Positions 1-64,000 of a DNA stretch of 64,000 nt are shown in pieces. The notes under the pieces were generated by a model. That model was not told where the DNA came from. It did not search any database and saw only the letters and a list, made by a program, of their open reading frames with translations. The DNA lies in NCBI RefSeq assembly GCF_053078305.1, contig NZ_CP166879.1; one strand, given 5' to 3'. The position numbers were made by a program, and so were the translations under genes. Positions within the stretch are counted from its first letter, which is position 1, and each line of letters begins with the position of its first letter.

Positions 1-8201: not shown

Positions 8202-8875
8202 TGGTTGCCTCCTTTGCGAAGCTGGGCAGCAAAGTCAACTAACCACTCAGTCATTTCAACCTTCCCTATCAGGTCTGAACCAGGGTGCATACAGCAATCA
8301 CTCTGCGCCGCTTTGAAATCCTTATACTCATATTCTTGGGCCACCAGATTTTTTGCAGCTTCTATAGCAGCATCCACCCCCAGCGCCCGCACTTCAGACA
8401 GGAAAGCATCGGTGGCTGGCATATTTCCTGTTGCCTTCATGGCCTCCAAAATAACCAGAACGCCATCTCTCCCAACCTCCTCGCAGATAACCTCGGTGTT
8501 GTCGCCAACAACATCGCAGAATGCCTGAACTGCTTTACGAGCAAGTGCATTCTCCGCCGCCAGCGCCACAAGATTAGCTTCCAGCTCGGCAATACGTTTG
8601 CTTTGGGCTTCCCGTTCATCCAGCAGTGCCTGTACTACTTCAGGGTTGAAAGCTGCAATAAATTCTGCGTTGTTCTCTGCATTTTTCTGGTCATCAAAGC
8701 CAGGCCATTTGATAATGTCTCCGCAACGTTCATCCCCCGGCGTATGCACCGCATATGTATCAGTGCCCGGCGAAATGAATGCGACCCATTCGCCCTGGGT
8801 TGCCAGTTTTGCTATCTCACGTAGCGTCTGATAATTAATTTTTCTCACTGGTTGCCTCCTGGAAAATAACCGCAT
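8198..8875 (-). CDS. Ead/Ea22-like protein
   Basis: 225-aa ORF with central coiled-coil-like segment. Confidence 0.5.
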   Translation of the reverse strand: MRLFSRRQPVRKINYQTLREIAKLATQGEWVAFISPGTDTYAVHTPGDERCGDIIKWPGFDDQKNAENNAEFIAAFNPEVVQALLDEREAQSKRIAELEANLVALAAENALARKAVQAFCDVVGDNTEVICEEVGRDGVLVILEAMKATGNMPATDAFLSEVRALGVDAAIEAAKNLVAQEYEYKDFKAAQSDCCMHPGSDLIGKVEMTEWLVDFAAQLRKGGNQ

Positions 8876-9140
8876 GTCCCAGTTTCTCCGCCAGTGCCAG
8901 TTCTGCCTTAGCGCCTGCCGACCGCTGCCAGCCTTTCAGCATATAAACCGCATCCACACAACGAATCATTGCCATGCAAATATCCATGTACTGCGGCTGA
9001 GTCAGCCCGTCCGGAAGTACTGCCGGGTTTAAAACGGTATGCCCTTCCCGTTTCAGTGCTTCTTCCGCCCTGTGAAATGCCTCGCGGTTGAAATTTTCAT
9101 ATCCCGTCATTGGACCGGCGATATAAATGCTCACCCTCAC
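8835..9140 (-). CDS. DUF4406-like (nucleoside 2-deoxyribosyltransferase-like fold) protein
   Basis: 101-aa [16 protein letters not shown]...; small Rossmann-like protein common in phages. Confidence 0.45.
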   Translation of the reverse strand: MRVSIYIAGPMTGYENFNREAFHRAEEALKREGHTVLNPAVLPDGLTQPQYMDICMAMIRCVDAVYMLKGWQRSAGAKAELALAEKLGHAVIFQEATSEKN

Positions 9141-9541
9141 GCCTGAACCCTCCTGTCGAAATAAACGTAGTTATTCACTATGCGCAGCGGCATGCCTAAT
9201 TTTCTGGCAATTTCCCTTCTTTGCATGCCTCTCTGATGCAGTTGCCGCGCCAGCTCAATATCACGCTGAGAATATTTTGCTGACTGGTGATAATCACCCC
9301 GTAACATCATGCTGATACCCAGTTCCCGCGCTTTCGTCCTGACGGCTGACTCACTACGGCCAATCAGATAACCGATGCTTTCGACTCTCATCGTTCCCGC
9401 ACACTGCCGGAGTATCAGGATTTCAGCCCAGCTCCACTTCTTCCAGCCACTCACCGCTGCTGCCCTCTGGTGGCCGTAATATCCCGGAGAATATCCCTGT
9501 GTTTGTTCAGTTCCCGCAGCGCAGCACAGACTCGCTCCCAC
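9137..9541 (-). CDS. Hypothetical HTH-containing protein
   Basis: 134-aa ORF with sigma-70 region-4-like segment ([21 protein letters not shown]); start uncertain because of 91-nt overlap with upstream ORF. Confidence 0.4.
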
Positions 9542-10212
9542 TTCTGAACATCACTTTTCGCCCTGCGCAGCGCCAGGTTTGCCCTGCACAGGGACAGAAA
9601 AATCAGCTCATCTGCTTGCGTTTCGGTAAACGATGGCAACGACTGCACAATGTCCGCCACTGTTTCTGTTTTAATATCTTCCTGTGTTGCAGATTCCTGT
9701 ACTGGTAACGCAACACCTGCTGGCTGAGGAAAGGCCTTACCATCATTTTCCGTTACCGGCACGGCTTTCGGCTCTGCTGGTAAATTATCGCCCGGCATGC
9801 AGTAACGAAATTTACCGTTCTGATTTACGCGTGCCAGGCGTCCCGTTGCGGTTACCACCGCCAACGTGGAAGCAACCTTGCGAATGCTAACACCGAACTT
9901 ATCCGCCAGTTCCTCACACGTTTTAGCCCCCTCCTGACCGATAAACTCAATCATCATGTCTGCGGTAACTTTTTGTTCGACCTCCCCGGTCAGCACATCC
10001 GGTACTTCAGACTGTGCTGGCTGCTCTTCGGTTACCCCGGATTCACCTTCGCCAGCCAGAAACCAGATGTGACCCGCTTTATCAACAACGCCATTTCTTT
10101 TGAGTTCCCACAGTTCGTTGAGAACCTCTTCACGACTGATATCAAGCCGCTCAGCCAGTCCAACAGAGCTGGCTTTTCCCATTGCTTTCAGTGCGTCAAA
10201 AACGGTTTCCAT
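9451..10212 (-). CDS. Hypothetical early protein with N-terminal winged-helix-like domain
   Basis: 253-aa ORF downstream of the P-like gene. Confidence 0.4.
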
Positions 10213-10245
10213 TAAAATTTCCTCCTACAAAATCGCTTCTCAGAT

Positions 10246-10908
10246 TCAAATAAAACCAGCTGCCTTCCGGCGTTCGTATTCCTGTTTCAGCCGTTCAATT
10301 GGCGTTGGCCCTTGCGGGTGTTTCGCCCCTTCCAGTTGTCGTCGCACTGGCGGAACACTCATCCCGTTACCAACATGCTTTGCCCATTTCGTCAGTTGCC
10401 GTTCCGCAAGTCGTTTTAACTCACCCTGCGTCATCTGGCGCTCAATCCCTCTGGTACGCATTTCGAGGCAGATGTGGTACAGCACAGGCTGTGGCCACGG
10501 GTATTTATCACTCCCGTCGTATCGCCAGGATTCATTGCGCCAGCGCCGGTACTCTTCCATCACGGCATCCACCGTAAGACCAAATGGATTTGCCCCACTC
10601 TCCGAAATCAGCGCAACAAACTCAGCCAGGTCCGGGGGCCACGTTTCACCCGCCCGACAGCGGTCCATGCACTGACGGCAGACCTGCCGGATTTGCTGTT
10701 CAGTCATCGCACCAATCTGGGCAATCCAGAGCTTCGAAGGTGCGGCCCCGTTCTTCTGAGTCCAGCGGTTCGAATACACCTCCCCCATAAGCTCCCACAG
10801 CTTCCAGGCCGTTTCCGTTGCTGATAAATCCGTTGTCACGTTCCCACTGTTCGCGTGCTGCCCGGATTTCCTGAACTGCCCGTGATGCCGTGCCACCTGA
10901 TGCTGCAT
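10246..10908 (-). CDS. Replication protein P-like (helicase loader); start uncertain
   Basis: 220-aa ORF resembling lambda P in the segments I recall; no Walker motifs; 209-nt overlap with the O-like gene suggests a later start (ATG at 10788 or 10707). Confidence 0.5.
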   Translation of the reverse strand: MQHQVARHHGQFRKSGQHANSGNVTTDLSATETAWKLWELMGEVYSNRWTQKNGAAPSKLWIAQIGAMTEQQIRQVCRQCMDRCRAGETWPPDLAEFVALISESGANPFGLTVDAVMEEYRRWRNESWRYDGSDKYPWPQPVLYHICLEMRTRGIERQMTQGELKRLAERQLTKWAKHVGNGMSVPPVRRQLEGAKHPQGPTPIERLKQEYERRKAAGFI

Positions 10909-11710
10909 GGCTTACCCCCTTGCTGACTGGTTTTACCTGTGCCCTGACGTGCTGCACGTGGCGGGCAAATTTCTGCTCCCACTGAACCTGCGTGAAAACC
11001 TTCCCCTCCGCCATCCAGTAATCCCGGAATGCGACAAGCTCAGCAGGTGTAAATTCCGGCTCAGGCAGAGCCATACCCCACACTGCTGCCCGTTGTCGAA
11101 AATCCGGCGACGGCTGCCAGACAGTGGTCATCGAAAATTTCCCGATCGGTTCGCTCAGGCCGTCCAGGTATTCAGGTTCGGCTGTCTGCAACGGCGCACC
11201 ATGCAACTCACTGGTCGGAATACTCTCGCGTTCACGCACGTTATGTGTGGGGTTTAATTCTTTTAGATCTGTATCTTTATTAGTTGCTTTTGTGTTTGCG
11301 TCATGTTCAAACACAACACCAACATTTGTTTGAACACCTGTTAAATCTCTCTCTTGTTTTGTTTGAACATATACTTCCTTTCTGCTTCTTCTGGCCTGAA
11401 CAGATGCTTTTCCGGCGGCTGATTTTTTGGTCAATTTTTCCCTGACTGATGCCAGATCTTCCTCAATCCGAAGATGCACCCATTCATCGCCGTTATCGCA
11501 AAAAAACTCACGCAAGGATGGTTCCACATCAGCCCATCGCTCGTTAGTCAGACGGGAAATTTTTGCCAGCCTGTTTTTAGGTATTGGTTTCCCTGTTTGC
11601 CAGTAATTGAACATCAGCAACAAATACGCACCGTGCTCCTCTGCGGACAAATGCATGGTGTCAGCCAGGTAATCAGCTATGTACAGTTGCATGTATGGTA
11701 ATGCGGCCAT
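10700..11710 (-). CDS. Replication initiator O-like / YdaU-like (DUF1376) protein
   Basis: ATG at 11710 gives MAALPYMQLYIADYL... N-terminus; iteron-like repeats lie inside the coding sequence. Confidence 0.6.
   Translation of the reverse strand: MAALPYMQLYIADYLADTMHLSAEEHGAYLLLMFNYWQTGKPIPKNRLAKISRLTNERWADVEPSLREFFCDNGDEWVHLRIEEDLASVREKLTKKSAAGKASVQARRSRKEVYVQTKQERDLTGVQTNVGVVFEHDANTKATNKDTDLKELNPTHNVRERESIPTSELHGAPLQTAEPEYLDGLSEPIGKFSMTTVWQPSPDFRQRAAVWGMALPEPEFTPAELVAFRDYWMAEGKVFTQVQWEQKFARHVQHVRAQVKPVSKGVSHAASGGTASRAVQEIRAAREQWERDNGFISNGNGLEAVGAYGGGVFEPLDSEERGRTFEALDCPDWCDD
11300..11372. repeat. Putative replication origin iterons
   Basis: Three copies of TGTTYRAACA (11304-11313, 11327-11336, 11361-11370) followed by AT-rich DNA, inside the O-like gene. 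Confidence 0.4.
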
Positions 11711-11796
11711 AATTGCCTCATCTTGTGACGAACCATCCTCTGGTGATATTCTGTGATTCCCCAATCAACAGAATCAGCAGGGGGCTGGCATAAATA

Positions 11797-12234
11797 TCAA
11801 TGCACCACAACAGACTCGCCGGATGACCCGCCGTCGCTGAAATACGCTTTCCGGTAAACGGCCTGGACAGCATCATCATGTGCATCAATTGCCGTGCTCA
11901 ACGCTTCCTGCGCCGCCAGTAATGCACGGCGCTCAACAGTGTCAAAAATACTGAGGTGATAACGCAGTTCACGCGGAAGAACAGTCAGGATAGCCGGAAT
12001 TAGTGCCTGAATTTTTTCAACAGCATCAGGCGTATCCTTTTCAAGCCAGCGAAAAATATTTTGTATATTCAATCCAATACCCTCTGTCGTAGAGGTGTCA
12101 TGCATTGGTGGATAAGTCATTTCAAGCTCAAAATATGCTGTCGCTATATCATCAGCGATTTTTTTGCGCCCTACCCTCGGATAAAGCAGCCACGCATTCA
12201 TCGCCATGCGGATGTGCTCATGCTTGATTTTCAT
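11797..12234 (-). CDS. YdaT-like protein (cII-position gene)
   Basis: 145-aa ORF directly downstream of the cro-like gene, as ydaT is in Rac. Confidence 0.45.
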   Translation of the reverse strand: MKIKHEHIRMAMNAWLLYPRVGRKKIADDIATAYFELEMTYPPMHDTSTTEGIGLNIQNIFRWLEKDTPDAVEKIQALIPAILTVLPRELRYHLSIFDTVERRALLAAQEALSTAIDAHDDAVQAVYRKAYFSDGGSSGESVVVH

Positions 12235-12491
12235 GAATCAACTCCCGCCGCTGCTTGTGCGTTAGCCTGATACTCAACAGGTAAACCATCGGTTGGATTA
12301 GGGTATTTATCAGGGCGCAATTCATGCGGAGTTACTCCCCAGTCAAGCGCCTCACATGCTGGTATAACCTCCTCCGCTGGCACTCGTTTTTTAAACCACC
12401 CACTTATGGTTTGCGGTGTTTTACCAAGACGACGCCCTAATTCTGATTGGCTCATTATTGACAGGATTTTCACTTGAGTACTTTTTTGCAT
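12231..12491 (-). CDS. Cro-like HTH regulator (YdaS-like)
   Basis: 86-aa ORF with XRE-type HTH (SQSELGRRLGKTPQTISGW); divergent from the cI-like gene. Confidence 0.6.
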   Translation of the reverse strand: MQKSTQVKILSIMSQSELGRRLGKTPQTISGWFKKRVPAEEVIPACEALDWGVTPHELRPDKYPNPTDGLPVEYQANAQAAAGVDS

Positions 12492-12519
12492 GTTTCCCTC
12501 CGAACTTTACGATGACACC

Positions 12520-12566
12520 GATGATTACAAATTTAAATTTAAATTTCAACTTCTATTTGTAATGCC
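12520..12566. promoter_or_regulatory. Putative oR operator/promoter region
   Basis: Inverted TTACAAAT...ATTTGTAA arms (12525-12562) in the 126-bp divergent intergenic region; related motif recurs at 13765-13819. Confidence 0.4.
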
Positions 12567-12617
12567 ACTTATCAATTTTTTCTGTAGGATCGCGGAACTA
12601 GTTTACGAGGGGTGGTG

Positions 12618-13010
12618 ATGATCTTTGTAAAACGCCTTCAGCAGGTGTTGCAGGAATTGAATATAAACCAGTCAGAGCTGGGAAGACGTCTTGGTGTAAA
12701 ACCCCAATCCGTGCAAGGTTGGTTGAAAGGCGTGATGCCAAGAATGGATAAACTGGAAAAATTAGCAGAGCTCTCACAACATCCCGTCCATTGGTTCTTT
12801 ATGGAAGAAGAAACTCTCGGCGATAAAATGGCTGTATCCAGTAATGACAACCAACCGCAACTTACAGAACAACAACGAAAAATCATATCGCTTTTAGATG
12901 AGTTACCTCAAAGCGACGCAGAGCAGATCATTCGTGATATGGAGCAAAAACGCGATTTCTATAAACGGAAACTTGAAGAGTTACTGCGGCAGAAAAACAA
13001 AACTGCCTGA
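12618..13010 (+). CDS. cI-like repressor (RacR-like, HTH only, no peptidase domain)
   Basis: 130-aa product from ATG 12618 (track ORF begins at GTG 12612); XRE HTH NQSELGRRLGVKPQSVQGW; RBS GAGGGG upstream. Confidence 0.6.
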   Translation: MIFVKRLQQVLQELNINQSELGRRLGVKPQSVQGWLKGVMPRMDKLEKLAELSQHPVHWFFMEEETLGDKMAVSSNDNQPQLTEQQRKIISLLDELPQSDAEQIIRDMEQKRDFYKRKLEELLRQKNKTA

Positions 13011-13056
13011 TGCATTCCTTTTCTGGAACGAGCATCAGGCAAATGACTAGCAGATT

Positions 13057-13416
13057 TTATAATCCAACCAGGCTTTCCAGGGGGATACCAAATTGATTAT
13101 GAAGACGGCGAATCATTGGTAACGTAAGGCTTCTGGTACCATTCAACACCTCATAAACCCGATTTTTTTTCCCAATTGCGGGTTCCAAATCTTTCACAGT
13201 CAGCCCCTGCTGTTCCATGCGAAATCTTATAGCTTCAATTGGGGATGGTGGCTCAATGGGATAATGTTTTTTTTCATATTCCTCTATTAGCAAACACATC
13301 ACCTCAAAAAAATCCCCCTCAGGCGTGTCAATTTCGGGCTCATTGTCGAACATGGGTTCAACAGCACGCAACGCGGCTTCATAATCTTGCTCTGTACGAA
13401 TAGGTTTGATGTTCAT
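13057..13416 (-). CDS. higA: HigA-family antitoxin (C-terminal HTH)
   Basis: 119-aa ORF; C-terminal HTH LTLPMIRRLHNQFGIPLESLV resembles K-12 HigA; directly follows the toxin gene (toxin-first order typical of hig loci). Confidence 0.8.
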   Translation of the reverse strand: MNIKPIRTEQDYEAALRAVEPMFDNEPEIDTPEGDFFEVMCLLIEEYEKKHYPIEPPSPIEAIRFRMEQQGLTVKDLEPAIGKKNRVYEVLNGTRSLTLPMIRRLHNQFGIPLESLVGL

Positions 13417-13418
13417 GC

Positions 13419-13721
13419 TTACTCCAGTTCGATGGTATCAGCATCAATAGCATCGTATTCCTTGTGGTTTCCGATGAATTTAACAAATACCCATCCTCGC
13501 TGATACGCAATTGCAACAATTAAACGGTAATGATTACCTTTTATGTTGAATACCACGCGCCGGTTTTTCAATATACTGGCCGTTCGGTATTGTGCCTTAA
13601 TGTCTGCTGGGCTTTTCCAGTCAGCTTTTGCCGCCTCATCCACCCATGCCCTTAGCGGTTGTTCTGCATCAGGATTCTCCGCCCAAAAATCCCTGAGTGT
13701 TTTAACTGAGATAATCTTCAT
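13419..13721 (-). CDS. higB: HigB-family toxin (RelE/ParE superfamily mRNA interferase)
   Basis: 100 aa from ATG 13721 (track ORF extends to TTG 13766); C-terminal FIGNHKEYD motif as in K-12 HigB; 2-nt gap to higA. Confidence 0.75.
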   Translation of the reverse strand: MKIISVKTLRDFWAENPDAEQPLRAWVDEAAKADWKSPADIKAQYRTASILKNRRVVFNIKGNHYRLIVAIAYQRGWVFVKFIGNHKEYDAIDADTIELE

Positions 13722-13764
13722 AACTGTATAGTAGTCCCATTTTGGGACTGATGCAACAGCTCGC

Positions 13765-13819
13765 AATTACAAATTTAATAATAAACATGTTGACCAGTTA
13801 AATTTTAATTTGTAAATTG
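13765..13819. promoter_or_regulatory. Putative oL operator region, overlapping the presumed higBA promoter
   Basis: AATTACAAATTTAA ... TTAATTTGTAAATT inverted arms, same core as the oR motif. Confidence 0.35.
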
Positions 13820-13995
13820 TATCCATAAACCCACCCCGCCCCACAGAACGCAGGGCAATACTTCGAGTTACCCGGCAGTGGTCAGGGGTTAAGTAGCCAG
13901 CCTGAGGCGTATGAACATGACGGCGGGGATTACGTTTAACTATGCAGCAGGTTTTTTGTTCCGCTACCCCGGCGTTAAGGGGAAATGAGGTCAAC

Positions 13996-14148
13996 ATGGA
14001 TACGCTCAATCTTGGCAACAACGAATCTCTGGTATGCGGTGTGTTCCCTAACCAGGACGGCACGTTTACCGCGATGACGTATACCAAAAGTAAAAAGTTT
14101 AAAACCGAAGCTGGCGCGCGTCGCTGGTTAGCCAGAAACACTAACTGA
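13996..14148 (+). CDS. YdaF-like small protein (DUF1391)
   Basis: 50-aa product MDTLNLGNNESLVCGVFPNQDGTFTAMTYTKSKKFKTE... closely matches Rac YdaF; RBS GAGG 6 nt upstream. Confidence 0.6.
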   Translation: MDTLNLGNNESLVCGVFPNQDGTFTAMTYTKSKKFKTEAGARRWLARNTN

Positions 14149-14960
14149 TTAGCACCAGTAAAAACAGGTTGCCACTGGTTAATTTACCCTGAAAAGTCAG
14201 GGCACAACAGAAAGCACACGGCGAAGGCGTCTTTTCCTTAGAAGGCTTGTCGTTAGATTTCTTCGACCGTGTGCTTCCGGTTGTGGCAATCCGCGAAATG
14301 GCGCGGCGGTAAATATGGCTGGGGGTTTTTATTTCTTTTCCCCTCATTGAGGACACCGGGTTGTCAGGTTGACCATATGCCTGAGTGACAACCCCGCCAC
14401 AACATCTCCATGTTTCAATGGCAGTGGTACCTTTGGCGGCATCAGTTTATTAGCTTTCTGATGTCCGCCCTTTTTAAAGTGAATTTTGTGATGCGGTGAA
14501 TGCGGCTAAGCGCACGCGGAACAGTTAAAACCGTAAAGTGGTCTTTTACGGGGCGTAACGGGCATACTTCTGTATTCCGGCGTTAATTGTTAACTGGTTA
14601 ACGTCACCTGGAGGCACCAGGCACTGCATCGACAAAGTTCACTTCGGTGATGAAAGGTAAGAGAAAATGTTGAATGTAGCTATTGAAAACCAGAACGGGT
14701 GGAATTATAGTGCACCTGCACCTCATAAAGCGGGTGCCGGGATTGCTACCCCGATGTTCATCATGGCGCATAACCGCGCTCAGGCGTTTTTTTTATGCGT
14801 AATGCACAGCCACATTCAGATTATGGTGGGGCGTGCAGGGCAGCCGCAAGGCTGGCCGGGTTCCATGATGACCGGTTGTAGCAACCCTGTGCGTCTCACC
14901 ACCCATGAGATTGCTACCTCCGGTGGTGAGTTAATGAAATTCATCATGGAGGCTGCCATC

Positions 14961-15518
14961 ATGGCTACTATCCCTGCCCTTTCTCACCCTGAAATTACTA
15001 TCGCCAATGGGCGTGCTGTTACATCCTCTTTAGCTGTTGCCGAGTATTTCCGGAAACCACACAAAGATGTACTGGCAAAAATTTCACGTCTAGACTGTTC
15101 AGCAGAATTCACTGAGCGAAATTTTTCGCCCAGTGAATATACCGACTCAACCGGGCGCAAACTCCCTATGTACCAAATCACCAAAAACGGCTTCGTTTTC
15201 CTGGTGATGGGCTTCACCGGCAAAAAAGCCGCTGCATTTAAAGAAGCCTACATCGCTGAGTTCGATCGCATGGAGAAAGAACTGCGCCAGAATAACGCCC
15301 CGTCTCCCGACAAAATGATTCACGGGGACGGACGTACCCTGGTTATCCGTCTCGACGAACACGGCAATATCAAATTCACTGAAACCGTTCCTGATGGTGC
15401 AATGGTCTGCACCCTGGATACCTTCCAGTTTTATCTGGAGAAACAAGGCTGGACTCTTGTAAACCGGAGCGCAATTAAAAATATGACTGTGGAGCAATTA
15501 CTAAAAATTCATTGTTGA
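14961..15518 (+). CDS. Rha-family phage regulatory protein
   Basis: Rha N-terminal signature ITIANGRAVTSSLAVAEYFRKPHKDVL; GGAGG RBS before ATG 14961; track ORF begins at 14667 but the 5' extension looks non-coding. Confidence 0.65.
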   Translation: MATIPALSHPEITIANGRAVTSSLAVAEYFRKPHKDVLAKISRLDCSAEFTERNFSPSEYTDSTGRKLPMYQITKNGFVFLVMGFTGKKAAAFKEAYIAEFDRMEKELRQNNAPSPDKMIHGDGRTLVIRLDEHGNIKFTETVPDGAMVCTLDTFQFYLEKQGWTLVNRSAIKNMTVEQLLKIHC

Positions 15519-15528
15519 GGACGCGATA

Positions 15529-15717
15529 ATGGAAACGTTATTACCAAACGTTAATACGTCTGAAGGGTGTTTTGATATTGGTATTCTGCTCAGTAACCGG
15601 GAGTTTACTGAAGATGCCATTAAGATGAGAAAATATGAGCCTTATCTTCTCAATGATAATTCCATACTCTCCAGAATTGCCCTTCTTAAACTTGGTATTT
15701 TCGGAGGGCAGCAGTGA
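15529..15717 (+). CDS. Hypothetical small protein (62 aa, cytosolic)
   Basis: RBS GAGGA upstream; start abuts Rha stop; stop overlaps next start (GTGA). Confidence 0.35.
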   Translation: METLLPNVNTSEGCFDIGILLSNREFTEDAIKMRKYEPYLLNDNSILSRIALLKLGIFGGQQ

Positions 15718-15902
15718 CTTCTGCATTTGCACTGGTGATGACGGTTTTTCTTATAACGGGTGAGCCACAGAATGTGATTACCGGAATTTATGCCAGTAAA
15801 GAATCATGCCTCCGTGCAAGAGACGAGCAAAAAATTTCTGGCGAATGCCTCCCGTTAAAAAAAGTATCGCTGTACCTGAATAACGAAATACCGGCTGGAT
15901 AA
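15714..15902 (+). CDS. Hypothetical small membrane/exported protein (62 aa)
   Basis: GTG start with GGAGGG RBS; hydrophobic N-terminal segment SAFALVMTVFLITG; two Cys. Confidence 0.35.
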   Translation: MTSAFALVMTVFLITGEPQNVITGIYASKESCLRARDEQKISGECLPLKKVSLYLNNEIPAG

Positions 15903-15994
15903 TCCACCAGCCATATTAACGCCATACCCGTTGATTAAGCATGCCAGCAATGGCAGGGGTTCGTACAACCTTAAAATAGTTATGAGGTTTATCC

Positions 15995-18433
15995 ATGAGC
16001 ACTGATAAAGAAGAATTTTCGCTATATTGCGAAGCAAAAAATGACAAGGTCAGAAAACGCCTTGGGATTAAAGGAGGTTTTTACTGGACTACAGCAAAAA
16101 AATTATCTGTTGCCATCTCACGGTGCGTTGTTGCAATGGACGAGGCAGGCTACGACGCTGATGATTTCAAAAAACCTGTCCGCGTCCATTTCCCCGTTGT
16201 GAATGACCTTCCACCGGAAGGCGTGTTTGATACCGAATTCTGCAACCGCTATGAAAAAGGCGGGGAAGATGGCATCACAATGATATTTATAGCGCCTTCC
16301 CCCTCAGTTCAGGACAAACCAGCCAGCACTGACAATACCAACGTCAATGGCGAAGACATGGCTGAGATTGAGGATAATATGCTCCTGCCGATTTCCGGTC
16401 AGGAACTGCCCATTCGCTGGCTTGCGCAACATGGCAGCGAAAAACCGGTAACGCACGTTTCACGGGAAGAACTTCAGGCATTACATATCGCACGAGCTGA
16501 AGAACTGCCGGCTGTTACTGCCCTGGCTATTTCCCACAACACAAAGCTGCTCGACCCGCTGGAGATTCGCGACCTTCATAAACTGGTACGCGACACAGAC
16601 AAAGTTTTCCCTAATCCCGTTAATTCCAGTCTGGGGTTAATGACTGCTTTTTTCGAAGCATACCTGGACGCTGACTATACCGATCGAGGTCTGCTGACAA
16701 AAGAGTGGATGAAAGGAAATCGTGTTTCTCGCATCACCCGCACGGCTTCCGGTGCAAATGCCGGTGGCGGAAATAAAACCGATCGTAATCCTGACTTAGT
16801 ACACACCCTCGATACTCTGGATGTGGAGGCTGCAGCAGCCACACTTCCGATGGATTTTAATATTTATGAAATACCCGTGAGCGTTTATCGTCGCGCAAAA
16901 GAAATCGTCCTGAAAAAAGAAAGTCCGTTCAGGGAATGGTCCGCAGCACTTCGCGCAACCCCTGGTATCCTGGACTATTCCCGCGCAGCTATTTTTGCAC
17001 TTATCCGGAGCGCCCACCCTGAGTTTTATCACTACCCGGGACGCCTTCAGGGGTATATCAATGCCAACCTGACAGAAACTGATCACGAGAATCCCACAGC
17101 TGAAACGCTCATGGCTGCCCGGCATACACCGGAAAAAGATATCCTGGAAGAAATTAACGGCGGACTGGCTGCTGAGTGCAAAACAGAAGAAGAAAAAAAT
17201 GATGAAGAAAACCCGCAACCATCTGGCGCAATGGCAGATGAACAGGCAACGGCTGAAACAATGGCAGCGGATACAGTTGAACATCATCAGGACCCGCAGC
17301 CGCTGGATGACAAGTCACAGGTAAAAGTTACTGCTGAAGAAGTAAATAAAATTATGGAGGCAGCAGACATCAGTCGACCAGATGCCGACAAATTGCTTGC
17401 CGCTTCTCGTGGTGAGTTTGTTGAAGGGATTAGCGACCCGAATGATTCGAAATGGGTTAAGGGGATTGAAACCTGCGATTCTGTGAACCAGAACCAGCAA
17501 GAAACGGAACAGAACGGTCAGAAAGCGGAACAAAACAGCCCAAATGCGTTACAAAACGAGCCAGAAACGAAACAACCTGAACCAGTAGTGCAACAGGAAG
17601 AGGAAAAAGTTTGTACCGCATGCAATCAGACTGGTGGTGGTAACTGCCCTGATTGTGGCGCAGTGATGGGGGACGCAACCTACCAGGAGACATTCAACGA
17701 AGAAAGCCAGGATGAAGCCCGGGAAAAAGATCCGGAGGAAATGGAAAGTGCCGGACTCCCGAACAAGGAGTGCACCGAAGGCGATCAACATGCCAATGGC
17801 AATAATGAAACAGGCGAGACAGCAAATCCCTTAATTAAGGTGAACGGTCATCGTGAAATCACATCCACCAGCAGGTTATGGCACCATCTGATGATTGACC
17901 TTGAAACAATGGGCAAAAATCCTGACGCACCAATAGCCTCAATAGGCGCTGTATTTTTCGATCCACAAACCGGAGAGCAGGGGCCTGAATTCAGCAAAAT
18001 AATTGATATGGGTACATGTGGCGGCACTGTAGACATAAGCACCATCGAATGGTGGCTTCAACGCTCTGGCGAAGCCCGTGCCGCCATTTTAGCTGATCGA
18101 ATACCGCTTGATGATGCGCTTTTACAATTACGGGAATTTATAGACGAAAACTCCGGTGAGTTTTTTGTTCAGGTCTGGGGAAATGGAGCCAACTTCGACA
18201 ACGTGATTTTACGCCGTTCATATGAACGGCAGGAGATCCCCTGCCCGTGGCGTTACACCAATGATCGTGATGTAAGAACGATTGTTGCCCTGGGGCTGGT
18301 GATGGATTTCGATGCTCGAAGTGTCATCACATTTGAGGGTGAACGCCATAATGCCCTGCACGATGCGCGTTACCAGGCAAAATACGTTTCAGCTATCTGG
18401 CAAAAACTGTTCCCGAATCAGGCTGATTTTTAA
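15995..18433 (+). CDS. Large protein with C-terminal DEDDh-type 3'-5' exonuclease domain, central acidic low-complexity region and zinc-ribbon-like Cys cluster
   Basis: 812-aa ORF with RBS; Exo I MIDLETMG, Exo [14 protein letters not shown], Exo [16 protein letters not shown]; [16 protein letters not shown]; sits between Rha module and xis/int. Confidence 0.6.
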
Positions 18434-18499
18434 TGTTCAACCCATATCGCCGCCCACAAGCTATAGTGGCGGCGGTCATGCTGTAAGGCACGTGACCAC

Positions 18500-18751
18500 A
18501 TGTACGAATTAACTCTATCGCCAGCAGAAATTCAAGAGATCACGAGATACGAACGGTATACAAAACAGCAACAACAGTTAAGGTTGCACGGTATCCCATT
18601 TGTACCCGGTCCTAAAAACGAACCAATAGTTCTTCGCAGTGATGTCCCGCGCGGACTGACTGCGATACCGAAAGTATCTGAACTGGTTTCTGCTGACCCC
18701 GATTTTGAGGCGCTGAACAATGGGAAGACCAAGAAAAAACAAAAAAGATAA
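18500..18751 (+). CDS. Putative excisionase (Xis-position small basic protein)
   Basis: 83-aa ORF immediately upstream of and overlapping int, as lambda xis does. Confidence 0.4.
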   Translation: MYELTLSPAEIQEITRYERYTKQQQQLRLHGIPFVPGPKNEPIVLRSDVPRGLTAIPKVSELVSADPDFEALNNGKTKKKQKR

Positions 18752-19739
18752 TGCACTACCGCCACGTGTTAGATCGAATGGTTACAGTTACGTATGGAAA
18801 CCCGAAGGAAGCACAAAAACTATAGGGCTAGGAAGAGTGCGGGAAACCAGCATAGCTAAAGTCTGGCAGAATTATGAACTGGAAAAAGCAAAACGCCACA
18901 ACATAATGACCGTCGCTAAATTATGGCACATGTTTATGGATTCCCCCGCATTTACAGAACTGGCCCCCAGAACCCAAAAAGATTATCGGCAACATCAGAG
19001 GGCGTTACTGGCAGTCTTCGGAAAAGTACTGGCTGATAATGTAAAAATTGAGCAGGTAAGAATTTTCATGGATAAACGGGGGATTGAGAGCAAGACCCAG
19101 GCAAACCATGAACTGGCAAGTCTCAGTCGTGTATACGGGTGGGGATATGAGCGTGGATATGTGAAGAATAACCCATGCAAAGGAGTCAGGAAATTTACGC
19201 TTAAAGCCCGCACTGTTTACATCACAGATGAACAGTATGCGGCGATATATGCGGAAGCAATACCACAGTTACGCATTGCAATGGAGATATCCTATCTTTG
19301 TGCGGCAAGACTCGGTGATGTGCTCGAGCTGAAATGGCAGGATATTATGGATAAAGGAATCTACATTGAGCAAAACAAGACCGGCACCAAACAAATCAAG
19401 GAATGGTCTCCACGATTACGAACCGCGATCCAGTTAGCCAGAAATGTATCTTCAGGCACATGTGAATATGTGATCAACACAACCAAGGGCGGGAAGGTCA
19501 TAGCTAAAACGCTAAACAACTGGTGGAACCAGGCTAAACACGCAGCCGAGAAAAAATCCGGCGTCCCGTTTGGGTGCAATTTCCATGACATAAAAGCCAA
19601 AGGAATATCAGATTACGAAGGAAGCAGTCGCGACAAACAGATTTTCAGTGGACATAAAACAGAAAATCAGGTGTTGATTTATGATCGTAAAACAAAAATC
19701 ACGCCGACACTGGATTTGCCACTTGTGGTCAGCAAGTAG
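18720..19739 (+). CDS. int: Lambda-family tyrosine integrase
   Basis: 339-aa ORF; N-terminus MGRPRKNKKDNALPPRVRSNGYSYVWKP...GLGR parallels lambda Int; 3' end faces the att site. Confidence 0.9.
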   Translation: MGRPRKNKKDNALPPRVRSNGYSYVWKPEGSTKTIGLGRVRETSIAKVWQNYELEKAKRHNIMTVAKLWHMFMDSPAFTELAPRTQKDYRQHQRALLAVFGKVLADNVKIEQVRIFMDKRGIESKTQANHELASLSRVYGWGYERGYVKNNPCKGVRKFTLKARTVYITDEQYAAIYAEAIPQLRIAMEISYLCAARLGDVLELKWQDIMDKGIYIEQNKTGTKQIKEWSPRLRTAIQLARNVSSGTCEYVINTTKGGKVIAKTLNNWWNQAKHAAEKKSGVPFGCNFHDIKAKGISDYEGSSRDKQIFSGHKTENQVLIYDRKTKITPTLDLPLVVSK

Positions 19740-19880
19740 GCAACTCAGGAAATTTTCTGGCAAAAAAGACTTGGTATACTAACTCTGAAAGCTCCCTAAC
19801 AGCCTGATTTTTCTAGGTGTTAAGTTTGGTTAATTTTTCAGCTATTTTTCGTATTGCATTGATTTTTATTTATTTTTCAT

Positions 19881-19940
19881 CGGTCTTGAAAACCGGCGAC
19901 CCGAAAGGGTTCCAGAGTTCGAATCTCTGCGCTTCCGCCA
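19881..19940 (+). other. 3' 60 nt of tRNA-Ser (serT) without the 5' part: prophage attachment-site core at the right junction
   Basis: CGGTCTTGAAAACCGGCGACCCGAAAGGGTTCCAGAGTTCGAATCTCTGCGCTTCCGCCA matches serT positions 29-88 as I recall the K-12 gene; preceding DNA is AT-rich phage arm. Confidence 0.85.
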
Positions 19941-19948
19941 GATAAGAT

Positions 19949-19979
19949 AAGGGGTTAGCTAAATGCTAACCCCTTTTTC
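19949..19979 (+). terminator. serT intrinsic terminator
   Basis: GGGGTTAGCT-AAAT-GCTAACCCC hairpin followed by TTTTTC. Confidence 0.6.
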
Positions 19980-20146
19980 TTTTGCCTGTCGAAATTCTCA
20001 GGGCGTTATATTTGCTTAATGACCTGATAATCCGCTGTTAAACCTGTTCCAGATCAAATGCGTAAAGATGGGTAAAACTTCTGGGTGCCCTTACGCATTA
20101 TCATTATGCTGCTTAATTAATTACATCTGTCATAGAGAGTGACTCA

Positions 20147-20806
20147 ATGGATCGTATTGTTAGTTCTTCACATGACCGTACATCACTGCTTAGCACCCAT
20201 AAGGTGCTGCGTAATACCTATTTTCTGCTGAGCCTGACGCTGGCCTTTTCGGCGATTACCGCAACTGCCAGTACGGTGCTGATGCTGCCATCTCCGGGTC
20301 TGATTCTGACGCTGGTGGGTATGTATGGTTTGATGTTCCTGACCTATAAAACGGCGAATAAGCCGACCGGGATTATCTCCGCATTCGCCTTTACCGGTTT
20401 TCTGGGTTATATCCTCGGACCAATTCTGAACACCTATCTGTCTGCCGGAATGGGTGACGTAATCGCTATGGCACTGGGCGGAACGGCGTTAGTGTTCTTC
20501 TGCTGCTCTGCATATGTGCTGACCACCCGCAAAGATATGTCGTTCCTCGGCGGTATGCTGATGGCGGGTATTGTGGTGGTGCTGATTGGTATGGTTGCTA
20601 ATATCTTCCTGCAACTGCCTGCTCTGCATCTGGCGATCAGCGCGGTCTTCATTTTGATCTCCTCTGGCGCTATTTTGTTTGAAACCAGCAACATCATTCA
20701 TGGCGGTGAAACGAACTATATTCGTGCCACGGTTAGCCTGTATGTTTCGCTGTACAACATCTTCGTCAGCCTGCTGAGCATTCTGGGCTTCGCCAGCCGC
20801 GATTAA
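20147..20806 (+). CDS. yccA: Inner membrane protein YccA (BI-1 family, FtsH modulator)
   Basis: 219-aa product [28 protein letters not shown]... matches E. coli YccA full length. Confidence 0.95.
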
Positions 20807-20896
20807 TCTCACCCGCTAACACTTTCATAGCCTCGCTTTATGCGGGGCTTTGTTTTTTGTTACACTGCCGGCAGTCTGATTAAGGTAGTAATAATT

Positions 20897-21226
20897 ATGC
20901 TGATCTTCGAAGGTAAAGAGATAGAAACGGATACCGAAGGCTATCTCAAAGAAAGCAGCCAGTGGAGTGAGCCGCTGGCAGTGGTGATTGCAGAGAACGA
21001 AGGGATTTCGCTGTCGCCAGAACACTGGGAAGTGGTGCGTTTTGTGCGTGATTTCTATCTGGAATTTAATACGTCTCCGGCGATTCGTATGCTGGTAAAA
21101 GCGATGGCGAATAAATTTGGCGAAGAAAAAGGTAACAGCCGCTATTTATACCGACTGTTTCCGAAAGGTCCGGCTAAGCAAGCCACCAAAATTGCTGGCC
21201 TGCCAAAACCGGTAAAATGTATTTAA
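20897..21226 (+). CDS. tusE: Sulfurtransferase TusE (DsrC-like)
   Basis: 109-aa product [19 protein letters not shown]...; ATG at 20897. Confidence 0.93.
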
Positions 21227-21501
21227 CGGATACGAAAATCGGTTAATTCACCCGAGGGATGATGCGGCTCGCTGAGCACCCGTTCTACACGCGCAGAACG
21301 CGGGCCGCCACTCTTTAACCACTGCATTAATTTTTCTACCTGCCCTTCTTCACCGCAAGCAACCACTTCCACGCTGCCATCGTCAAGATTTTTGGCGTAC
21401 CCGCTTAACCCGAGTTTTTTCGCTTCGTACTGCGTGGTATAGCGAAATCCTACGCCCTGAACTCGCCCGTAAACCCAGGCAATTATGCAGACTTTCGACA
21501 T
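21223..21501 (-). CDS. yccX: Acylphosphatase
   Basis: 92-aa product [23 protein letters not shown]...; ATG confirmed at 21501. Confidence 0.93.
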
Positions 21502-21595
21502 TGCTGCTCTCCTTATCCTTAATGGACGCGTTGCAAATCCATGGAAAACTCCGGACAATGACGCCCATTTCTTTGCATCGACAGAAAAGTAAATT

Positions 21596-22786
21596 ATGAG
21601 TGTACGTTTAGTGTTAGCCAAAGGGCGCGAAAAATCATTACTTCGTCGCCATCCGTGGGTCTTTTCCGGGGCCGTTGCCCGCATGGAAGGTAAAGCCAGC
21701 CTCGGTGAAACCATCGATATTGTTGATCATCAGGGAAAATGGTTAGCACGCGGCGCTTATTCGCCAGCTTCGCAAATCCGGGCGCGCGTCTGGACGTTTG
21801 ACCCGTCTGAGTCTATCGACATTGCTTTTTTTTCCCGCCGTTTGCAACAAGCACAAAAATGGCGTGACTGGCTGGCGCAAAAAGATGGCCTCGACAGCTA
21901 TCGTTTAATCGCCGGTGAATCTGATGGCCTGCCGGGTATTACTATCGATCGTTTCGGTAATTTTCTGGTGCTGCAACTGCTGAGTGCTGGGGCAGAGTAT
22001 CAGCGCGCGGCATTAATTAGTGCCCTGCAAACGCTGTACCCGGAATGTGCGATTTACGATCGCAGCGATGTTGCGGTACGTAAAAAAGAAGGGATGGAGC
22101 TGACCCAGGGCCCCGTCACCGGCGAGTTGCCGCCTGCCCTGCTGCCGATTGAAGAACACGGCATGAAGCTGCTGGTGGATATTCAGCACGGACACAAAAC
22201 GGGCTACTACCTGGACCAGCGTGATAGTCGCCTGGCTACCCGCCGCTACGTTGAAAATAAACGCGTACTGAACTGTTTCTCCTATACCGGTGGTTTCGCC
22301 GTATCGGCACTGATGGGCGGTTGCAGCCAGGTTGTCAGCGTTGATACCTCCCAGGAAGCGCTGGATATTGCACGGCAGAACGTTGAGCTGAACAAACTGG
22401 ATCTGAGCAAGGCGGAGTTTGTCCGTGATGATGTCTTTAAATTGCTGCGTACTTATCGCGATCGCGGTGAAAAATTTGACGTTATCGTGATGGACCCGCC
22501 GAAGTTTGTTGAGAATAAAAGCCAGTTGATGGGCGCGTGTCGTGGCTATAAAGACATCAACATGCTGGCGATTCAGTTGCTGAATGAAGGCGGTATTCTC
22601 CTGACTTTCTCCTGTTCCGGTCTGATGACCAGCGATTTATTTCAGAAAATCATCGCGGATGCCGCAATTGATGCCGGCCGTGATGTACAATTTATAGAGC
22701 AGTTCCGTCAGGCAGCCGATCATCCGGTGATCGCTACCTACCCGGAAGGGCTATATCTGAAAGGGTTTGCCTGTCGCGTCATGTAA
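21596..22786 (+). CDS. rlmI: 23S rRNA m5C1962 methyltransferase RlmI
   Basis: 396-aa product [27 protein letters not shown]... Confidence 0.95.
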
Positions 22787-23161
<375 letters not shown>

Positions 23162-23205
23162 TCCCTGAACAAATCCCCGGAAGGTTTTTGCCTTCCGGGG
23201 ATTTT

Positions 23206-23619
23206 TTATTTGGCCAGGCCCAGGCGAGGGATCTCAATAGCCGGGCAGCGATCCATCACCACATTCAACCCGGCATCCCGTGCCAGTACTGCCGCTTGCT
23301 CATTAATCACCCCCAGTTGCATCCAGAGGGTTTTCGCGCCAATGGCAATAGCTTCCTGTGCCACGCCCCACGCCGCTTCTGAATTACGGAAAACATCGAC
23401 CATATCGACCTTTTCCGGAACGTCTGCCAGCGTGCCGTACCCCTGCTGGCCCAGCAGCGTTTTGCCGGCAACTTTTGGCGAAACCGGAATGACGTGATAC
23501 CCCTGGTCGAGTAGATATTTCATCACGCGATAGCTGGGACGATCGGGTTTGTCGCTTGCCCCCACCAGCGCAATGGTGTGAGTGGACGTTAAAATGCCTG
23601 CAATATCGGTTTCTTTCAT
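23206..23619 (-). CDS. yccU: CoA-binding protein YccU
   Basis: 137-aa ORF; K-12 synteny. Confidence 0.92.
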
Positions 23620-23791
23620 TATTTCCTCCAGACTGTTTCACAAAGTGTACGACAAAGCCGACATGCCAACCATGCAGCTAATACGAATGAATGAGAGCAA
23701 AAGCGGGAAATATGTCTATATGTTAGTAAGTATGATTAAAGAAAAATTTTGACACATTATTATTCGGGCGGTCTTTTGACAGGAGCTACCT

Positions 23792-24454
23792 ATGAAAACC
23801 GGCATCGTGACCACCTTGATTGCATTATGTTTGCCGGTATCCGTTTTTGCCACCACGCTGCGGCTTTCAACCGATGTCGATCTTCTGGTACTCGACGGCA
23901 AGAAGGTCTCCAGCTCTCTGCTGCGCGGTGCGGACAGCATTGAACTGGATAATGGACCGCATCAGTTAGTGTTTCGCGTTGAGAAGACGATTCATCTTTC
24001 CAATAGTGAAGAACGGCTGTATATCTCCCCACCGCTGGTGGTCAGTTTTAATACCCAGCTCATCAACCAGGTCAATTTTCGCCTGCCTCGCCTGGAGAAT
24101 GAGCGGGAAGCTAACCATTTTGATGCCGCGCCGCGCCTTGAATTGTTGGATGGCGATGCGACGCCGATTCCGGTAAAGCTGGATATTCTCGCCATTACCT
24201 CAACGGCAAAAACGATTGATTATGAGGTCGAGGTTGAACGCTATAACAAATCCGCGAAACGCGCTTCACTACCGCAATTTGCCACGATGATGGCAGATGA
24301 CAGTACGCTGCTTTCGGGTGTTTCCGAGCTGGATGCTATTCCACCGCAGTCTCAGGTGCTCACAGAACAACGGCTGAAGTATTGGTTTAAACTGGCTGAC
24401 CCACAAACGCGAAATACTTTCCTGCAGTGGGCGGAAAAACAACCATCTTCCTGA
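23792..24454 (+). CDS. yccT: Periplasmic protein YccT (UPF0319)
   Basis: 220-aa ORF with signal peptide; K-12 synteny. Confidence 0.92.
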
Positions 24455-24549
24455 GATTTTTGTGCCTGTGCGCAGGCTTTTTCGGTCTTTAACTTGCAGC
24501 GATAAGTGCTTACAGTAATCTGTAGGAAAGTTAACTACGGATGTACATT

Positions 24550-25008
24550 ATGGAACTGACGACTCGCACTTTACCTGCGCGGAAACATATTGCGCTGGTG
24601 GCACACGATCACTGCAAACAAATGCTGATGAGCTGGGTGGAACGACATCAACCGTTACTGGAACAACACGTACTGTATGCAACAGGCACTACCGGTAACT
24701 TAATTTCTCGCGCGACCGGCATGAACGTCAACGCGATGTTGAGTGGCCCAATGGGGGGTGACCAGCAGGTTGGCGCATTGATCTCAGAAGGGAAAATTGA
24801 TGTATTGATTTTCTTCTGGGATCCACTAAATGCCGTGCCGCACGATCCTGACGTGAAAGCCTTGCTGCGTCTGGCGACGGTATGGAACATTCCGGTCGCC
24901 ACCAACGTGGCAACGGCAGACTTCATTATCCAGTCGCCGCATTTCAACGACGCGGTCGATATTCTGATCCCCGATTATCAGCGTTATCTCGCGGACCGTC
25001 TGAAGTAA
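24550..25008 (+). CDS. mgsA: Methylglyoxal synthase
   Basis: 152-aa product [24 protein letters not shown]... Confidence 0.95.
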
Positions 25009-25039
25009 TATTGCACAGGTGGCAAACGCCACCTGTTTC

Positions 25040-27094
25040 TTACGGTTTTCTCGCCACCGGCACATCCAGATTTTTCAGTATTTCCACAAAGGGAGAGGGA
25101 TTCTCTTTGTTAAACAGTGCCCATACCCGATGGCGTGCCCGGGTCAGCGCCACGTACATTAACCGCCGTTCTTCAGCGTCCGGGAAATCCTCAACCGGTG
25201 GCAGTAGCGCCTCTTCCATAATCGACTCCCGCGCCGCAGCCGGAAAACCATCACTTCCCTCCTGCAAGCCAACGATGATGACGTAATCCGCCTGTTGCCC
25301 TTTGCTGGCATGAATGGTCATAAAGTCGATTTGCAACTTCGGCCAGCGTGTTGCCGCTTTTTCCAGGCTGGCAGGCCTCATGTGATGGTAACGCGCCAGG
25401 ATCAGAATGCGCTCTTCCGGTTTGGCATAACCAGAGAGCTTATCCAGCAAAGCGTCAAGATGGCTCTCATCCAATAACGTGACGGCTTTTTTGTCTCCAT
25501 TGGTTAAGCTGTTTAGCGGCTTTTTCAGCTGGCCTGGGTTCTGCTGAATAAACCGGTTTGCCACCTCACCGATACGACTGTTAAAACGGTAAGTCGTGTC
25601 TAAATCGCAGCGATCGCCTTCACCAAAGTTTTCATGGAAAGCGGTGGTGAGCGACATTTGCGCACCGCTGAATCGGTAAATCGCCTGCCAGTCATCACCA
25701 ACGGCGAACAACGTCGTCTGACTGTTTTGCTTGCGTAATGCCGCTAACAACGCTGCCCGCTGCGGCGAGATATCCTGAAATTCATCAACCAGAATATGCT
25801 TCCACGGGCTGATAAAGCGACCTTTCTCCAGAATCACAATCGCCTGGTGAATAAGGCCCGAAAAATCGACAGCGTTTTCTGCCTTCAGCGCACCTTTCCA
25901 GGCTTTTAATAACGGAGCCATCAACTTGATACGTTTACTGAACAGATCGCGAATCTCTTCGGGTGCACTGGCAATCATTTCTGCCTGTGCACCACCGTGC
26001 ATCCGCATCAGACTTACCCAACGATCGAGGCGTGAGGCAAGACGACGCTGTAATTTTTCATCATCCCAGAAGTTACCTTCTGGCACTGACCACTGCATTT
26101 CTTCCGTCAGCCATTGCCGCCAGCCCTTCGCCTGCGCTTTCTTTTCGCTGCATTGCTTGCGCCACTCAGCAATAAAGAGTTCATGACGGGCAGCGGTATC
26201 ATTTTCCAGTTTGCTGACTATCGGAACTTTTTTGCTGCCCTGCTGAATAATATGCAGCGCCAGCGCATGAAACGTGCGTGCGGTAATGTCTTCGGTATGT
26301 AGCCGTTCGCGAATACGCTCGTCCATCTCTTCAGCGGCTTTGCGACCAAACGCCAGCAATAAAATTTGCTCAGGGGACGCTTCACCACGCGCCAGCAACC
26401 AGCCTGCACGGGCCACCAGCACCGACGTTTTTCCGCTTCCTGCACCTGCCAGCACTAACAGAGAATGCTCGCCATTAACGACTGCCCGGGCCTGCGCCGG
26501 ATTCAGCGGTGAAGACTCGACCTGGCGGAAAAAATCCGCATACTCGGTAAGCATGGCTTCGGTATACGCCTGGTTATGCTGCAACCGAGCGCTTTCAATA
26601 TCTTTCAACCAGGCCTGACATTTACGCCACGCCTCACGGCAGTTATCGAATTCTTCCAGTCGGTTAACCGGCAACGGCAACGCCGACAAAGCCTGGCGGA
26701 TTTGTTGCTGAACGCCAGAGGTTTGCTCACGCGTCAGCCATTTATTTTCTCCAGTGCGCGTGGCAATCAAATCCAGTTGCTGGCGTAAAACACCAGACGC
26801 AATTTCGCTCATCTCGCCACTCCACCGCCGCCAGTGAGCATCAAGATGATGGTAAAAACGCTGCGTCTCGCCCCATTCGGTGCCGTGCAAACGCACCACT
26901 TTTTCGTCCGGCAGTACAAATTCCAGCTCGCCCCATACCAGACCGCGCTTACAGTGAATCGCCAGTAATTGATTGAAAGGAATAAGGTATTCGTGGCGAT
27001 CGCCGGAGACTTTAATACCGGCATTGAGGATCACCGCCCGATCGTAAGGGTGCTGTGCCAGACGTTTTCCAAGCGTTGTCGCTTTCAGTTCCAT
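25040..27094 (-). CDS. helD: DNA helicase IV
   Basis: 684-aa product MELKATTLGKRLAQHPYDRAVILNAG...; UvrD-like Walker motifs. Confidence 0.95.
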   Translation of the reverse strand: MELKATTLGKRLAQHPYDRAVILNAGIKVSGDRHEYLIPFNQLLAIHCKRGLVWGELEFVLPDEKVVRLHGTEWGETQRFYHHLDAHWRRWSGEMSEIASGVLRQQLDLIATRTGENKWLTREQTSGVQQQIRQALSALPLPVNRLEEFDNCREAWRKCQAWLKDIESARLQHNQAYTEAMLTEYADFFRQVESSPLNPAQARAVVNGEHSLLVLAGAGSGKTSVLVARAGWLLARGEASPEQILLLAFGRKAAEEMDERIRERLHTEDITARTFHALALHIIQQGSKKVPIVSKLENDTAARHELFIAEWRKQCSEKKAQAKGWRQWLTEEMQWSVPEGNFWDDEKLQRRLASRLDRWVSLMRMHGGAQAEMIASAPEEIRDLFSKRIKLMAPLLKAWKGALKAENAVDFSGLIHQAIVILEKGRFISPWKHILVDEFQDISPQRAALLAALRKQNSQTTLFAVGDDWQAIYRFSGAQMSLTTAFHENFGEGDRCDLDTTYRFNSRIGEVANRFIQQNPGQLKKPLNSLTNGDKKAVTLLDESHLDALLDKLSGYAKPEERILILARYHHMRPASLEKAATRWPKLQIDFMTIHASKGQQADYVIIVGLQEGSDGFPAAARESIMEEALLPPVEDFPDAEERRLMYVALTRARHRVWALFNKENPSPFVEILKNLDVPVARKP

Positions 27095-27216
27095 GACTCT
27101 GTAGATCCACACGAAATTATTTCTTATCAGTGTAACCGTCAGAGAAAACGTGCTCCAGCCCAAAAAAACGTTACAATTGCCGCCCATTACTGAAAACCAC
27201 AGTAAAGCGAGGTTTT

Positions 27217-27663
27217 ATGCGTACCGTTTTGAACATTCTGAACTTTGTGCTTGGCGGATTTGCCACCACTCTGGGCTGGCTGTTGGCGACTCTGGTCAGT
27301 ATTGTGCTGATTTTTACCTTACCGCTGACACGATCCTGCTGGGAGATCACTAAACTGTCTCTGGTGCCTTATGGCAATGAAGCTATTCATGTCGATGAAC
27401 TGAACCCGGCTGGCAAAAATGTGCTGCTGAATACTGGCGGTACGGTATTGAATATTTTCTGGCTGATTTTCTTTGGCTGGTGGTTATGCCTGATGCACAT
27501 TGCAACGGGCATCGCACAATGTATTTCCATCATTGGCATTCCTGTCGGTATTGCGAACTTTAAAATTGCCGCTATTGCACTATGGCCGGTTGGTCGTCGC
27601 GTGGTATCGGTAGAAACAGCGCAAGCTGCGCGTGAAGCCAATGCACGTCGTCGTTTTGAATAA
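27217..27663 (+). CDS. yccF: Inner membrane protein YccF
   Basis: 148-aa ORF; K-12 synteny. Confidence 0.92.
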   Translation: MRTVLNILNFVLGGFATTLGWLLATLVSIVLIFTLPLTRSCWEITKLSLVPYGNEAIHVDELNPAGKNVLLNTGGTVLNIFWLIFFGWWLCLMHIATGIAQCISIIGIPVGIANFKIAAIALWPVGRRVVSVETAQAAREANARRRFE

Positions 27664-27681
27664 TCCACTAATATGGCCTTT

Positions 27682-29835
27682 ATGCTAAGTCCTTTGCTCA
27701 AACGCTATACCTGGAACAGCGCCTGGCTGTATTACGCGCGTATTTTTATTGCGCTTTGTGGAACCACAGCGTTTCCGTGGTGGCTGGGTGATGTAAAACT
27801 GACGATTCCGCTAACGCTGGGGATGGTGGCAGCGGCGCTGACCGATCTCGATGACCGACTGGCGGGACGTTTGCGTAACCTCATCATTACGCTGTTCTGC
27901 TTTTTTATCGCCTCGGCCTCAGTAGAATTGCTGTTTCCCTGGCCCTGGCTATTTGCGATTGGCTTAACGCTCTCTACCAGCGGCTTCATTTTGCTCGGCG
28001 GTCTGGGTCAACGCTATGCAACAATTGCCTTCGGTGCATTGCTGATCGCTATTTACACTATGTTGGGAACATCACTGTATGAGCACTGGTATCAGCAGCC
28101 GATGTATCTGCTGGCCGGTGCCGTCTGGTACAACGTCCTGACACTTATTGGTCATCTGCTGTTCCCGGTCCGCCCGCTGCAGGACAACCTGGCGCGTTGC
28201 TATGAACAACTGGCGCGTTATCTTGAGCTCAAGTCGCGCATGTTTGATCCTGATATTGAAGATGAAAGCCAGGCACCGCTGTACGATTTGGCTCTCGCCA
28301 ACGGTCAGCTGATGGCGACATTGAATCAGACGAAACTCTCGCTGCTGACCCGCTTACGTGGCGATCGTGGTCAACGGGGAACGCGTCGCACGCTGCATTA
28401 TTACTTTGTCGCACAGGATATTCACGAGCGTGCCAGCTCTTCTCATATTCAGTATCAAACATTGCGTGAACATTTTCGCCACAGCGACGTGCTGTTCCGT
28501 TTTCAGCGGCTGATGTCGATGCAGGGCCAGGCGTGCCAGCAACTGTCACGCTGTATTTTGCTGCGTCAGCCTTATCAACATGATCCGCATTTTGAACGCG
28601 CTTTTACGCATATTGATGCTGCGCTGGAGCGGATGCGCGATAACGGCGCGCCTGCCGATTTACTCAAAACACTGGGATTTTTGCTGAACAATTTACGCGC
28701 CATTGATGCCCAACTGGCAACAATTGAATCAGAACAGGCCCAGGCACTGCCCCATAATAATGACGAAAATGAGCTCGCTGATGACAGCCCGCACGGATTG
28801 AGTGATATCTGGCTGCGTCTTAGCCGTCACTTCACGCCGGAATCCGCCCTCTTCCGTCATGCGGTAAGAATGTCGCTGGTGTTGTGCTTCGGCTACGCCA
28901 TCATTCAAATAACCGGAATGCATCACGGGTATTGGATCTTGCTGACAAGTTTGTTTGTCTGCCAGCCAAACTATAACGCCACGCGCCACCGCCTGAAGCT
29001 AAGGATTATTGGTACGCTGGTAGGTATCGCCATTGGCATTCCTGTGCTGTGGTTTGTGCCATCACTGGAAGGGCAGCTGGTGCTGCTGGTTATTACCGGC
29101 GTGCTCTTTTTTGCCTTCCGTAACGTGCAATACGCTCATGCAACGATGTTCATCACACTTTTGGTGCTACTGTGTTTTAACTTACTGGGTGAAGGTTTTG
29201 AAGTAGCGTTACCTCGCGTAATCGATACGCTGATTGGTTGTGCCATTGCGTGGGCGGCAGTGAGCTACATCTGGCCTGACTGGCAGTTTCGCAATCTGCC
29301 GCGCATGCTCGAACGCGCCACAGAGGCCAACTGTCGCTATCTCGATGCCATACTGGAGCAATACCATCAGGGGCGTGATAACCGTCTGGCGTATCGTATT
29401 GCCCGCCGCGATGCACACAACCGTGATGCTGAACTGGCGTCGGTGGTATCAAATATGTCCAGCGAACCGAACGTTACCCCGCAAATTCGCGAAGCCGCGT
29501 TTCGGTTGCTGTGCCTTAACCATACGTTTACCAGCTATATCTCAGCCCTCGGTGCTCACCGGGAGCAGTTAACTAATCCTGAAATTCTGGCATTTCTTGA
29601 TGACGCAGTTTGCTATGTTGATGACGCGTTACATCATCAACCTGCTGATGAAGAACGCGTCAATCAGGCATTAGCTGGCCTGAAACAACGGATGCAGCAA
29701 CTTGAACCACGGGCAGACAGCAAAGAACCTCTGGTCGTACAACAAGTTGGGTTATTGATTGCATTACTGCCTGAGATTGGTCGTCTGCAACGCCAGATTA
29801 CTCAAGTTCCGCAGGAAACTCCTGTTTCGGCGTAA
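27682..29835 (+). CDS. yccS: Inner membrane protein YccS
   Basis: 717-aa product MLSPLLKRYTWNSAWLYYARIF... Confidence 0.93.
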   Translation: MLSPLLKRYTWNSAWLYYARIFIALCGTTAFPWWLGDVKLTIPLTLGMVAAALTDLDDRLAGRLRNLIITLFCFFIASASVELLFPWPWLFAIGLTLSTSGFILLGGLGQRYATIAFGALLIAIYTMLGTSLYEHWYQQPMYLLAGAVWYNVLTLIGHLLFPVRPLQDNLARCYEQLARYLELKSRMFDPDIEDESQAPLYDLALANGQLMATLNQTKLSLLTRLRGDRGQRGTRRTLHYYFVAQDIHERASSSHIQYQTLREHFRHSDVLFRFQRLMSMQGQACQQLSRCILLRQPYQHDPHFERAFTHIDAALERMRDNGAPADLLKTLGFLLNNLRAIDAQLATIESEQAQALPHNNDENELADDSPHGLSDIWLRLSRHFTPESALFRHAVRMSLVLCFGYAIIQITGMHHGYWILLTSLFVCQPNYNATRHRLKLRIIGTLVGIAIGIPVLWFVPSLEGQLVLLVITGVLFFAFRNVQYAHATMFITLLVLLCFNLLGEGFEVALPRVIDTLIGCAIAWAAVSYIWPDWQFRNLPRMLERATEANCRYLDAILEQYHQGRDNRLAYRIARRDAHNRDAELASVVSNMSSEPNVTPQIREAAFRLLCLNHTFTSYISALGAHREQLTNPEILAFLDDAVCYVDDALHHQPADEERVNQALAGLKQRMQQLEPRADSKEPLVVQQVGLLIALLPEIGRLQRQITQVPQETPVSA

Positions 29836-30427
29836 GAGAGTCAGCCCATTCTGCAAGCTCCTGGCGGCGTGCCACCGGGAGCGCAGCTTCATGAATGCCG
29901 ATAATGGCACCTTCAAGCATAAACAGAATCTTTTCTGTCACCAGACTGTTTTGCTGCCGCAGTCGCAACCAACACATTTTTGCCCCAAGTATACGTAACG
30001 CCCGTACATCCTTAATCCCCACCTCCCCGAGAATCGCTTCCAGATGAAAAGACATATTGGGCAAATCTTTCAGTCTTTCCCGGGTATTGCGCGTGCTTTT
30101 CTCTTTCAGCGCTGCATCGAGAGAATATTTCGACAGACGCACCAGCTTCAGTTGATTTCGCCATAGACTTTCATCAACCCGATAGTAATTGAGGGTAACG
30201 GATCGGCCACACTTTTTATATGTCAGCCAGACAGGCGGATGTTTTACACAGTACTGTGCACTTTGCTCACAAGCCCGAAGATATAACTCACCATCAGAAA
30301 CCATCGCAAACACCGTGTCGTCAACGGTCAGGCTGTAACTACCAAACAATGATCGGTATTCAATTGTGCCCAACGTTGCCAGGTATTCTTGTGATTTATA
30401 GATCCGCTTATAGGAGAGGCTTTTCAT
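29798..30427 (-). CDS. sxy: Competence regulator Sxy/TfoX
   Basis: 209-aa product MKSLSYKRIYKSQEYLATLGTIEYRSLF... Confidence 0.95.
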   Translation of the reverse strand: MKSLSYKRIYKSQEYLATLGTIEYRSLFGSYSLTVDDTVFAMVSDGELYLRACEQSAQYCVKHPPVWLTYKKCGRSVTLNYYRVDESLWRNQLKLVRLSKYSLDAALKEKSTRNTRERLKDLPNMSFHLEAILGEVGIKDVRALRILGAKMCWLRLRQQNSLVTEKILFMLEGAIIGIHEAALPVARRQELAEWADSLTPKQEFPAELE

Positions 30428-30603
30428 AAAATTCCTTTTAAAATCATAACATAAAAGAATGATTCACATTAACGGATCCGTTAAATACGAAAATAGGCAA
30501 CTTATTCTTTAGGGGCAAGATTAATTTATGTTTTCCCGTCACCAACGACAAAATTTGCGAGGCTCTTTCCGAAAATAGGGTTGATCTTTGTCGTCACTGG
30601 ATG

Positions 30604-30623
30604 TACTGTACATCCATACAGTA
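30604..30623 (+). promoter_or_regulatory. LexA box of sulA promoter
   Basis: TACTGTACATCCATACAGTA about 20 nt upstream of sulA start. Confidence 0.85.
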
Positions 30624-30645
30624 ACTCACAGGGGCTGGATTGATT

Positions 30646-31155
30646 ATGTACACTTCAGGCTATGCACATCGTTCTTCGTCGTTCTCATCCGCAGCAAGTA
30701 AAATTGCGCGTGTCTCTACGGAAAACACTACAGCCGGGCTTATCAGTGAAGTTGTCTATCGCGAAGATCAGCCCATGATGACGCAACTTCTACTGTTGCC
30801 ATTGTTACAGCAACTCGGTCAGCAATCGCGCTGGCAACTCTGGTTAACACCGCAACAAAAACTGAGTCGGGAATGGGTTCAGGCATCTGGGCTACCCTTA
30901 ACGAAAGTAATGCAGATTAGCCAGCTCCCCCCTTGCCACACTGTGGAGTCAATGGTTCGCGCTTTACGCACGGGCAATTACAGTGTGGTGATCGGTTGGT
31001 TGGCAGATGATTTGACTGAAGAAGAGCATGCTGAACTTGTTGATGCGGCAAATGAAGGTAACGCTATGGGGTTTATTATGCGTCCGGTAAGCGCATCCTC
31101 TCACGCAACGAGACAACTTTCCGGGCTAAAAATTCACTCTAATTTGTATCATTAA
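30646..31155 (+). CDS. sulA: SOS cell division inhibitor SulA
   Basis: 169-aa product [24 protein letters not shown]... Confidence 0.96.
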
Positions 31156-31511
31156 GTAAATTTAGGATTAATCCTGGAACTTTTTTTGTCGTCCAGCCAA
31201 TGCTTTCAGTCGTGATTAATTTTCCTTGCGGAGGCTTGTCTGAAGCGGTTTCCGCGATTTTCTTCTGTAAATTGTCGCTGACAAAAAAGATTAAACATAC
31301 CTTATACAAGACTTTTTTTTCATATGCCTGACGGAGTTCACACTTGTAAGTTTTCAACTACGTTGTAGACTTTACATCGCCAGGGGTGCTCGGCATAAGC
31401 CGAAGATATCGGTAGAGTTAATATTGAGCAGATCCCCCGGTGAAGGATTTAACCGTGTTATCTCGTTGGAGATATTCATGGCGTATTTTGGATGATAACG
31501 AGGCGCAAAAA

Positions 31512-32564
31512 ATGAAAAAGACAGCTATCGCGATTGCAGTGGCACTGGCTGGTTTCGCTACCGTAGCGCAGGCCGCTCCGAAAGATAACACCTGGTACAC
31601 TGGTGCTAAACTGGGCTGGTCCCAGTACCATGACACTGGTTTTATTCCTAACAATGGTCCGACCCACGAAAACCAACTGGGTGCAGGTGCTTTTGGTGGT
31701 TACCAGGTTAACCCGTATGTTGGCTTTGAAATGGGTTACGACTGGTTAGGTCGTATGCCGTACAAAGGCGACAACATCAATGGCGCATACAAAGCTCAGG
31801 GCGTTCAGCTGACCGCTAAACTGGGTTACCCAATCACTGACGATCTGGACATCTACACTCGTCTGGGTGGTATGGTATGGCGTGCAGACACCAAGGCTAA
31901 CGTACCTGGTGGCGCATCCTTTAAAGACCACGACACCGGCGTTTCTCCGGTTTTCGCAGGTGGTGTTGAGTACGCGATCACTCCTGAAATCGCTACCCGT
32001 CTGGAATACCAGTGGACCAACAACATCGGTGACGCAAACACCATTGGTACTCGTCCGGACAACGGTCTGCTGAGCCTGGGTGTTTCCTACCGTTTCGGTC
32101 AGGGCGAAGCAGCTCCGGTAGTTGCTCCGGCTCCAGCTCCGGCACCGGAAGTACAGACCAAGCACTTCACTCTGAAGTCTGACGTTCTGTTCAACTTCAA
32201 CAAAGCAACCCTGAAACCGGAAGGTCAGGCTGCTCTGGATCAGCTGTACAGCCAGCTGAGCAACCTGGATCCGAAAGACGGTTCCGTAGTTGTTCTGGGT
32301 TACACCGACCGCATCGGTTCTGACGCTTACAACCAGGGTCTGTCCGAGCGCCGTGCTCAGTCTGTTGTTGATTACCTGATCTCCAAAGGTATCCCGGCAG
32401 ACAAGATCTCCGCACGTGGTATGGGCGAATCCAACCCGGTTACTGGCAACACCTGTGACAACGTGAAACAGCGTGCTGCACTGATCGACTGCCTGGCTCC
32501 GGATCGTCGCGTTGAGATCGAAGTTAAAGGTATCAAAGACGTTGTAACTCAGCCGCAGGCTTAA
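31512..32564 (+). CDS. ompA: Outer membrane protein A
   Basis: 346-aa product [36 protein letters not shown]...; long 5' UTR upstream. Confidence 0.98.
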
Positions 32565-32578
32565 GTTCTCGTCTGGTA

Positions 32579-32607
32579 AAAAACCCCGCAGCTGCGGGGT
32601 TTTTTTT
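32579..32607 (+). terminator. ompA intrinsic terminator
   Basis: CCCCGCAGC-TGCGGGG hairpin followed by T8. Confidence 0.85.
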
Positions 32608-32639
32608 CGCCTTTAGTAAATTGAACTGAGTTTCATCAG

Positions 32640-33092
32640 TTATTCCTTACCCAGCAATGCCTGCAGATCCTGCTTCAAAGAAGACATTTTATTCGCGTAT
32701 TTCTCTTTGTTTTCCGCATCTTCAATCAGCTGAACAATCGTTTCAGAAAGTGTTTTACCGCGACGCTGCGCAAGACCAGCCAGACGTTGCCAGACAATAA
32801 ATTCCAGATCGATCGATTTTTTGCGCGTATGCTGGTGTTCCGCATTAAAATGGCGCTTCCGTCTGGCCCGAATGGTTTGCTTCATGCGATTGACCAGTTC
32901 CGGATTCATATGCTTGTCAATCCAGCCATTTACCAGCACGGGTTCATTTTCCAGCGAGAGCAACACATCGACGGCTTCCTGGGCGGCACTGGCTTCTATG
33001 TAACGGGTGATTAACTCCCCTTCGCGATGCTTCTTCACCAGATACTTCCATTTCCAACCGCTTTCAAGATTTTCAAGTTGTTGATATTTCAT
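32640..33092 (-). CDS. matP: Macrodomain Ter protein MatP
   Basis: 150-aa product [26 protein letters not shown]... Confidence 0.95.
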
Positions 33093-33277
33093 AGCGATCT
33101 CAATGTTACCGTGTAACTCTTTACAGAATATCAGCTTTTTAGGCCAGTGAAGAAAAGAATCTCCATCCTGTGAGCTTTAACGCCCATGCCAGGAGTATTG
33201 TCGGTGCTTTCTACGTGTGCTGTAGTGCCGGTTACGGTATAATCGCGGCTTTGACAACAGACTAAAAAACATCAACT

Positions 33278-35038
33278 TTGACCATTACGAAACTTGCATG
33301 GCGTGACCTGGTTCCTGATACCGATAGCTATCAGGAAATATTTGCTCAGCCACATTTGATTGACGAAAACGATCCTTTATTCAGTGATACTCAACCGCGA
33401 CTGCAATTTGCGCTGGAGCAGATGCTGCATACGCGAGCATCCTCCTCTTTTATGCTGGCGAAGGCCCCGGAAGAGTCTGAGTATCTGAATCTTATTGCCG
33501 ATGCGGCACGTGCGCTACAAAGTGATGCAGGCCAACTGGTGGGCGGTCACTATGAGGTTTCCGGCCACACCATCCGCTTACGTAACGCAGTGAGTGCAGA
33601 TGATAATTTTGCGACTTTAACGCAAGTTGTCGCTGCCGACTGGGTAGAAGCGGAGCAACTCTTTGGCTGCCTGCGCCAGTTTAATGGCGACATTACCCTG
33701 CAGCCTGGTCTGGTGCATCAGGCAAATGGCGGTATTCTCATCATCTCTTTGCGTACACTGCTGGCGCAACCTCTGCTGTGGATGCGGCTGAAAAATATCG
33801 TTAACCGCGAACGTTTTGACTGGGTTGCGTTTGATGAGTCGCGCCCTCTCCCCGTCTCTGTGCCTTCGATGCCATTGAAGCTGAAAGTCATTCTGGTAGG
33901 CGAACGCGAATCATTGGCTGATTTCCAGGAGATGGAGCCAGAGCTTTCAGAGCAGGCTATTTATAGCGAATTTGAAGATACTCTCCAGATTGTCGATGCG
34001 GAGTCAGTAAGCCAGTGGTGTCGCTGGGTGACATTTACCGCCAGACATAATCACTTACCTGCACCGGGAGCGGATGCCTGGCCGATACTTATCCGCGAAG
34101 CAGCACGCTACACCGGTGAACAAGAAACACTTCCGCTTAGCCCGCAGTGGATCCTCCGCCAGTGTAAAGAAGTCGCCTCCCTGTGTGATGGCGACACCTT
34201 CTCCGGCGAGCAGCTAAACTTAATGCTACAGCAGCGTGAATGGCGCGAAGGTTTCCTCGCTGAACGCATGCAGGATGAGATCCTTCAGGAGCAAATCCTG
34301 ATTGAAACCGAAGGCGAACGCATCGGGCAAATTAACGCCCTTTCGGTCATTGAATTTCCGGGTCATCCACGCGCTTTTGGCGAACCTTCTCGCATTAGCT
34401 GCGTTGTGCATATTGGCGATGGTGAATTCACCGACATCGAACGCAAAGCGGAGCTTGGCGGCAATATCCATGCGAAAGGGATGATGATCATGCAGGCGTT
34501 CCTGATGTCGGAACTACAGCTTGAGCAACAGATCCCCTTCTCAGCATCGCTGACATTTGAGCAGTCATACAGTGAAGTGGATGGCGATAGTGCCTCGATG
34601 GCTGAGCTCTGCGCCCTGATAAGCGCCCTCGCCGATGTGCCGGTGAATCAGAGTATCGCTATCACAGGTTCAGTCGATCAGTTCGGCCGCGTCCAGCCGG
34701 TCGGTGGTTTAAATGAGAAAATCGAAGGCTTCTTTGCTATTTGCCAGCAACGTGAGTTAACGGGTAAACAAGGTGTCATTATCCCCACTGCTAACGTTCG
34801 CCATTTAAGTCTTCACAGTGAACTGATGAAAGCGGTAGAAGAAGGCAAATTCACCATCTGGGCAGTAGACGATGTGACTGACGCACTGCCGTTATTATTA
34901 AATCTGGTGTGGGATGGCGAAGGCCAAACGACGCTGATGCAAACCATCCAGGAACGTATCGCGCAAGCATCGCAACAGGAAGGACGTCACCGTTTTCCAT
35001 GGCCATTACGTTGGCTGAACTGGTTTATTCCGAACTGA
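33278..35038 (+). CDS. ycbZ: Lon-like protease YcbZ (LonH)
   Basis: 586-aa ORF; K-12 synteny between matP and fabA. Confidence 0.92.
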
Positions 35039-35106
35039 TCGGACTTGTTCAGCGTACACGTGTTAGCTATCCTGCGTGCTTCAATAAAATAAGGCTTACA
35101 GAGAAC

Positions 35107-35625
35107 ATGGTAGATAAACGCGAATCCTATACAAAAGAAGACCTTCTTGCCTCTGGTCGCGGTGAACTGTTTGGCGCTAAAGGCCCGCAATTGCCAGCAC
35201 CGAACATGCTGATGATGGACCGTGTGGTCAAAATGACCGAAACGGGTGGTAACTTCGACAAAGGGTATGTTGAAGCAGAACTGGATATCAATCCGGATCT
35301 GTGGTTCTTCGGATGCCACTTTATTGGCGATCCGGTTATGCCGGGATGCCTGGGCCTGGACGCAATGTGGCAGCTGGTAGGGTTCTACCTCGGCTGGCTG
35401 GGCGGCGAAGGTAAAGGCCGCGCGCTGGGCGTTGGCGAAGTGAAATTCACTGGTCAGGTACTGCCGACAGCGAAAAAAGTGACCTACCGTATTCACTTTA
35501 AACGCATTGTTAATCGTCGTCTGATTATGGGTCTGGCAGATGGCGAAGTGCTGGTTGATGGTCGTCTGATCTATACCGCCAGCGACCTGAAAGTCGGTCT
35601 GTTCCAGGATACGTCTGCCTTCTGA
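35107..35625 (+). CDS. fabA: 3-hydroxydecanoyl-ACP dehydratase/isomerase FabA
   Basis: 172-aa product [41 protein letters not shown]... Confidence 0.97.
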
Positions 35626-35651
35626 TTATAATCAGACAGAGTATCAAAAGG

Positions 35652-35683
35652 CGAAACCTCCGCAATGCGGAGGTTTCTTTTTA
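35652..35683. terminator. Bidirectional intrinsic terminator between fabA and rmf
   Basis: GAAACCTCCGCA-ATGCGGAGGTTTC hairpin flanked by A-run and T-run. Confidence 0.75.
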
Positions 35684-35694
35684 AAGAGACAGAA

Positions 35695-35862
35695 TCAGGC
35701 CATTACTACCCTGTCCGCCATGGCTTCTCGCCAGCCTCCCAGCCATTGTGACCTTTGATTCAGCGTCTGATAGGGACACATTTCTTTTGAGCGTCCGGCG
35801 ATGCCGGCCTGATAACCACGTTGATGTGCCCGTTCCAGGCGATCTCGTTTTTGTCTCTTCAT
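35695..35862 (-). CDS. rmf: Ribosome modulation factor
   Basis: 55-aa product MKRQKRDRLERAHQRGYQAGIAGRSKEMCPYQTLNQRSQWLGGWREAMADRVVMA read from minus strand; below the 60-aa threshold of the ORF track. Confidence 0.93.
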   Translation of the reverse strand: MKRQKRDRLERAHQRGYQAGIAGRSKEMCPYQTLNQRSQWLGGWREAMADRVVMA

Positions 35863-36117
35863 GCCTCGTTTCCCTCATACTGGTTTCTGGTGGAAAAGAA
35901 AACAGTGATTACTAAATGTGCAATCACAGTTAAGCAATACCGCGAATCATAACTGCCGTCAATGCGCAAAATTCACGCCACTGTCATATTTGTGAGCTAC
36001 ACGGGCATGTCGGTTGTACAAAAAATGTGAAGAGGAACAAATTTTTCCGCACGTTAGAAACAAAAAAACCGCCTCAGGCAACATACCGGAGACGGTTATA
36101 TTTACAAATCTTTATAA

Positions 36118-36681
36118 TTAAGGTAGACGCTTTATCTCTTGTGCAATAGAAGCGGCTTCCTGACTCCAGACACCGGCCAGCACTTTAACCATCTCATCGT
36201 AACCATCCTGAGTTTGCACTCCTTCCAGACGGAACGGACGTTTGATCAGTTGTCCCTGGTGGTTCAACAGCCACTCACCACTGACAATGACCTTGCCATC
36301 ATAGCGACCGTTAAACTCCGTTACGGTAACATTGAGCGTGTCCTGGGCGCTTCCCAGAGGCTGGGAGGCAACCACCCAGCCGGGCAGTTGCGTGCTCAGG
36401 TTGGCTACCAGGGTATTGCGCAACTGTTGATCCAACGGGCTGGCCCACAAGTTGTTGTTGGCAATCACATACTTCACATCACTGGTTTGATAAACCACAC
36501 CATTCCCCGCCAGATAGTCAGGTACAGCGACCTGCTCTACCCATAACAGGCGATTGCCCTGGCTGGCGGTACTTTGTGTACCGCTCTGCACCACAGGTAA
36601 CTGGTAATAGTTTTTATTAATTTCGCCGGAGCTGCATCCGGCCAGCCACAGTGCTGCAATCGTCACTAGCCACTTTTTCAT
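36118..36681 (-). CDS. pqiC: Intermembrane transport lipoprotein PqiC (YmbA)
   Basis: 187-aa ORF with lipobox LAGCSS. Confidence 0.93.
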   Translation of the reverse strand: MKKWLVTIAALWLAGCSSGEINKNYYQLPVVQSGTQSTASQGNRLLWVEQVAVPDYLAGNGVVYQTSDVKYVIANNNLWASPLDQQLRNTLVANLSTQLPGWVVASQPLGSAQDTLNVTVTEFNGRYDGKVIVSGEWLLNHQGQLIKRPFRLEGVQTQDGYDEMVKVLAGVWSQEAASIAQEIKRLP

Positions 36682-38318
36682 TGTTTCGCCCTCTTCGGCT
36701 CTGGATCTTTTTTGTCCTTCGCTTCAAATACCAGCGCGTTACTCTTCTCATTGAGCGTTTTCAGCACCGGTTGCAGTTCTCGCAACACCTGATCAAGGCG
36801 CTGCATATCCGCCACCATCTTGTTGTAGGCTGCGGAGCCAGGCTGGAAGCCCTGCATACTGCGATTCAATTCACGCAACGTTGACTGCATATCCGTCGGC
36901 AACTGCTGCATCGACTGGCTGGCGAGGATCTTGTTCATGCTATCCAGCGTCGTTTGCAGGTTTTTCATTGTGCGCTGACTTTCAGAAAGCGTACTGGTTG
37001 CCTGTTCAATCATCGGATTCAATGGCAGTTTGTTGATCTTATCCAACGCTTCCATCAGTCGTTGCTGGATTTGCGCCAGGCCGCCGCTAACGGTCGGGAT
37101 AATCTGATAACCATTAAATTCACGAATACCGGTTATTGCAGGCGTATTTGGATAGAAATCGAGATCAACATACAGTGCGCCAGTGACCAGGTTTCCGGTT
37201 TTCAGCGATCCGCGTAAACCACGTTTCAACAATTCGCCAAGGTGCTCAACAACATCCGCATTTTCGCCAAGCTGCATTTTCAGCCGCTCTGGCTCGATAC
37301 GAATCAGCACCGGAATACGGTAATCATCGTTAAATGTCTGACGCATATTCGGCGCAAAGAATGGCACTTTGCTTACGGTACCCAGGCGAATACCCCGGAA
37401 TTCTACCGGAGCTCCCGGTTGCAGACCGCGTACCGAATCTTTAAAGAACATCAGATAATCAATGTGATCGGTGTACAACGAATCCTGAATGCTCTTCTGA
37501 TCATCATACAAAACGAAAGCTGTTTTCGGTGCCACTGGCTGTCCTAAATCCAGACCTTCCGGCACATCAAAGCTGACACCGCCACTCAGCAGCGTTGTCA
37601 ATGAGCCCATCTCCACACGCATTCCCGCTGACGTCAGATCAACCGCAATGCCACTATCTTTCCAGAAGCGAACATTGCTGGTCACCAGTCGGTCATAAGG
37701 TGCATTGATGAACAGTTGATAACTGATATTGCGTTTTTGCGTATCGAAGGTGCTGGTTTCAACCGAACCTACCCGATAGCCACGGAACAGCACCGGATCT
37801 CCTGGCGAGAGCTGCCCGGCTTTTTTGCTATCGAGAATCACACGGATACCTTTCGCATCAGGCGGGGCCAACGGTGGCGAGTCCAGCAAATCGTATTTAT
37901 CCATTTTGCTGCCTTTCGCGCCTGGCTGCAGTTCGATATAAACCCCAGACAGCAGGGTTCCCAGACCGCTAATCCCTTCTCGACCAATCTGCGGTTTCAC
38001 CACCCAAAAGACGGTATCTTTATGCAGCAATTTTTCCATACCGGAATTCAGCCGCGCTTTGATTTCAACGTGTGTCAAATCATCAGCGAGTGTGGCGCTT
38101 TCAACAACGCCGACGTCAACGCTACGGCTTTTAATGGTGGTTTTGCCACCTTCAATTCCTTCCGCATTCGCGGTGATCAGGGTCACTTCCGGTCCCTGAT
38201 GGCTGTAATGATAAAAAAGAACCCAGGCCCCAATGAGCGCCGTGACGATAGGAAATATCCACACGGGAGACCAGTTCTTCACTTTCTGGATTTTGGCTTC
38301 CCCATTATTAGATTCCAT
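36678..38318 (-). CDS. pqiB: Intermembrane transport protein PqiB (MCE domains)
   Basis: 546-aa product MESNNGEAKIQKVKNWSPVWIFPIV... Confidence 0.95.
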   Translation of the reverse strand: MESNNGEAKIQKVKNWSPVWIFPIVTALIGAWVLFYHYSHQGPEVTLITANAEGIEGGKTTIKSRSVDVGVVESATLADDLTHVEIKARLNSGMEKLLHKDTVFWVVKPQIGREGISGLGTLLSGVYIELQPGAKGSKMDKYDLLDSPPLAPPDAKGIRVILDSKKAGQLSPGDPVLFRGYRVGSVETSTFDTQKRNISYQLFINAPYDRLVTSNVRFWKDSGIAVDLTSAGMRVEMGSLTTLLSGGVSFDVPEGLDLGQPVAPKTAFVLYDDQKSIQDSLYTDHIDYLMFFKDSVRGLQPGAPVEFRGIRLGTVSKVPFFAPNMRQTFNDDYRIPVLIRIEPERLKMQLGENADVVEHLGELLKRGLRGSLKTGNLVTGALYVDLDFYPNTPAITGIREFNGYQIIPTVSGGLAQIQQRLMEALDKINKLPLNPMIEQATSTLSESQRTMKNLQTTLDSMNKILASQSMQQLPTDMQSTLRELNRSMQGFQPGSAAYNKMVADMQRLDQVLRELQPVLKTLNEKSNALVFEAKDKKDPEPKRAKQ

Positions 38319-38322
38319 ACTG

Positions 38323-39576
38323 TCAGGACTCCTCATGCTCTGATTCAGGTTGACGATCCCACGACAAACGCGGGTCAAACGTCATAGCAGAAAACATTGT
38401 CATTATGACGACTAAAGCAAACATTAATGCACCCATTGCCGGATAAATACTCATTAAACCTCCCATACGCACCAGCGCCGAGAGCACCGCGATAACGAAA
38501 ACGTCAATCATCGACCAGCGGCCTACAAACTCAACAACTTCATAAATCAAATGCATTCTTTCACTGTCGCGCTTGCCATGCCCTTTGGCATCCCAACACA
38601 GCCACGCGATGGCGATCATCTTTAACGTTGGCACCATAATACTGGCAAGGAAGATCACCGCAGCGACGGGATAAGAGCCTTCACTCCATAACAGGATGAC
38701 CCCAGCGAGAATCGTCGATGGCATCTTCGAGCCTAATAAATCCGTCACCATGATGGGCAAAATATTAGCCGGAAGATACAGCATGATGGACGTAACAAGC
38801 AGCGCGAGTGTCCATTGCAGGCTGTTTCTACGTCGAACGTACCCTTTGGTACTACAACGCGGGCACACGGGTTCGTCAGCAGGAAGGATTGCCGTACAAC
38901 AGGAGCACGAACGCAGCCCCTGACGTATCCCCGTGACGCCTGGTTTTAGCGGCTGGCGCAGTTCTGGCATCGGGGCGATATCGTCCCATAACCAGCGACG
39001 ATCAACGCACTGAAAAGCACGCAGTTGCAGGACACAAAATAAACACCAGGGGAGAAAGCTGCTGCCTACGCCAATGCTGCCGTAAGCCATCAGTTTAACG
39101 AAACTGACCAGCACACCCGCGAGGAAAATCTCCGCCATTCCCCAGGTTTTGAGTTGAAAAAGCACCCGTGCCAGTTGCTCTTTTAAACGGACCGGTAATT
39201 CCGCGCGATTCACCAGTAACAGAATGGTTATCAGACAAAACGCGGGAACCAGTTGCACAAACAACAGGAAAAAGGTGCCGAGGCTGGCGTAGTCCTCAGA
39301 AAAAAGCACGCCGGGAATTTCCAGTAATGTAATTTCACTGGTAACTCCTGCAACGTTCATATTCACAAAAGGAAACAAGTTGGACAGCAACAGCATGAAC
39401 AGTGCAGCCAACGCATAGGCGGTAGGACGCTGCCGGGGGGCATCCCACGCCACGGTTAACGTTGTGCCACACCGGGGACATGCCGCTTTCTGACCATGCT
39501 CAAGGCGCGGTAACGCCACCAGCATGTCACACTGCGAGCACAGGATGTGCTTCGCGGCATGATGATGTTCGCACAT
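38323..39576 (-). CDS. pqiA: Intermembrane transport protein PqiA
   Basis: 417-aa polytopic membrane ORF; K-12 synteny. Confidence 0.95.
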   Translation of the reverse strand: MCEHHHAAKHILCSQCDMLVALPRLEHGQKAACPRCGTTLTVAWDAPRQRPTAYALAALFMLLLSNLFPFVNMNVAGVTSEITLLEIPGVLFSEDYASLGTFFLLFVQLVPAFCLITILLLVNRAELPVRLKEQLARVLFQLKTWGMAEIFLAGVLVSFVKLMAYGSIGVGSSFLPWCLFCVLQLRAFQCVDRRWLWDDIAPMPELRQPLKPGVTGIRQGLRSCSCCTAILPADEPVCPRCSTKGYVRRRNSLQWTLALLVTSIMLYLPANILPIMVTDLLGSKMPSTILAGVILLWSEGSYPVAAVIFLASIMVPTLKMIAIAWLCWDAKGHGKRDSERMHLIYEVVEFVGRWSMIDVFVIAVLSALVRMGGLMSIYPAMGALMFALVVIMTMFSAMTFDPRLSWDRQPESEHEES

Positions 39577-39705
39577 TGGTACTCCTTAATGATGCGCTAT
39601 TTTACAGATGACTAACAAAGTGTTGGTTTTCATGCCTGATAAACCCAGTTCATCAGGCAATTTTACCGTTGTCAGCTGTCTCTGTTTAAATCGACTATTT
39701 TGCGA

Positions 39706-41613
39706 TCAGCCACCATTTTTTAACGCTTCAAGATACTCCCAGCGTTCAAAGGCTTGCTCCAGCTCCTGCTCTGCAGCAGCCATATCAGCGAGCACTTTTT
39801 GTGTCTGCTCATGCGGCTGACTGAAGAAGGAAGCATCCGCCACCTGCGTCTGTAGGGCTTCCAGCTTCGCCTCCAGATCTTCGAGCAATTGCGGTAGCTG
39901 CTCCAGTTCGCGCTGCAATTTATAGCTTAGTTTGCTACTGCTGCGTTTTACAGTTTCTGCTTTTGGCGCGGCGGCTTCTTCGTTTTTTTTCACCGCAGGC
40001 TGTTTGAGCGCCACATACTGCTCTTGCTGACCACGGGCGTCATGATAACCGCCGACATAACGACCAATTTTACCGCCGCCTTCGAAGATCCAGCATTCTG
40101 TAACGGTGTTATCAACAAACTGACGATCGTGGCTTACCAGCAATACCGTGCCCTGGTAGCTGTCGATCAGTTCTTCCAGCAGCTCCAGCGTTTCGACATC
40201 AAGATCGTTGGTCGGTTCGTCAAGAATCAATAAGTTGCTTGGTTTGAGGAACAAACGCGCCAGCAGCAAGCGGTTCCGCTCACCGCCAGAAAGCGCACGT
40301 ACTGGCGTCATCGCCCGTTTCGGATGGAACAGGAAGTCCTGCAAATAGCCCAAAACGTGGCGTGGCTTGCCGTTAACCATCACCTCTTGCTTACCTTCGG
40401 CAAGGTTATCCATCACCGTTTTATCGGGATCAAGTTCCGCGCGGTGCTGATCGAAATAAGCCACTTCCAGTTTGGTGCCAACGTGAATACGCCCGCTGTC
40501 CGCTTGAAGCTGACCGAGCATCAGTTTCAGCAGCGTGGTTTTGCCGCAGCCATTCGACCCAATCAGGGCAATTTTGTCGCCACGTAGAACCTGGGCAGAA
40601 AAATCTTTCACCAGTTGCTTTCCGTCAACCTGGTAGCAAACGTCTTCCATTTCGAAAACGATCTTACCGGAGCGGCTGGCCTCTTCCACCTGCATCTTTG
40701 CGGTACCCATCACTTCGCGACGTTCGCCACGCTCGCGACGCATCGCTTTCAGGGCGCGTACGCGGCCTTCATTACGGGTACGGCGTGCTTTGATCCCCTG
40801 GCGAATCCACACTTCTTCCTGCGCCAGTTTGCGATCGAACTCGGCATTTTGTAGTTCTTCCACGCGCAGGGCTTCTTCTTTTTCCAGCAGGTACTGATCG
40901 TAATTGCCCGGATAGGTCACCAGCTTGCCGCGATCGAGATCAACAATGCGCGTCGCCATATTGCGGATAAACGAACGGTCGTGGGAGATGAAAATAATCG
41001 TCCCATTGAAGGTTTTAAGGAACCCCTCCAGCCAGTCGATGGTTTCGATATCCAGATGGTTAGTCGGTTCGTCCAGCAGCAATACGCGCGGATTGCTCAC
41101 CAGCGCGCGTCCTAATGCCGCTTTACGCAACCAGCCGCCGGAAAGCGACGACAGCGCAACGTTAGGATCTAACCCCAGTTGCGCCAGCACTTCGTTGATG
41201 CGGTTTTCCAGCTGCCACAGGTTGTGGTGATCCAGCTGTTCCTGAACCTTTGCCAGTTCGTTGAGATTTTTCTCGCTCGGGTCGTTCATCACCAGGCGCG
41301 AAATATCGTGATAGCGTTTCAGGTATTCCGCTTGTTCTTCAATGCCTTCGGCAACGAAATCATAAACACTACCCTCAACGTTACGCGGCGGATCCTGTTG
41401 CAGACGCGCTACAATCAAATCCTGCTCGTAAATAATGCGACCGTCATCCAGCCCTTGTTCACGGTTGAGGATTTTCATTAACGTCGATTTGCCTGCGCCG
41501 TTGCGGCCCACCAGACAAACACGTTCGTTATCTTCGATATGCAGTTCTGCGTTATCGAGAAGCGGCGCGTCGCTGAACGACAGCCATGCGCCATGCATAC
41601 TGATTAATGACAT
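39706..41613 (-). CDS. uup: ABC-F ATPase Uup
   Basis: 635-aa ORF with two ABC cassettes and C-terminal coiled coil. Confidence 0.95.
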   Translation of the reverse strand: MSLISMHGAWLSFSDAPLLDNAELHIEDNERVCLVGRNGAGKSTLMKILNREQGLDDGRIIYEQDLIVARLQQDPPRNVEGSVYDFVAEGIEEQAEYLKRYHDISRLVMNDPSEKNLNELAKVQEQLDHHNLWQLENRINEVLAQLGLDPNVALSSLSGGWLRKAALGRALVSNPRVLLLDEPTNHLDIETIDWLEGFLKTFNGTIIFISHDRSFIRNMATRIVDLDRGKLVTYPGNYDQYLLEKEEALRVEELQNAEFDRKLAQEEVWIRQGIKARRTRNEGRVRALKAMRRERGERREVMGTAKMQVEEASRSGKIVFEMEDVCYQVDGKQLVKDFSAQVLRGDKIALIGSNGCGKTTLLKLMLGQLQADSGRIHVGTKLEVAYFDQHRAELDPDKTVMDNLAEGKQEVMVNGKPRHVLGYLQDFLFHPKRAMTPVRALSGGERNRLLLARLFLKPSNLLILDEPTNDLDVETLELLEELIDSYQGTVLLVSHDRQFVDNTVTECWIFEGGGKIGRYVGGYHDARGQQEQYVALKQPAVKKNEEAAAPKAETVKRSSSKLSYKLQRELEQLPQLLEDLEAKLEALQTQVADASFFSQPHEQTQKVLADMAAAEQELEQAFERWEYLEALKNGG

Positions 41614-41624
41614 TACTATTCCTT

Positions 41625-43733
41625 TCAGGCTGCGGTAATCAGCCAGCAGTTGTGGATCTGGCGGTTACGGGCGAAATCCTGGGAGAGCGTTTTTTGCGTA
41701 ATTTCTTGTGCTTTCAGTCCCAGTTTTGCCAGGCCGTCGAGATCCATACGGAAGCCACGTTTGTTGTTCGAGAACATGATCGTCCCACCTGCACGCAGCA
41801 GACGTTTCAAATCTTTCATCAGCGCCAGATGATCGCGCTGAACATCAAACGCATCTTCCATTCGTTTTGAGTTAGAGAAGGTTGGCGGATCGATAAAGAT
41901 CAGATCGAACTGTTCATTTGCCTCACGCAGCCACGCCAGGCAATCGGCCTGAATCAGGCGATGCGCACGCCCGGTCAGGCCATTCAGACGCAGGTTGCGT
42001 TCTGCCCATTCCAGATAAGTACGCGACATATCCACGGTGGTGGTGCTGCGTGCACCGCCTAATCCCGCATGCACGGTGGCGCTGCCGGTATAAGAAAACA
42101 GGTTGAGGAAATCTTTGCCTTTGCTCATCTGACCGAGCATACGGCGGGCGATACGGTGATCGAGGAACAGACCAGTATCGAGATAATCCGTCAGGTTCAC
42201 CCACAAGTGAGCGTTATATTCGGTAACTTCAAGAAACTCGCCCTTCTCGCCCAGTTTCTGGTACTGGTTTTTGCCCTTCTGGCGTTCACGGGTTTTCAGC
42301 ACCAGTTTGTTTGGCGCAATCCCCAGTACCGAAATGGTTGCAGCGATAATATCGAACAGACGCTGACGCGCTTTGTGCGCATCAATAGTTTTTGGCGGTG
42401 CATACTCCTGCACCACCACCCAGTCGGCATAACGGTCAACGGCAACGTTATATTCCGGCAGATCGGCGTCATACAGGCGGTAACATTCAATTCCTTCCTG
42501 GCGAGCCCACTTCTCGAATTTTTTGAGGTTCTTACGCAGGCGGTTGGCGTAATCTTCCGCTACCATCGCCGGTTTGCTGTCTGGAGTGCTTTCGGCAACG
42601 TGGTAATTTTTCTGTACGCAGTCCAGCGGGCCGTTTTTCGCCTTGTACTGTTTGTCTGCACGCAGCTGCAAGCAGCTTAGCAGATCCGGCGAGGCACTAA
42701 ACAAAGAGAGATTCCAGCCACCAAACTGGTTTTTCATGATCCGACCCAGCAGGCTATGCAGCGCAATCAGCGCCGGTTCGCTGTCCAGACGTTCCCCGTA
42801 TGGCGGGTTGCTCAACACTGTGCCGTACGGCCCTTTCGGCAGCGGATTGGTCAGTTGCGCGACATCTTTCACCTCAAAGGTGATCAGTTCACCAATCCCC
42901 GCAAGACGGGCGTTAGTGCGCGCACGTTGAATCACCCGTGCGTCGCTGTCCGAACCGTAAAAATGAGAGCTATACTCAGCCAGGCCTTTACGGGCGCGAG
43001 TTTGCGCTTCTGCTTTCACTTCCTGCCAGATAGCTTCATCATGCTGCGCCCAGCCGCTAAAGCCCCAACGCCCACGGTGCAAGCCTGGTGCGCGATCGGT
43101 CGCCAGCATCGCCGCTTCAATCAGCAACGTACCGGAACCACACATCGGATCGAGCAGCGGTGTTCCTGGCTGCCAGCCGGATCGCATCACAATAGCGGCT
43201 GCCAGGGTTTCTTTGATCGGAGCAATACCAGCACGATCGCGATAGCCACGCAGATGTAAACCATCACCACTCAGATCAAGAGCGATACTGGCGGTTTCTT
43301 TATGCAGCCAGACGTTAACGCGGATATCCGGCGCATCGCGATCAACATTTGGACGCGGCAGATTTTTCCGCGTGAAAGCATTGACGATTGCGTCTTTCAC
43401 TTTCATCGCGCCGTACTGACTGTTGCGGATTGTGTCATTCAAACCACTGAAGTGGACAGCGAAGGTCGCGCCAGGATTAAACATCTCTGTCCAGTTGATC
43501 GCCTGAACACCGAGATAGAGGTCTAAATCGCTGTAAACCTTACACTCGCCCAGCGGCAACATAATACGCGAGGCCAGGCGGCTCCACATCAGGCTCTGGT
43601 AAACAAGCCGTGTGTCGCCCTTGAAATGGACCCCACCCTGAACCACCTGGCATTCAACGGCCCCCAGGTTTTCCAGTTCAGTTTTTAACAGCTCTTCCAG
43701 CCCACGGGCCGTACTGGCAAACAGAGAATTCAT
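41625..43733 (-). CDS. rlmL: 23S rRNA m2G2445/m7G2069 methyltransferase RlmKL
   Basis: 702-aa [28 protein letters not shown]... Confidence 0.95.
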
Positions 43734-43976
43734 ATCGTCACTTTTACTCTAAGAGCCTACCGCAGTAGGCGTAATTGTTGCAGTCAGTCTGGACATGGAC
43801 AGCGCGGAGAAACCGGAGCGTACACAAGTACGTGAGGATTTCGAGCACAACCCAGGGCCAAACTGACAAATAAAATAGCCTAATGGGACAGGCGCTAAGA
43901 AAATTGTTGCGCATTATAGCTAATAAGCGCGTCATGTCATAAAGTTGAGGGCTTATTTTCATTTGAGGACCACACC

Positions 43977-45086
43977 GTGGCGACATTAACCCGGCTTTTT
44001 ATTCATCCTGTTAAATCGATGCGCGGCATTGGTCTTACACATGCTCTGGCTGATGTCAGTGGTCTGGCCTTCGATCGCATCTTTATGATCACGGAACCTG
44101 ACGGTACGTTTATTACCGCTCGCCAGTTTCCCCAGATGGTACGGTTTACTCCTTCACCTGTGCATGATGGCTTGCATCTCACCGCACCAGATGGCAGTAG
44201 CGCATATGTTCGTTTTGCTGATTTCGCCACACAAGACGCACCAACCGAAGTTTGGGGCACACATTTTACCGCGCGAATTGCGCCAGAAGCGATCAACAAA
44301 TGGTTAAGTGGATTTTTCTCCCGCGAAGTGCAATTACGCTGGGTGGGGCCACAAATGACCCGGCGCGTGAAACGCCACAACACTGTACCCCTGTCATTTG
44401 CTGATGGCTATCCTTACCTTCTTGCTAACGAAGCCTCGTTACGTGATCTCCAACAACGTTGTCCGGCCAGTGTAAAAATGGAGCAATTCCGCCCCAATCT
44501 GGTGGTTTCCGGCGCGTCAGCCTGGGAAGAAGATAGTTGGAAAGTGATTCGCATTGGTGATGTGGTGTTTGATGTGGTTAAACCTTGTAGCCGCTGTATT
44601 TTCACCACCGTCAGCCCAGAAAAAGGGCAAAAACATCCGGCAGGCGAACCATTAAAAACATTGCAATCTTTCCGCACTGCCCAGGATAACGGCGATGTCG
44701 ATTTTGGTCAGAATTTAATTGCCCGTAATAGCGGCGTGATTCGCGTTGGCGATGAGGTGGAAATTCTGACAACGGCTCCGGCAAAAATTTACGGCGCAGC
44801 TGCCGCTGATGATACTGCCAACATCACGCAACAACCGGACGCCAATGTAGATATTGACTGGCAGGGACAGGCATTTCGTGGAAATAACCAACAGGTGTTG
44901 CTGGAGCAATTAGAAAATCAGGGAATTCGTATCCCTTATTCTTGCCGCGCGGGCATTTGTGGAAGTTGCCGTGTTCAGCTTTTAGAAGGCGAAGTCACGC
45001 CGCTGAAAAAATCAGCAATGGGCGATGATGGCACCATTCTTTGCTGTAGCTGTGTACCGAAGACTGCACTTAAGTTGGCGCGTTAG
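43977..45086 (+). CDS. ycbX: MOSC-domain 2Fe-2S protein YcbX
   Basis: 369-aa ORF; C-terminal ferredoxin Cys cluster. Confidence 0.93.
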
Positions 45087-45625
45087 GCTGCCTGTTCGAG
45101 GCTGAAGCTGTCAACATTAACCTGCGGTTTCAGCCTGTCGTTCATGATTTTAATGGCGTCGCCCAACTGCATCGCGCGACCCGCAATAACAACGCAGGGT
45201 TGTGCCAGCAGGCATAGCGCGGCATTCTCGCCAGATTCAACGACCAGTAAATTCACTTGCTCGTTAGTGTCGCTCAACCAAACGCAGGCCGCATCCCCCG
45301 GCATGGGCACCCACATTTCACCATGGGAAACAAAATGCCAGCTTTTCGGCATTTGCGGTTTGAGATAGCGAATTGCTACCAGTGCATTCAGCACCAGTTC
45401 GGCTTTTTGTTCTTTAGATAAATTAAAATCGCGGCACTTTTCTTCAAAAGAGAAATAGAGCGCGGCGTCGTCAACGCAAAAGCCTGCGGGAGAAAAGGCA
45501 TCTGGAGTCAACATTTTGCGCGCAAAACGTGAGCGAAATAGCATACCATTGGCTAAATCGAGCATCATTCGATCGTGCTCTTCATCGTAATACCAACGCC
45601 AGTTATCGTCTGGTTTAATTCGCAT
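45083..45625 (-). CDS. zapC: Cell division protein ZapC
   Basis: 180-aa product [27 protein letters not shown]... Confidence 0.93.
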
Positions 45626-45798
45626 CTGCCTCTCCCCAACCTTATAAAACCGCAGCAACACAATCCATTGTCGCTTCGCTTAATAACCTCAACAATAAAA
45701 GTACAAAATGTCTAAATAAGCAACAGTGATGAATATAAAACAACCAGGGCTGAAAATAAAGCCCTGATTATCTTATAAAGAGGAATTCGAAGAAATAA

Positions 45799-46809
45799 TT
45801 AGATATGGGTAACGATTTCTTTAATCAGCGGCGGACCTTTAAAAATAAAACCAGAATAAATTTGCACCAGTGAGGCACCCGCAGCAATCTTTTCACGCGC
45901 AGCGATAACCGAGTCGATGCCGCCAACACCGATGATCGGTAAGCGACCGTTTAATTCCAGTGACAAGCGGCGAATAATTTCGGTGCTTTTTAACTGAAGC
46001 GGACGACCACTTAAGCCACCGGTTTGATCGCAATTTTTCATTCCCTGAACCAGAGAACGATCGAGTGTGGTATTGGTGGCAATCACGCCATCAATATTAT
46101 GGCGAACTAAACTATCGGCAACCTGGATCAATTCTTCTTCAGAAAGATCCGGCGCGATCTTCACTGCGATCGGCACATATTTATGGTGCATCGCTTGCAA
46201 ATCATTTTGTTTATTTTTAATCGCAGTTAAGAGATCATCCAGCGCTTCACCATATTGCAGTGTGCGTAATCCTGGGGTATTTGGCGATGAAATATTGATG
46301 GCGATATATCCCGCATAGGCATAGATTTTTTCCATACAAATCAGATAGTCATCTTTGCCCTGCTCTACTGGCGTATCTTTATTTTTGCCGATGTTAATAC
46401 CCAGGACGCCGTCATAATGGGCTTTTTTTACGTTCTCTACGAGGTTATCAACGCCAAGATTATTAAAGCCCATACGGTTGATCAAACCTTCGGCATCTAC
46501 CAGACGAAAGAGACGCGGCTTGTCATTACCTGGCTGTGGACGTGGCGTGACGGTACCGATCTCGATCGATCCAAATCCCATCGCGCCTAACGCGTCAATG
46601 CACTCCCCGTCTTTATCAAGACCGGCTGCCAGACCAAGCGGATTTTTAAACGTCAGGCCCATGCAGTTAACAGGTTTCGCAGGCACTTTCTGCCGCACCA
46701 GTGCTTCAAACGGTGTTCCGGTAATGCGGCGTAATTGCTGAAAAGTAAACTCATGAGCGCGCTCTGGATCGAGCTGGAAAAGGGCTTTACGAACGAAGGG
46801 GTAGTACAT
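45799..46809 (-). CDS. pyrD: Dihydroorotate dehydrogenase (quinone)
   Basis: 336-aa product [23 protein letters not shown]... Confidence 0.97.
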
Positions 46810-46919
46810 GAACTCTCCTGGATTCCCGGTGTGCAAACCGGGGGCGTATTATGTGCGAGTTCGGACCAAAAGGGAATTGACCTGCGGCAAAAAAAACGCA
46901 AACGTTTTCCGAACCTGTT

Positions 46920-47630
46920 TCAGGGCAGATTTTGCTCGTTCTTTGCACTCAACCCGCCGTAATCATTTATCGCCCGCCAGGCAACATGACACGGTGCTAT
47001 TGCCTGACACCAGCTTGTCTGACGCTGGCTTTTAGGCGGCACAACTCCCACATTACTTAACGCTTTACCATTTACGCTCACCTGAATCAGGTTAATGTAA
47101 TAAGGCGTTGGGTTAGTGAGTTGTACACCCTGCGAATTCCGTATCCAGCGTAATTGTTGATAAGCTTCCAGCGGGTCGCCCGGCAAACCTTCGGGTCGCC
47201 AGAACAGTTTAAATACCGAGCGCATCGCCACTTTTACGCTCTGATTTTCAACTTTGCCGGATGGCACGCTGGCAATGCTTAACTCAAATAGCGTTTCGCG
47301 ATCCACTGGCAAGATGTCGCTTTCCGTTCTCAGCAAGCGCAACGTGCCTGTCGTACCGGGCTTCAGGAGAATAAGTGGCGGAGCGGCCAGTAATGGTGCT
47401 GGCACTGTCGACACTTCACCCCCGGCCCAACGCGTTGGGCGGTTGATTTTACTGTTAATAAGCCAGGATTCCTGACTGGTATTAGTCAGTAAAATAGATA
47501 TCGATTCTCTGTCTGCCGGAAAGATAAATCGCGTTCCGCCGACCACCACTCCTGCCTGCAATTCACCCGCCACCAGCAGCGATAAAACGGCGAAAATCAA
47601 GAGCGCCAATCTGTTCCACGTATTAGTCAT
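46920..47630 (-). CDS. ycbF: Fimbrial chaperone YcbF
   Basis: PapD-like chaperone ORF; start set at MTNTWNRLALL. Confidence 0.88.
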   Translation of the reverse strand: MTNTWNRLALLIFAVLSLLVAGELQAGVVVGGTRFIFPADRESISILLTNTSQESWLINSKINRPTRWAGGEVSTVPAPLLAAPPLILLKPGTTGTLRLLRTESDILPVDRETLFELSIASVPSGKVENQSVKVAMRSVFKLFWRPEGLPGDPLEAYQQLRWIRNSQGVQLTNPTPYYINLIQVSVNGKALSNVGVVPPKSQRQTSWCQAIAPCHVAWRAINDYGGLSAKNEQNLP

Positions 47631-48138
47631 AATGAAGTACAAATGTCGCGCTGGCATTCACTTTACCCGACTGCACATCGCTATTGACAGGTCGCAATTG
47701 CGCATAAAAAGTTAATGGCACCTTACCGCTATGTAGGCTGTAGTCTTTACTCGCCTGGTTAAGCGGAATCAATATCTTCGCATCATCCAGAATCGCAATT
47801 GCCAGCCCGCTGGCTGCATCCGTACCACTTTCAATGGACAACATTTCGCTCTGCACTCCGTCGGGGGTTCCTGAAAAGGTGACGTCAACCGTGCTGACAT
47901 CTGTTCCGCAATCCTGCAAATTAATGATGAAAGATTTCTCCGGGCCATAATTCCCATGAGAAAAACGTGTCAGTGAGACATCGCCTAACTGCACATTGAT
48001 TTGCTTGCTATCCTGTGCCAGCACGCATGTATTACGGCGAAACGATCCGCTAATGTTGACCGTGCCATCATGGGCAAATAGCTCACAGCCCCCCGTTAAT
48101 CCCAGTAAGAACAGAATCCAGATTATCCGTTTCAACAT
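47623..48138 (-). CDS. ycbV: Fimbrial-like protein YcbV
   Basis: 171-aa product MLKRIIWILFLLGLTGG... Confidence 0.88.
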   Translation of the reverse strand: MLKRIIWILFLLGLTGGCELFAHDGTVNISGSFRRNTCVLAQDSKQINVQLGDVSLTRFSHGNYGPEKSFIINLQDCGTDVSTVDVTFSGTPDGVQSEMLSIESGTDAASGLAIAILDDAKILIPLNQASKDYSLHSGKVPLTFYAQLRPVNSDVQSGKVNASATFVLHYD

Positions 48139-48145
48139 CACTCCT

Positions 48146-48688
48146 TCACTGGTAAACCAGATCAAAATAGAGAACCGCCGTCGCATTACCGCCCGTTGCT
48201 CCCGCCTTTGTGGACTTATAACGAAGTTGATATTTGAGTGTGTTATCCCCGGCTTTTAAGGGCGTAAGAGGCTGGACCTGATTGAGCGGGATTTCTTGCT
48301 GACTTTGCGCATCAAGAATTTGCACGGCAATCCCCGTTGCCATACCACCGCTTCCGCCTGTGTCAGTTAGTTTGAGCAGTGTCGGCGCAAGGGTGTCAGC
48401 CTCGCCGCTAAAAAGGACGTCCGCGCCAGTAATACCAGCGGCACAACCGGTGATATCGATATTCAAATCAGCAGCAGTGCTTACGGTATTCGCGGCCTGA
48501 AAATCACTGATATTAAAATCGCCAATATGAATATTTTGTAATGCACTTTTGGTGGCGACATCACAGCCCTGATCGACCACATTCCCATAAATATGCATAC
48601 TAACTTGTTCAGGCCCAGCCATCCCGACATGGATGTTAAGAATGCTAAAGAACAAGATAACGCACTGAAATATCGTTTTTTTCTTCAT
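48146..48688 (-). CDS. ycbU: Fimbrial-like protein YcbU
   Basis: 180-aa ORF with signal peptide. Confidence 0.88.
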   Translation of the reverse strand: MKKKTIFQCVILFFSILNIHVGMAGPEQVSMHIYGNVVDQGCDVATKSALQNIHIGDFNISDFQAANTVSTAADLNIDITGCAAGITGADVLFSGEADTLAPTLLKLTDTGGSGGMATGIAVQILDAQSQQEIPLNQVQPLTPLKAGDNTLKYQLRYKSTKAGATGGNATAVLYFDLVYQ

Positions 48689-48699
48689 ACGTTCACGCG

Positions 48700-52361
<3,662 letters not shown>

Positions 52362-52385
52362 CTCGCTCTCTTAACTGAAGACGAA

Positions 52386-53087
52386 TTACGATTTACAGTT
52401 GAGTTGCGGCGTTTCCGCCCCGTAGTCATTGATGGTTCGATACGTTACGCTGCTATTTTTGGCACCCTTTGGCAGAGAGAATTGGTATTTATCAAAGGGG
52501 GAAATCATTTGATTTTTAACTACCTTTCCACCTATTTTCAGGTCTGTCAGGGTAATGAAATAAGGTGTTGGGTTACTGACCGTAACCATGTCAGCTGACG
52601 AAGTGCAACGCAGTTTCGCCGGTGCCTCGCCTAAGGGATACGCTAAACCTTTTGGTCGCCAGAAAAGTTTGATGACGCTTTGTGTGGCAATCTTCAGGGT
52701 ATTGCCTTCTTCCCGCTTCGTTGTTGAAGGGACTGCCCGTACGCTAGTGAAGAAAAGAGTTTCTCTGTCTTTCGCCAACGGCGCACCAATGTACATAATG
52801 CGTAACAGATTCTCATTAGCCGGATTCAGCACAAATAGCGGTGGTGTAATAATAAAGTCTGCTGATTTTTTATTATCTGGGGTCATCACCCATGACTGAA
52901 TAAGATAAGGAACATCCGGACTGGTGTTACGTACACCCAGTGAAATTTGCTCTTCACCTTCTGAATAAACAAGACGTGTTGCTGCAAGTCCAACCCCGCC
53001 TTTACCTGCCGCCCATGTGGACGAACAGCTGAGTAATATTGCCGTTAAACTTACGGTCACAATTCCCTTTGTTATGCAAGTTTTCAT
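52386..53087 (-). CDS. elfD: Fimbrial chaperone ElfD
   Basis: 233-aa PapD-like chaperone ORF. Confidence 0.92.
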   Translation of the reverse strand: MKTCITKGIVTVSLTAILLSCSSTWAAGKGGVGLAATRLVYSEGEEQISLGVRNTSPDVPYLIQSWVMTPDNKKSADFIITPPLFVLNPANENLLRIMYIGAPLAKDRETLFFTSVRAVPSTTKREEGNTLKIATQSVIKLFWRPKGLAYPLGEAPAKLRCTSSADMVTVSNPTPYFITLTDLKIGGKVVKNQMISPFDKYQFSLPKGAKNSSVTYRTINDYGAETPQLNCKS

Positions 53088-53169
53088 AAATAGTCACTCT
53101 TAAAAAATATGAATATCCCCTCCAGAACACTGGAGGGGTACTAATTAATAAAACAATTAATGAGTTCTA

Positions 53170-53709
53170 TTAATAATAGTTAATATGGAAATTTGTTACC
53201 GCATTCACATTACCAGAAGTCGCTTTCCCCGTAGCGATATAATCAACTTTAAAAGTCAACGTCTGATCTCCATCTTGCAACAAAATGTTCCCGGTTTCTG
53301 TGTCTGGCTTGATGGCCGTTGTACCATCATTCATATACATTTGCAGGGCCACGTTTGTAGCAGCATCAGATGAGGCCTGGTTAGCAAACGCTGTAATCTG
53401 AGTAGTATCCGCAGTGCCATTAAAGGTGAACGTTGCATTTTTTGTTACGGTAGTATCACAATCTTTTAATTCAATTGGCACATCAGTTTGCACGCCAGAA
53501 ACCTGACCATTGGTTTGCAACTTCGTGGCACTAACATCTGGCAAAGTCACCACGGAATCTTTCGTCGCAGCTACCAGGGTACAAGCTGGAGCAATAACTT
53601 TACCATTAAATGTTACCGAGCCATCCGTGATAGCATTATCATCAGCAGCCATAACGCTGGACGTTGCACATACCACAGTTATAAACGCCGTCAATACACT
53701 TTTTTTCAT
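53170..53709 (-). CDS. elfA: Major fimbrial subunit ElfA
   Basis: 179-aa product MKKSVLTAFITVVCATSSVMA... Confidence 0.92.
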   Translation of the reverse strand: MKKSVLTAFITVVCATSSVMAADDNAITDGSVTFNGKVIAPACTLVAATKDSVVTLPDVSATKLQTNGQVSGVQTDVPIELKDCDTTVTKNATFTFNGTADTTQITAFANQASSDAATNVALQMYMNDGTTAIKPDTETGNILLQDGDQTLTFKVDYIATGKATSGNVNAVTNFHINYY

Positions 53710-54064
53710 CGTTATCATCCTGATCTCTTCGTAAATATGATAATGCCTTTAAATGACATCAGACTTAATAATAACAATAATTGTCCGCCATTTAAATCAA
53801 GCATACTAAATCCAATAAGTGACAAATCTTTAATTTATAGATTTCATGAATATTTAAATATTACCTGAACGAGTAATTCATTGATTCAACATCTAATGAC
53901 TATCCAATAAATAAATATGCGTGATATATAAAACCCTTTCTTTAGTTTATTTTCAGAAAAAGATACACAAAATTTATATTTGGCATTTTCTTGTCTCTCC
54001 GACAGACTGAGCGAATTGTTATCAATGTTAACAAAACAAGAACAATTGGTTATAAGGAGAGAGT

Positions 54065-54640
54065 ATGCGTGTCATCACCCTGGCGGGTAGTCCTCGCTTT
54101 CCTTCTCGCTCCAGCTCCTTGCTGGAATATGCGCGGGAAAAACTAAATGGCCTGGATGTTGAGGTTTATCACTGGAATCTGCAAAACTTCGCCGCGGAAG
54201 ATCTGCTTTATGCTCGTTTCGATAGTCCGGCACTCCATACCTTCACCGAACAGTTGCAACAGGCTGACGGGCTGATTGTCGCCACGCCTGTATATAAAGC
54301 CGCCTATTCCGGTGCGCTGAAAACCCTGCTCGACCTGCTGCCAGAACGTGCGTTGCAAGGCAAAGTGGTGCTACCGCTGGCGACGGGCGGTTCGGTGGCC
54401 CATCTGCTGGCGGTCGATTATGCCCTTAAGCCAGTTTTAAGTGCGCTGAAAGCCCAGGAGATCCTGCACGGCGTGTTTGCCGATGACTCGCAGGTGATTG
54501 ATTACCATCACAAACCCCAGTTCACGCCGAATTTACAAACCCGTCTTGATACCGCGCTAGAAACTTTCTGGCAGGCATTGCACCGCCGCGATGTTCAGGT
54601 TCCTGATCTTCATTCTCTGCGAGGTAATGCCCATGCGTAA
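54065..54640 (+). CDS. ssuE: NADPH-dependent FMN reductase SsuE
   Basis: 191-aa [20 protein letters not shown]... Confidence 0.95.
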
Positions 54641-55592
54641 CATCATTAAACTGGCGCTGGTGGGATTGCTTAGCGTCTCTACACACGCGGTTGCTGCAGA
54701 GTCTTCGCCAGAGGCGTTAAGGATTGGCTATCAGAAAAGCAACATCAGTTCGGTGCTGGCGAAAAATTACCAAATGCTGGAAAAACGCTATCCGCAAACA
54801 AAAATCTCGTGGGTGGAGTTCCCCGCTGGCCCGCAAATGCTTGAGGCGTTAAACGTTGGCAGTATTGATCTCGGCAGTACCGGGGATATTCCGCCAATCT
54901 TCGCCCAGGCTGCCGGGGCTGATTTGCTGTACGTGGGCGTCGAGCCGCCGAAGCCAAAAGCCGAGGTGATTCTGGTGGCAGAAAACAGCCCGATCAAAAC
55001 CGCAGCCGATCTTAAAGGCCACAAAGTTGCGTTCCAGAAAGGTTCCAGTTCACACAATCTTTTACTGCGCGCACTACGCCAGGCCGGACTTAAGTTTACT
55101 GACATCCAGCCCACTTATCTGACGCCAGCTGATGCCCGCGCCGCGTTCCAGCAAGGTAACGTTGACGCCTGGGTTATCTGGGATCCCTACTACTCCGCTG
55201 CATTATTACAGGGCGGCGTGCGGGTGTTGAAAGACGGCACCGATCTCAATCAAACCGGATCGTTTTATCTGGCAGCTCGCCCCTATGCAGAAAAAAACGG
55301 CGCTTTTATTCAGGGTGTACTGGCAACCTTTAGTGAGGCCGATGCGTTAACCCGCAGCCAGCGCGAGCAAAGCATCGCTTTACTGGCAAAAACGATGGGC
55401 TTACCGGCACCGGTGATTGCCTCTTACTTAGATCATCGCCCTCCTACCACCATCAAACCGGTTAACGCCGAGGTTGCCGCCTTACAGCAGCAAACGGCAG
55501 ATCTGTTTTATGAAAATCGTCTGGTGCCGAAAAAAGTCGATATTCGCCAACGCATCTGGCAGCCCACTCAACTGGAAGGAAAACAATTATGA
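54633..55592 (+). CDS. ssuA: Aliphatic sulfonate ABC transporter periplasmic binding protein SsuA
   Basis: 319-aa product [21 protein letters not shown]... Confidence 0.95.

Positions 55593-64000: not shown

Follow-up and report, generated by a model that had tools for sequence, protein, structure and literature searches.

A DUF4406 gene in the early-right operon of an E. coli prophage

What might a protein of only 101 residues, placed among the replication genes of a prophage, do to nucleotides? The question is raised by an open reading frame (ORF) on the minus strand of the window, the whole stretch of 64,000 nucleotides that was analysed; the initial annotation had named no strand for it. 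The ORF list gives its bounds as exactly 8835..9140 (minus strand, 101 codons encoding 101 aa; the stop codon is counted in). The minus-strand start region, as read from the sequence, is AGGAGGG-TTCAGGC-GTG, in which a strong Shine-Dalgarno sequence (AGGAGGG; 9148..9154, minus strand) is located 7 nt before the GTG start codon (9140-9138). Further, this GTG lies on the TGA stop codon (9139-9137) of the upstream HTH gene, as indicated by the sequence and the ORF ends. The resulting GTGA overlap (9137..9140, minus strand) suggests that the translation of DUF4406 is coupled to that of the HTH gene. The 306-nt gene is also present in the RefSeq annotation of the closest genome (WP_001563022.1, 96% identical), and 1218 of the 5426 complete E. 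coli genomes carry the gene, annotated as "DUF4406 domain-containing protein". Because the Shine-Dalgarno sequence is strong, the start is coupled, the gene is present in so many complete genomes and its family is large, we regard the ORF as real, an accessory gene carried by a Rac-like/lambdoid prophage of E. coli. As an object the gene is ordinary, already catalogued and very common in E. coli prophages.

The gene is located in a nin-like stretch of a PR-type early operon, with replication genes on one side and Q on the other. The gene order on the minus strand is cro-like regulator, YdaT, DUF1376/DnaT replication protein, P-like, DUF1627, HTH, DUF4406, ead/Ea22, DUF551, DUF968, RusA and Q antiterminator. 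This order, running from the cro-like regulator through the replication genes and DUF4406 to Q, confirmed the early-right operon in which the initial annotation had placed the gene. Both flanking genes are co-oriented with DUF4406. The upstream gene (9137..9541, minus strand) encodes a small HTH DNA-binding protein ("LygF"-like) and is shorter in its RefSeq version (282 nt). The downstream ead/Ea22-like gene (8198..8875, minus strand; Pfam Ead_Ea22, E = 2.6e-26) overlaps the 3' end of DUF4406; when its start is taken from the RefSeq annotation in L001, which corresponds to window position 8848, the overlap is 14 nt. Judging from the sequence, DUF4406 is probably co-transcribed and translated with the rest of the operon.

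Family membership and predicted fold

The initial annotation had identified the product as DUF4406-like and had suggested a nucleoside 2-deoxyribosyltransferase (NDT)-like fold, and both proposals were borne out. Pfam PF14359 (DUF4406) matched with E = 1.3e-36 (125.3 bits vs. a cut-off of 22), and residues 4-93 were aligned to profile positions 2-91 of 91. A weak match to PF05014 (Nuc_deoxyrib_tr; E = 0.0036) remained below the gathering score (17.8 bits vs. 28.8), and PHROG 355 "nucleoside 2-deoxyribosyltransferase" matched at 7.9e-47. The family assignment is thus well outside what chance would produce. When a profile was searched against PDB sequences, the matches included T. brucei NDT (E = 1.2e-4), BlsM (5e-3) and MilB/BcmB (0.02-0.07), with Glu80 aligned to the catalytic Glu. 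A profile was needed to detect these relatives; the single-sequence search of the PDB returned only chance matches, such as that to Mediator subunit 29.

The AlphaFold model (pLDDT 93.7) exhibited the NDT-like alpha/beta fold and, together with structural matches, supported the suggested assignment. It was superimposed on DUF1937, MilB, NDTs and DNPH1, which have a three-layer alpha/beta fold, with a TM score of only ~0.5 when normalised by the length of these targets (137-165 aa). The closest structural neighbour was DUF1937/PA1492 (PDB 1T1J; 18% identity), which adds no mechanism because the function of DUF1937 is itself uncharacterised. The protein ends ~8 residues past the last strand, and the C-terminal segment of NDT and DNPH1 (~50 residues, about a third) is absent. 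According to the model, the protein is a minimal member (~90-residue core) of the N-(deoxy)ribosyltransferase-like superfamily.

This fold assignment was already implicit in the Pfam matches of a catalogued DUF gene that roughly one in five complete E. coli genomes possesses. The gene matters only because its family is huge (~12,000 clusters at 50% identity, E <= 1e-3), is carried nearly exclusively by phages and includes no characterised member; the literature on DUF4406 consists of three passing mentions, among which we found no assayed member. Twenty homologues of greater length (200-358 aa, with long extensions at the N or C terminus) contained no second Pfam domain; their extra length is probably due to run-on gene calls or to extensions that are themselves uncharacterised. 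Some actinophage homologues are labelled "deoxycytidylate deaminase" or "MazG-like pyrophosphatase"; each of them consists of a single domain (about 122-126 aa) and is not a fusion, and the two labels are likely misannotations.

Conserved residues and comparison with characterised relatives

Residue conservation was determined as column counts over 75 diverse homologues (alignment A1, down to about 42% identity). Gly9, Phe22, Ser74, Gly76 and Glu80 were invariant and are all present in the query. Position 6 was occupied by Tyr in 64 and Phe in 11 homologues (85% Tyr), position 12 by Thr in 52 and Ser in 17 (92%), and Gly13 was found in 70 of the 75. Position 63 was Asp in 54 and Glu in seven homologues (81%), and thus Asp63 is not invariant.

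These residues fall in three places. Tyr6-Ile-Ala-Gly9-Pro-Met-Thr12-Gly13 (codons 9102..9125, minus strand) forms strand 1 and the glycine-rich loop in the hhalign register with human DNPH1. Asp63 (codon 8952..8954, minus strand), a candidate general acid, aligns with Asp80 of DNPH1 and, in the T. brucei deoxyribosyltransferase, with the Asp found in the CDAVIA strand. Ser74-Ala-Gly76-Ala-Lys-Ala-Glu80 (codons 8901..8921, minus strand) constitutes an S-x-G-x-x-x-E motif, in which Glu80 is the predicted nucleophile and Ser74 the predicted 5'-phosphate ligand. The motif aligns with SPGTHVE of BlsM/MilB, DCGTAFE of T. brucei NDT and S98-x-G-x-x-x-E104 of DNPH1. Further, Tyr6, Asp63 and Glu80 align with the catalytic residues of the T. 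brucei and Leishmania NDTs. The catalytic Glu is therefore conserved, and the loss of catalytic residues, which the initial annotation had named as evidence against its proposal, was not observed.

DNPH1/Rcl is a 2'-deoxynucleoside 5'-phosphate N-hydrolase (PDB 4FYH, 2KHZ, 8QHQ), whose Tyr24, Asp80, Ser98 and Glu104 are aligned to Tyr6, Asp63, Ser74 and Glu80 of the query. The hhalign match is weak and not significant (E = 0.097); its register is the same as in the alignments to NDT and BlsM, which are significant. The DNPH1 loop Tyr24...Gly27-Ser-Ile-Arg-Gly31, whose backbone binds the 5'-phosphate, is aligned to the Tyr6-Gly13 loop of the query (PMC3834327). In rat DNPH1, Ser87, Gly89 and the backbone of residues 18-20 contact the phosphate, and the hydroxyls of the sugar are held by Glu93 (PMC3834327). 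The identity between the metazoan and the prophage protein is ~22%, and Arg30 of DNPH1 is replaced with Thr12. In DNPH1, Ser117' and Met119' of the C-terminal helix reach into the active site of the partner subunit (PMC3834327), whereas the 101-aa query has no equivalent segment.

The CMP and hydroxymethyl-CMP N-glycosidases MilB, BlsM and BcmB possess Phe at the site of Tyr6, which admits ribose, and Arg23, which contacts the phosphate and the hydroxymethyl group, where the query has Thr12 (PMC10603095). Tyr24 of DNPH1 corresponds to Phe17 of MilB, and the F17Y change in MilB leads to the use of deoxyribose; the phosphate is bound by S98 in DNPH1 and S97 in MilB (PMC10603095). These enzymes are about 160-190 aa and originate from antibiotic pathways, unlike the 101-aa prophage protein.

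NDT/PDT enzymes (PF05014, EC 2.4.2.6; PDB 2A0K, 1F8X, 6EVS) have the Tyr, the Asp and the Glu nucleophile in common with the query and gave the best profile and Foldseek matches. However, the Asp of their D-x-G-x-x-x-E motif, which binds the 5'-OH, is replaced with the invariant Ser74, and the C-terminal segment that enters the active site of the neighbouring subunit is absent from the query, which is about two-thirds the length of NDT. An Asp-to-Ser change reportedly turns NDT to nucleotides, as in the designed phosphodeoxyribosyltransferases of Kaminski and Labesse from 2013. Ser at the position of the 5'-OH-binding Asp is common to DNPH1, MilB, BlsM and the query (alignments; PMC10603095), and the 5'-OH site is occupied by Asp/Asn in transferases and by small uncharged residues in hydrolases (PMC12884076).

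The superfamily also provides a phage precedent, DmtZ, for which both hydrolysis of dAMP as an N-glycosidase and transfer of deoxyribose-5-phosphate were demonstrated experimentally (PMC12884076). This protein, encoded by Z-genome actinophages (sequence from Gordonia phage Ghobes, AOE44404.1), possesses the Tyr6/Glu103 triad and a Thr six positions before the Glu. The similarity to the query is remote and confined to the region of the Glu motif (hhalign E = 0.15 over 50 columns). DmtZ is 161 aa and is linked to PurZ0/DutZ genes, whereas no such genes are located near DUF4406 in the window.

Predicted activity on deoxynucleoside monophosphates

Because Ser occupies the site of the 5'-OH-binding Asp and the C-terminal third is missing, the residues favour cleavage of dNMPs by an N-glycosidase over base exchange by a nucleoside transferase. 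The roles in nucleotide salvage or base modification suggested in the initial annotation would need to be adjusted accordingly. On the basis of sequence comparison we tentatively propose, with somewhat less than even confidence, that the DUF4406 protein acts as a dimer on 2'-deoxynucleoside 5'-monophosphates, either as an N-glycosidase or as a phosphodeoxyribosyl transferase. The protein would form a homodimer and bind the monophosphate such that Tyr6 selects deoxyribose and the 5'-phosphate is held by Ser74, Thr12 and the Gly9-Gly13 loop. Glu80, helped by Asp63, would attack C1' and expel the base, leaving a covalent deoxyribosyl-5-phosphate enzyme intermediate that would be resolved by water (hydrolase) or by another base (phosphodeoxyribosyl transferase). 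Such an enzyme may trim or sanitise the dNMP pool during phage replication, and its preferred base is possibly a modified one. Several points count against this reading: the alignments to DNPH1 and, still more so, to DmtZ are statistically weak, Asp63 varies within the family, Ser74 could alternatively hydrogen-bond a 5'-OH, and hydrolysis of dNMPs without selectivity would cost a replicating phage its precursors. Further, the pocket may be built differently because the C-terminal ~50 residues are missing. The residue pattern nevertheless provides a concrete hypothesis that is cheap to address biochemically, that is, an N-glycosidase specific for deoxynucleotides in which Glu80 is the nucleophile.

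DNA methyltransferases near DUF4406 genes

The same prophage encodes two DNA methyltransferase ORFs downstream of Q, one at 2103-3161 (N6_N4_Mtase, E = 5.8e-44) and one at 790-1725 (weak N6_Mtase match). The initial annotation had taken them as making DNA-modification biology plausible. This suggestion stood in part: the two ORFs are present and methyltransferases adjoin DUF4406 in other phages, but those in the window are 5.7-8 kb from the DUF4406 gene. Further, we saw no indication in this analysis of a hypermodified base in the phage DNA.

In the viral contigs of other phages, the genes that directly adjoin DUF4406 on the same strand include DNA methyltransferases from four Pfam families (PF00145, PF05869, PF02086 and PF01555). 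Methyltransferase and DUF4406 genes often overlap by 1-4 nt, and one lineage possesses methyltransferases on both sides. Locus L072 carries a D12-DUF4406-C5 cassette, and phage N15 has the pair gp57-gp58. The neighbouring methyltransferases were classed by Pfam, with C5 and Dam-like enzymes kept apart and the D12 class added after locus L072. No adjacent methyltransferase was present in 113 of the 123 DUF4406 loci obtained in unbiased scans, and, when the C5 class was tallied, none of the 38 loci of the window's clade had an adjacent C5 methyltransferase. Of the scans of viral contigs, the one with P0237 as seed yielded no loci and the one with a Rhizobium phage seed only two. Three distant DUF4406 representatives were located on contigs of 1-2 kb, which contained no informative neighbours.

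The recurrent coupling suggests a biological setting for DUF4406 function. The position of the genes (adjacency, same strand and overlaps) raises the idea, which we consider unlikely, that DUF4406 proteins are functional partners of phage DNA methyltransferases and either destroy methylated deoxynucleotides (m6dAMP, m5dCMP, m4dCMP) before their re-incorporation or protect the phage from methylation-sensing defences (type IV restriction, retrons with NDT-like effectors). The methylated deoxynucleotides would come from methylated DNA, and the process would be a bacterial-virus analogue of pool sanitation by DNPH1. The gene in the window would then be a free-standing copy that serves the two distal methyltransferases of the prophage or the host Dam/Dcm. 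If the link is true, DUF4406 would represent a new component of phage DNA-methylation/anti-restriction modules, possibly the microbial counterpart of DNPH1 pool sanitation.

Alternative explanations

A true nucleoside 2'-deoxyribosyltransferase, swapping bases between deoxynucleosides for salvage, is what PHROG 355 and many GenBank labels imply, and NDTs were the top Foldseek matches, T. brucei NDT was the best PDB profile match and the Tyr/Asp/Glu triad is in common. Base exchange between dA and Z has further been shown for some phage NDTs (bioRxiv 10.1101/2025.10.22.683976). However, the database labels rest on homology transfer, the PF05014 score is below the cut-off, the 5'-OH-binding Asp has given way to Ser74 and the C-terminal part with which NDT completes its active site is lacking, and we therefore regard this activity as distinctly unlikely. 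The very small size of the protein and the loss of the C-terminal active-site elements would also suit a non-catalytic protein that has kept only the fold and serves as a ligand sensor, a scaffold or a regulator, and the closest structural neighbour (1t1j) is likewise uncharacterised. Such a role is quite improbable: even in relatives of only about 42% identity, the nucleophilic Glu, the Ser/Gly motif and the glycine loop are strictly conserved, as is usual where a site is catalytic or binds a ligand.

The methyltransferase neighbours bear on two further possibilities. They belong to four unrelated families whose only common chemistry is the conversion of SAM to SAH, and many of the pairs overlap by a few nucleotides, as might be expected of a helper of SAM-dependent DNA methylation. 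Such a helper could partner the methyltransferase directly or, as an S-adenosylhomocysteine/methylthioadenosine N-glycosidase, lift product inhibition. However, E. coli already possesses an SAH nucleosidase, and to our knowledge SAH activity is known for no member of the superfamily. Since, in addition, most DUF4406 genes, including that of the window, have no methyltransferase next to them and Tyr6 favours a 2'-deoxy sugar (PMC10603095), we consider this helper role very improbable. A counter-defence role in place of a metabolic one is on the unlikely side. Such a factor would remove, by hydrolysis or sequestration, an immune signal derived from nucleotides or a product derived from NAD+, or would antagonise a methyltransferase-sensing defence (e.g., retrons with NDT-like effectors). 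PADLOC and NCBIfam models gave no match at E <= 0.01 to known anti-phage defence or anti-defence families. A "glycosidase" of phage Bas51 co-triggers retron Asa1 (PMC12548924) and was considered as a candidate DUF4406 protein; the idea found no support, as Bas51 was not among the six Escherichia DUF4406 phages in the matches listed (Rac-SA53, 689R5, D6, PhiR46_1, YDC107_1 and N15; ten Escherichia records counted). Consistent with counter-defence, the gene is located in variable accessory regions of temperate phages, and DNA methyltransferases, with which it is repeatedly juxtaposed, are anti-restriction genes. Retrons are triggered by phage Dcm and Dam methyltransferases, and the effector of Ec86 is NDT-like (bioRxiv 10.1101/2023.08.16.553469; PMC12548924). 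This Ec86/Eco1 effector carries the same superfamily label as DUF4406, and the Dcm-type methyltransferases that trigger its defence are of the kind that adjoins DUF4406 in other phages. Further, in one gut-phage lineage, a gene of the Tad3 family (anti-Thoeris) is located within two genes (<=2) of DUF4406.

Identification of the DUF4406 Gene

The open reading frame at 8835-9140 of the window is located on the minus strand and comprises 101 codons, the first of them GTG; the N-terminal residues of its product are those reported in the initial annotation. It is preceded by a strong ribosome-binding site (AGGAGGG at 9154-9148, minus strand; AGGAGGG-TTCAGGC-GTG), and the GTG shares bases with the stop codon TGA of the gene before it (GTGA), which is the usual arrangement in translationally coupled phage genes. 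Over the full length of the domain, the product matched Pfam DUF4406 (E = 1.3e-36; 125 bits, cut-off 22), and it weakly matched DUF1937 (E = 1.3e-4) and Nuc_deoxyrib_tr (E = 0.0036, under its cut-off). It is a DUF4406 member with both of the features that define the family. Further, it matched PHROG 355, labeled "nucleoside 2-deoxyribosyltransferase", at 7.9e-47. No PADLOC or NCBIfam model matched.

The same gene is named "DUF4406 domain-containing protein" in RefSeq (WP_001563022.1, 96% identical) and "rac19" in phage Rac-SA53. A megablast search of 5426 complete E. coli genomes detected it in 1218, some of which carry as many as four copies, and it is thus a very common prophage gene. A full-text search of the literature returned only three mentions of DUF4406, all in passing, and PDB sequence searches found no solved structure of any member. 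Databases already list both the gene and its family, annotated RefSeq proteins have almost the same sequence, and the assigned fold is no surprise. The remaining value lies in a more precise hypothesis, amenable to testing, about a phage family that is very large and uncharacterised, and in its coupling to methyltransferases.

The DUF4406 Gene Is Located in the Early-Right Region of a Rac-Like Prophage

The left 19 kb of the window is a Rac-like/lambdoid E. coli prophage, and the closest complete genome was 97.5-98% identical across the aligned part. The minus-strand order was cro-like regulator, YdaT, DUF1376/DnaT replication protein, lambda-P-like protein, DUF1627, a small HTH protein, DUF4406, two ead/Ea22-like genes, an unnamed ORF, DUF551, a secreted OB-fold (BOF) moron-like gene, DUF968, RusA, antiterminator Q and two DNA methyltransferases. 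The latter, which the initial annotation had noted elsewhere in the prophage, are indeed present after Q at 2103-3161 (minus strand; N6_N4_Mtase) and 790-1725 (minus strand; a weak N6_Mtase match). Consensus scans for terminators and promoters yielded nothing above shuffle expectation; the sole minus-strand terminator-like site within the stretch (10271-10255) and a promoter-like site (12549-12521) were no better than chance. From the gene order and the lack of a terminator-like site beyond chance within the stretch, "early-right operon" is therefore a fair description.

Fold and Active Site of the DUF4406 Protein

When the predicted structure of the query was compared with the whole PDB using Foldseek, nucleoside 2'-deoxyribosyltransferases (NDTs), MilB and DNPH1 were matched with a query-normalised TM of 0.70-0.77; the targets exceed the query in length by half, which limits the target-normalised TM to about 0.5. 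These structural matches assign the query, at the fold level, to the N-(deoxy)ribosyltransferase-like superfamily. Thus the NDT-like fold proposed initially was upheld. Membership as a true NDT was not, because the query scores below the HMM threshold and lacks both the Asp that binds the 5'-OH and the active-site segment at the C terminus; the label nucleoside 2'-deoxyribosyltransferase should not be applied to it.

A DUF4406 family profile searched against PDB sequences matched a T. brucei deoxyribosyltransferase (E = 1.2e-4), BlsM (5e-3), a Leishmania NDT (7e-3) and MilB/BcmB (0.02-0.07). All of these alignments paired Glu80 with the catalytic glutamate, Asp63 with the Asp conserved in the preceding strand and Tyr6 with the strand-1 Tyr (or Phe). 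Since these three residues align with catalytic positions, the loss of catalytic residues that would have counted against the initial suggestion was not seen. Among 75 family sequences, 64 have Tyr and 11 have Phe at position 6, position 12 is Thr or Ser in 69/75, position 13 is Gly in 70/75 and position 63 is Asp or Glu in 61/75.

Six residues ahead of the glutamate, the transferases possess Asp (DCGTAFE) but DUF4406 possesses an invariant Ser (SAGAKAE), which it has in common with BlsM/MilB (SPGTHVE) and DNPH1 (PSLGVGYE). In DNPH1 and MilB, this Ser is a ligand of the substrate 5'-phosphate (PMC10603095). A 2026 study drew the same distinction, with Asp/Asn for the 5'-OH in transferases and small uncharged residues in hydrolases (PMC12884076). 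In that study, DmtZ, a phage NDT-superfamily protein, was shown to hydrolyze dAMP and transfer deoxyribose-5-phosphate (PMC12884076); DmtZ and DUF4406 are only remote relatives (hhalign E = 0.15).

Human DNPH1 paired with the query at Tyr6/Tyr24, Gly9/Gly27, Gly13/Gly31, Asp63/Asp80, Ser74/Ser98, Gly76/Gly100 and Glu80/Glu104; the E-value of this profile-sequence alignment was only 0.097, and the main support for the register is that the significant profile-PDB alignments agree with it. DNPH1 Tyr24 corresponds to MilB Phe17, and F17Y shifts MilB toward deoxyribose (PMC10603095). In rat DNPH1, the phosphate is also bound by the backbone of residues 18-20 and by Gly89, and Glu93 holds the sugar hydroxyls (PMC3834327). 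DNPH1/Rcl appears nearest to the query in active-site pattern, although the query is without its second-subunit contacts. MilB-type ribonucleotide hydrolases differ from the query at the Tyr/Phe and Arg23 positions.

Building on the observed fold, invariant motif and aligned triad, our best reading, which is plausible but tentative, is a putative homodimeric enzyme acting on a 2'-deoxynucleoside 5'-monophosphate through a covalent intermediate on Glu80. The homodimer would bind the nucleotide with Tyr6 excluding a 2'-OH and with the phosphate held by Ser74, Thr12 and the Gly9-Gly13 loop. Glu80, aided by Asp63, would expel the base and become covalently linked to deoxyribosyl-5-phosphate, and this intermediate would then go to water or another base. 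We do not favor this reading more firmly because the query is without the C-terminal third, with which DNPH1 and NDTs complete their pocket, Asp63 is not invariant and a serine can bind a hydroxyl too.

Methyltransferase Genes Adjacent to DUF4406 in Other Phages

We collected 293 loci around DUF4406 homologues from viral contigs, called the genes crudely and classified the neighbors. In the query's own clade, an HTH gene lies upstream and ead/Ea22 downstream, and an adjacent C5 methyltransferase was found in 0/38 loci (the per-clade tally covered the C5 class only). In other clades, DNA methyltransferases were the most recurrent immediate neighbors, always on the same strand as DUF4406 and frequently overlapping by 1-4 nt. 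Families confirmed by Pfam were C5 cytosine (PF00145, several lineages), phage Dam (PF05869), D12 Dam (PF02086) and N6_N4 (PF01555). Phage N15 gp57 (DUF4406) is followed by the C5 methyltransferase gp58 (L086 4001-5309), and the order is reversed in Pseudomonas phage D14E. Such pairs also include the methyltransferase and DUF4406 genes at L090 1053-3025, and Dam followed by DUF4406 with an ATGA overlap (L062 3453-4291). At another locus, DUF4406 lies between D12 Dam and a C5 methyltransferase with overlaps of 1 and 4 nt (L072 3021-5418); L073 likewise has it between Dam and a C5 methyltransferase.

By gene position, each pairing of a DUF4406 cluster (80% identity) with a methyltransferase cluster was counted once in the first 250 loci, before the D12 class was added. 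The profile peaked beside DUF4406, with 12 combinations at -1 and 5 at +1. Counts were 5, 4, 3, 3 and 2 at -2 to -6; there were 2 at +2, 1 at +3 and 0 from +4 to +7. These counts are to be read with the caveats that two scans were seeded from loci picked for a methyltransferase neighbor, near-identical contigs recur, the gene caller is rough and accessory genes of temperate phages cluster regionally. In scans seeded regardless of methyltransferases, one was adjacent in 10/123 loci; these are 10 of the 19 loci with any methyltransferase. None was adjacent in D6, phiKO2, Vibrio phage Pel or four actinophages. The association is a real but unproven lead, and a true functional partnership is improbable.

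The association is compatible with removal of methylated dNMPs, relief of S-adenosylhomocysteine (SAH) inhibition, an anti-defence cassette or shielding from methylation-sensing retrons; one such retron, Ec86, has an NDT-like effector that phage Dcm triggers (bioRxiv 10.1101/2023.08.16.553469; PMC12548924). A counter-defence protein, directed at nucleotide signals (NAD+-derived or other) or at defences that sense methylation, would suit this setting and is unlikely. The same neighbors would suit an SAH/methyltransferase helper, which we regard as most improbable. A true nucleoside transferase, to which the fold and the PHROG label would point, is quite doubtful with Ser in place of the 5'-OH-binding Asp. 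A non-catalytic protein would fit the missing C-terminal third and is very unlikely with the catalytic residues retained.

Variants and Labels of DUF4406 Proteins

Single-domain DUF4406/NDT-like actinophage proteins bear the labels "deoxycytidylate deaminase" or "MazG-like pyrophosphatase" (L083 2977-3345; L084 2974-3354; L085 3004-3372; L301 9693-10178), and DmtZ of Gordonia phage Ghobes (AOE44404.1), experimentally a dAMP N-glycosidase, carries the GenBank label "deoxyuridine triphosphatase". These actinophage labels are likely misannotations. Pseudomonas prophage versions (L090 2489-3025; loci L172-L227) are 178 aa long, with a conserved C-terminal extension of ~85 residues that contains cysteines (EPDFVCKC, SDNDPFVC) and has no Pfam match. 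The version of Escherichia phage D6 is 203 aa (L302 2986-3597). In gut and marine phage contigs (L255-L299), the 41 dereplicated neighbors within two genes of DUF4406 included one match each to anti-Thoeris Tad3, a dATP/dGTP diphosphohydrolase N-domain and dCMP deaminase. On visual inspection, the protein that immediately follows DUF4406 in L276/L277 resembles another NDT-like protein (YLIGSLRN ... KSGHMEI).

Other Features of the Prophage

The closest complete genome carries, between its two ead/Ea22-like genes, a hypothetical gene of 330 nt (L001 7136-7465) that is absent from the window (~8198), indicating mosaic turnover of the region. The nin-like region is interrupted by the BOF protein, which has a signal peptide (6225-6569; Pfam E = 3e-33), and by a small hydrophobic ORF (6691-6903); together (6225-6903) these look like a moron. 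The longest ORFs of the P-like (10246-10908) and DUF1376/DnaT (10700-11764) proteins share ~200 nt. The RefSeq versions are shorter with a small overlap, and the mechanical ORF starts of both replication genes are therefore probably too far upstream. Beside the immunity region lie, within 13057-13766, a HigB-family toxin gene (13419-13721) and an HTH antitoxin-like partner (13057-13416), named from the RefSeq annotation of a near-identical locus. Further, an 812-aa exonuclease (15995-18433) has an exodeoxyribonuclease VIII (RecE-like) region at its N terminus and an Rv2179c-like 3'-5' exoribonuclease domain at its C terminus.

Follow-up and report, generated by a model that had tools for sequence, protein, structure and literature searches.

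Where the gene of a lambda-P-like helicase loader begins, and how much DNA it has in common with the initiator gene ahead of it, is the question raised by this locus. In the window (the whole 64,000-nucleotide stretch of contig NZ_CP166879.1 that was analysed), an O-like gene (11710-10700) and the longest lambda-P-like open reading frame (10908-10246) were both found on the minus strand, in different frames and with 209 nt in common (10908-10700+1), the O frame being the P frame +2. The element that carries them is a lambdoid (Rac/PPompW-type) E. coli prophage. The P open reading frame runs from the ATG at 10908-10906 to its end at 10246 and encodes 220 aa, the O stop codon TGA occupies 10702-10700, and the putative dual-coding stretch between them (10700-10908, minus strand) comprises the last 69 O codons and the first 69-70 P codons at a one-base offset.

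A sequence-only reading of this DNA had reported the 209-nt overlap together with two in-frame ATGs, at 10788 and 10707, from which P might start instead. Every coordinate was checked on the minus strand and found to be correct, and both ATGs are present. Its description of lambda O and P as adjacent without extensive overlap also agrees with the lambda coordinates, in which the two genes share 4 nt only (O 38686-39585, P 39582-40283). A P start at 10707, with the ATG lying within ATGACTGA, would leave an overlap of 8 nt with O. Equivalents of the longer overlap, 161-242 nt in length, were found in 28 non-identical homologous loci representing about fifteen genera.

Initiator and loader proteins

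The initiator gene (10700-11710, minus strand) was identified from the list of open reading frames, the sequence and Pfam, and is annotated as the same CDS in RefSeq. It encodes a protein of 336 aa from the ATG at 11710, which consists of a DUF1376 domain (residues 5-87; PF07120, 5e-26), a DnaT-like DNA-binding domain (residues 192-258; PF17948, 1e-16; a partial DnaT match in NCBIfam) and a C-terminal tail. An AT-rich, iteron-like region at 11300-11370 is a candidate origin for binding by this protein. No match to PF04492 (Phage_rep_O, the winged-helix origin-binding domain of lambda O) was found in this protein with Pfam. The name 'O-like' used in the sequence-only reading is sound as a statement of role and position and fails as one of family membership, the protein being of the DUF1376 plus DnaT-like type, while the name 'P-like' is borne out by the PF06992 match of the loader.

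The first part of the tail to lie within the overlap contains a conserved segment, SRAVQEIRAAREQWER (10838-10885, minus strand, O frame), that was identified from pN/pS and from an AlphaFold2 model in which P and the O tail are joined by a Gly-Ser linker. This segment is predicted to be helical (pLDDT 81-85), and the tail past it has a pLDDT below 50. The fusion model returned no coordinates or PAE and its paired alignment is confounded by the shared nucleotides, hence it is silent on docking. The helix was found to be kept in initiators whose upstream domains are unrelated.

The loader gene with its revised start (10246-10908, minus strand; 220 aa) was delimited by the PF06992 match, AlphaFold2, Foldseek and the comparison of start sites. 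The protein matches PF06992 (Phage_lambda_P) with 59.3 bits against a cut-off of 26 bits, residues 55-187 aligning with positions 28-161 of the 162 in the profile, and the loader role of this family, which is to bind host DnaB and load it at the phage origin, is a predicted one for the window protein. Lambda P was recovered by a profile search of the PDB (E 7e-7), and no NCBIfam model was found for the window protein. The AlphaFold2 model of the 220-aa protein (pLDDT 76.7) contains helices at residues 28-103, 113-180 and 203-216, the first domain II helices being 28-45, 47-53 and 59-66. Residues 1-27 are disordered in the model, with a pLDDT below 50 for residues 1-25. The best Foldseek matches of the model are the lambda P chains 9oa1_Y, 9oa1_Z and 9oa1_V (196 aligned columns, E ~2e-5), and the alignment takes in the whole of the lambda P chain 9oa1_Y (196 residues, E 1.7e-5) at a modest TM-score of 0.44-0.49.

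Provided that the start is at 10908, the model strongly supports a four-part layout of the P-like protein corresponding to that of lambda P, for which the four domains and their limits have been described (PMC12661323). Residues 1-27 (10828-10908, minus strand), which are predicted to be disordered and are poorly conserved, would then be the counterpart of the domain I 'lasso' of lambda P, a segment that is disordered in solution (residues 1-29/39; PMC12661323). The N-terminal 80 residues of the window protein gave no sequence alignment to the N-terminal region of lambda P with phmmer, an hmmsearch profile or hhalign, all of which cover residues 83-197 only, and domain II was matched to lambda P by fold comparison only. 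Since phi80 gp14 and HK225 P have only residues 92-220 in common with the window protein, the N-terminal 90 residues appear to be the exchangeable, initiator-specific part of the loader.

Translation start of the loader gene

Inspection of the ribosome-binding sites, which had been suggested as a check on the overlap, gave a strong Shine-Dalgarno sequence at 10908, a weak one at 10788 and none at 10707. The Shine-Dalgarno-like AAGGGGGT (10914-10921, minus strand) is contained in the coding sequence of O, 6 nt separating its last G from the ATG (10906-10908, minus strand). Its duplex energy with the 3' end of 16S rRNA is -11.8 kcal/mol, a rank within the top 0.9% for this region. Both the Shine-Dalgarno sequence and the first ATG are kept in the 28 diverged loci (median -10.2 kcal/mol, top 1.6% of positions), the former mostly as GGAGG or GAGGT at 5-9 nt before the ATG.

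The P start is also visible in the O frame, where in the window it is set in the codons CAT|GCA (His-Ala). The O codon over the P ATG is NAT in 21 of 21 representative lineages (twenty tabulated plus the window) and the next codon always begins with G. The O residue at this position varies between His (CAT), Asn (AAT), Tyr (TAT) and Asp (GAT), T never being replaced by C. At the sites of P tryptophans (TGG), the O residues are restricted to xTG codons followed by a G-initial codon. Eight P residues upstream of 10707 are invariant (W38, R48, W49, K52, N53, G54, P57 and W61), and the leader ahead of domain II matches in length between the window (33 residues) and Vibrio phage D67 (33-34), with Vibrio phage homologues matching P from residue 33 on (E 6e-16; E 8e-24). 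That P residues 1-33 are open given a fixed O protein is a modest surprise (summed log10 -3.6). GTG codons at 10896 and 10839 were dropped as candidate P starts, as neither showed conservation across the other lineages.

We consider the explanation as a whole, in which P would start at 10908 and the 209-nt overlap would be genuine with two products, to be quite probable, and the conserved Shine-Dalgarno sequence and ATG are indirect evidence for dual translation across the overlap. The sequence-only reading had offered both overlapping products and a downstream P start (10788 or 10707), and it is the former that the Shine-Dalgarno comparison and the conservation favour.

The start at 10707 (Met68, ATG at 10705-10707, minus strand) is the one annotated in RefSeq and GenBank, the P CDS of the records inspected being 10707-10246 (153 aa), and in all close relatives examined a 462-nt CDS is given both by PGAP and by the GenBank submitters. 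O and P would then be ordinary coupled neighbours that overlap by the 8 nt of ATGACTGA, and the open frame upstream would be fortuitous. A gap of 2 nt separates this ATG from the O stop, which is the classic geometry of coupling, and 22 of the 28 loci have ATG at this codon. In the other six, it is CTG, TTC, TGC or CTC (five loci, counted as having no start codon) or TTG (one), and the residue is Leu in D67. The sequence-only reading had set its overlap against a clear start at this position, and the start is indeed annotated, but it has no Shine-Dalgarno sequence (-2.1 kcal/mol in the window, 62nd percentile; median -2.2 kcal/mol, 57th percentile). The junction start is not conserved while conserved P sequence lies upstream of it, including the eight invariant residues and a stretch with a P-frame pN/pS of 0.17, which is not what is expected of a trivial overlap between coupled genes. 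The product would also have no N-terminal lasso and would keep two of the five domain II helices of the AlphaFold2 model, a loss similar to that in lambda P lacking residues 9-86, which does not initiate replication (PMC3640518). A start at 10707 is in our view extremely improbable.

A start at Met41 (ATG at 10786-10788, minus strand), giving 180 aa and an 89-nt overlap, is very unlikely, even though this codon is ATG in 27 of the 28 loci and is preceded in the window by GGGAG at 3 nt (-6.1 kcal/mol). Many database proteins have 177-181 aa, and the aligned examples, 'replication protein P' entries of other genera with 180-181 aa, begin at Met41. The Shine-Dalgarno sequence is nevertheless weak and unconserved (median -4.5 kcal/mol, 19th percentile), Met41 is placed in the middle of the model helix 28-45, and the conservation of A34, W35 and W38, all upstream of Met41, comes at a cost to the O frame. 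The position is CTG (Leu) in one locus (L024) and Leu in Vibrio phage D67, and annotations of the Pectobacterium type begin at 'MAW', upstream of Met41. The two internal ATGs might instead serve side by side with the first, so that at least two isoforms would be made, namely full-length P from 10908 and a shorter regulator from 10788 or, by termination-reinitiation, from 10707. Lambda S107/S105 provides a precedent for a phage gene with dual starts, both internal ATGs are fairly conserved (27/28 and 22/28), and in most lineages the O stop and the Met68 codon are no more than a few nt apart. Against this, conserved methionines inside helices can be explained without a role as start codons, no conserved Shine-Dalgarno sequence precedes either internal ATG, and both ATGs are missing in some lineages and in D67; we judge the production of isoforms to be unlikely.

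A programmed O-P frameshift fusion was considered separately and rejected, as it needs a +1 shift and no conserved slippery motif was seen. Databases contain a few fused O-P proteins (P0106 and that of the L021 locus), which seem to reflect indels or pseudogenes.

Constraint in the two frames

Over P residues 34-66, the P-frame pN/pS is 0.17, much the same as in the P-only region (0.205), and that of the O frame is 2.07. These residues belong to the segment AWKLWELMGEVYSNRWTQKNGAAPSKLWIAQIGA (P residues 34-67; 10708-10809, minus strand), which holds the first domain II helices. Read in the O frame, the same DNA gives the end of the O tail, which is Gly-rich, acidic and under weak constraint. 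Over P residues 8-33, the P-frame pN/pS is 0.91, showing little amino-acid constraint, and that of the stop-rich third frame is 1.46 (third-frame values overall being 1.5-1.6). The block of the O-tail helix, which lies over the variable P N-terminus, has an O-frame pN/pS of 0.47 and an amino-acid identity of 0.64. The O-only control block (block D) was left out of the pN/pS comparison because of indel misalignment. Both frames were found to be open beyond chance, with purifying selection in each (O 0.47 in the helix, P 0.17).

With random synonymous P codons, the probability that the O frame stays open from P residue 34 to the O stop is 0.09-0.30 per lineage, which amounts to a summed log10 of -15 over the 21 lineages when these are taken as independent. 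Synonymous sites are near saturation (entropy 0.82), therefore the lineages are effectively independent at those sites. In the P-only sequence, 167 of the 593 at-risk codons (28%) end in T, which creates stops in the O-equivalent frame; the corresponding count of T in the overlap block (block B) is zero by construction, as the block was delimited by the first O stop, and was used jointly with the P-only rate and the codon turnover. G endings were found at 62 of the 96 at-risk codons in the overlap versus 102 of the 426 non-T sites in the P-only sequence, the O-frame residue then being Glu or Gly. The P-frame synonymous entropy shows no significant drop in the overlap (0.82 versus 0.87 normalised, p=0.24), therefore it lends no support to constraint on single residues of the distal O tail.

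These values leave room for a reading with a genuine overlap in which the O tail past the helix is a functionless run-on to a chance stop, and linkage or expression coupling alone has been selected. The O-frame pN/pS of 2.07 over P residues 34-66 resembles that of non-coding sequence, the entropy shows no significant drop, and the tail is variable in length (the O stop lies 34-91 nt ahead of the WPPD motif) and of low pLDDT past the helix. The O-tail motifs FEPLD and LD..DW are predictable from conserved P codons and can be by-products of the conserved P residues. However, stops are avoided in all lineages as against their presence at 28% of the equivalent P-only sites, the at-risk codons are strongly G-ending, and the initiator tail was not found to end before the G..FEPLD.EE segment in any lineage. 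A passive tail is a possibility to be taken seriously, although we lean towards one that is kept.

In the explanation that we prefer, ribosomes would begin the loader gene at the ATG at 10908 by means of the Shine-Dalgarno sequence inside the initiator coding sequence. The product would be the 220-aa P, with residues 1-27 as the disordered N-terminal lasso, domain II at about 28-105, domain III at about 113-180 and residues 203-216 as the helix of the C-terminal lasso, and the initiator would be read on in its own frame for 69 codons to end at 10700. Constraint is split along the overlap, the conserved helix of the initiator lying over the variable N-terminus of the loader and the conserved first domain II helices of the loader lying over the sequence-tolerant tail of the initiator, of which the distal part is held open and acidic and is otherwise variable. 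As a single stretch of DNA serves for the last part of the initiator and the first part of the loader, the two would be inherited together as one block, which would have been joined to at least five types of origin-binding N-terminal or middle domain. By analogy with lambda, the initiator tail and the loader N-terminus would be the likeliest contact surfaces, and the block may never have been split because these two ends are the probable site of initiator-loader contact.

Related systems and mosaicism

The genes of the window are in the same order as lambda O-P, with the initiator followed by the loader, and both loaders belong to PF06992 and have, in the case of the window by prediction, the same four-part fold. 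In lambda, contact is held to be made by the C-terminus of the initiator and the N-terminus of the loader, as is proposed here for the window, the N-terminal lassos of lambda P having been proposed to engage O (PMC12661323). It is by this analogy that a role of the O tail in contacting the loader is suggested. The two systems differ in the length of the overlap (4 nt in lambda, 209 nt in the window) and in the initiator, as lambda O has a folded C-terminal domain whereas the window initiator combines the DUF1376 and DnaT-like domains with a short helix-plus-tail C-terminus. A partial parallel is the lambda O' read-through protein (Yates et al. 1977, as cited in PMC3640518), which is described in the citing paper as a minor product that extends 34 codons past a UGA. 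On that description, O' and the window O both extend without a change of frame into the beginning of the P gene, but O' needs read-through of a stop codon whereas the window extension would be constitutive, is twice as long and is conserved. No sequence similarity was found between the O' extension and the window O tail.

Uetakevirus members such as Escherichia phage phiv142-3 resemble the window in having an HTH plus DnaT-like initiator with a PF06992 loader immediately after it. The overlap in phiv142-3 is 4 nt only, its initiator stops just past the DnaT domain and is tailless, and its loader is 27% identical to the window P. A long overlap is therefore a property of the loader subfamily of the window and not of all DnaT-type modules.

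By sequence comparison, the overlap is kept from enterobacteria to Vibrio phages. Vibrio phage D67 has an overlap of 212 nt with the same frame relation as in the window, an O tail that ends in EERGGSFIDLDNGDW, as a likeness to the window tail, and a downstream open reading frame with 36% identity to window P residues 33-131. It differs in its C-terminal half, which is unrelated in sequence to domains III-IV of lambda P and has no Pfam match, and in the weak Shine-Dalgarno sequence at its first ATG, and its GenBank annotation covers the last 108 aa only. The D67-type reading frame is possibly related to the VdhL helicase loaders (PMC11087808).

Literature searches gave no account of the overlap. 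Other long same-strand overlaps in phages, such as those of phiX174 genes and of lambda Rz/Rz1, have one gene embedded in the other and encode two proteins in different frames, and one frame usually bears most of the constraint at a given position. The window differs from these in joining the termini of two partners that probably interact, with the constraint switching frame midway.

The same O tail was found on initiators of the DUF1376 plus DnaT type, the HTH_36 plus DnaT type, PF04492 without DnaT and DUF1376 without DnaT, as well as on proteins with no Pfam match. In one relative (L022), PF04492, the true N-domain of lambda O, is joined to this tail. A tentative idea, which we hold to be possible but on balance doubtful, is that the overlap constitutes a portable specificity cassette of about 200 nt which encodes both halves of the initiator-loader interface in two frames. 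If so, the interface would be formed by the C-terminal helix and acidic tail of the initiator and by the lasso and first domain II helices of the loader, cognate partners would be inseparable by recombination, and any origin-binding domain fused upstream would gain recruitment of this loader. Such a cassette would therefore explain the presence of the same tail on at least five unrelated initiator architectures and the persistence of the overlap from prophages of Enterobacterales to Vibrio phages.

The locus may provide a clean and deeply conserved case of two replication proteins, likely to be interaction partners, that share their terminal DNA with constraint passing from one frame to the other, and it offers a testable idea of how initiator-loader specificity could outlast the mosaic recombination of lambdoid phages. 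Because of the frame offset, the functions of the two proteins could be separated by mutations that disrupt one and leave the other unchanged.

The proposed start also bears on how the loader is annotated. In all seven of the annotated records inspected (four RefSeq, three phage), P starts at 10707 or later (153 or 140 aa), leaving out at least 67 N-terminal residues. The 'replication protein P' of PGAP has 177-181 aa in Salmonella, Citrobacter and Klebsiella, and other annotation pipelines give 216-223 aa. Structural or functional work that uses the annotated 153-aa P would thus be dealing with a fragment without the lasso and half of domain II. The module was matched in 1833 of the 5426 complete E. 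coli genomes.

Gene order and the O/P overlap

The genes discussed here make up the early-right part of a lambdoid prophage (Rac/PPompW-type) of E. coli, and a search of 5426 complete E. coli genomes matched the module in 1833. Apart from a DicA/cI-like repressor on the plus strand (12612-13010), they are encoded on the minus strand: a Cro/DicC-like gene at 12491-12231, a YdaT-family gene at 12234-11797, the O-like initiator gene (ATG 11710, TGA stop 10702-10700, 336 aa), the P-like loader gene (longest ORF from ATG 10908 to 10246, 220 aa) and a DUF1627 gene (10212-9451). In the O-like protein a DUF1376 domain occupies residues 5-87 and residues 192-258 form a DnaT-like DNA-binding domain, with no match to the lambda O family PF04492; the P-like ORF matches PF06992 (Phage_lambda_P) at 59.3 bits. 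The coordinates and the 209-nt overlap between O stop and P start given in the sequence-only reading are exact on the window sequence, and so is its remark that lambda O and P do not overlap extensively, the lambda overlap being 4 nt.

At its longest the O-like ORF begins at TTG 11764; the conserved RefSeq-annotated start is ATG 11710 (MAALPYMQ), with GAGG 7 nt 5' of it. Inside this gene, the stretch coding for the linker that joins DUF1376 to the DnaT-like domain shows an AT-rich dip (GC 0.33) at 11250-11370 (minus strand), which contains three copies of TGTTCAAACA/TGTTTGAACA (11304-11313, 11327-11336 and 11360-11369). By analogy with ori-lambda inside gene O, the dip is a candidate for the origin and its iterons. 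Further along, an ORF at 9137-9541 (minus strand) lies 3' of the DUF1627 gene (9451-10212), and its GTG start at 9541 would give a 91-nt overlap, so that this operon may pose a further question of start site or overlap.

The start of the loader

Two in-frame ATGs occur inside the P-like ORF, at 10788 (Met41) and 10707 (Met68), and the sequence-only reading had offered a downstream start at either of them as the alternative to overlapping products. Inspection of the ribosome-binding sites at the candidate starts, as it had proposed, was carried out on 28 non-identical homologous loci with P identities of 40% to 96%, including one genome per species from Citrobacter, Klebsiella, Pluralibacter, Phytobacter, Kluyvera, Pectobacterium, Serratia, Yersinia, Erwinia, Samsonia and others. 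In nearly all loci GGAGG, GAGGT or GGGGG was found 5-9 nt before the first ATG of the open P frame (AAGGGGGT at 10921-10914, minus strand, in the window), and this site ranks within the top 5% of local positions in 26 of the 28. Pairing with the 16S 3' end gives it a median duplex energy of -10.2 kcal/mol (top 1.6% of region positions), whereas the equivalents of Met41 and Met68 reach medians of only -4.5 kcal/mol (19th percentile) and -2.2 kcal/mol (57th percentile).

The start codon itself is preserved. In 21 representative lineages including the window, the O-frame codon over the P ATG always reads NAT, and the next codon begins with G; the window has His CAT, and the other twenty have His CAT (9), Asn AAT (9), Tyr TAT (1) and Asp GAT (1). 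The initiator residue therefore varies, but the T of the ATG is never replaced by the synonymous C. The Met68 codon is replaced by CTG, TTC, TGC or CTC in five of 28 loci and the Met41 codon by CTG in one, while a Vibrio phage homologue has leucine at both positions.

Alignments of 28 and 35 P proteins show invariant residues including W38, R48, W49, K52, N53, G54, P57 and W61, all upstream of Met68, with W35 and W38 also upstream of Met41. Opposite the P tryptophans (TGG), O residues are limited to those of xTG codons (Leu, Met, Val), each with a G-starting codon next to it, so P is the constrained frame there. Nei-Gojobori pN/pS values for 12 ungapped loci in three frames were 0.91 (P), 0.47 (O) and 1.46 (third frame, many stops) over P residues 8-33; 0.17, 2.07 and 1.61 over residues 34-66; and 0.205, about 1.8 and about 1.8 in the P-only region. 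Constraint is traded between both frames along the overlap.

The AlphaFold2 model of P (pLDDT 76.7) has residues 1-27 disordered, followed by helices at 28-45, 47-53, 59-66, 70-85, 94-103, 113-129, 141-157, 161-180 and 203-216. Its top PDB matches by Foldseek are lambda P chains from the complex that DnaB forms with lambda P, the alignment covering all 196 residues of 9oa1_Y (E 1.7e-5). The model agrees with the published architecture of lambda P, consisting of an N-terminal lasso that is disordered in solution (domain I, residues 1-29/39), domain II (about 30-119), domain III (120-192) and a C-terminal lasso (domain IV, 193-233) (PMC12661323). On this model, a start at 10707 would cost the protein domain I as well as three helices of the five in domain II, and one at 10788 would halve helix 1. 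Lambda P lacking residues 9-86 no longer initiates replication (PMC3640518).

Taken together, the ribosome-binding site, start codon, internal ATGs, conservation, substitution pattern and fold identify 10908 as the main P start with high confidence. The overlap is real and both products overlap, as the second alternative had it; a start at 10707 is wrong and one at 10788 unlikely. Nevertheless, every record inspected carries a downstream start. All four RefSeq/PGAP records inspected begin P at the ATG equivalent to 10707 (462-nt CDS, 153 aa, 8-nt overlap), as do the GenBank phage records Rac-SA53 and vB_Apl-pPE4, and Stx2_14040 is annotated still farther downstream (140 aa). Homologues elsewhere are called at 177-181 aa (PGAP: Salmonella, Citrobacter, Klebsiella), those of 180-181 aa that were aligned starting at Met41, and others at 188-189 aa (start 'MAW') or 216-223 aa. 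With so many different starts the P start is unsettled in public data, and the chief practical consequence is that the loader N-terminus is widely mis-annotated.

The tail of the initiator

The initiator runs on for 69 codons beyond the P start. The first part of this tail contains a conserved helix (SRAVQEIRAAREQWER, 10885-10838, minus strand), to which the O-frame pN/pS of 0.47 belongs; in the rest (NGFISNGNGLEAVGAYGGGVFEPLDSEERGRTFEALDCPDWCDD) no amino-acid-level constraint was detected by pN/pS. The latter would be expected if the tail were a purely passive run-on, as would the recurring tail motifs, which are derivable from conserved P codons, and the normalised P-frame third-base entropy, which is nearly equal in the distal tail and the P-only sequence (0.82 versus 0.87, p=0.24). 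However, the O frame is never closed early. Given each lineage's P, it would stay open under random synonymous recoding with a probability of only 0.09-0.30 (summed log10 of -15 over 21 lineages). In P-only sequence 28% of the equivalent at-risk codons end in T, giving stops in the O frame, whereas those in the overlap end in G, C or A with a strong G bias (62 of 96) that yields Glu or Gly. The O stop always lies 34-91 nt before the P WPPD motif, most commonly 58 nt. From these findings we read the tail as apparently selected to stay open, acidic and sequence-tolerant; it is probably disordered. A purely passive run-on is less likely but a serious rival.

The shared DNA would tie the C-terminal end of the initiator and the N-terminal end of the loader into one indivisible block. 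By analogy with lambda, where contact is proposed between the C-terminal region of O and the N-terminal lassos of P (PMC12661323), it may be through these ends that initiator and loader touch.

Mosaicism and related systems

What distinguishes this lambda-type replication module is a dual-coding overlap that is long and conserved, and it is not a new system; literature searches found no published description of this O/P overlap. The initiators upstream of P are highly mosaic, with DUF1376, HTH_36 or other N-domains joined to DnaT, PF04492 (the true lambda-O N-domain) or DUF1376 without DnaT, and three proteins with no Pfam match. All share the helix-plus-tail end because this segment is what the P gene's 5' end encodes in another frame. 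The loader has its own mosaic boundary at about residue 90: phi80-type P has its N-terminal 90 residues replaced. As phi80 gp14 and HK225 (L038) P share only residues 92-220 with the window P (46% identity), these 90 residues are the exchangeable, partner-specific part. A 560-bp contig assigned to Vibrio sinaloensis (L019) carries a module 77% identical to E. coli-type P, its length being insufficient to separate contamination from transfer.

Uetakevirus phages combine a DnaT-type initiator without the tail and a PF06992 loader with only a 4-nt overlap, so the long overlap is a trait of this loader subfamily and not of all DnaT-type modules. The same design was observed in Vibrio phage D67 (L037, OZ195694.1), in which an O-like ORF (753-1613), its tail ending in EERGGSFIDLDNGDW, overlaps a 219-aa ORF (1402-2061) by 212 nt. 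The latter is 36% identical to window P residues 33-131, both having a 33-34-residue leader, and only its last 108 aa (1735-2061) are annotated in GenBank. Its C-terminal half has no Pfam match, and a relationship of the D67 protein to the VdhL helicase loaders of PMC11087808 is possible. The lambda O' product, which PMC3640518 describes as a read-through reaching 34 codons into P, is a parallel to the O tail but without sequence relationship. Finally, L021 (the Leclercia adecarboxylata locus) and the database protein P0106 show fusion or interruption of the P and O frames, for example ...TAWHLWQVMGGNILEPVDAEEW..., where the P frame passes into the O frame; indels or pseudogenes are a more probable cause than programmed frameshifting.

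Follow-up and report, generated by a model that had tools for sequence, protein, structure and literature searches.

Within a 64,000-nucleotide stretch of contig NZ_CP166879.1 (hereafter the window), the gene of a predicted prophage replication initiator contains three copies of a short dyad, TGTT-NN-AACA. The question raised by this locus is whether these copies are sites read by the initiator itself, which would place the origin of the prophage inside the initiator gene, or whether they serve another protein, another process, or nothing at all at the level of DNA.

Repeats and their setting

The repeats are non-random. The window holds three exact matches to TGTTYRAACA when either strand is considered, where 0.34 would be expected per 64 kb, and the three copies span only 66 nt (Table 1). 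At least three copies were obtained in 0 of 100 shuffles of the whole window, in none of 20,000 dinucleotide shuffles confined to the AT-rich 251 nt around the repeats (11200-11450), and in 2 of 20,000 synonymous re-codings, in which the protein was held fixed and the codons were resampled. A blind k-mer scan of the whole window returned TGTTYRAACA as the sole 10-mer with at least three copies within 120 nt. Copy 1 is oriented opposite to copies 2 and 3 and, with the flanks included, 11 of 12 bases are common to the three copies (TGTTCAAACAMA, sense strand). The part of the protein that the repeats encode comprises residues 115-136 of 336. The first-pass annotation had listed three copies of the motif, and both the number and the first two positions stand, yet the third copy starts at 11360 rather than at 11361.

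The same annotation had described the repeats as followed by AT-rich sequence. A dip in GC content does exist, with 30-40% over 11240-11399 against 55-59% in the flanks, and it coincides with the repeats; the poorest stretch, however, lies beyond them on the low-coordinate side (11240-11299). Inside the AT-rich stretch, ATCTGTATC at 11267-11275 is a 1.5-unit remnant of a (GATACA)n tract found in relatives, which in the window has shrunk to GATACAGAT, within a stretch of ~21% GC. No DnaA box lies at the repeats, and the only one-mismatch box in their vicinity is at 12107. Window-wide, 19 DnaA boxes were counted against 12.7 expected, a count of at least 19 being reached in 5 of 100 shuffles, i.e., there is no clear enrichment. 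A likeness to the oriC 13-mer was also considered and rejected as too weak: GATCTGTATCTTT in the window agrees at 9 of 11 fixed positions with GATCTnTTnTTTT, the oriC 13-mer consensus.

Table 1. Features of the replication region and their positions in the window.
Feature	Position	Strand	Description
Lambda-P-family helicase-loader gene (longest ORF)	10246..10908	-	Follows the initiator gene
Initiator gene, 336 aa	10700..11710	-	DUF1376/YdaU domain and DnaT-like domain
AT-rich stretch, proposed unwinding region	11240..11300		~30% GC; downstream of the repeats in gene sense
Recurrent mosaic junction	11255..11267		Right: N-terminal module and repeats; left: DnaT-like C-terminus and P
Repeat copy 1, inverted	11304..11313	+	+ strand TGTTCAAACA, sense TGTTTGAACA; codons V133-F-E-H136
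Middle site of the family, degenerate here	11317..11323	-	Sense GTTGGTG; K-12 Rac GTTGAAG; weak in the window
Repeat copy 2	11327..11336	-	Sense TGTTCAAACA, + strand TGTTTGAACA; codons V126-Q-T128
Repeat copy 3	11360..11369	-	Sense TGTTCAAACA, + strand TGTTTGAACA; codons V115-Q-T117
Promoter-like site, immunity region	12521..12549	-	Consensus match alone

The gene in which the repeats lie had been called O-like. They are indeed inside an initiator gene, but this gene does not encode a homologue of lambda O. With Pfam and a threshold of E <= 0.01, the protein has two matches, one to DUF1376 at aa 5-87 and one to the DnaT DNA-binding domain at aa 192-258; the lambda O family gave none. Strong PHROG matches carry the labels 'primosomal protein' and 'replication initiation protein', and none of them is an 'O-like' family. 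Judged by its sequence, the initiator is a functional analogue of lambda O, not a homologue. Its N-terminus, MAALPYMQLY, is the same start in all relatives. In K-12 (locus L001, 2138-2995) and in Rac-SA53, ydaU is annotated from a position 17 codons upstream (MLFVLILSHRAASYGAI...) of the shared MAALPY start, and this annotated start is probably too early.

The AlphaFold model of the initiator has a mean pLDDT of 71, with the domains above 90. It consists of a compact helical N-terminal part with a small beta wing (winged-helix-like), one long helix at aa 80-123, a disordered linker at aa 126-172, and the DnaT-like domain beyond. Copies 1 and 2 are in the disordered linker, and copy 3 falls where the long helix ends. 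The C-terminal domain can be superposed on the ssDNA-binding domains of E. coli and Salmonella DnaT, with 51-57% identity and a TM of ~0.9. A fold search with the N-terminal domain produced weak matches to MarR-type winged-helix regulators (E 0.1-1), and a PDB sequence search with the N-terminal profile produced nothing significant; DNA binding by DUF1376 is no more than plausible.

The loader protein matches PF06992 (E 5e-16, 59 bits, cut-off 26) and the PHROG 'P-like helicase loader', and in near-identical relatives in RefSeq its gene is annotated as the equivalent of 10246-10707. Upstream of the initiator gene are a ydaT-like gene, a cro/ydaS-like gene and a divergent repressor. The promoter-like site of the immunity region is so situated that it could serve the cro-like, ydaT-like, initiator and P genes, and transcription from it would cross the repeats. 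Farther along, a HigB-family toxin gene and an HTH antitoxin-like gene (13057-13766, - strand) directly adjoin the prophage repressor gene, according to the annotation of near-identical genomes. The only other 9-mer cluster of the window, ATAATCAGA and its complement at 35520-35640, is a palindrome, TCTGATTATAATCAGA, immediately behind the stop codon of a CDS, presumably host fabA, and a GC-rich hairpin comes next; it is probably a terminator region.

Family conservation and exchange of modules

Scanning one genome per species with the N-terminal profile yielded 30 loci, 22 of which could be anchored on the AGKAS motif and were analyzed together with the window. Citrobacter, Pseudomonas and Azotobacter are among the genera represented by these 22 related loci. 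Their DNA carries GTTCAAC/GTTGAAC sites directly behind the AGKAS motif, with 8-bp cores GTTCAAAC/GTTTGAAC in some loci. The linkers, 2.8 kb in total, contain 39 sites of the GTTSAAC type, and the surrounding 5 kb of the loci, 119 kb in total, contain 41, so that the density is 41-fold higher in the linkers. From one site to the next the distance is commonly 11 nt, and sites are found in either orientation and in every reading frame. Given that an 11-nt period is not a multiple of 3, an amino-acid repeat cannot be its source. Rahnella (for which a separate anchor was used) and a Methylococcaceae MAG have three direct copies each, and five sites were counted in Azotobacter, including two with one mismatch.

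The window fits the DUF1376/YdaU pattern defined by these loci, with its sites after AGKAS and in the 8-bp-core variant (GTTCAAAC). By position, copy 2 is the first and copy 1 the third of the conserved phased sites of the family. Copy 3 is inside 12 nt that only the E. coli Rac lineage has, and phage Rac-SA53 carries this copy in mutated form. Residues T128 and V130, in or beside copy 2, are invariant in an otherwise variable linker. Across the genera compared, both the motif and its position are conserved at the DNA level, as is typical of iterons, and on this alignment part of what would be taken for 'protein conservation' in the linker is really conservation of DNA sites.

A comparison with other prophages and phages separates the initiator gene into two parts. 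Positions 11267-11717, which hold the N-terminal domain, the three motifs and the AT-rich tract, are 95% identical to ydaU of K-12 Rac, in which all three motifs are present. Whereas the C-terminal half is DnaT-like and the loader P-like in the window, the C-terminal half of K-12 ydaU is unrelated to it and the partner loader is the DnaC/IstB-like YdaV; the immunity region is different as well. Positions 10200-11263, which hold the DnaT-like half and P, are 85-97% identical to PPompW phages and O157 prophages, and the N-terminal modules of these are unrelated. The same N-terminus and repeats are found with either a P-type or a DnaC-type loader.

The unrelated modules have repeats of their own. 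Just before the junction, the N-terminal module of the O157 EC4115 prophage carries at least four copies of GTCGTGAC, that of PPompW carries six to seven copies of ACCCAAA, and DUF1376 proteins with a T5orf172 insert carry clusters of CGTAG/CTACG. Four unrelated initiator modules have, each, their own repeats at the same spot, and, on these comparisons, the repeats are linked to the N-terminal module of the initiator. In lambdoid O genes, the established pattern is that of a type-specific N-terminus with its sites and a C-terminus matched to the loader. The mosaic found here has that pattern, the N-terminus and the sites forming one unit and the C-terminus going with the loader.

The DNA at the junction (11240-11267, sense ...GATCTAAA(AGAATTA)AACCCCACACATAAC...) encodes LNPTHN and is common to unrelated N-terminal modules, being present at ~3540-3565 in PPompW (L004) and at ~3041-3060 in the O157 prophage (L005). 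By its distribution, it looks like a recurrent recombination joint. An 87% identity to the module of DnaT-like half and P was also found in PP818812.1, which is named Actinobacillus phage vB_Apl-pPE4; at this level of identity, such a host is unexpected.

Predicted origin and competing explanations

In our assessment, the three TGTTCAAACA/TGTTTGAACA motifs are very probably iterons to which the initiator binds, and they would belong to the replication origin of a Rac-like lambdoid prophage. This prediction is made because of the repeat statistics, the AT dip, the gene context, the linkage to a module, the conservation in the family, and the active origin reported for Rac. The proposal of the first-pass annotation, namely iteron-like sites that mark an origin inside the initiator gene in the manner of lambda, gains support from the cross-genus conservation of the motif at the DNA level, as well as from the fact that the repeats appear to move with the N-terminal module while unrelated modules bring their own to the same place. 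Against it count the small number of sites (three), the degenerate middle site of the family, the lineage-specific copy 3, and a tract of 1.5 units.

If the repeats are the origin, the following course of events may be proposed. Rightward early transcription from the immunity region would lead to the production of the initiator and of the P-like loader. The N-terminal part of the initiator would bind the dyad-symmetric sites as oligomers, through the winged-helix-like DUF1376 domain, the conserved basic helix at ~aa 90-112, or both. Oligomer binding would strain the adjacent AT-rich tract (11240-11300) and cause it to melt. The DnaT-like C-terminal domain would contact single-stranded DNA, possibly holding the single strands, and the P-like protein would deliver host DnaB.

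The alternative that survives best, though an unlikely one, is that the motifs are sites of another DNA-binding protein, be it a nucleoid protein or a regulator from the phage or the host, and serve transcription control or as a packaging or recombination mark, the origin being elsewhere. Conservation at the DNA level is evidence of function but is silent on which function, the DUF1376 domain persists in variants without the motif, and no mapping of oriJ to these bases was found in the searchable literature. The motif, however, tracks the N-terminal module of the initiator and not the immunity module: the immunity regions of K-12 Rac (RacR/YdaS) and of this prophage differ, yet the repeats are the same. 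No further copy exists in the window, the operator region included, while the position of the motif, its AT-rich neighbor and the P-type loader fit the lambda layout. Furthermore, sites for a regulator would leave unexplained the presence of module-specific repeats at the same position in four unrelated modules. The narrower idea that the motif is an operator was rejected, given its absence from the immunity region.

It is very improbable that the AT-rich repeat region is mainly a recombination joint for module exchange among lambdoid prophages instead of an origin. A mosaic boundary does recur at 11255-11267, and the junction DNA (GATCTAAA...CCCCACACATAAC) is common to unrelated modules. Nevertheless, the junction DNA is a separate sequence on the left side of the repeats, and the repeats are module-specific, unlike a shared recombination joint. 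Besides, a joint at this place is compatible with an origin and is not an alternative to it.

The least credible explanation, with hardly any probability left to it, is that the repeats are by-products of a low-complexity protein linker (through V-Q-T codons, duplication or slippage) and have no role as DNA: VQT is encoded by both copies 2 and 3, the 12 nt inserted around copy 3 in this lineage could have arisen by local duplication, and the linker is predicted to be disordered, but copy 1 is inverted and encodes VFEH, three copies are kept in only 2 of the 20,000 synonymous re-codings, conservation of the motif extends from E. coli to Pseudomonas even as adjacent linker residues vary, and the sites of relatives, 11 nt apart in three frames and both orientations, largely refute a coding by-product. 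An RNA element was also rejected, as the hairpin of the inverted copies has z = -2.1 here alone, relatives have direct repeats, and Rfam returned nothing.

Under the origin reading, the question of which part of the initiator would recognize the sites is informed by variants in which a T5orf172/MUG113 domain replaces the basic helix and the linker (E. coli strain 0-4, L007 2001-3239; also L027, L032 and L036). These variants keep DUF1376 and lose the conserved basic helix (SAAGKAS...ARK), and no GTTSAAC sites were found in them. Given that DUF1376 is kept without GTTSAAC sites, it may not be the site reader. The comparison points to the basic helix, not the winged helix, as the specificity element. 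The T5orf172 variants have 9-13 CGTAG/CTACG pentamers in two clusters, one inside the part coding for T5orf172 and one just before the (GATACA)n tract. They also have a block of ~35 nt, CCGTAGTAGCTACGATAAAAACCGTAGAAAAATCGGA, that is nearly identical in Pseudomonas and E. coli.

These observations can be brought together only tentatively. It is possible that YdaU/DUF1376 initiators from enterobacteria to Pseudomonas and Azotobacter share one in-gene origin grammar, in which GTTSAAC dyads, their core being 7 or 8 bp and their spacing often one helical turn, would be followed by a codon-frozen (GATACA)n tract as an unwinding or loading element. The reader would be the basic helix after DUF1376, which could be swapped for T5orf172 with its own CGTAG sites.

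Comparison with known origins and the hexamer tract

The origin of lambda has four 19-bp iterons within gene O and an AT-rich region behind them, and the next gene encodes the P loader. The locus studied here resembles it in having dyad-symmetric repeated sites inside the initiator's own gene, in the part that encodes the inter-domain linker, an AT-rich stretch downstream in gene sense, a P-family loader gene next, and an operon read from an immunity-region promoter, represented here by a promoter-like site found by consensus. As in lambda, the N-terminal module and the sites appear to be one exchangeable unit, while the C-terminal module goes with the loader. Unlike lambda, the initiator is composed of DUF1376 and DnaT domains with no O match, its C-terminal domain resembles host DnaT, and there are three 10-bp sites, one of them inverted, instead of four 19-bp iterons. 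In terms of sequence, the layout is an ordinary lambda-style one, though the initiator is unrelated to lambda O.

Iteron-type plasmid origins, which have a Rep protein, direct repeats, DnaA boxes and an AT-rich DUE, are similar in that clustered repeats are beside an AT-rich stretch, and the sites of the relatives are phased by about one helical turn. They are dissimilar in that the present locus has no DnaA-box cluster, its sites are inside a CDS, and its loader is phage-encoded.

The Rac prophage is stated to have an active origin, oriJ (PMC3945230). The 'oriJ' primers of that study amplify a 155-bp piece of ydaV, ~0.7 kb from the ydaU repeats, and the ydaV primer region has neither a repeat cluster nor an AT dip; the primers probably sample nearby copy number. 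The ydaU repeats are the only AT-rich, repeat-bearing, origin-like feature in the replication genes of K-12 Rac. Neither a sequence placement of oriJ nor a description of these sites was found in the searchable literature, which did not include the primary oriJ papers. For oriJ of K-12 Rac, a concrete candidate can now be named in ydaU.

Among 5,426 complete E. coli genomes, 857 carry the 166-nt region, and the probable origin of a widespread prophage replication module can be placed at base resolution. DUF1376/YdaU proteins thereby gain a proposed role, and the conservation of DNA sites in the linker should be taken into account when these genes are annotated or when selection on them is interpreted. 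As compact and swappable units of initiator and sites, these modules would lend themselves to tests of the handover from phage initiators to loaders of the P or the DnaC type. Current understanding is not overturned; what deserves further attention is the site grammar common to the family, together with the T5orf172 swap.

Most loci have (GATACA)n after the sites, with n = 2-5 in the sample against 1.5 units in the window, and three Pseudomonas loci (L021-L023) have (GAAGA)n in its place. Within the tract, Asp is encoded by GAT in 48 of 48 codons and Thr by ACA in 37 of 37, in comparison with 41% and 20%, respectively, elsewhere in the same genes (Fisher p 3e-16 for GAT and 2e-22 for ACA), and this holds in hosts of 60-65% GC. 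Because the codons are frozen even in high-GC hosts, the tract appears to be constrained as DNA also, yet homogenization by slippage could contribute to the uniformity of its codons. In loci L009, L020, L025-L031, L034 and L035, (GATACA)n is on the sense strand, ~100-140 nt after the AGKAS codons, and encodes DTDT. A GATACA/GATAAA tract is present in the O157 prophage with an unrelated N-terminal module (L005), and a GATACA-type tract is absent from PPompW (L004). Right after the hexamer tract, runs of C flank a short AT core in K-12 Rac (GATCCCCCCCTAAATCCCCCCCGGGGG, L001 ~2450-2500), in L033 and in L021. In the loci with C runs and an AT core, the C-terminal half is not DnaT-like, and this arrangement may be another origin element.

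Follow-up and report, generated by a model that had tools for sequence, protein, structure and literature searches.

The intergenic region at 12492-12617 of the window, i.e. the whole stretch of 64,000 nucleotides analysed here, is the 126-bp gap of a divergent gene pair encoding an 86-aa YdaS/Cro-like protein (minus strand) and a 130-aa HTH repressor (plus strand). According to the RefSeq annotation, the pair belongs to a lambdoid prophage that adjoins yccA. The gene order starts with replication protein P and a DUF1376/DnaT-like replication gene, followed by YdaT and a small “transcriptional regulator” on the minus strand, the HTH protein on the plus strand, HigA and HigB on the minus strand, and a rightward series comprising DUF1391 (ydfA-like), Rha, dicB, DUF1482, a RecE-like exonuclease, xis and int. 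Searches of Pfam and NCBIfam confirmed the families of YdaS, YdaT, HTH_3, HigB, DUF1391, the DnaT-like replication protein and P. The features next to the gap (referred to as oR) and up to the region beyond higBA (oL) are:

11797..12234, minus strand: ydaT-type gene, functional analogue of CII, 145 aa (Pfam YdaT_toxin, E=1.2e-10)
12231..12491, minus strand: Cro-like (YdaS-type) HTH gene, 86 aa (Pfam YdaS_toxin and HTH_3)
12618..13010, plus strand: repressor gene, 130 aa, with an N-terminal Xre/434-type HTH, a disordered linker and two C-terminal helices
13004..13041: hairpin with a perfect 10-bp stem between the convergent repressor and higA genes
13057-13416 and 13419-13721, minus strand: higA and higB (RefSeq annotation; HigB_toxin E=4.8e-33)
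13829..14148, plus strand: conserved leader and first early-left gene, DUF1391, ydfA-like (13996-14148), shared with Qin/Rac-type prophages

The hairpin is a possible bidirectional terminator; it was not called by a terminator scan. For the conserved P_L leader (13829-13995), no Rfam family was found and the predicted fold was no better than that of shuffled sequences (z=+1.07).

The segment 11700-14200 is 99.8% identical to E. coli FHI_NMBU_10 (NZ_CP046539.1) and about 99.6% identical to the chromosomes of O26, O103 and O111 STEC. Among 5,426 complete E. coli genomes, 147 carry the repressor together with oR, and a block that begins in the 3' end of the repressor gene, spans higBA and reaches oL is likewise present in 147; all of the repressor-carrying genomes also have higBA and oL. 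DNA to the right of about 13829, taken alone, is common to thousands of prophages with other immunity types, including Qin of K-12, and this break in homology corresponds to the expected start of transcription from P_L. At the left edge, homology with the phages Tritos and Evi, which are of other immunity types, returns in the 3' end of cro and in ydaT. Phage GenBank records gave partial matches only (cro 3' end/ydaT and P_L leader), and none of them had this immunity type. Where another immunity type occupies this position, the equivalent promoters are surrounded by dyad motifs of a different kind, as exemplified by AAAACTGT/ACAGTTTT at a PaaR2-RelB-ParE locus and yet another motif at an O157 LexA-type locus. 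With gene families and module boundaries directly established, we consider that the locus probably forms the lysis/lysogeny (immunity) module of an E. coli prophage that is lambdoid and belongs to the CP-933P/Qin/Rac type. The first-pass annotation, made from the sequence alone, had described a divergent cI-like/cro-like switch, and both the gene families and the comparison with relatives support this description.

Candidate operators at oR and oL

Inverted arms within the 126-bp region, and the same inverted core about 1.2 kb away past higBA, had been pointed out earlier, and both were recovered here. Each arm is an exact copy of TTACAAAT, located at 12525-12532 (plus strand) and 12555-12562 (minus strand) in oR and at 13767-13774 (plus) and 13808-13815 (minus) in oL. 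A shared inverted 7- or 8-mer pair in both intergenic regions was found in none of 20,000 dinucleotide-preserving shuffles. Three of the arms match the 9-mer ATTACAAAT exactly, and the remaining arm differs from it by a single nucleotide. In total, five exact copies of TTACAAAT are present in the 64-kb window, counting both strands, compared with 2.28 expected. The motif search for further copies, which had been proposed along with the arms, thus returned a single additional one at 36102. This copy, as well as the position-weight-matrix (PWM) site at 23736 discussed below, is located in host DNA beyond the integrase, outside the prophage, and both were judged to be chance matches.

Eleven relative loci with diverged repressor-cro spacers were fetched for comparison. 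Ten of these and the window form an indel-free register block; the remaining locus (L038), which has a 9-bp deletion, was left out. Across all aligned loci, three 19-mers occur at offsets 1, 20 and 45 from the left arm, and their mean match at the 12 specified positions amounts to 9.7, 10.9 and 9.6 of 12, respectively, against a background of 4.45 ± 1.56. The predicted operator consensus is most likely TTRCAA-N7-TTGYAA, with a length of 19 bp. As TTGCAA reads identically on both strands, offsets 7 and 33 give secondary register peaks (8.5-8.6 of 12), and an alternative operator register is conceivable. The predicted operators and promoters are:

12522..12549, minus strand: P_R, predicted leftward lytic promoter from a consensus scan, with -35 TTGAAA at 12549..12544 and -10 TAATCA at 12527..12522, or AATCAT with an upstream TG
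12525-12543: O_R1, TTACAA-ATTTAAA-TTTAAA; its strong outer half is the left arm of oR, and it overlaps the -10/spacer of P_R
12544-12562: O_R2, TTTCAA-CTTCTAT-TTGTAA; its left half coincides with the -35 of P_R and its right half is the right arm of oR
12569-12587: O_R3, TTATCA-ATTTTTT-CTGTAG; overlaps the core of the predicted repressor promoter
12585..12590, plus strand: candidate -10 (TAGGAT) of a P_RM analogue, read from the sequence, with no good -35
13767..13785: O_L2, TTACAA-ATTTAAT-AATAAA; lies upstream of the P_L -35, and the left arm of oL is its strong outer half
13790..13818, plus strand: P_L, predicted early-left promoter, with -35 TTGACC at 13790-13795, a 17-bp spacer and -10 TAAATT at 13813-13818
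13797..13815: O_L1, GTTAAA-TTTTAAT-TTGTAA; overlaps the P_L -10, its strong outer half being the right arm of oL

The arms as such are therefore real, and most likely they represent the outer half-sites of adjacent 19-bp operators instead of one long inverted repeat. Furthermore, the arms of oR account for O_R1 and O_R2 only, and the third operator at 12569-12587 had been overlooked. Within the window, O_R2 alone is reasonably palindromic and is the only site with at most one mismatch from TTRCAR-N7-YTGYAA; O_R1, O_L1 and O_L2 each combine one strong half with a TTTAAA-like half. Sites with up to two mismatches from the bare 19-bp degenerate consensus are no more frequent in the window than expected (33 found, 34.8 expected), so the operator model rests on the conservation of the register across genera, which is directly observed like the motif statistics, and on the PWM. 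In a set of 18 distinct close E. coli variants from IMG/VR, variable columns are depleted in the operators (5/57 versus 28/69; Fisher p=3e-05). A perfect (AAATTT)3 palindrome at 12529-12546 was also considered as an operator and is explained as the spacer plus inner half of O_R1.

The PWM was symmetrised and derived from the oR sites of other genera alone, with neither window nor oL sequences included. Among the approximately 64,000 positions of the window, its hits 1-4 were O_R1, O_L1, O_L2 and O_R3, with scores of 22.2, 17.6, 15.5 and 15.4 compared with 14.9 for the best of 20 shuffled windows, where it should be considered that the matrix includes AT-rich spacer columns and thus favours AT-rich intergenic DNA. 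O_R2 ranked seventh, behind an overlapping frame-shifted 19-mer in oR (12531-12549) and the host-DNA site at 23736.

At oL, the PWM ranks 2-3 together with the comparison of relatives bear out that the same operator motif recurs at P_L beyond higBA. O_L1 is identical to the reverse complement of O_R1 at 16 of 19 positions and is kept as ...TTTTAATTTGTAG in Salmonella and Arsenophonus, and the hexamers of P_L are kept across genera. In leave-one-out scans, eight relatives showed two operators downstream of the repressor gene, spaced by 30-32 bp, and a ninth (L030, from Salmonella) showed a single, P_L-proximal site. Depending on the inserted cargo, these sites lie 61-895 bp beyond the repressor gene; no clear oL was found within the 3 kb fetched for L031 and L036. 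In three E. coli variants, the outermost T of the oL arms is changed to C on both sides, symmetrically, which fits the Y at that position in other genera. A central ACATGT palindrome in oL was rejected as an operator, as it varies among close relatives.

An alternative with a small but real chance of being correct takes the arms literally. Each region would then hold one long inverted repeat (40 bp at oR, about 50 bp at oL), in which the distal 8-9-bp arms are the sole specific contacts, bridged by a repressor tetramer or octamer over three or four helical turns and with no operators in between. Indeed, no other exact words in the window come close to the arms in conservation, the window's inner half-sites are weak, and the family member PaaR2 is octameric in solution (PMC8630535). 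The centre-to-centre spacing of the arms, 31 bp at oR and 42 bp at oL, differs by about one helical turn, which suits this reading; under the model of adjacent operators, the same difference follows from O_L2 being located one helical turn farther from its promoter than O_R2. However, a fixed register across genera is seen for the inner half-sites (TTTAAA-type; TTKCAA at offset 20) as well as for the whole third site at offset 45, and O_R3 would be left unexplained. Moreover, in Sodalis, Serratia and metagenomic relatives, O_R2 and O_R3 are each a near-perfect palindrome of 19 bp, including TTGCAAATATTAATTGCAA for O_R2 and a further one for O_R3 in Sodalis, and TTACAGAAAATTTCTGTAG for O_R3 in Serratia. 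We therefore favour separate 19-bp operators.

We infer the promoters and transcription starts from consensus hexamers and their conservation. The positions of the P_R hexamers are kept in 11 relatives, where the position of the candidate P_RM -10 reads TAGAAT or TAGTAT; this -10 was not picked up in the window by the promoter scan at 9/12. Relative to the predicted start of the repressor gene, the centre of O_R2 would lie at about -44 and that of O_R3 at about -19. Several of the half-sites are at the same time promoter hexamers, and part of the half-site conservation may consequently reflect promoter function. Another reading would turn the shared motif into promoter DNA: P_R and P_L (perhaps also the repressor and higBA promoters) would descend from one duplicated promoter and have AT-rich, -10-proximal sequence in common, while the repressor binds elsewhere or recognises something different. 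A 20-nt direct repeat of 85% identity linking 12524-12543 and 13766-13785 would suit such a duplication, and so would the strong half of O_R1 over the P_R -10, the left half of O_R2 at the P_R -35 and the strong half of O_L1 over the P_L -10. We nevertheless regard this explanation as improbable, since inverted half-sites are also found where no hexamer is needed (O_L2 upstream of the -35, both halves of O_R3, and the right half of O_R2), the half-sites of 11 genus-level relatives with invariant recognition helices form dyads whose spacer is always 7 bp, and other immunity types have different dyads around equivalent promoters at the same position.

Regulatory proteins, cargo slot and proposed switch

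The repressor matches HTH_3 as its sole Pfam domain, and no Peptidase_S24 was found. Its AF2 model consists of helices at residues 2-61, a linker (62-83) and helices at 84-127 (84-94 and 100-127), where the N-terminal domain is a five-helix fold similar to 434 and P22 c2; Foldseek aligned the model to the N-terminal domains of P22 c2, 434 and SinR with an rmsd of 1.1-1.6 Å. A search of PDB sequences returned generic HTH matches only, with no DicA or PaaR2 structure among them. The NCBIfam model of DicA (NF007257) is matched over nearly its full length (repressor residues 3-129 to model positions 6-132 of 135), but with 49.9 bits the score is below the cut-off of 101, which marks the repressor as a relative of DicA and not as its orthologue. 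Identity amounts to 31% with a PaaR2-type repressor, 25% with RacR and 22% with DicA, and a C-terminal helical “LPESD...EELL” region is common to this repressor, DicA, the PaaR2-type repressor and CI of phage Tritos (22-33% identity). Based on these comparisons, the protein fits the DicA/PaaR2 family as well as or better than RacR. Its previous designation as an HTH-only, non-cleavable and RacR-like repressor remains valid for the HTH without S24; “RacR-like” is less exact than a DicA/PaaR2-family assignment, given the low identity to RacR and the absence of the RacR operator (see below).

Homologues down to 47% identity were obtained by protein search from Salmonella, Sodalis, Arsenophonus, Phlomobacter, Serratia and metagenomes. 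The recognition helix VKPQSVQGWL and the whole HTH are invariant in 13 aligned repressor sequences, and the Cro partners in the relatives keep an HTH of the form SQSELGR..GK.PQT. The top PDB match of the Cro-like protein is the Xylella prophage Cro 3bd1, and it shares 48% identity with YdaS of a PaaR2-type locus and 18% with DicC. In line with the HTH pattern SELGRRLG that the first-pass annotation had noticed in both regulators, repressor and Cro each contain QSELGRRLG followed by PQ[ST][VI].GW, with 15/26 identical residues (E=2e-09). At the DNA level, the HTH-coding segments constitute a 48-nt inverted repeat of 71% identity (12408-12455 and 12663-12710). Since their recognition helices are related (PQSVQGW and PQTISGW), repressor and Cro analogue should bind the same operators. 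Overall, it is very probable that the repressor and the Cro-like protein bind the shared motif at both promoter regions.

The YdaT protein matches 8bt1 (YdaT of CP-933P, E=5e-29) and 3c4r (E=2e-30) in the PDB. In CP-933P, YdaT was footprinted on O_M, a TTGATT-N6-AATCAA motif at the end of ydaS (PMC9986795). The present locus contains an element equal to it in motif and position:

12224..12241: YdaT box TTGATTTTCATGAATCAA at the ydaS stop/ydaT start, the sole exact TTGATT-N6-AATCAA in 64 kb

Between the repressor gene and oL, the HigB gene is located upstream of the HTH antitoxin gene, 2 bp apart, and HigA contains HTH_3 at residues 63-115. The pair has regulatory elements of its own:

13728..13756, minus strand: predicted higBA promoter with -35 TTGCAT at 13756..13751, a 17-bp spacer and -10 TACTAT at 13733..13728
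13734-13748: HigA-type palindrome GTCCCA-TTT-TGGGAC in the spacer of this promoter, read from the sequence

The Salmonella copy of higBA (L030) has an equal promoter/palindrome geometry. Another higBA promoter overlapping O_L2 (-35 TCAACA, -10 TAATTG) was considered and dropped in favour of the one at 13728-13756 with its palindrome conserved in Salmonella. In Arsenophonus and a metagenomic contig the slot between the repressor gene and oL is empty; elsewhere it is occupied by small ORFs, and by higBA in E. coli and Salmonella. Further Salmonella relatives contain a PLD-family gene (L031) or a PaaA2 antitoxin and a TM2 protein (L036) in this place. The presence of the oL pair in relatives with varied or no cargo supports the view, already taken in the earlier annotation, that an ancestral oL was separated from the repressor gene by the insertion of higBA.

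It is highly unlikely that the shared motif is read by HigA (in toxin-antitoxin autoregulation) or by YdaT and not by repressor and Cro: HigA is an HTH protein and O_L2 is found a mere 10 bp or so upstream of the predicted higBA -35, but higBA has its own palindrome, the oL pair is kept in relatives without higBA, the YdaT motif differs and sits at 12224-12241, and every relative contains the shared motif along with the repressor/Cro pair.

For binding by repressor and Cro analogue, the layout of sites suggests the following switch, in which we infer the assignment of proteins to sites as well as activation, cooperativity and looping. In the lysogen, the repressor would occupy O_R1/O_R2 and O_L1/O_L2 and shut P_R and P_L: O_R1 would cover the -10/spacer and O_R2 the -35 of P_R, and O_L2 and O_L1 would bracket the -35 of P_L and cover its -10. 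By analogy to related switches, repression of P_R and P_L is expected to be cooperative and possibly looped. The repressor would probably stimulate its own weak promoter and, at high concentration, repress it from O_R3, which is positioned over the promoter core. Likewise by analogy, the Cro analogue is expected to share the repressor's sites but prefer them in another order, and YdaT, acting at its box at 12224-12241, to serve as a CII-like establishment factor. As the repressor has no S24 autocleavage domain, induction should need an antirepressor and not RecA-stimulated self-cleavage, and an antirepressor is also what the comparison with related systems leads us to expect. Once relieved, P_L would drive ydfA-like, Rha, dicB, the exonuclease, xis and int; the early-left operon carries isrK/C4 RNAs with the Rha-family gene. 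These RNAs and that gene, together with the C-terminal helices of the repressor, are faint hints at antirepressor-type induction and at a higher-order oligomer like that of PaaR2.

The centre of O_L2 is located about 55 bp upstream of the predicted, nearly leaderless start of higB. The repressor at O_L2 could conceivably also set the expression of higBA across the divergent promoter pair, as PaaR2 does with paaA2-parE2, although we consider this a speculative extension of the model. If true, the toxin-antitoxin output would be wired to the lysogenic state, and the slot between repressor gene and oL would be a dedicated site that puts defence/addiction cargo (higBA, PLD-family nuclease, PaaA2 and others) under the control of the switch.

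Relation to known immunity systems

The closest parallel in layout is prophage CP-933P (Sp12) of E. coli O157:H7, where the footprints of PaaR2 and YdaS overlap on oR, both proteins repress P_L, and a toxin-antitoxin pair is found in the same slot (PMC8630535). Both loci combine a short, non-cleavable repressor with a divergent YdaS Cro analogue that has a related HTH, contain YdaT as a CII analogue with the TTGATT-N6-AATCAA box at the end of ydaS (exact here), and repeat their operators in oR and at P_L past the toxin-antitoxin pair (paaA2-parE2 in CP-933P); replication genes and a dicB-type early-left operon are shared as well. In contrast, the present repressor is about 31% identical to the PaaR2-type protein, and TTRCAA-N7-TTGYAA takes the place of the GTTTAGTAA-based 18-bp repeats of CP-933P, whose half-site GTTTAGTAA is absent from both intergenic regions. 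Furthermore, the toxin-antitoxin genes are co-transcribed with the repressor in CP-933P, whereas higBA is encoded on the opposite strand with its own promoter, and the repressor gene here has a Shine-Dalgarno leader instead of being leaderless.

Similarities to the dicA-dicC/dicBp region of Qin (K-12) include the architecture of the repressor without a cleavage site, the early-left operon (ydfA-like, dicB, DUF1482) and a leader homologous from about 13829. DicA is non-cleavable and relieved by an antirepressor, and antirepressor-type induction is expected here, too. According to PMC3441716, DicA bound at Oc also activates the weak promoter of its own gene. The two systems differ in the repressor (22% identity to DicA; 49.9 versus 101 bits) and in the Cro analogue, which is of the YdaS type and not DicC; TTGTTAGTCATAACTAACAA, the operator Oc of DicA, was found in neither intergenic region. 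The racR-ydaS-ydaT region of Rac likewise has a divergent repressor and YdaS with YdaT downstream, a DUF1376 replication gene, and three inverted-repeat operators proposed in its intergenic region. RacR differs in being longer (158 aa), described as two-HTH and 25% identical to the present repressor, and neither intergenic region contains a match to the RacR operator WTAGGC-N3-GCCTAW within two mismatches. The absence of the RacR, DicA and CP-933P operator motifs points to a separate immunity specificity.

We therefore propose that the locus represents a previously uncharacterised immunity specificity with the predicted operator TTRCAA-N7-TTGYAA, which is carried by STEC prophages, including those of O26, O103 and O111, and also occurs in Salmonella, Serratia and the insect symbionts Sodalis and Arsenophonus. 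The exact candidate sites should be useful for predicting superinfection immunity and the cross-talk of co-resident prophages. After CP-933P, the locus is the second example of a toxin-antitoxin pair between a non-cleavable repressor gene and P_L.

Compared with lambda, the predicted arrangement is familiar: three operators over divergent P_R and P_RM-like promoters, related ones at P_L about 1.2 kb away, and a cargo slot that corresponds to rexAB. Lambda CI activates P_RM from the OR2 position, and the geometry of OR2 and OR3 at P_RM is resembled here by an O_R2-like site about 44 bp upstream of the predicted start of the repressor gene and an O_R3-like site over the promoter core. Differences from lambda are the lack of an S24 domain in the repressor, two evident oL operators, 30 bp apart, and the absence of an N gene after P_L. 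The HTHs of repressor and Cro resemble each other, as they do in 434, and ACAA/TTGT is present in the strongest half-sites, so that recognition, also considering weak alignments, may be 434-like; the 434 operator is ACAA-N6-TTGT with a length of 14 bp, compared with 19 bp and a 7-bp spacer here. The design of this switch is ordinary, being known from CP-933P, Qin, Rac and lambda, and it leaves the general understanding of lambdoid switches unchanged; what is new is its specificity.

Probable kinship of the two regulators and copies of the switch

The HTH-coding DNA of the Cro-like gene (12408-12455) and of the repressor gene (12663-12710) forms a 48-nt inverted repeat (71%) flanking the intergenic region, which suggests that the DNA-binding domains of the two proteins are paralogous. 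The endosymbiont copies of the module look decayed: in the Phlomobacter locus (L038, about 2910-2940) O_R1 and O_R2 are fused by a 9-bp deletion, and in one Arsenophonus locus (L037, 2738-2884) the Cro-like gene is truncated to 48 aa, with the repressor and operators still present. Past the prophage integrase, two further motif copies were judged to be chance occurrences, both lying in host chromosomal DNA: a match to the operator matrix built from oR sites of other genera (TTAAAGAAAAATTTTGACA, score 14.2, 23736-23754) and the fifth copy of the 8-mer TTACAAAT (36102-36109).

A putative higBA promoter and the higA-repressor junction

The following elements flank higBA:
13728-13756, minus strand: putative higBA promoter (-35 TTGCAT, 17-bp spacer, -10 TACTAT)
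13004-13041, where the repressor gene and higA converge: perfect 10-bp inverted repeat, TGCCTGATGC / GCATCAGGCA, with an 18-nt loop

higBA appears to have a promoter of its own, the spacer of which holds the perfect palindrome GTCCCA-TTT-TGGGAC (13734-13748); the same geometry is found in the Salmonella locus L030. As only 6 nt separate the end of the putative -10 from the higB ATG (13721) and a Shine-Dalgarno sequence is absent, the higB mRNA is suggested to be nearly leaderless. The inverted repeat at the junction may act as a bidirectional terminator; it was not called in the terminator scan.

The P_L leader and predicted RNAs of the early-left operon

The region downstream of P_L carries the following elements:
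13829-13995: untranslated leader, from P_L to the ydfA-like gene
14422-14470, plus strand: DicF-like match (Rfam, 36 bits, sub-threshold)
14718-14794, plus strand: isrK (Rfam, 58 bits, above threshold)
14819-14906, plus strand: C4 antisense RNA (Rfam, 78 bits, above threshold)

Over 4,300 E. coli genomes, with differing immunity types among them, share the leader in conserved form, and it is still recognisable in the loci of Sodalis, Arsenophonus and Serratia. It matched no Rfam family, and its predicted fold was no better than that of shuffled sequence (z=+1.07). Since the isrK and C4 matches both fall within the 5' part of the annotated Rha ORF (283 aa, 14667-15518), the true start of this Rha or antirepressor gene is probably further downstream than annotated. 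Expression of the gene may be subject to antisense control, by analogy with P1/P7.

The cargo slot and the YdaT box compared with known phages

Among relatives, the contents of the slot between the repressor gene and oL differ.

Slot contents in E. coli and relative loci
higBA: E. coli, Salmonella L030
PLDc_2 protein, 424 aa: L031
PaaA2 antitoxin and TM2 protein: L036
Small ORFs: L035, L041
Empty: L034, L037, L040

The slot resembles a hot spot for morons or defence genes, which would correspond to rexAB in lambda. At the other end of the switch, one further element was matched:
12224-12241: perfect YdaT operator box, TTGATTTTCATGAATCAA, extending across the stop of ydaS and the start of ydaT

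This box, the sole exact match in the 64-kb window, matches the footprinted YdaT site O_M of CP-933P (PMC9986795) exactly, both in its form and in where it lies.

Follow-up and report, generated by a model that had tools for sequence, protein, structure and literature searches.

Results

Genes and RNA structure between ydfA and dicB

The window (the whole 64-kb stretch of DNA analysed here) contains a dicBF-type early-left operon of an E. coli prophage, whose first gene is a ydfA-like DUF1391 gene (13996-14148, on the plus strand like all features below unless stated otherwise; Pfam DUF1391, E = 1.5e-29; DUF1391 protein in RefSeq), with similarity to K-12 ydfA beginning at 13958. Downstream lie a gene for a 185-aa Rha-family (antirepressor-type) regulatory protein (14961-15518; Pfam Phage_pRha, E = 1.2e-30) and the gene for the cell-division inhibitor DicB (15529-15717; Pfam DicB, E = 5.6e-36). 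As in the Qin dicBF operon of K-12 (ydfABC-dicF-dicB-ydfD), the flanks hold ydfA, dicB, DUF1482 (ydfD) and exonuclease genes, and the setting is a DicA/DicC-type immunity region. Unlike K-12 Qin, however, the window lacks ydfB and ydfC, has a higBA pair between the repressor gene and the left promoter, and carries an 850-bp isrK-c4-rha cassette inserted in the dicB leader, the K-12 form of which resumes after the cassette at 15503-15531. The prophage has toxin-antitoxin loci hok/sok (6841-7015) and higBA (13057-13766). Annotations of close relatives list no N gene in the left operon, in line with the preliminary description of this DNA, which had seen no N-like gene there.

That description had singled out the 812 nt from 14149 to 14960 as an unusual 800-bp gap, free of credible ORFs and rich in stem-loops. 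The premise that such a gap is unusual is weak, as ydfC and dicB are separated by 567 bp of non-coding DNA in the homologous dicBF operon of K-12. The absence of credible ORFs holds insofar as those inside the region have no Pfam match and no full-length conservation in all 9 homologous loci. Even so, the region does contain a 71-aa ORF on the minus strand (14141-14356), one of 39 aa and others below that size (none of the small ORFs within 14187-14656 being retained at full length in all 9 homologous loci), and a RefSeq/PGAP CDS for the Rha-family protein (14667-15518) would cut the gap to 518 bp. The wealth of stem-loops is real: upon RNA folding, the full 812 nt reach -317 kcal/mol versus -267 ± 7 kcal/mol in shuffled sequences (z = -7.1). 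An Rfam scan, a check proposed in the earlier description, matched C4 (77.9 bits), isrK (58.1 bits), DicF (36.4 bits) and an STnc100-like element (29 bits); C4 and isrK score above and the DicF allele below the gathering threshold, which bears out the idea of an RNA-rich region with sRNA and antisense-RNA genes. The minus strand of the region gave no noteworthy Rfam match, and a terminator-like site on that strand (14551-14531) lies in a segment absent from K-12-type loci. Judged by sequence, two known modules are joined here, a dicF precursor region (~14170-14660) and an isrK-C4-Rha cassette (~14650-15502).

A dicF precursor region with a divergent DicF allele

Positions 14170-14660 correspond to the ydfC-dicF-dicB spacer of K-12 (mean column identity of 81% in the alignment), with dicF and both long helices in matching places. 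The leader of the dicF precursor contains a small hairpin (CCCTGA-AAAG-TCAGGG, 14187-14202; -9 kcal/mol, z = -3.2) that had been picked out as boxB-like and is indeed present; of its stem, the inner 4 bp do not vary among 7 loci, and the outer 2 bp are not conserved. Next to it lies a long imperfect hairpin (14203-14285). Its arms, initially recognised at 14212-14226 and 14261-14276 around an internal hairpin, extend to 19 nt each (14203-14221 and 14267-14285, 89% complementary), and the structure (-39.9 kcal/mol, z = -4.65 for a 95-nt fold) is kept in 7 loci with 2 compensatory pairs. The remainder of the ~190-nt DicF precursor (14286-14419), of high identity to the K-12 Qin spacer, holds hairpins at 14293-14308 and 14358-14394 (the latter with a 9-bp perfect inverted repeat). 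Downstream of DicF, a structured STnc100-like spacer domain (14477-14644; -72.4 kcal/mol, z = -4.3) is closed by a helix of roughly 28 bp (14477-14500 with 14620-14644) that is kept in 9 loci with wobble-compatible changes only. In both long helices, positions are mostly invariant or change by wobble, with few true compensatory pairs across the 7-9 loci, because the homologues are close.

By analogy with K-12, the long hairpin (14203-14285) probably serves as an RNase III processing stem of the dicF precursor. The 190-nt DicF species of K-12 is RNase III-dependent (PMC10448788) and its 5' end maps to ~14274, in the 3' arm of the long hairpin, while the 72-nt K-12 form has an RNase III 3' end (PMC5069750) that maps to ~14489, in the closing helix of the spacer domain. 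These sites are placed only by transfer of the published K-12 fragment lengths (190 nt and 72 nt), which we used instead of the published RNase III coordinate '813/814' (PMC10448788) since the latter is not mappable to the window. We rejected a possible pairing of 14204-14215 with the DicF loop (14453-14464), since its 12 complementary nucleotides are at chance level (~0.6 expected by a rough estimate) and absent in K-12.

The RNA at 14420-14476 is a divergent ("type-2") DicF allele, composed of a 5' tail, an 11-bp hairpin (-17.6 kcal/mol) and a terminator U-tract (UUUUU). It sits where dicF does in K-12, and its position between ydf genes and dicB, its homologous flanks and its terminator hairpin with U-tract recur in K-12 and 8 other loci. 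The match to Rfam DicF (RF00039; 36.4 bits, E = 7e-6) is under the gathering threshold of 48 bits, and scores elsewhere are 61-77 bits in relatives and 34-45 bits in type-2 alleles. Compared to K-12, the DicF loop and 5' tail are replaced, segment ACUCCGUGACUGCUCUG giving way to AUUAGCUUUCUGAUGU; related alleles occur in SE11 and strain 1303, and the window allele itself is rare (3 records at at least 99% identity). The allele no longer has the segment by which K-12 DicF base-pairs with the ftsZ ribosome-binding site. That the type-2 allele is a retargeted sRNA with a different regulon is conceivable but improbable. Whole-molecule RNAduplex predictions of DicF against the K-12 ftsZ initiation region were non-discriminating, as the validated K-12 DicF itself reached only z = -1.1.

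Inside the spacer domain, the stem-loop previously reported near 14530-14550 is present at 14531-14551 as a variable hairpin, but it is weak (z = -1.5). Likewise, the supposed palindrome GTTAACTGGTTAAC at 14587-14600 exists, but 2 nt away (14589-14602) and as two GTTAAC hexamers instead of a true palindrome. The GTTAAC repeats belong to an invariant double hairpin (14577-14620) in which they are followed, at a distance of 1 nt between the hairpins, by CCUGG-AGGCA-CCAGG. Many E. coli prophages have the helix-closed domain in their dicB leaders, and the prophage sRNAs STnc100/PasD contain a diverged version of it: the spacer gives a partial match to Rfam STnc100 (RF02076; 29-36 bits, below the gathering threshold of 47 bits), and its segment 14491-14629 combines the closing helix with hairpins that include CCNGG-AGGCA-CCNGG. 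By contrast to STnc100/PasD, the window spacer is without a terminator of its own and forms part of an mRNA leader and not a free-standing sRNA gene. Two full STnc100 copies are found elsewhere in the window.

An isrK-C4 cassette precedes the Rha-family gene

Between the spacer domain and the Rha start, a predicted sigma-70 promoter (14683-14711) with TTGAAA and TATAGT boxes spaced by 17 bp matches the consensus at 10/12 positions, and a promoter-like site is present at the equivalent position in those homologous loci that were inspected by eye. The start site expected from this promoter (~14718) coincides with the 5' end of the match to the Rfam isrK model (RF01394), which covers model positions 1-77/77 with 58.1 bits versus a threshold of 50 bits. 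The IsrK sRNA (14718-14794) contains two 10-nt sites, a1 (14741-14750) and b1 (14757-14766), and ends in an intrinsic terminator (14773-14794; hairpin followed by U8); its own promoter upstream and a Rha-family gene downstream complete the in silico architecture of an isrK locus.

The IsrK terminator is followed by a C4-type antisense RNA (14819-14906). It matches the Rfam C4 model (RF01695) with 77.9 bits versus a threshold of 45 bits over model positions 1-87/87 with all pairs canonical, and folds at z = -3.5. Across 18 homologues, compensatory changes were found in 15/27 pairs, and none is broken by a non-canonical pair. The target of C4 lies in the translation-initiation region of rha (14909-14963), which comprises a2 (14909-14918), b2 (14940-14949), GGAGG (14948-14952) and ATG 14961, such that b2 overlaps the Shine-Dalgarno sequence 8 nt ahead of the ATG. 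The a1 and a2 sites (14741/14909) and the b1 and b2 sites (14757/14940) are exact 10-nt repeats, and these targets are complementary to the b' loop (14862-14871, 10/10) and the a' segment (14878-14887, 9/10) of C4, with 14862-14871 pairing at 10/10 with 14941-14950.

These features are shared by other phages. The isrK and C4 pair is also present in Stx phages, ST64B, mEp460, cdtI, phiV10, P1-like RCS47 and P4 as well as in a Yersinia and a Vibrio phage, and both RNAs are annotated explicitly in GenBank LC710661. Among 17 phage loci, the a/b sequences vary but change jointly in IsrK, C4 and the target; cognate C4/target duplexes average -32 kcal/mol versus -21.5 kcal/mol for non-cognate ones and are the best in 13/17 loci. 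The ATG is located 47-57 nt past C4 in 17/17 loci. Twelve loci, that of the window among them, are of the GAGGCTGCC type, with b2 directly next to or overlapping a GAGG-type Shine-Dalgarno sequence that precedes the ATG by 8 nt; four more distant loci have weak AGG/GGGA-type sites only. The conserved context GAGGCTGCCATyATGGCTAC is identical to that of the icd start in P1-like RCS47, and Rha homologues in other phages begin with MAT(I/V)P.

Coding signature begins at position 14961

The preliminary description had placed the Rha start at 14961 and had considered an N-terminal extension of the protein from 14667. However, a codon-position signature is seen from 14961 only: variable columns are distributed over the three codon positions at 49/50/43 upstream of 14961 versus 41/34/78 downstream, and synonymous to non-synonymous codon differences stand at 166:993 upstream, like in off-frames, versus 743:825 downstream. 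In addition, in-frame stops between IsrK and the ATG occur in 8/19 loci. Since these tests indicate that 14667-14960 is not protein-coding, both the end of the gap at 14960 and the Rha start at 14961 are correct.

Could 14667-14960 nevertheless encode the N-terminal "Ash" domain of a 283-aa Rha/Ash protein, with the RNA-family matches being incidental or additional? The ORF is open from 14667, PGAP gives Rha CDSs of 283-285 aa in all close relatives, and Pfam Phage_ASH (PF10554) matches residues 14-109 of the 283-aa ORF with 66.9 bits (cut-off 26; E = 2.5e-18). The frame is also open in ST64B, mEp460, cdtI and others, the length from isrK to the ATG is a multiple of 3 in 9/12 loci, and Rha/Ash is handled in the literature as a domain pair, with Ash having no known function (PMC8951638). 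Against this stand the missing excess of third-position and synonymous changes in the frame, and a near-consensus promoter and an intrinsic terminator within the supposed CDS. In-frame stops interrupt the stretch from C4 to the ATG in the P1-like, Gifsy-1, Yersinia, P2-like, phiV10 and Vibrio loci and IsrK itself in P13374/F004, and the exact triple repetition of the a/b sequences with their complementarity has no protein rationale. Moreover, the Ash profile also matches an obsolete 'cI protein' CDS of phage P4 exactly over the CI/C4 RNA, and P4 immunity is carried by this RNA. We thus consider an Ash protein domain very unlikely; the codon-position statistics, the internal promoter and the P4 precedent indicate that the "Ash" stretch is a translated RNA sequence and not a protein domain. 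A second possibility is that translation starts inside C4, at ATG 14823, on unprocessed read-through mRNA, giving a 46-residue extension of Rha or a coupling ORF equivalent to orf45 of Gifsy-1, an ORF that extends across the C4 homologue as far as the start of anrP. IsrK-dependent translation of anrP is reduced when orf45 has its start codon mutated or receives an early stop (PMC4825925). ATG 14823 is conserved in 18 C4 sequences, P13374 is annotated from the equivalent ATG, and the frame continues into Rha in the window, so that an N-terminally extended isoform is possible. Yet this conservation needs no coding explanation because the ATG is within the conserved C4 outer stem, the segment has no codon-position signature, and its frame relation to the downstream gene varies (out of frame in Gifsy-1, interrupted by in-frame stops downstream of C4 and ahead of the ATG in six other lineages). 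As an initiation site, it is the ATG after b2, with its Shine-Dalgarno sequence, that is universally conserved. Initiation at 14823 strikes us as unlikely, though not negligible.

Other functions considered for the hairpins and RNAs

The preliminary description had also raised nut- or put-like antitermination elements, and the hairpins might act in cis as lambda-type nut or HK022-type put signals for read-through of the DicF and IsrK terminators. Genes lie beyond two intrinsic terminators despite the lack of an annotated N gene, K-12 gives both terminated and read-through transcripts (PMC10448788), and 14577-14620 offers an invariant pair of adjacent hairpins. However, no boxA (CGCTCTTTA-like) was matched within 1 mismatch in 13389-15023, and hence none near the 14187 hairpin. 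Lambda boxB has a 5-bp stem, a purine-rich pentaloop and a cognate N gene, whereas the 14187 hairpin has a 6-bp stem of which only the inner 4 bp are conserved and a 4-nt loop (AAAG). Best local scores of HK022 putL and putR against 13700-15100 (31.5 and 37) are no better than those of shuffled controls (30-31 ± 3.6), putL and putR having been located by their mutual similarity and scoring 59 against each other. The double hairpin measures ~43 nt versus ~70 nt for put with its two long stems and lies downstream of the DicF terminator, and RNA processing accounts for the homologous K-12 region, all of which makes antitermination signals of either type highly improbable. It is also improbable that the double hairpin (GGCGUUAAUU...GGUUAACGUC, A, CCUGG-AGGCA-CCAGG) is an uncharacterised cis-acting RNA element; if it were, it might bind RNA polymerase or ribosomes and so enable gene expression past internal terminators in N-less dicBF-type operons, a role beyond that of an RNase III substrate.

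A further suggestion, an antisense antitoxin, would make the region half of a type I toxin-antitoxin pair. While C4 is an antisense RNA and the prophage has the hok/sok and higBA loci mentioned above, no small hydrophobic toxin ORF lies inside or adjoining the region, and the only sequences complementary to C4 in the 64-kb window are the two adjoining sites a1/b1 and a2/b2, the latter on the ribosome-binding site of rha, an antirepressor-type gene; this reading is almost certainly wrong. Better arguments exist for 14149-14660 being a decaying relic, with DicF and the flanking hairpins non-functional and only the IsrK-C4 cassette of consequence: the DicF score is sub-threshold (36.4 versus 61-77 bits in relatives), the allele is rare, ydfB and ydfC are deleted, and the allele lacks ACUCCG, the K-12 segment for base-pairing with the ftsZ ribosome-binding site (PMC5069750). 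Conversely, the DicF hairpin and U-tract are intact and stronger than those of K-12, related type-2 alleles with stem-preserving differences occur in ~128 genomes, and the processing helices and a 66-nt block are invariant over 9 loci while adjoining segments vary. Decay of this part of the region is a reading that we doubt.

Discussion

Most probably, the 0.8-kb "gap" in this dicBF-type early-left operon (Qin-like and N-less) is made up of known modules that exert control at the RNA level. With three sRNA genes from known families (the DicF variant, IsrK and C4) and processing hairpins, 14149-14960 is an ordinary, already understood kind of phage control region that involves no new principle.

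The segment at ~14650-15502 is a portable cassette of the phage P1 immI/Gifsy-1 isrK type, inserted in the dicB leader. The P1/P7 immI system (P51b promoter, a1 b1, c4, a2 b2, icd, ant), the type system of Rfam C4, shares with it the C4 fold, the placement of a1/b1 upstream and a2/b2 downstream of C4, a b2 site on the ribosome-binding site and a promoter of its own, and P1-like RCS47 has the initiation sequence GGAGGCTGCCATyATGGCTAC at its icd start. In contrast to immI, there is no separate icd ORF here, the regulated ORF being directly that of the 185-aa Rha-family protein, whose resemblance to Icd is confined to the first 12 Rha residues; moreover, the cassette does not stand alone but lies within a lambdoid dicBF early-left operon. 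Similarly, the isrK-orf45/STnc1160-anrP locus of Salmonella Gifsy-1 (Hershko-Shalev et al. 2016, PMC4825925) features a promoter, IsrK with its terminator, a C4-family RNA, a2/b2 over the Shine-Dalgarno sequence, an ATG 54 nt after C4 and an antirepressor-type gene. However, the Gifsy-1 locus is downstream of a Q gene whereas the window cassette lies between dicF and dicB, and the two have different a/b specificity sequences. AnrP and the window Rha are not close homologues (22% identity over 75 aa, E = 0.11), and orf45 ends at the anrP start while its window equivalent is in frame with Rha. The satellite phage P4 (seqA - CI RNA - seqC) likewise has isrK-family and C4-family Rfam matches and an 'Ash' conceptual translation over the RNA, but with a larger spacing from isrK to C4 than in the window.

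On the basis of these likenesses, a scheme for the expression of the operon can be proposed. This scheme borrows from the homologous systems where the RNA is processed, in which direction regulation acts, that dicB is subject to polarity and that Rha acts as an antirepressor. Transcripts from the repressor-controlled leftward promoter would run via ydfA into the highly structured leader, where RNase III may cut the long hairpin (14203-14285) and the closing helix (14477-14500/14620-14644), as K-12 homology suggests; RNase E trimming and the intrinsic terminator would then release a short DicF-type sRNA (14420-14476), again by K-12 homology. A second, near-consensus promoter would fire at ~14718, most of its transcripts stopping at the IsrK terminator to give IsrK with a1/b1, and read-through past this terminator would yield C4. 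In P1, C4 is excised by RNase P; for the window, both this processing and the Rho polarity of P1/P7 are assumed by analogy. The a'/b' segments of C4 would pair with a2/b2 and thereby mask the Shine-Dalgarno sequence ahead of ATG 14961, leaving the Rha-family antirepressor-type gene untranslated and, by polarity, probably damping dicB. IsrK may titrate C4 or remodel the long transcript, because its a1/b1 sites are identical to the a2/b2 targets of C4, which agrees with the activating effect of IsrK in Gifsy-1.

In Gifsy-1, PisrK has been demonstrated experimentally, a read-through mRNA and a stable processed RNA (STnc1160) arise downstream of IsrK, and translation of the antirepressor is IsrK-dependent; Hfq binding and trans-activation by IsrK are known for Gifsy-1 only (PMC4825925). 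The Gifsy-1 mechanism differs from the occlusion model of P1 in that it has 'orf45' translated through C4, draws on alternative structures and gives IsrK an activating role, and the CI RNA of P4 mainly causes premature transcription termination of the replication operon (PMC4825925).

The value of these findings is mainly in annotation. In the 5 RefSeq loci examined (L001-L005), RefSeq lists none of these RNAs and begins the Rha-family CDS ~98 codons too early, such that it spans a promoter, a terminator and two RNA genes, and the Pfam 'Ash' domain on many phage Rha proteins seems to be the IsrK-C4 cassette read as protein. For the prophage itself, the cassette would subject both the antirepressor-type gene and that of the toxic division inhibitor DicB to a pair of additional RNA checkpoints (the IsrK terminator and occlusion by C4), which may bear on the silencing of cryptic prophage toxins and on prophage cross-induction in pathogenic E. 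coli.

Results

The window contains a Qin/dicBF-type lambdoid prophage, as judged from the ORF list, the RefSeq annotation of relatives and Pfam matches. The gene for an HTH (DicA-type) repressor (12612-13010, plus strand) faces a Cro/DicC-like gene, and a higB/higA-type toxin-antitoxin pair (13057-13766, minus strand), present neither in K-12 Qin nor in the RefSeq relatives L002-L005, separates the repressor gene from the early-left promoter region. On the plus strand, a ydfA-like DUF1391 gene (13996-14148) immediately precedes the region studied (14149-14960), which is followed by a Rha-family gene (ATG at 14961, stop at 15518), dicB (15529-15717), a DUF1482 gene and then an exonuclease gene. 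The rightward side of the prophage holds two tandem STnc100 sRNA copies, three tRNA genes and a hok/sok-type Sok RNA, all on the minus strand (1-203, 483-689, 1814-2062 and 6841-7015), and a full-length PyrD leader match occurs at 46804-46877 (minus strand). That match and the near-identical genomes in RefSeq show the host to be E. coli. Some part of the query occurs in 4657 of 5426 complete E. coli genomes, and the full arrangement, at a coverage of at least 80%, in 278.

The preliminary description of this region as free of credible ORFs and rich in stem-loops is confirmed: all listed stem-loop features are present, the entire 812 nt fold with z = -7.1, and mechanical ORF listing returned only short ORFs apart from a long one at 14667-15518. 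The hairpin at 14187-14202 (-9 kcal/mol, z = -3.2) is followed by the long inverted repeat, whose arms reach 19 nt (14203-14221 and 14267-14285; 95-nt fold, -39.9 kcal/mol, z = -4.65), while the stem-loop at 14531-14551 folds weakly (z = -1.5). The sequence reported as a palindrome exists, but lies at 14589-14602 and consists of two GTTAAC hexamers. As to function, the suggestion of sRNA or antisense RNA content was borne out by Rfam matches to IsrK and C4, both above threshold, whereas antitermination elements and an antisense antitoxin were not. A nut site was rejected on the absence of boxA, the wrong loop size and the poorly conserved stem; alignment to HK022 putL/putR scored no better than shuffled controls, leaving a put element unsupported; and no toxin ORF was found, nor any further target of C4 in the window.

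IsrK (14718-14794, plus strand, 58.1 bits) and the C4 antisense RNA (14819-14906, plus strand, 77.9 bits) are both matched at full length. Copies of the a element GATTGCTACC start at 14741 (a1) and 14909 (a2), and those of the b element TTCATCATGG at 14757 (b1) and 14940 (b2). C4 is complementary to the a copies through 14878-14887 and to the b copies through 14862-14871, and b2 overlaps a GGAGG located 8 nt upstream of ATG 14961; the classical P1 immI layout can be read straight from the sequence. The predicted transcription start of a near-consensus promoter (TTGAAA-17-TATAGT, 14683-14711) falls at the IsrK 5' end. The isrK and C4 pair also occurs in Stx phages, ST64B, mEp460, cdtI, phiV10, a P2-like phage, the P1-like RCS47, P4, Gifsy-1, a Yersinia phage and a Vibrio phage. 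The a and b sequences vary over 17 loci, yet IsrK, C4 and target vary in step: cognate C4/target duplexes average -32 kcal/mol versus -21.5 for non-cognate ones, the cognate duplex ranks first in 13 of the 17, and the C4 fold shows compensatory substitutions at 15 of its 27 pairs. Because the ORF under the cassette differs by phage (Rha-type, Icd, Bro-N or small ORFs), the cassette is a portable regulator.

The cassette of this prophage lies within the dicB leader. At 15503-15531 the K-12 dicB leader sequence AAAATTCATTGTTGAGGACGCGATAATG is found again, spanning the Rha stop codon, which thus comes from dicB leader sequence. As diverged dicB-leader copies (14645-14666 and 15503-15531; ACAAAGTTCACTTCGGTGATGAAAGG and AAAATTCATTGTTGAGGACGCG) bound isrK-c4-rha, the arrangement suggests that the cassette was inserted through recombination within the leader. 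Perfect complementarity links the 3' strand of the C4 outer stem, CUCACCACC (14895-14903), to GGUGGUGAG (14922-14930), which closely precedes the Rha initiation region. In the unprocessed transcript these two segments could pair in cis as an alternative, recalling the pair of conformers known from Gifsy-1.

The long ORF raises the question of whether 14667-14960 encodes an N-terminal part of Rha. The RefSeq CDS for the Rha family takes in this stretch, a Pfam 'Ash' domain matches there, and the isrK-to-ATG length is divisible by three in 9 of 12 loci. However, in eight loci where the frame is open, variable columns are spread 49/50/43 over the codon positions and the ratio of synonymous to non-synonymous changes (166:993) is no better than in the two other frames; the 300 nt downstream from ATG 14961 give 41/34/78 and 743:825, respectively. 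In eight other loci the stretch is broken by in-frame stops, the promoter and the IsrK terminator fall inside the supposed CDS, and the ATG after b2 is universal and preceded in most loci by a GAGG-type Shine-Dalgarno sequence. The Ash profile, moreover, also matches an obsolete 'cI protein' CDS of P4, exactly over the C4-family CI RNA. The stretch is without coding signature, and its translation as part of Rha is highly improbable. Translation of a shorter ORF that begins in the C4 5' stem (ATG 14823) is unlikely as well, albeit less so: it is in frame with Rha in the window, and experiments in Gifsy-1 indicate that the equivalent orf45 contributes to antirepressor translation (PMC4825925). 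Pfam PF10554 'Phage_ASH' (window, 14706-14993; phage P4 locus L027, 8330-8521, minus strand) looks like a family obtained by conceptually translating the IsrK-C4-a2b2 RNA cassette. Since the Ash stretch lacks a codon-position signature in lambdoid loci and its P4 match lies over an RNA, RefSeq 'Rha family' CDSs (283-285 aa) seem to begin about 98 codons too early.

Upstream of the cassette, about 14170-14660 aligns as a homolog of the 567-bp non-coding ydfC-dicB spacer of K-12 MG1655, in which dicF sits at the matching place; ydfB and ydfC of K-12 are absent here. In K-12, RNase E excises the 53-nt DicF, whose 3' end is set by its own terminator, from a polycistronic transcript; a 190-nt form depends on RNase III for its 5' end (PMC10448788), and the 3' end of a 72-nt form is made by RNase III (PMC5069750). 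Carrying these fragment lengths through the alignment places the 5' end of the 190-nt form near 14274, within the 3' arm of the long hairpin (14203-14285), and the 3' end of the 72-nt form at about 14489, within a helix of ~28 bp (14477-14500 with 14620-14644) that closes a 196-nt domain (-72 kcal/mol, z = -4.3). Both long helices are kept in 7-9 homologous loci, with two compensatory pairs in the long hairpin and exclusively wobble-compatible changes in the ~28-bp helix. Given that the RNase III ends map into these conserved helices, the preferred interpretation of the long inverted repeat is a putative RNase III processing stem. The 14531 hairpin belongs to a part of the domain that is hypervariable and rich in indels, and the GTTAAC repeats form a hairpin within a 66-nt block (14575-14640) that is identical across nine otherwise divergent dicB leaders. 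This block folds into two neighbouring hairpins separated by 1 nt, the second of which (CCUGG-AGGCA-CCAGG) recurs in STnc100 sRNAs with a compensatory change; the domain as a whole is a weak relative of Rfam STnc100 (29-36 bits, below threshold).

The DicF-type allele itself (14420-14476, plus strand) scores 36.4 bits, short of the gathering threshold of 48, compared to 61-77 for K-12-type copies. The hairpin of its terminator is preserved and exceeds the K-12 one in length. Other sequence has taken the place of the K-12 loop and 5' tail, and with them of the segment through which K-12 DicF pairs with the ftsZ ribosome-binding site. About 128 of 5426 complete E. coli genomes (e.g. SE11 and strain 1303) carry related 'type-2' alleles. 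The class is marked by a perfect hairpin of greater length and by a different loop (also L022, 1494-1544, and L023, 1527-1576, two fetched loci), and standard annotation misses it because its scores (34-45 bits) stay under the Rfam gathering score.

Discussion

By analogy with P1, Gifsy-1 and K-12, the majority of transcripts from the isrK promoter would end as IsrK, and read-through would give C4. C4 would then occlude the Rha ribosome-binding site and may also lower dicB expression through polarity, while IsrK, which bears the same a1/b1 sites, might counteract C4 or remodel the long transcript and in this way activate Rha. RNase III and RNase E would free the DicF-type RNA from operon transcripts. 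Direct support from this locus comprises family membership, complementarity with co-variation, synteny and homology, and the missing coding signature. All parts of the region fall in already described families, with little that is new, and the chief by-products of the analysis are annotation corrections.

Follow-up and report, generated by a model that had tools for sequence, protein, structure and literature searches.

The three-gene stretch described here lies within a window of 64,000 nucleotides, by which we mean the whole stretch of DNA that was analysed, and all features given below with coordinates are on the + strand. It begins with rha (14961..15518; ATG at 14961, TGA at 15516-15518), which from this start encodes a 185-aa Rha-family, antirepressor-type regulator. 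Two ORFs of 62 aa each follow: ORF1 (15529..15717; ATG at 15529, TGA at 15715-15717), the predicted gene of the cell-division inhibitor DicB, and ORF2 (15714..15902; GTG at 15714, TAA at 15900-15902), a ydfD-like gene for a putative small lysis protein of the DUF1482 family. The ORF listing and the sequence bore out the positions assigned to all three genes in the preliminary description, as well as the GTGA shared by the ORF1 stop and the ORF2 start (15714-15717). The rha stop had been said to abut ORF1; the two are indeed close, but a gap of 10 nt (15519-15528) separates them, and the GAGGA Shine-Dalgarno sequence of dicB (15517-15521) overlaps the rha stop codon.

The product of ORF1 matched Pfam PF05358 over residues 1-62 of 62 (E 5.6e-36; 122.5 bits against a cut-off of 27), passed the cut-off of 100 for NCBIfam NF049927 with 109.2 bits, and matched PHROG family 1251 at full length. 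In BLASTP it was 60% identical to DicB of E. coli K-12 over the full length (E 1e-23), and 'dicB' is also the RefSeq label at the same position in near-identical loci; a PDB sequence search gave no match for DicB. The view that this protein is cytosolic held, as its GRAVY of -0.05 and the lack of a hydrophobic segment fit a soluble protein. These matches identify ORF1 as DicB, a predicted division inhibitor of the kil type. The K-12 protein binds MinC, acts with ZipA and inhibits division, and it excludes lambda-like phages by blocking their ManYZ-dependent entry (PMC6832061). By homology, the DicB encoded here would bind MinC and deliver it to the septal ring via ZipA, with dissolution of FtsZ rings and filamentation as the outcome, and the same DicB-MinC interaction would block the ManYZ-dependent DNA entry of lambda-like phages.

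The ORF2 product matched Pfam PF07358 (YdfD/DUF1482) over residues 4-61 (E 6.6e-16; 58.4 bits, cut-off 25) and PHROG 1092 at full length (E 4.3e-33), and was 48% identical to K-12 YdfD over 62 aa (E 3e-22, BLASTP). PF07358 was present in all but 2 of the 104 YdfD homologues returned, those two being fragments. The NCBIfam search gave no model match for this protein and the PDB sequence search only a chance match (E 0.55); RefSeq calls ORF2 'DUF1482 family protein' in near-identical loci. The hydrophobic N-terminus noticed earlier was confirmed at residues 4-14, where the Kyte-Doolittle 11-residue maximum was 2.81 (3.17 in K-12), and a polar C-terminal domain follows it, which is the layout of YdfD. 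The 19-residue maximum was 1.39, compared with 2.00 in K-12; a canonical membrane helix would be longer, and insertion into the membrane is therefore uncertain. We assign ORF2, by its family matches, to the YdfD type of putative small lysis proteins. K-12 YdfD binds and inhibits IspG, according to a single study (PMC8835842). Both proteins differ from their tested K-12 counterparts, by 40% in DicB, mostly in the C-terminal half, and by 52% in YdfD, chiefly in the C-terminal half; the target specificities for MinC, ManYZ and IspG are therefore assumed here from the K-12 work.

In all 81 full loci dicB was found directly 5' of ydfD with an overlap of -4, and the K-12 genes share the 4-nt overlap in the form ATGA. 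The ydfD start codon was ATG in 68 of these loci and GTG in the remaining 13. Since the overlap has been kept throughout, translational coupling of dicB and ydfD is very probable, and the conserved stop/start overlap would tie the synthesis of YdfD to that of DicB. Lysis by K-12 YdfD is suppressed when DicB is co-expressed, in the account that PMC8835842 gives of Masuda et al. 2016, and the lysis protein would thus be produced alongside the protein that restrains it. In K-12 a transcript spans ydfABC-dicFB-ydfD (PMC10448788). Both small genes are under purifying selection, with pN/pS values of 0.27 for dicB and 0.40 for ydfD (18 distinct alleles) and dN/dS values relative to K-12 of 0.39 and 0.36, respectively; one of the 18 dicB alleles contains an internal stop. 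Full-length matches to curated families, low pN/pS and the invariable overlap place the two small ORFs beyond what chance would produce.

The gene order around the stretch was repressor, ydfA-like gene, DicF-like RNA, rha, dicB, ydfD, exonuclease, xis and int. A helix-turn-helix repressor gene (12612..13010; called by PGAP in the near-identical locus L083) heads the operon in the DicA position; its product is 22% identical to DicA over 125 aa (pairwise E 2e-7). The ydfA-like DUF1391 gene (13996..14148; also DUF1391 by PGAP in L083) is the first gene of the dicBF-type operon, and positions 13958-14139 have 88% nucleotide identity to K-12 ydfA. A diverged DicF-like small RNA (14422..14470) scored 36.4 bits with the Rfam DicF model in a local scan, which falls short of the gathering score (48; E 9.4e-6), within a segment (14184-14641) that aligns at 80% to the K-12 stretch holding dicF. 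Downstream, in the position of ydfE in Qin, an 812-aa exonuclease is encoded (15995..18433), with a RecE N-terminal region and a Rv2179c-like 3'-5' exonuclease domain (Pfam PF06630 and PF16473; PGAP label 'exonuclease'); its residues 1-614 matched NCBIfam PRK09709 with a score below the cut-off. In a search with PADLOC defence models Rha, DicB and YdfD remained unmatched, and the sole match was a weak DEDDh in this exonuclease. The exonuclease gene, like xis and int nearby, is intact. The methyltransferase gene is frameshifted in the near-identical prophage of strain FHI_NMBU_10.

With this context, we have little doubt that a lambdoid prophage is inserted here beside yccA and that the region forms the distal end of its early-left (dicBF-type) operon, with DicB, YdfD and a separate rha cassette. 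The dicBF operon of K-12 Qin (ydfABC-dicF-dicB-ydfD-ydfE) has the same gene order and the same 4-nt overlap, with flanks that are 80-88% identical at the nucleotide level. In both prophages ydfA-like and DicF-like elements precede the pair, an exonuclease gene and an integrase follow it, and dicB has a common 28-nt leader with its hairpin. DicB has 62 aa in both prophages, whereas YdfD has 62 aa here and 63 aa in K-12 and starts with GTG here and with ATG there. Further differences are the DicF score (36 bits here, 77 bits in K-12), the repressor, which is only 22% identical to DicA, a higBA-like pair inserted after it, and the intact exonuclease, xis and int genes downstream, in contrast to the defective Qin with its pseudogenised neighbours. 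In addition, a cassette of ~860 bp, isrK-C4-rha, lies here between the DicF-like RNA and dicB.

This cassette makes rha a separate module with its own promoter-like site, isrK, C4 RNA and C4 target sites; it is absent from the K-12 and PPompW prophages, and the same rha precedes kil or kilR in other prophages. The promoter-like site (14683..14711; TTGAAA-17-TATAGT, 10 of 12 consensus positions) ends 7 nt 5' of the isrK match, placed for transcription start at the isrK 5' end, and its -10 element is conserved in the alignment. The isrK-type small RNA (14718..14794) was found with Rfam RF01394 at 58.1 bits (gathering score 50). It also bears a hairpin followed by a U-run as a terminator, although a simple terminator scan did not report it and gave only weak terminator-like sites in the region. 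The C4 antisense RNA (14819..14906; Rfam RF01695, 77.9 bits, gathering score 45) contains the recognition loops b' (14863-14871) and a' (14878-14884). Motif search placed the corresponding target copies within isrK at 14742-14750 (a1) and 14758-14766 (b1); a second set in front of rha (14910..14952), located by motif search and a complementarity table, comprises a2 (14910-14918) and b2 (14941-14949), of which b2 overlaps the GGAGG Shine-Dalgarno sequence of rha (14948-14952).

In five sequences, which have three types of a-site between them, the a' 7-mer is the exact complement of a1 as well as of a2, and the site covaries at all three places (a', a1 and a2) across the types GTAGCAA, GTCCTAA and TTTCCAC. 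For the b-sites, only the window (9 nt) and L003 (6 nt) showed exact complementarity at b1 as well as b2; pairing was imperfect in the other three sequences. RNAduplex was also tried on C4 against the leader and against isrK; it returned long non-specific duplexes, C4-isrK scoring no better than shuffles (75/500), and was replaced by the analysis of exact-complement motifs. Target sites placed over the rha ribosome-binding site would follow the logic of P1 immI and of Gifsy-1 isrK-orf45-anrP. Translation control by RNAs of this kind has been shown for P1, in work cited in PMC8546580, and for the isrK-anrP module of Gifsy-1 (PMC4825925); by analogy with these systems, the translation of rha may be controlled by RNA here.

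The N-terminal Phage_pRha domain of Rha was recognised by Pfam PF09669 (E 9e-31; 106.7 bits, cut-off 29.9) and TIGR02681 (104.9 bits, cut-off 45.95), and the protein matched PHROG 995/821/518 together with antirepressor PHROGs. A tblastn search of the phage collection gave no match for its C-terminal domain, the native end of which was recovered from E. coli genomes instead. RefSeq/PGAP models rha as a 283-aa CDS from 14667, and this automatic extension runs over the promoter-like site and both small-RNA genes. In contrast, the start at 14961 is the one given in the annotated phages phi191 and PhiR12_3. Upstream of rha the reading frame was uninterrupted in each of 13 loci; it extends for ~100 codons here, whereas in phi191 and PhiR12_3 it has 71-77 codons and closes within the isrK region. 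These shorter frames, and the position of 14667 on the 5' side of the isrK promoter-like site, led us to reject it as the sole start. Translation may also begin further upstream than 14961 in the same frame, at 14802 or 14823, in the manner of orf45 of Gifsy-1.

The likeness to P1/P7 immI (c4-icd-ant) and Gifsy-1 isrK-orf45-anrP was seen in several features. In all of them a C4-family RNA lies 5' of an antirepressor-type gene, the a and b elements occur twice, once upstream in isrK and once over the ribosome-binding site further down, the specificity types show covariation (PMC4825925; PMC8546580), and an upstream reading frame continues across C4 into the gene of the antirepressor. The C4 module also shares its transcription unit with a division inhibitor in P1 (icd) and here (dicB). 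The protein has a Rha N-terminal domain here, and the likeness to P1 Ant and AnrP is drawn from module layout and RNA elements. Here the orf45-like frame runs on into rha as a fusion, whereas in Gifsy-1 orf45 ends in an AUGA overlap; an orf45-antirepressor fusion is recorded for S. dysenteriae in the Gifsy-1 paper (PMC4825925). The module in our window, in contrast to those of P1 and Gifsy-1, sits within a lambdoid early-left operon.

The cassette meets the dicB leader at ~15503, so the 3' codons and stop of rha fall within the hairpin that holds the dicB AUG. This leader hairpin (15508..15533; -8.2 kcal/mol fold) has the Shine-Dalgarno sequence in its loop and the AUG in its 3' arm, while its 5' arm takes in the 3' end of rha up to the second base of the stop codon; the same structure occurs in K-12 and PPompW, and the leader sequence was invariant in 84 sequences. 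The position of the rha end inside the hairpin may add some coupling between rha and dicB, with rha dispensable for dicB. According to the preliminary description, all three genes looked co-translated. This stands for dicB and ydfD with their constant overlap in 81 of 81 loci, but a conserved cassette of all three is not supported, rha preceding dicB in just 11 of the 82 classified dicB upstream regions; the full arrangement was present in at least 162 of 5,426 E. coli genomes.

One could nevertheless read rha-dicB-ydfD as one functional cassette, in which C4/IsrK-gated translation of Rha is needed to open the dicB hairpin, so that one switch would have three outputs (antirepressor, division block and lysis). 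The rha stop (15516-18) at the loop end of the 5' arm and the short 10-nt gap would suit such a switch, the 11 rha-dicB loci do not differ at the junction, and rha adjoins division inhibitors (kil, kilR) elsewhere too. Furthermore, the isrK terminator lies upstream, so that downstream expression would need read-through, as in Gifsy-1 (PMC4825925). We consider this reading unlikely, however, as identical leader and hairpin are present without rha in 71 of the 82 upstream regions, K-12 included, which indicates that dicB initiation is independent of rha. Moreover, the hairpin is weak, with its Shine-Dalgarno sequence in the loop, in kil contexts a spacer of 45-70 nt and a separate Shine-Dalgarno sequence stand between rha and kil, and the adjacency is most simply explained as a mosaic recombination joint at the rha 3' end. 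We are somewhat more doubtful still that the joint slaves DicB and YdfD to the C4/IsrK switch with PisrK as a second, repressor-independent promoter; if so, one small-RNA decision would lead to derepression, division arrest, superinfection exclusion and later lysis. A coupling of rha and dicB, if true, would be a modest new regulatory variant, in which an immI-type RNA switch is tied to host division control.

The small ORFs had been likened to kil-type or exclusion modules, without a family being recognised. The functional guess was right, ORF1 being DicB, a predicted division inhibitor whose K-12 form also blocks lambda-like phages (PMC6832061), and the kil-type parallel is seen in Rac-type prophages, which carry kilR-ydaE in the same slot behind the same rha. 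The families, on the other hand, do exist: PF05358/NF049927 and PF07358 were matched above their cut-offs. That the two form a new pair outside known families is thus barely conceivable, even though PADLOC gave no defence match, the region has no solved structure and PHROGs labels both families 'unknown function'. Against it are the full-length matches to Pfam DicB and DUF1482 and to the NCBIfam DicB model, the synteny and overlap shared with K-12 dicB-ydfD, the existing RefSeq annotation, and the 60% and 48% identity to K-12 proteins whose function has been studied by experiment; homology of this kind had been named beforehand as grounds for rejection, and their novelty fails on that account. 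Both dicB and ydfD are named and studied genes, which RefSeq labels in E. coli genomes with this arrangement. It is highly improbable as well that they are decaying remnants of a cryptic prophage from which functional protein is no longer made. The K-12 copy does lie within the defective Qin among pseudogenised neighbours, and both the dicB allele with an internal stop and the methyltransferase frameshift of FHI_NMBU_10 would fit such decay, but neither ORF is disrupted here, almost all of the 81 loci likewise have the two intact, with the low pN/pS given above, the translation-initiation leader is invariant, the exonuclease, xis and int neighbours are intact, and the K-12 orthologues are active on expression (PMC6832061, PMC8835842).

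For ORF2, a further explanation would be a membrane-inserted protein akin to a holin or pinholin, whose lytic effect would come from a permeabilised membrane and not from IspG inhibition. Its small size and hydrophobic N-terminal segment would allow this, the K-12 orthologue is lytic, and the IspG model is backed by one study (PMC8835842). We regard it as very unlikely, since there is a single hydrophobic run of ~13 residues, ydfD lies in the early-left operon, distant from any lysis cassette, and K-12 YdfD lysis, in the report of PMC8835842, needs cell division and is relieved by IspG over-expression, which is unlike a holin. A weaker variant of the doubtful reading with the C4/IsrK switch would be that the diverged C-terminal halves of these DicB and YdfD alleles recognise host targets other than those of the K-12 proteins.

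The gain is one of bookkeeping: the supposed unknown kil-like pair is identified as the DicB/YdfD toxin pair, and rha as part of an independent antirepressor cassette, putatively under RNA control, which shifts between prophage operons of the dicB and kil types. Rac-type kilR-ydaE and lambda kil occupy the common slot, after the immunity region and directly 5' of the recE-type exonuclease. In both the Rac-type and the dicB-type case a small division inhibitor is followed by a second small ORF touching it, although sequence similarity of KilR/YdaE to DicB/YdfD was absent from all searches made, and Kil-type proteins are annotated as acting on FtsZ whereas DicB works via MinC and ZipA (PMC6832061). 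In some E. coli prophages kilR-ydaE stands directly behind the same rha (80-82% nucleotide identity), with a spacer of 45 nt between rha and kil, in comparison to the 10 nt between rha and dicB here.

The six-frame ORF list and the sequence placed three reading frames on the plus strand: the Rha-domain frame (ATG 14961 to TGA 15516-15518), ORF1 of 62 codons (ATG 15529 to TGA 15715-15717) and ORF2, also of 62 codons (GTG 15714 to TAA 15900-15902), which overlaps ORF1 by the tetranucleotide GTGA. The N-terminus of ORF2 was hydrophobic at about residues 3-15, with an 11-residue Kyte-Doolittle maximum of 2.81; a membrane-spanning helix is not assured, because the 19-residue maximum was only 1.39. 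Hydropathy analysis revealed no hydrophobic segment in ORF1. ORF list, sequence and hydropathy were all in agreement with the preliminary description of rha followed by two overlapping 62-codon frames, the second with a hydrophobic N-terminus, and the observation as such is confirmed. The rha stop, described there as abutting the first small frame, in fact lies 10 nt from it, and a GAGGA Shine-Dalgarno sequence (15517-15521) overlaps the stop codon.

ORF1 matched Pfam DicB (PF05358) from end to end (E 5.6e-36), exceeded the cut-off of 100 of the NCBIfam DicB model (109.2 bits) and was 60% identical to E. coli K-12 DicB over all 62 residues. ORF2 matched Pfam DUF1482 (PF07358, E 6.6e-16) as well as PHROG 1092, and shared 48% identity, along its full length, with K-12 YdfD, a 'lysis protein' in the RefSeq annotation. 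In the K-12 Qin prophage (locus L002, dicB 4610-4798 and ydfD 4795-4986) the gene order and the 4-nt overlap are the same as in the window. PF07358 was present in all but two (fragments) of the 104 ORF2-related protein clusters, in which every organism named was Escherichia or Shigella. A megablast search of 5,426 complete E. coli genomes with window 14600-16100 found the full rha-dicB-ydfD arrangement in at least 162 genomes, labelled in RefSeq as 'Rha family phage regulatory protein | dicB | DUF1482 family protein | exonuclease', and parts of the region in 4,314. The earlier interpretation is thus partly supported: the pair, likened to kil-type or exclusion modules, is indeed one, DicB/YdfD being kil-type and exclusion-capable, but the statement that it matches no family does not hold, given its clear homology to a characterised phage protein pair. 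All essentials were already known and already annotated.

In K-12, DicB binds MinC and recruits it, via ZipA, to the septal ring, leading to dissolution of FtsZ rings there; DicB also depends on this MinC interaction to block ManYZ-dependent DNA entry of lambda-type phages, which gives about 100-fold resistance (PMC6832061). Expression of K-12 YdfD leads to cell lysis, which needs ongoing division, is prevented by co-expressed DicB or SulA, and is relieved by over-expression of IspG, to which YdfD binds; dicB and ydfD were noted to form one operon and to overlap partly (PMC8835842). A ydfABC-dicFB-ydfD transcript has been detected in K-12, the operon being repressed by DicA (PMC10448788).

A viral-contig scan gave 80 loci encoding ORF2 relatives. 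Together with locus L001 and the K-12 locus (n=82), dicB was located directly 5' of ydfD with a -4 overlap in 81, the sole exception being a locus without any upstream sequence. In the 81 sequences aligned to the pair without gaps (the window and the 80 loci), ydfD started with ATG in 68 and GTG in 13. With 18 distinct alleles per gene at the nucleotide level, pN/pS was 0.27 for dicB and 0.40 for ydfD, and dN/dS relative to K-12 was 0.39 and 0.36, respectively, at dS of about 0.9-1.4; these values show purifying selection on both genes as proteins, and the overlap itself is conserved. Translational coupling of dicB and ydfD is almost certain, and the conserved stop/start overlap would tie the output of the lysis protein to that of the division inhibitor which restrains lysis.

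Co-translation had been proposed for all three genes. The 28 nt 5' of the dicB ATG were invariant in 84 of 84 sequences, and the predicted fold of the dicB leader is a 10-bp hairpin (-8.2 kcal/mol) whose loop carries the Shine-Dalgarno sequence and whose 3' arm includes the AUG. The 5' arm is formed in the window by the final codons of rha together with most of its stop codon, so a ribosome finishing rha would open the hairpin, which makes rha-dicB coupling physically plausible and speaks for rha, dicB and ydfD as a functional trio. However, only 11 of the 82 dicB upstream regions carried rha; the other 71 were of the K-12 type with the identical leader, so coupling to rha is not required for dicB. 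A functional trio is therefore unlikely, and of the proposed co-translation the dicB-ydfD part stands, whereas rha-dicB-ydfD is not a conserved unit.

Against K-12, homology stopped at 14641 and restarted at 15504, with short imperfect repeats (ACAAAGTTCA and AAAAATTCA) flanking the break; the ~860 bp in between, which carry the promoter-like site, isrK, C4 and rha, thus form an additional module. In the PPompW prophages, DicF is followed directly by dicB-ydfD. Rac-type E. coli prophages had the same rha, 80-82% identical in nucleotides as far as window 15502, with a C-terminus of ...EQLLSIK where that in the window is ...EQLLKIHC; kil/kilR, ydaE and recE come next after a 45-nt gap (L087 1895-3010; L088 1890-3176). 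The isrK/C4/rha module likewise preceded kil in the Stx-type phages phi191 and PhiR12_3. Since rha precedes dicB-ydfD in some prophages and kil/kilR-ydaE in others, the two pairs look like alternative 'division inhibitor plus small partner' modules that occupy a single slot, with rha as an independently assorting neighbour. The sole mildly new aspect is that DicB and YdfD expression may be rewired by the immI-type rha cassette.

Directly upstream of rha and on its strand, Rfam identified isrK (14718-14794, 58.1 bits) and a C4 antisense RNA (14819-14906, 77.9 bits); isrK is preceded, at a distance of 7 nt, by a promoter-like site (TTGAAA-17-TATAGT). The C4 loops, CCATGATGA (14863-71) and GTAGCAA (14878-84), are exactly complementary to the isrK-internal motifs ATTGCTACC (14742) and TCATCATGG (14758), and also to motifs at 14910 and 14941 just 5' of rha, the latter reaching into GGAGG, the Shine-Dalgarno sequence ahead of ATG 14961. 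When the window was aligned with phi191, PhiR12_3, L003 and L006, the a-site covaried in isrK, C4 and the rha leader (GTAGCAA, GTCCTAA, TTTCCAC), and the b-sites differed too. The modules of differing specificity (window 14700-14975; L084, which is phi191, and L085, both 1241-1515; L003 and L006, both 1987-2262) comprise at least three or four specificity types, which resemble heteroimmune forms of an immI-type switch of lambdoid prophages. The same architecture is found in the immI operon of P1, where synthesis of Ant is repressed by c4 RNA (PMC8546580 and references therein), and in the Gifsy-1 isrK-orf45-anrP module. [quoted passage not shown] In phi191, an Rfam sRNA-Xcc1 match (L084 2282-2365, plus strand, 79.6 bits) was located between the rha-type gene and a second antirepressor gene.

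The RefSeq/PGAP model starts rha at 14667 (283 aa), 5' of the promoter-like site, and crosses isrK and C4; the conceptual translation of 14667-14960 matched Pfam Phage_ASH (E 1.1e-15). The in-frame open sequence 5' of rha in phi191 and PhiR12_3 measures 71-77 codons, versus about 100 in the window, and closes inside the isrK region; the annotators of these phages placed the gene start at the position corresponding to 14961. The additional N-terminal residues of the PGAP model are probably an artefact of annotation, and the choice of start has no bearing on the identity of the small ORFs. Nonetheless, the frame from a conserved ATG inside C4 (14823) to 14961 was open in all 13 related loci, across specificity types and with a 3-nt indel that keeps the frame, which is reminiscent of an orf45 fusion described for S. 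dysenteriae (PMC4825925).

The best-matching annotated genome carries a lambdoid prophage integrated beside yccA, with a DUF1391/ydfA-like gene 5' of rha, dicB and the DUF1482 gene. The helix-turn-helix repressor (12612-13010) was 22% identical to DicA. Between it and the ydfA-like gene lies a higBA-like pair (13057-13766, minus strand), a HigB-family toxin gene adjoining a helix-turn-helix gene in the HigA position; strain N51 has relBE at the equivalent position. A sensitive Rfam scan detected a diverged DicF (14422-14470, plus strand) whose 36.4 bits fall short of the gathering score of 48, in a stretch that aligns at 80% with the dicF region of K-12. Because this RNA differs from K-12 DicF in the sequence of its loop, it might have other targets. 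A hairpin, GGCTGG...CCAGCC (15895-15914, plus strand), spans the ydfD stop codon and is kept in PPompW-type loci and absent in K-12; it is not a classical terminator, because no U-run follows. An 812-aa exonuclease (15995-18433, plus strand) is encoded 3' of the DUF1482 gene, followed by excisionase, integrase and the chromosomal yccA, tusE and rlmI. The exonuclease joins the RecE (exonuclease VIII) N-terminal region to an Rv2179c-like DEDDh 3'-5' exonuclease domain, which replaces the nuclease domain of RecE at the C-terminus, and scored below the NCBIfam equivalog cut-off. We also noticed a partial, sub-threshold STnc100-like match (14491-14629, plus strand, 29 bits) between the DicF-like RNA and the rha cassette, and two full STnc100 copies at the start of the window (1-203 and 483-689, minus strand). 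Three tRNA genes and the sok antitoxin RNA in the prophage part, and the PyrD leader in the chromosomal part, were all on the minus strand (1814-2062, 6841-7015 and 46804-46877).

What the first reader, a model, noticed from the sequence alone, without database searches (positions are those of the whole stretch)
15995..18433. 812-aa protein with DEDDh 3'-5' exonuclease domain occupies the recombination-module slot without an annealase partner
The C-terminal 200 aa carry all three DnaQ/RNase T-type motifs ([27 protein letters not shown]). The rest is a Cys cluster ([16 protein letters not shown]), a long acidic Q/E-rich linker and an N-terminal region I cannot assign. Lambda carries exo/bet/gam and Rac carries recE/recT here, but no annealase-like gene is present. 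A 3'-5' DEDDh nuclease is the wrong polarity for classical phage recombination, so this could be a nuclease effector for defence, counter-defence or host takeover.
Basis: partly seen in the sequence, partly recalled or inferred. Interest (0 to 1): 0.6.

Follow-up and report, generated by a model that had tools for sequence, protein, structure and literature searches.

The report
RecE-like protein with swapped 3'-5' nuclease
This prophage gene joins the first three quarters of the recombination enzyme RecE to a nuclease that works in the opposite direction; the form is very common in E. coli and has never been tested, and it offers a way to study the unexplained front part of RecE.

Summary
The ORF is real (15995-18433, +, 812 aa) and every quoted motif is present. 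The C-terminal 190 aa are a complete DexA/Rv2179c-type DEDDh 3'-5' exonuclease (Pfam PF16473, E=1.7e-62; D635, E637, D735, H785, D790).

RecE's PD-(D/E)XK 5'-3' nuclease head has been replaced, and recT is absent.

No annealase, SSB or Gam/Abc2 is detectable anywhere in the 64-kb window, nor beside the gene in the 11 related loci inspected.

The gene is not rare. The DEDDh head occurs in 4191 of 5426 complete E. coli genomes. The recE-head/recT cassette occurs in 1818. The gene is always the last early-leftward gene before xis-int. It is under purifying selection (dN/dS about 0.15). K-12 has only a remnant, ydfE.

The same RecE-type front end also carries a Rad52/Sak-type annealase head in other prophages. 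Standalone relatives of the DEDDh head sit in an Erf-SSB-Exo-Abc2 recombination module or beside DNA polymerases.

Best reading: an early phage enzyme that processes DNA 3' ends, tethered by the RecE platform. A defence role like that of the E. coli DexA homologue EcD is not excluded. This is a catalogued but uncharacterised variant of a known kind.

The parts
15995..18433 (+). 812-aa ORF: RecE-type N-terminal platform plus a DexA-type DEDDh exonuclease head
   Evidence: ORF list; Pfam PF06630 + PF16473; NCBIfam NF007259 matches aa 1-614 only; identical protein seen on 430 public contigs, named 'exonuclease'
15995..16303 (+). N-terminal alpha/beta domain (aa 1-103)
16328..16744 (+). helical domain 2 (aa 112-250); overlaps Pfam Exonuc_VIII (aa 51-189)
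   Evidence: 87% DNA identity to K-12 recE over gene bases 339-791
16769..17176 (+). helical domain 3 (aa 259-394), with the conserved [12 protein letters not shown] motif
   Evidence: AlphaFold2 pLDDT about 94; conservation across 51 homologues
17177..17869 (+). acidic, mostly disordered tether (aa 395-625), shared with RecE
   Evidence: pLDDT below 50 over most of it; aligns to RecE up to residue 591
17393..17455 (+). conserved linear motif [21 protein letters not shown] (aa 467-487) inside the disordered tether; a candidate partner-docking site
   Evidence: conserved in RecE and across the family alignment A1; the docking function is inferred
17612..17659 (+). Cys4 cluster [16 protein letters not shown] (aa 540-555), a probable zinc ribbon
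   Evidence: conserved in RecE as CNACGQTGGDNCPDCG; present in only about 21% of family members; pLDDT 54-74
17882..18400 (+). DEDDh 3'-5' exonuclease domain (aa 630-802); catalytic residues D635, E637, D735, H785, D790
   Evidence: Pfam PF16473 E=1.7e-62; closest solved structure by sequence is T4 DexA 8kel, E=2.3e-5; catalytic columns are conserved in 16 of 17 aligned homologues, and one sister allele has Glu at the D735 position; dN/dS 0.15
15529..15717 (+). dicB-like gene, upstream in the same operon
   Evidence: phrog_1251; annotated dicB in the syntenic locus L003
15714..15902 (+). ydfD-like gene (DUF1482), immediately upstream
   Evidence: phrog_1092; annotation in L003
18500..18751 (+). 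excisionase-like gene (DUF4224), immediately downstream; recT/ralR/rcbA of Rac are absent here
18720..19739 (+). tyrosine integrase; the prophage end follows at the serT 3' fragment (about 19880-19942)

Best explanation
The gene encodes an early phage enzyme in two parts.

Shown: residues 1-614 are the RecE-family N-terminal platform. It has three confidently folded domains, then a 230-residue acidic disordered tether that carries a conserved LAAxRGxFVxGISDPxDxKW motif and a small Cys4 cluster. Residues 630-802 are a DexA/Rv2179c-type DEDDh exonuclease with all five catalytic residues. Both halves are under purifying selection. The gene is the last gene of the leftward early operon (dicB-ydfD-exo-xis-int), in the slot that recE-recT occupies in Rac. 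It never has an adjacent annealase.

Inferred: after prophage derepression the protein is made together with DicB and YdfD. The platform takes the nuclease head to the same target as RecE's own head, namely the DNA ends of replicating or recombining phage DNA. There the head removes nucleotides from free 3' ends using two metal ions. It would trim 3' single-stranded tails or flaps, or resect the 3' strand to leave 5' overhangs. Because it has no annealase of its own, it acts as a DNA-end processing activity. That activity either stands alone or relies on host functions or on annealases from co-resident prophages. It is not a self-contained Red/RecET-type two-protein recombinase.
For: The domain assignments rest.

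Catalytic residues D635, E637, D735, H785 and D790 are conserved in 16 of 17 aligned homologues (one sister allele has Glu at the D735 position), and they align with the active site of T4 DexA. Among solved structures, the DNA exonuclease DexA is the only significant sequence match. DexA digests DNA (PMC12153337).

Selection is purifying in every region: dN/dS is 0.11-0.19 at dS 0.35-0.85.

The same slot and gene order are seen in 6 E. coli loci and 5 loci holding more distant family members.

The closest standalone relatives of the head (55-57% identity) sit just upstream of xis-int. In phage mEp235 the head lies inside an Erf-SSB-Exo-Abc2 recombination module. More distant relatives sit beside DNA polymerase, helicase or primase genes.

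The 2023 review PMC11611040 states that the RecE N-terminal domain has unknown function but enhances linear-linear recombination.
Against: No substrate or activity data exist for this protein. The Pfam family is named after an exoribonuclease (Rv2179c), so an RNA substrate is possible.

No annealase, SSB or RecBCD inhibitor is encoded in the visible prophage. A 3'-5' polarity does not produce the 3' tails used by known phage annealases.

Occupying the same slot does not prove the same function.

A standalone E. coli DexA homologue, EcD, acts as an anti-T4 defence nuclease when expressed from a plasmid (PMC12153337).

Co-transcription with dicB/ydfD is inferred from gene order and from what is known of the Qin dicB operon (PMC11430063). 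It was not measured here.
Confidence: 0.45

Rival explanations
1. It is a defence nuclease of the HREX type. The DEDDh head would selectively digest the modified (for example 5hmC) DNA of superinfecting T-even-like phages, as reported for the E. coli DexA homologue EcD. The prophage would keep the gene because it protects the lysogen.
For: The head belongs to the DexA-like family. PMC12153337 shows that EcD degrades T4 DNA but not unmodified dsDNA, and that it protects E. coli from T4. That paper also reports that bacterial DexA homologues are most abundant in Escherichia. The gene is extremely widespread in prophages and is under purifying selection. Its operon partner DicB is reported to block phage entry (from my own knowledge, not checked here).
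Against: The DexA residues said to recognise 5hmC are not clearly kept. W152 aligns with T755. D169 aligns with Asp in one alignment and with V769 in another. The tetramer residue D90, which is Ala in EcD, is Asp (D707) here. EcD is a standalone protein: its cloning primers show it starts MIDTET and ends TIPETY, and it is not among the 150 closest cluster representatives. The gene lies in the repressed early operon behind toxic genes, with no promoter signal above chance. PADLOC gives only a generic hit. This idea does not explain the 615-aa RecE platform.
Confidence: 0.2
2. It is a host-takeover or nucleotide-scavenging nuclease. Like T4 DexA during host DNA breakdown, it would degrade host DNA fragments or oligonucleotides, or RNA, during lytic growth to feed phage replication.
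For: It is homologous to DexA, whose described roles include host DNA scavenging (PMC12153337 abstract). It has an early-operon position next to the host-directed genes dicB and ydfD.
Against: Lambdoid phages are not known to degrade the host chromosome (from my own knowledge). A scavenging role does not explain the fusion to the RecE platform, or that platform's alternative annealase and RecE heads.
Confidence: 0.1
3. It is a counter-defence enzyme. It would destroy a nucleic acid with a free 3' end that a host immune system needs, such as retron msDNA, reverse-transcriptase cDNA or a linear oligonucleotide signal, or it would blunt RecBCD substrates.
For: Recombination-module genes of lambdoid phages often double as modulators of host nucleases (Gam, Abc2; one search shows Abc2 next to the standalone homologue). 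The gene is mosaic and its alleles are diverse, which fits an arms race.
Against: No sequence evidence links it to any known anti-defence family. dN/dS of 0.1-0.2 shows conservation and not diversifying selection.
Confidence: 0.1
4. It is an anti-RNA-phage exonuclease of the TONDO/ISG20 type. A prophage DEDDh nuclease with an auxiliary domain would trim the 3' ends of ssRNA phage genomes.
For: The preprint PMC13344964 describes DEDDh exonucleases with unrelated auxiliary domains, carried on prophages and plasmids, that block MS2 and Qbeta. NCBI names this protein a '3'-5' exoribonuclease'.
Against: TONDOs were picked as ISG20-like proteins of fewer than 500 aa. This head matches the RNase_T/ISG20-type Pfam model only at E=0.034, against 1.7e-62 for the DexA/Rv2179c-type model. 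No TONDO sequence was available for a direct comparison.
Confidence: 0.05
5. It is a decaying relic of a recE gene in defective prophages and has no function.
For: Many carriers are cryptic prophages. Broken copies exist: a pseudogene in L001, and K-12 ydfE cut by IS2E.
Against: Intact ORFs of 790-901 aa persist across more than 4000 genomes and several genera. dN/dS is 0.11-0.19 in every region, and the catalytic residues are kept in all 17 aligned homologues apart from one Asp-to-Glu change.
Confidence: 0.03

Closest known systems
RecE (exodeoxyribonuclease VIII) of the Rac prophage, with RecT
   Same: The N-terminal approximately 600 aa are homologous (56% identity, including the Cys4 cluster and the [19 protein letters not shown] motif). 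The genomic slot is the same, at the end of the leftward early operon before xis-int. The prophage backbone is of the same type (ydaS/ydaT-like immunity region).
   Different: The nuclease head is a DEDDh 3'-5' exonuclease and not the PD-(D/E)XK 5'-3' dsDNA exonuclease (RecE 564/606-866). There is no recT. The protein scores 879 bits against the 1269-bit cutoff of the RecE equivalog model.
T4 DexA (exonuclease A; PDB 8KEL) and its E. coli homologue EcD (HREX, PMC12153337)
   Same: The head belongs to the same DEDDh subfamily (PF16473) and has an identical catalytic pentad. DexA is the closest solved structure by sequence.
   Different: DexA and EcD are standalone proteins of about 190-230 aa. 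Here the domain is the C-terminal head of an 812-aa protein. W152 of DexA is Thr here, the D169 equivalent is uncertain, and the DexA-specific loops are absent. No activity data exist for this protein.
Standalone DEDDh exonucleases of lambdoid phages (mEp235 'exonuclease', ST64B Sb30)
   Same: They are 55-57% identical to the head and occupy the same position just upstream of xis-int.
   Different: They lack the RecE platform. In mEp235 the gene is flanked by Erf, SSB and Abc2, so it has an annealase partner that the window prophage lacks.
K-12 ydfE (Qin prophage pseudogene)
   Same: It sits in the same slot after dicB-ydfD. It is the first 257 aa (98% identity) of the 823-aa sister variant, which carries the same tether and DEDDh head.
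   Different: The ydfE-type first 250 aa are unrelated to the window protein's N-terminus. In K-12 the gene is truncated by IS2E, so no intact copy exists in the standard laboratory strain.
Lambda Red (Exo-Bet-Gam)
   Same: It occupies the same functional slot in the pL operon of a lambdoid genome.
   Different: The nuclease has the opposite polarity and an unrelated fold. There is no annealase and no RecBCD inhibitor.

Membership tests
RecE / exodeoxyribonuclease VIII (NCBIfam NF007259 equivalog) | RecE N-terminal region (Pfam Exonuc_VIII and profile positions 1-602) | tested here: met
   aa 1-614 match profile positions 1-602/877, E=3e-264; PF06630 E=4e-34; 56% identity to K-12 RecE residues 42-591
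RecE / exodeoxyribonuclease VIII (NCBIfam NF007259 equivalog) | C-terminal PD-(D/E)XK 5'-3' dsDNA exonuclease domain (RecE about 564-866) | tested here: not met
   Profile positions 603-877 are unmatched; total 879 bits against a cutoff of 1269. BLASTP and phmmer find no similarity to the RecE head.
RecE / exodeoxyribonuclease VIII (NCBIfam NF007259 equivalog) | Overlapping downstream recT annealase gene | tested here: not met
   xis follows directly; no RecT hit in the window; PHROG scans were negative
DEDDh (DnaQ-like) 3'-5' exonucleases, DexA/Rv2179c subfamily (PF16473) | Full-length match to the family profile | tested here: met
   aa 630-802 match model positions 1-177/177, E=1.7e-62
DEDDh (DnaQ-like) 3'-5' exonucleases, DexA/Rv2179c subfamily (PF16473) | Catalytic Asp-Glu-Asp-His-Asp pentad | tested here: met
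   D635, E637, D735, H785 and D790 align with DexA D7, E9, D119, H186 and D191
DEDDh (DnaQ-like) 3'-5' exonucleases, DexA/Rv2179c subfamily (PF16473) | Metal-dependent 3'-5' exonuclease activity, and the substrate (DNA or RNA) | not testable with these tools
   Needs purified protein.
HREX defence nuclease (EcD type, PMC12153337) | 5hmC-recognition residues equivalent to DexA W152 and D169 | tested here: inconclusive
   W152 aligns with T755. D169 aligns with Asp in the phmmer alignment but with V769 in the MAFFT alignment.
HREX defence nuclease (EcD type, PMC12153337) | Loss of the tetramer-forming Asp (DexA D90, Ala in EcD) | tested here: not met
   D707 is retained; S87 is replaced by P704.
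HREX defence nuclease (EcD type, PMC12153337) | Protection against T4 and selective digestion of modified DNA | not testable with these tools
   An experimental phenotype.
Two-component phage recombinase (exonuclease + single-strand annealing protein; Red, RecET) | 5'-3' dsDNA exonuclease paired with an adjacent annealase | tested here: not met
   The head is DEDDh. No annealase is found in the window or in any of the 11 related loci.
Two-component phage recombinase (exonuclease + single-strand annealing protein; Red, RecET) | Position at the distal end of the leftward early operon, before xis-int | tested here: met
Known anti-phage defence systems (PADLOC-DB 2.0) | Significant match to a defence-system protein model | tested here: not met
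   Only the generic Cas-associated DEDDh model, E=2.6e-4, 19.7 bits.
TONDO / ISG20-like anti-RNA-phage exonucleases (PMC13344964) | ISG20-like (RNase_T type) DEDDh domain in a protein of fewer than 500 aa | tested here: inconclusive
   RNase_T PF00929 matches only at E=0.034, and the protein is 812 aa. No TONDO sequence was available for direct comparison.

The most novel reading that the evidence does not exclude
The N-terminal 400-600 aa of RecE, unexplained for decades, would be a portable recombination platform to which prophages attach interchangeable heads: a 5'-3' exonuclease, a 3'-5' exonuclease, or a Rad52-type annealase. The DEDDh version is the commonest in E. coli. It would define a recombination or end-joining route that needs no phage annealase and is driven by 3'-5' resection and annealing of 5' overhangs. 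This would be comparable to the exonuclease III-dependent in vivo joining of linear DNA in E. coli (recalled from my own knowledge, not checked here). The platform itself would supply end synapsis or partner recruitment.
Probability: 0.15. Interest if true: 0.8.

Novelty: new variant of a known kind. Interest (0 to 1): 0.55.

Why it matters
RecE/RecT is a main tool of recombineering, yet the first 600 residues of RecE have no known function. What is known is that they boost linear-linear recombination (PMC11611040).

This gene shows that the region is a conserved, separately selected module that prophages combine with at least three different DNA-processing heads. That gives concrete experiments: swapping heads, pulling down partners of the conserved motif in the tether, and testing recombination with a head of reversed polarity.

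The gene is also probably one of the most widespread uncharacterised prophage genes in E. coli. It is present in about 77% of complete genomes, often in several copies, including O157:H7. It has likely escaped genetic study because K-12 keeps only an IS-disrupted remnant, ydfE.

If the head turns out to act as a defence nuclease like EcD, that would matter for phage therapy and for interactions between prophages.

Tried and rejected
1. K-12 ydfE as a truncated copy of this protein. There is no similarity to the window protein, but ydfE is the N-terminus of the 823-aa sister variant.

2. K-12 DLP12 exoD as a relative. It is unrelated.

5. Literature searches. 'PF16473' returned 0 papers. 'Rv2179c' returned only mycobacterial papers. 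One search was wasted because the prefix 'rece' matched 'receptor'. I found no paper describing the RecE-N/DEDDh architecture.

6. Comparing with EcD and the TONDO proteins directly. No sequences are held. The EcD primers show it starts MIDTET and ends TIPETY, and it is not among my 150 closest cluster representatives.

7. An inducible phage carrying the gene without an annealase. The Stx2a phage record LC727873 holds a truncated copy at its end, plus a separate Rha-Gam-RecT operon 30 kb away. This is ambiguous and may be two elements. vB_EcoS-689R5 is a prophage region with host flanks.

8. An own promoter for the gene. One 9/12 match lies at 15950-15977, but the number of promoter-like sites in the region is not above the shuffle expectation.

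9. The first full-length protein search was saturated by near-identical E. coli sequences and told nothing about diversity.
Full report
**Observation.** The window holds an 812-aa ORF at 15995-18433 on the + strand. Pfam matches residues 630-802 end to end to the Rv2179c-like 3'-5' exonuclease family PF16473 (E=1.7e-62), and residues 51-189 to Exonuc_VIII PF06630 (E=4e-34). The only significant sequence match among solved structures is T4 DexA (8kel, E=2.3e-5). D635, E637, D735, H785 and D790 align with the DexA active-site residues. They are conserved in 16 of 17 aligned homologues; one sister allele has Glu at the D735 position.

The 'unassignable' N-terminal region is RecE. The NCBIfam equivalog model for exodeoxyribonuclease VIII matches residues 1-614 to profile positions 1-602 of 877. 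The score is 879 bits, below the 1269-bit cutoff, because the last third of the model is unmatched. BLASTP against K-12 RecE gives 56% identity between residues 50-614 and RecE 42-591, including the Cys4 cluster and the motif [19 protein letters not shown]. Similarity stops where RecE's nuclease domain begins. The protein is therefore the RecE N-terminal platform with RecE's PD-(D/E)XK 5'-3' nuclease head replaced by a DEDDh 3'-5' head.

**Context.** The window's first ~19.9 kb are the early region of a Rac/Qin-like lambdoid prophage integrated in serT. A 3' fragment of the tRNA lies at about 19880-19942, next to yccA. The leftward early operon reads: HTH repressor, DUF1391, Rha/Ant, dicB, ydfD-like, the 812-aa gene, xis (DUF4224), int. 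PHROG scans of 20 early-region ORFs found replication, Q-like, RusA, HNH, methylase and ead/Ea22 proteins, but no annealase or SSB. tblastn of RecT, Bet, Erf, a Rad52-like protein, lambda Exo, Gam, SSB, Abc2 and the RecE head against all 64 kb found nothing below E=0.2. The late region lies beyond the window's left edge and was not seen.

**The gene is common, not rare.** The identical protein is on 430 public contigs under the names 'exonuclease', '3'-5' exoribonuclease' or 'exodeoxyribonuclease VIII'. Among 5426 complete E. coli genomes:
- The DEDDh head is found in 4191 genomes, at 8871 places (median 2, maximum 8 per genome).
- The recE-head plus recT cassette is found in 1818 genomes, at 1929 places.

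In six E. coli loci and five loci holding more distant family members, the gene is always the last early gene before xis/int and never has an annealase next to it.

**Selection and mosaicism.** Pairwise Nei-Gojobori estimates give dN/dS of 0.11-0.19 in every region at dS of 0.35-0.85. Both the platform and the head are therefore maintained by selection. The gene is also strongly mosaic. The window's head is only about 80% identical to that of the otherwise near-identical prophage in L003. A sister variant of 823 aa has an unrelated first 250 residues but a 99%-identical head to L002. K-12's Qin pseudogene ydfE is the first 257 residues (98% identity) of that sister variant, cut by IS2E. The standard laboratory strain therefore has no intact copy, which may explain why the family has not been studied.

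**Interchangeable heads.** I searched 1.84 billion cluster representatives and then classified the hits locally. Proteins with the RecE-type platform divide as follows:
- About 17 clusters have the DEDDh head.
- About 16 clusters have the RecE PD-(D/E)XK head.
- Four clusters have a third head (P0137, P0192, P0269, P0270).
- A few have a fourth, unassigned tail.
- One is an in-frame RecE-N::RecT fusion.

**Relatives of the head.** The DEDDh domain occurs in 708 phage records. The closest standalone forms (55-57% identity) lie just upstream of xis-int. In mEp235 the domain sits inside an Erf-SSB-Exo-Abc2 module. In ST64B no recognisable annealase is nearby. More distant ones sit beside DNA polymerase (CP-T1, ACF1) or helicase/primase genes (VLCpiS10a). 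The domain is therefore a recurrent phage enzyme of DNA metabolism.

**Mechanism.** I commit to the following reading at moderate confidence (0.45). The protein is an early, derepression-dependent enzyme that processes DNA ends. The RecE platform delivers a DexA-type 3'-5' exonuclease to the DNA ends of replicating or recombining phage DNA. There it trims 3' tails or flaps, or resects the 3' strand. It does so without its own annealase.
- Shown: the domain identities, catalytic residues, purifying selection, slot, absence of an annealase, and the platform's association with recombination heads.
- Inferred: the DNA substrate, the targeting role of the platform, and co-transcription with dicB/ydfD. 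The last is based on gene order, on the absence of promoter or terminator signal above chance, and on the described Qin dicB-ydfD-ydfE transcript, which is repressed by DicA (PMC11430063).

**Rivals.**
- Defence, HREX type. Kang et al. (NAR 2025, PMC12153337) showed that a standalone E. coli DexA homologue, EcD, digests T4 DNA but not unmodified dsDNA and protects cells from T4. The window protein keeps the catalytic site, but DexA W152 is Thr here, the D169 equivalent is uncertain and D90 is retained. EcD is a different, standalone protein. The location in the repressed operon also argues against a role in the uninduced lysogen. I give this 0.2.
- Nucleotide scavenging, counter-defence, and anti-RNA-phage activity (the TONDO preprint PMC13344964) are possible but have no specific support.
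- A decaying relic is contradicted by the selection data.

**Novelty and score.** The sequence family is catalogued (Pfam architecture PF06630+PF16473, PHROG 2082/607, RefSeq 'exonuclease'). I found no publication that describes the head swap, the annealase-headed sibling, or any function. It is a new variant of a known kind, built from the RecE platform and a DexA-type nuclease. Its main value is as a route to the long-unexplained RecE N-terminal region and as a very widespread uncharacterised prophage gene. Interest: 0.55.

Noticed in passing
[not shown]
   Followed up: yes
L005 20079-20999 (K-12 ydfE) compared with L006 5643-8111: K-12's Qin pseudogene ydfE is the first 257 aa (98% identity) of an 823-aa sister variant that carries the same tether and DEDDh head. 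It is truncated by IS2E, so K-12 has no intact copy of this gene family.
   Followed up: yes
window 14718-14906: Rfam finds isrK (14718-14794) and a C4 antisense RNA (14819-14906) inside the 5' part of the 283-aa Rha/Ant-like ORF (14667-15518). This looks like a P1-type c4/ant immunity cassette embedded in a lambdoid leftward operon. The true start of the protein is probably further downstream.
   Followed up: no
window 13057-13766 (- strand): A HigB/HigA-like toxin-antitoxin pair lies between the repressor and the early-left genes. It matches PADLOC PD-Lambda-2_A (E=1.7e-40) but only the first 119 of 402 positions of PD-Lambda-2_B. It may be a reduced relative of that defence system.
   Followed up: no
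window about 19880-19942: A 3' fragment of tRNA-Ser serT (T-arm and acceptor end, then the native terminator) lies between int and yccA. No intact tRNA is called here. This is the prophage/host junction, and the intact serT copy must lie at the other prophage end, outside the window.
   Followed up: partly
window 1-2062 and 6841-7015: Two copies of the sRNA STnc100 (1-203 and 483-689), three tRNA genes (Arg-tct, Arg-tcg, Met-cat at 1811-2062) and a sok antitoxin RNA (6841-7015) lie in the prophage early-right/nin region.
   Followed up: no
proteins P0198, P0214, P0231; P0127: There is a fourth, unassigned C-terminal tail type on the RecE platform (phrog_26058, with the conserved motif LT(Y/F)(R/K)QQLxxAAxxGLCANP). 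One cluster, P0127, is an in-frame RecE-N::RecT fusion.
   Followed up: partly
window 15995-18433 compared with L003 15554-17992: The otherwise near-identical prophage at the same site in strain FHI_NMBU_10 has a 100%-identical N-terminus (aa 1-260) but a DEDDh head that is only 81% identical. This indicates a recombination breakpoint inside the gene.
   Followed up: partly
L022 (LC727873) 11615-14210 and 41007-42986: This Stx2a-converting phage record holds a truncated copy of the exonuclease at its end, and a separate Rha, unknown, Gam-like, RecT-like operon 30 kb away. The record may combine two elements.
   Followed up: partly
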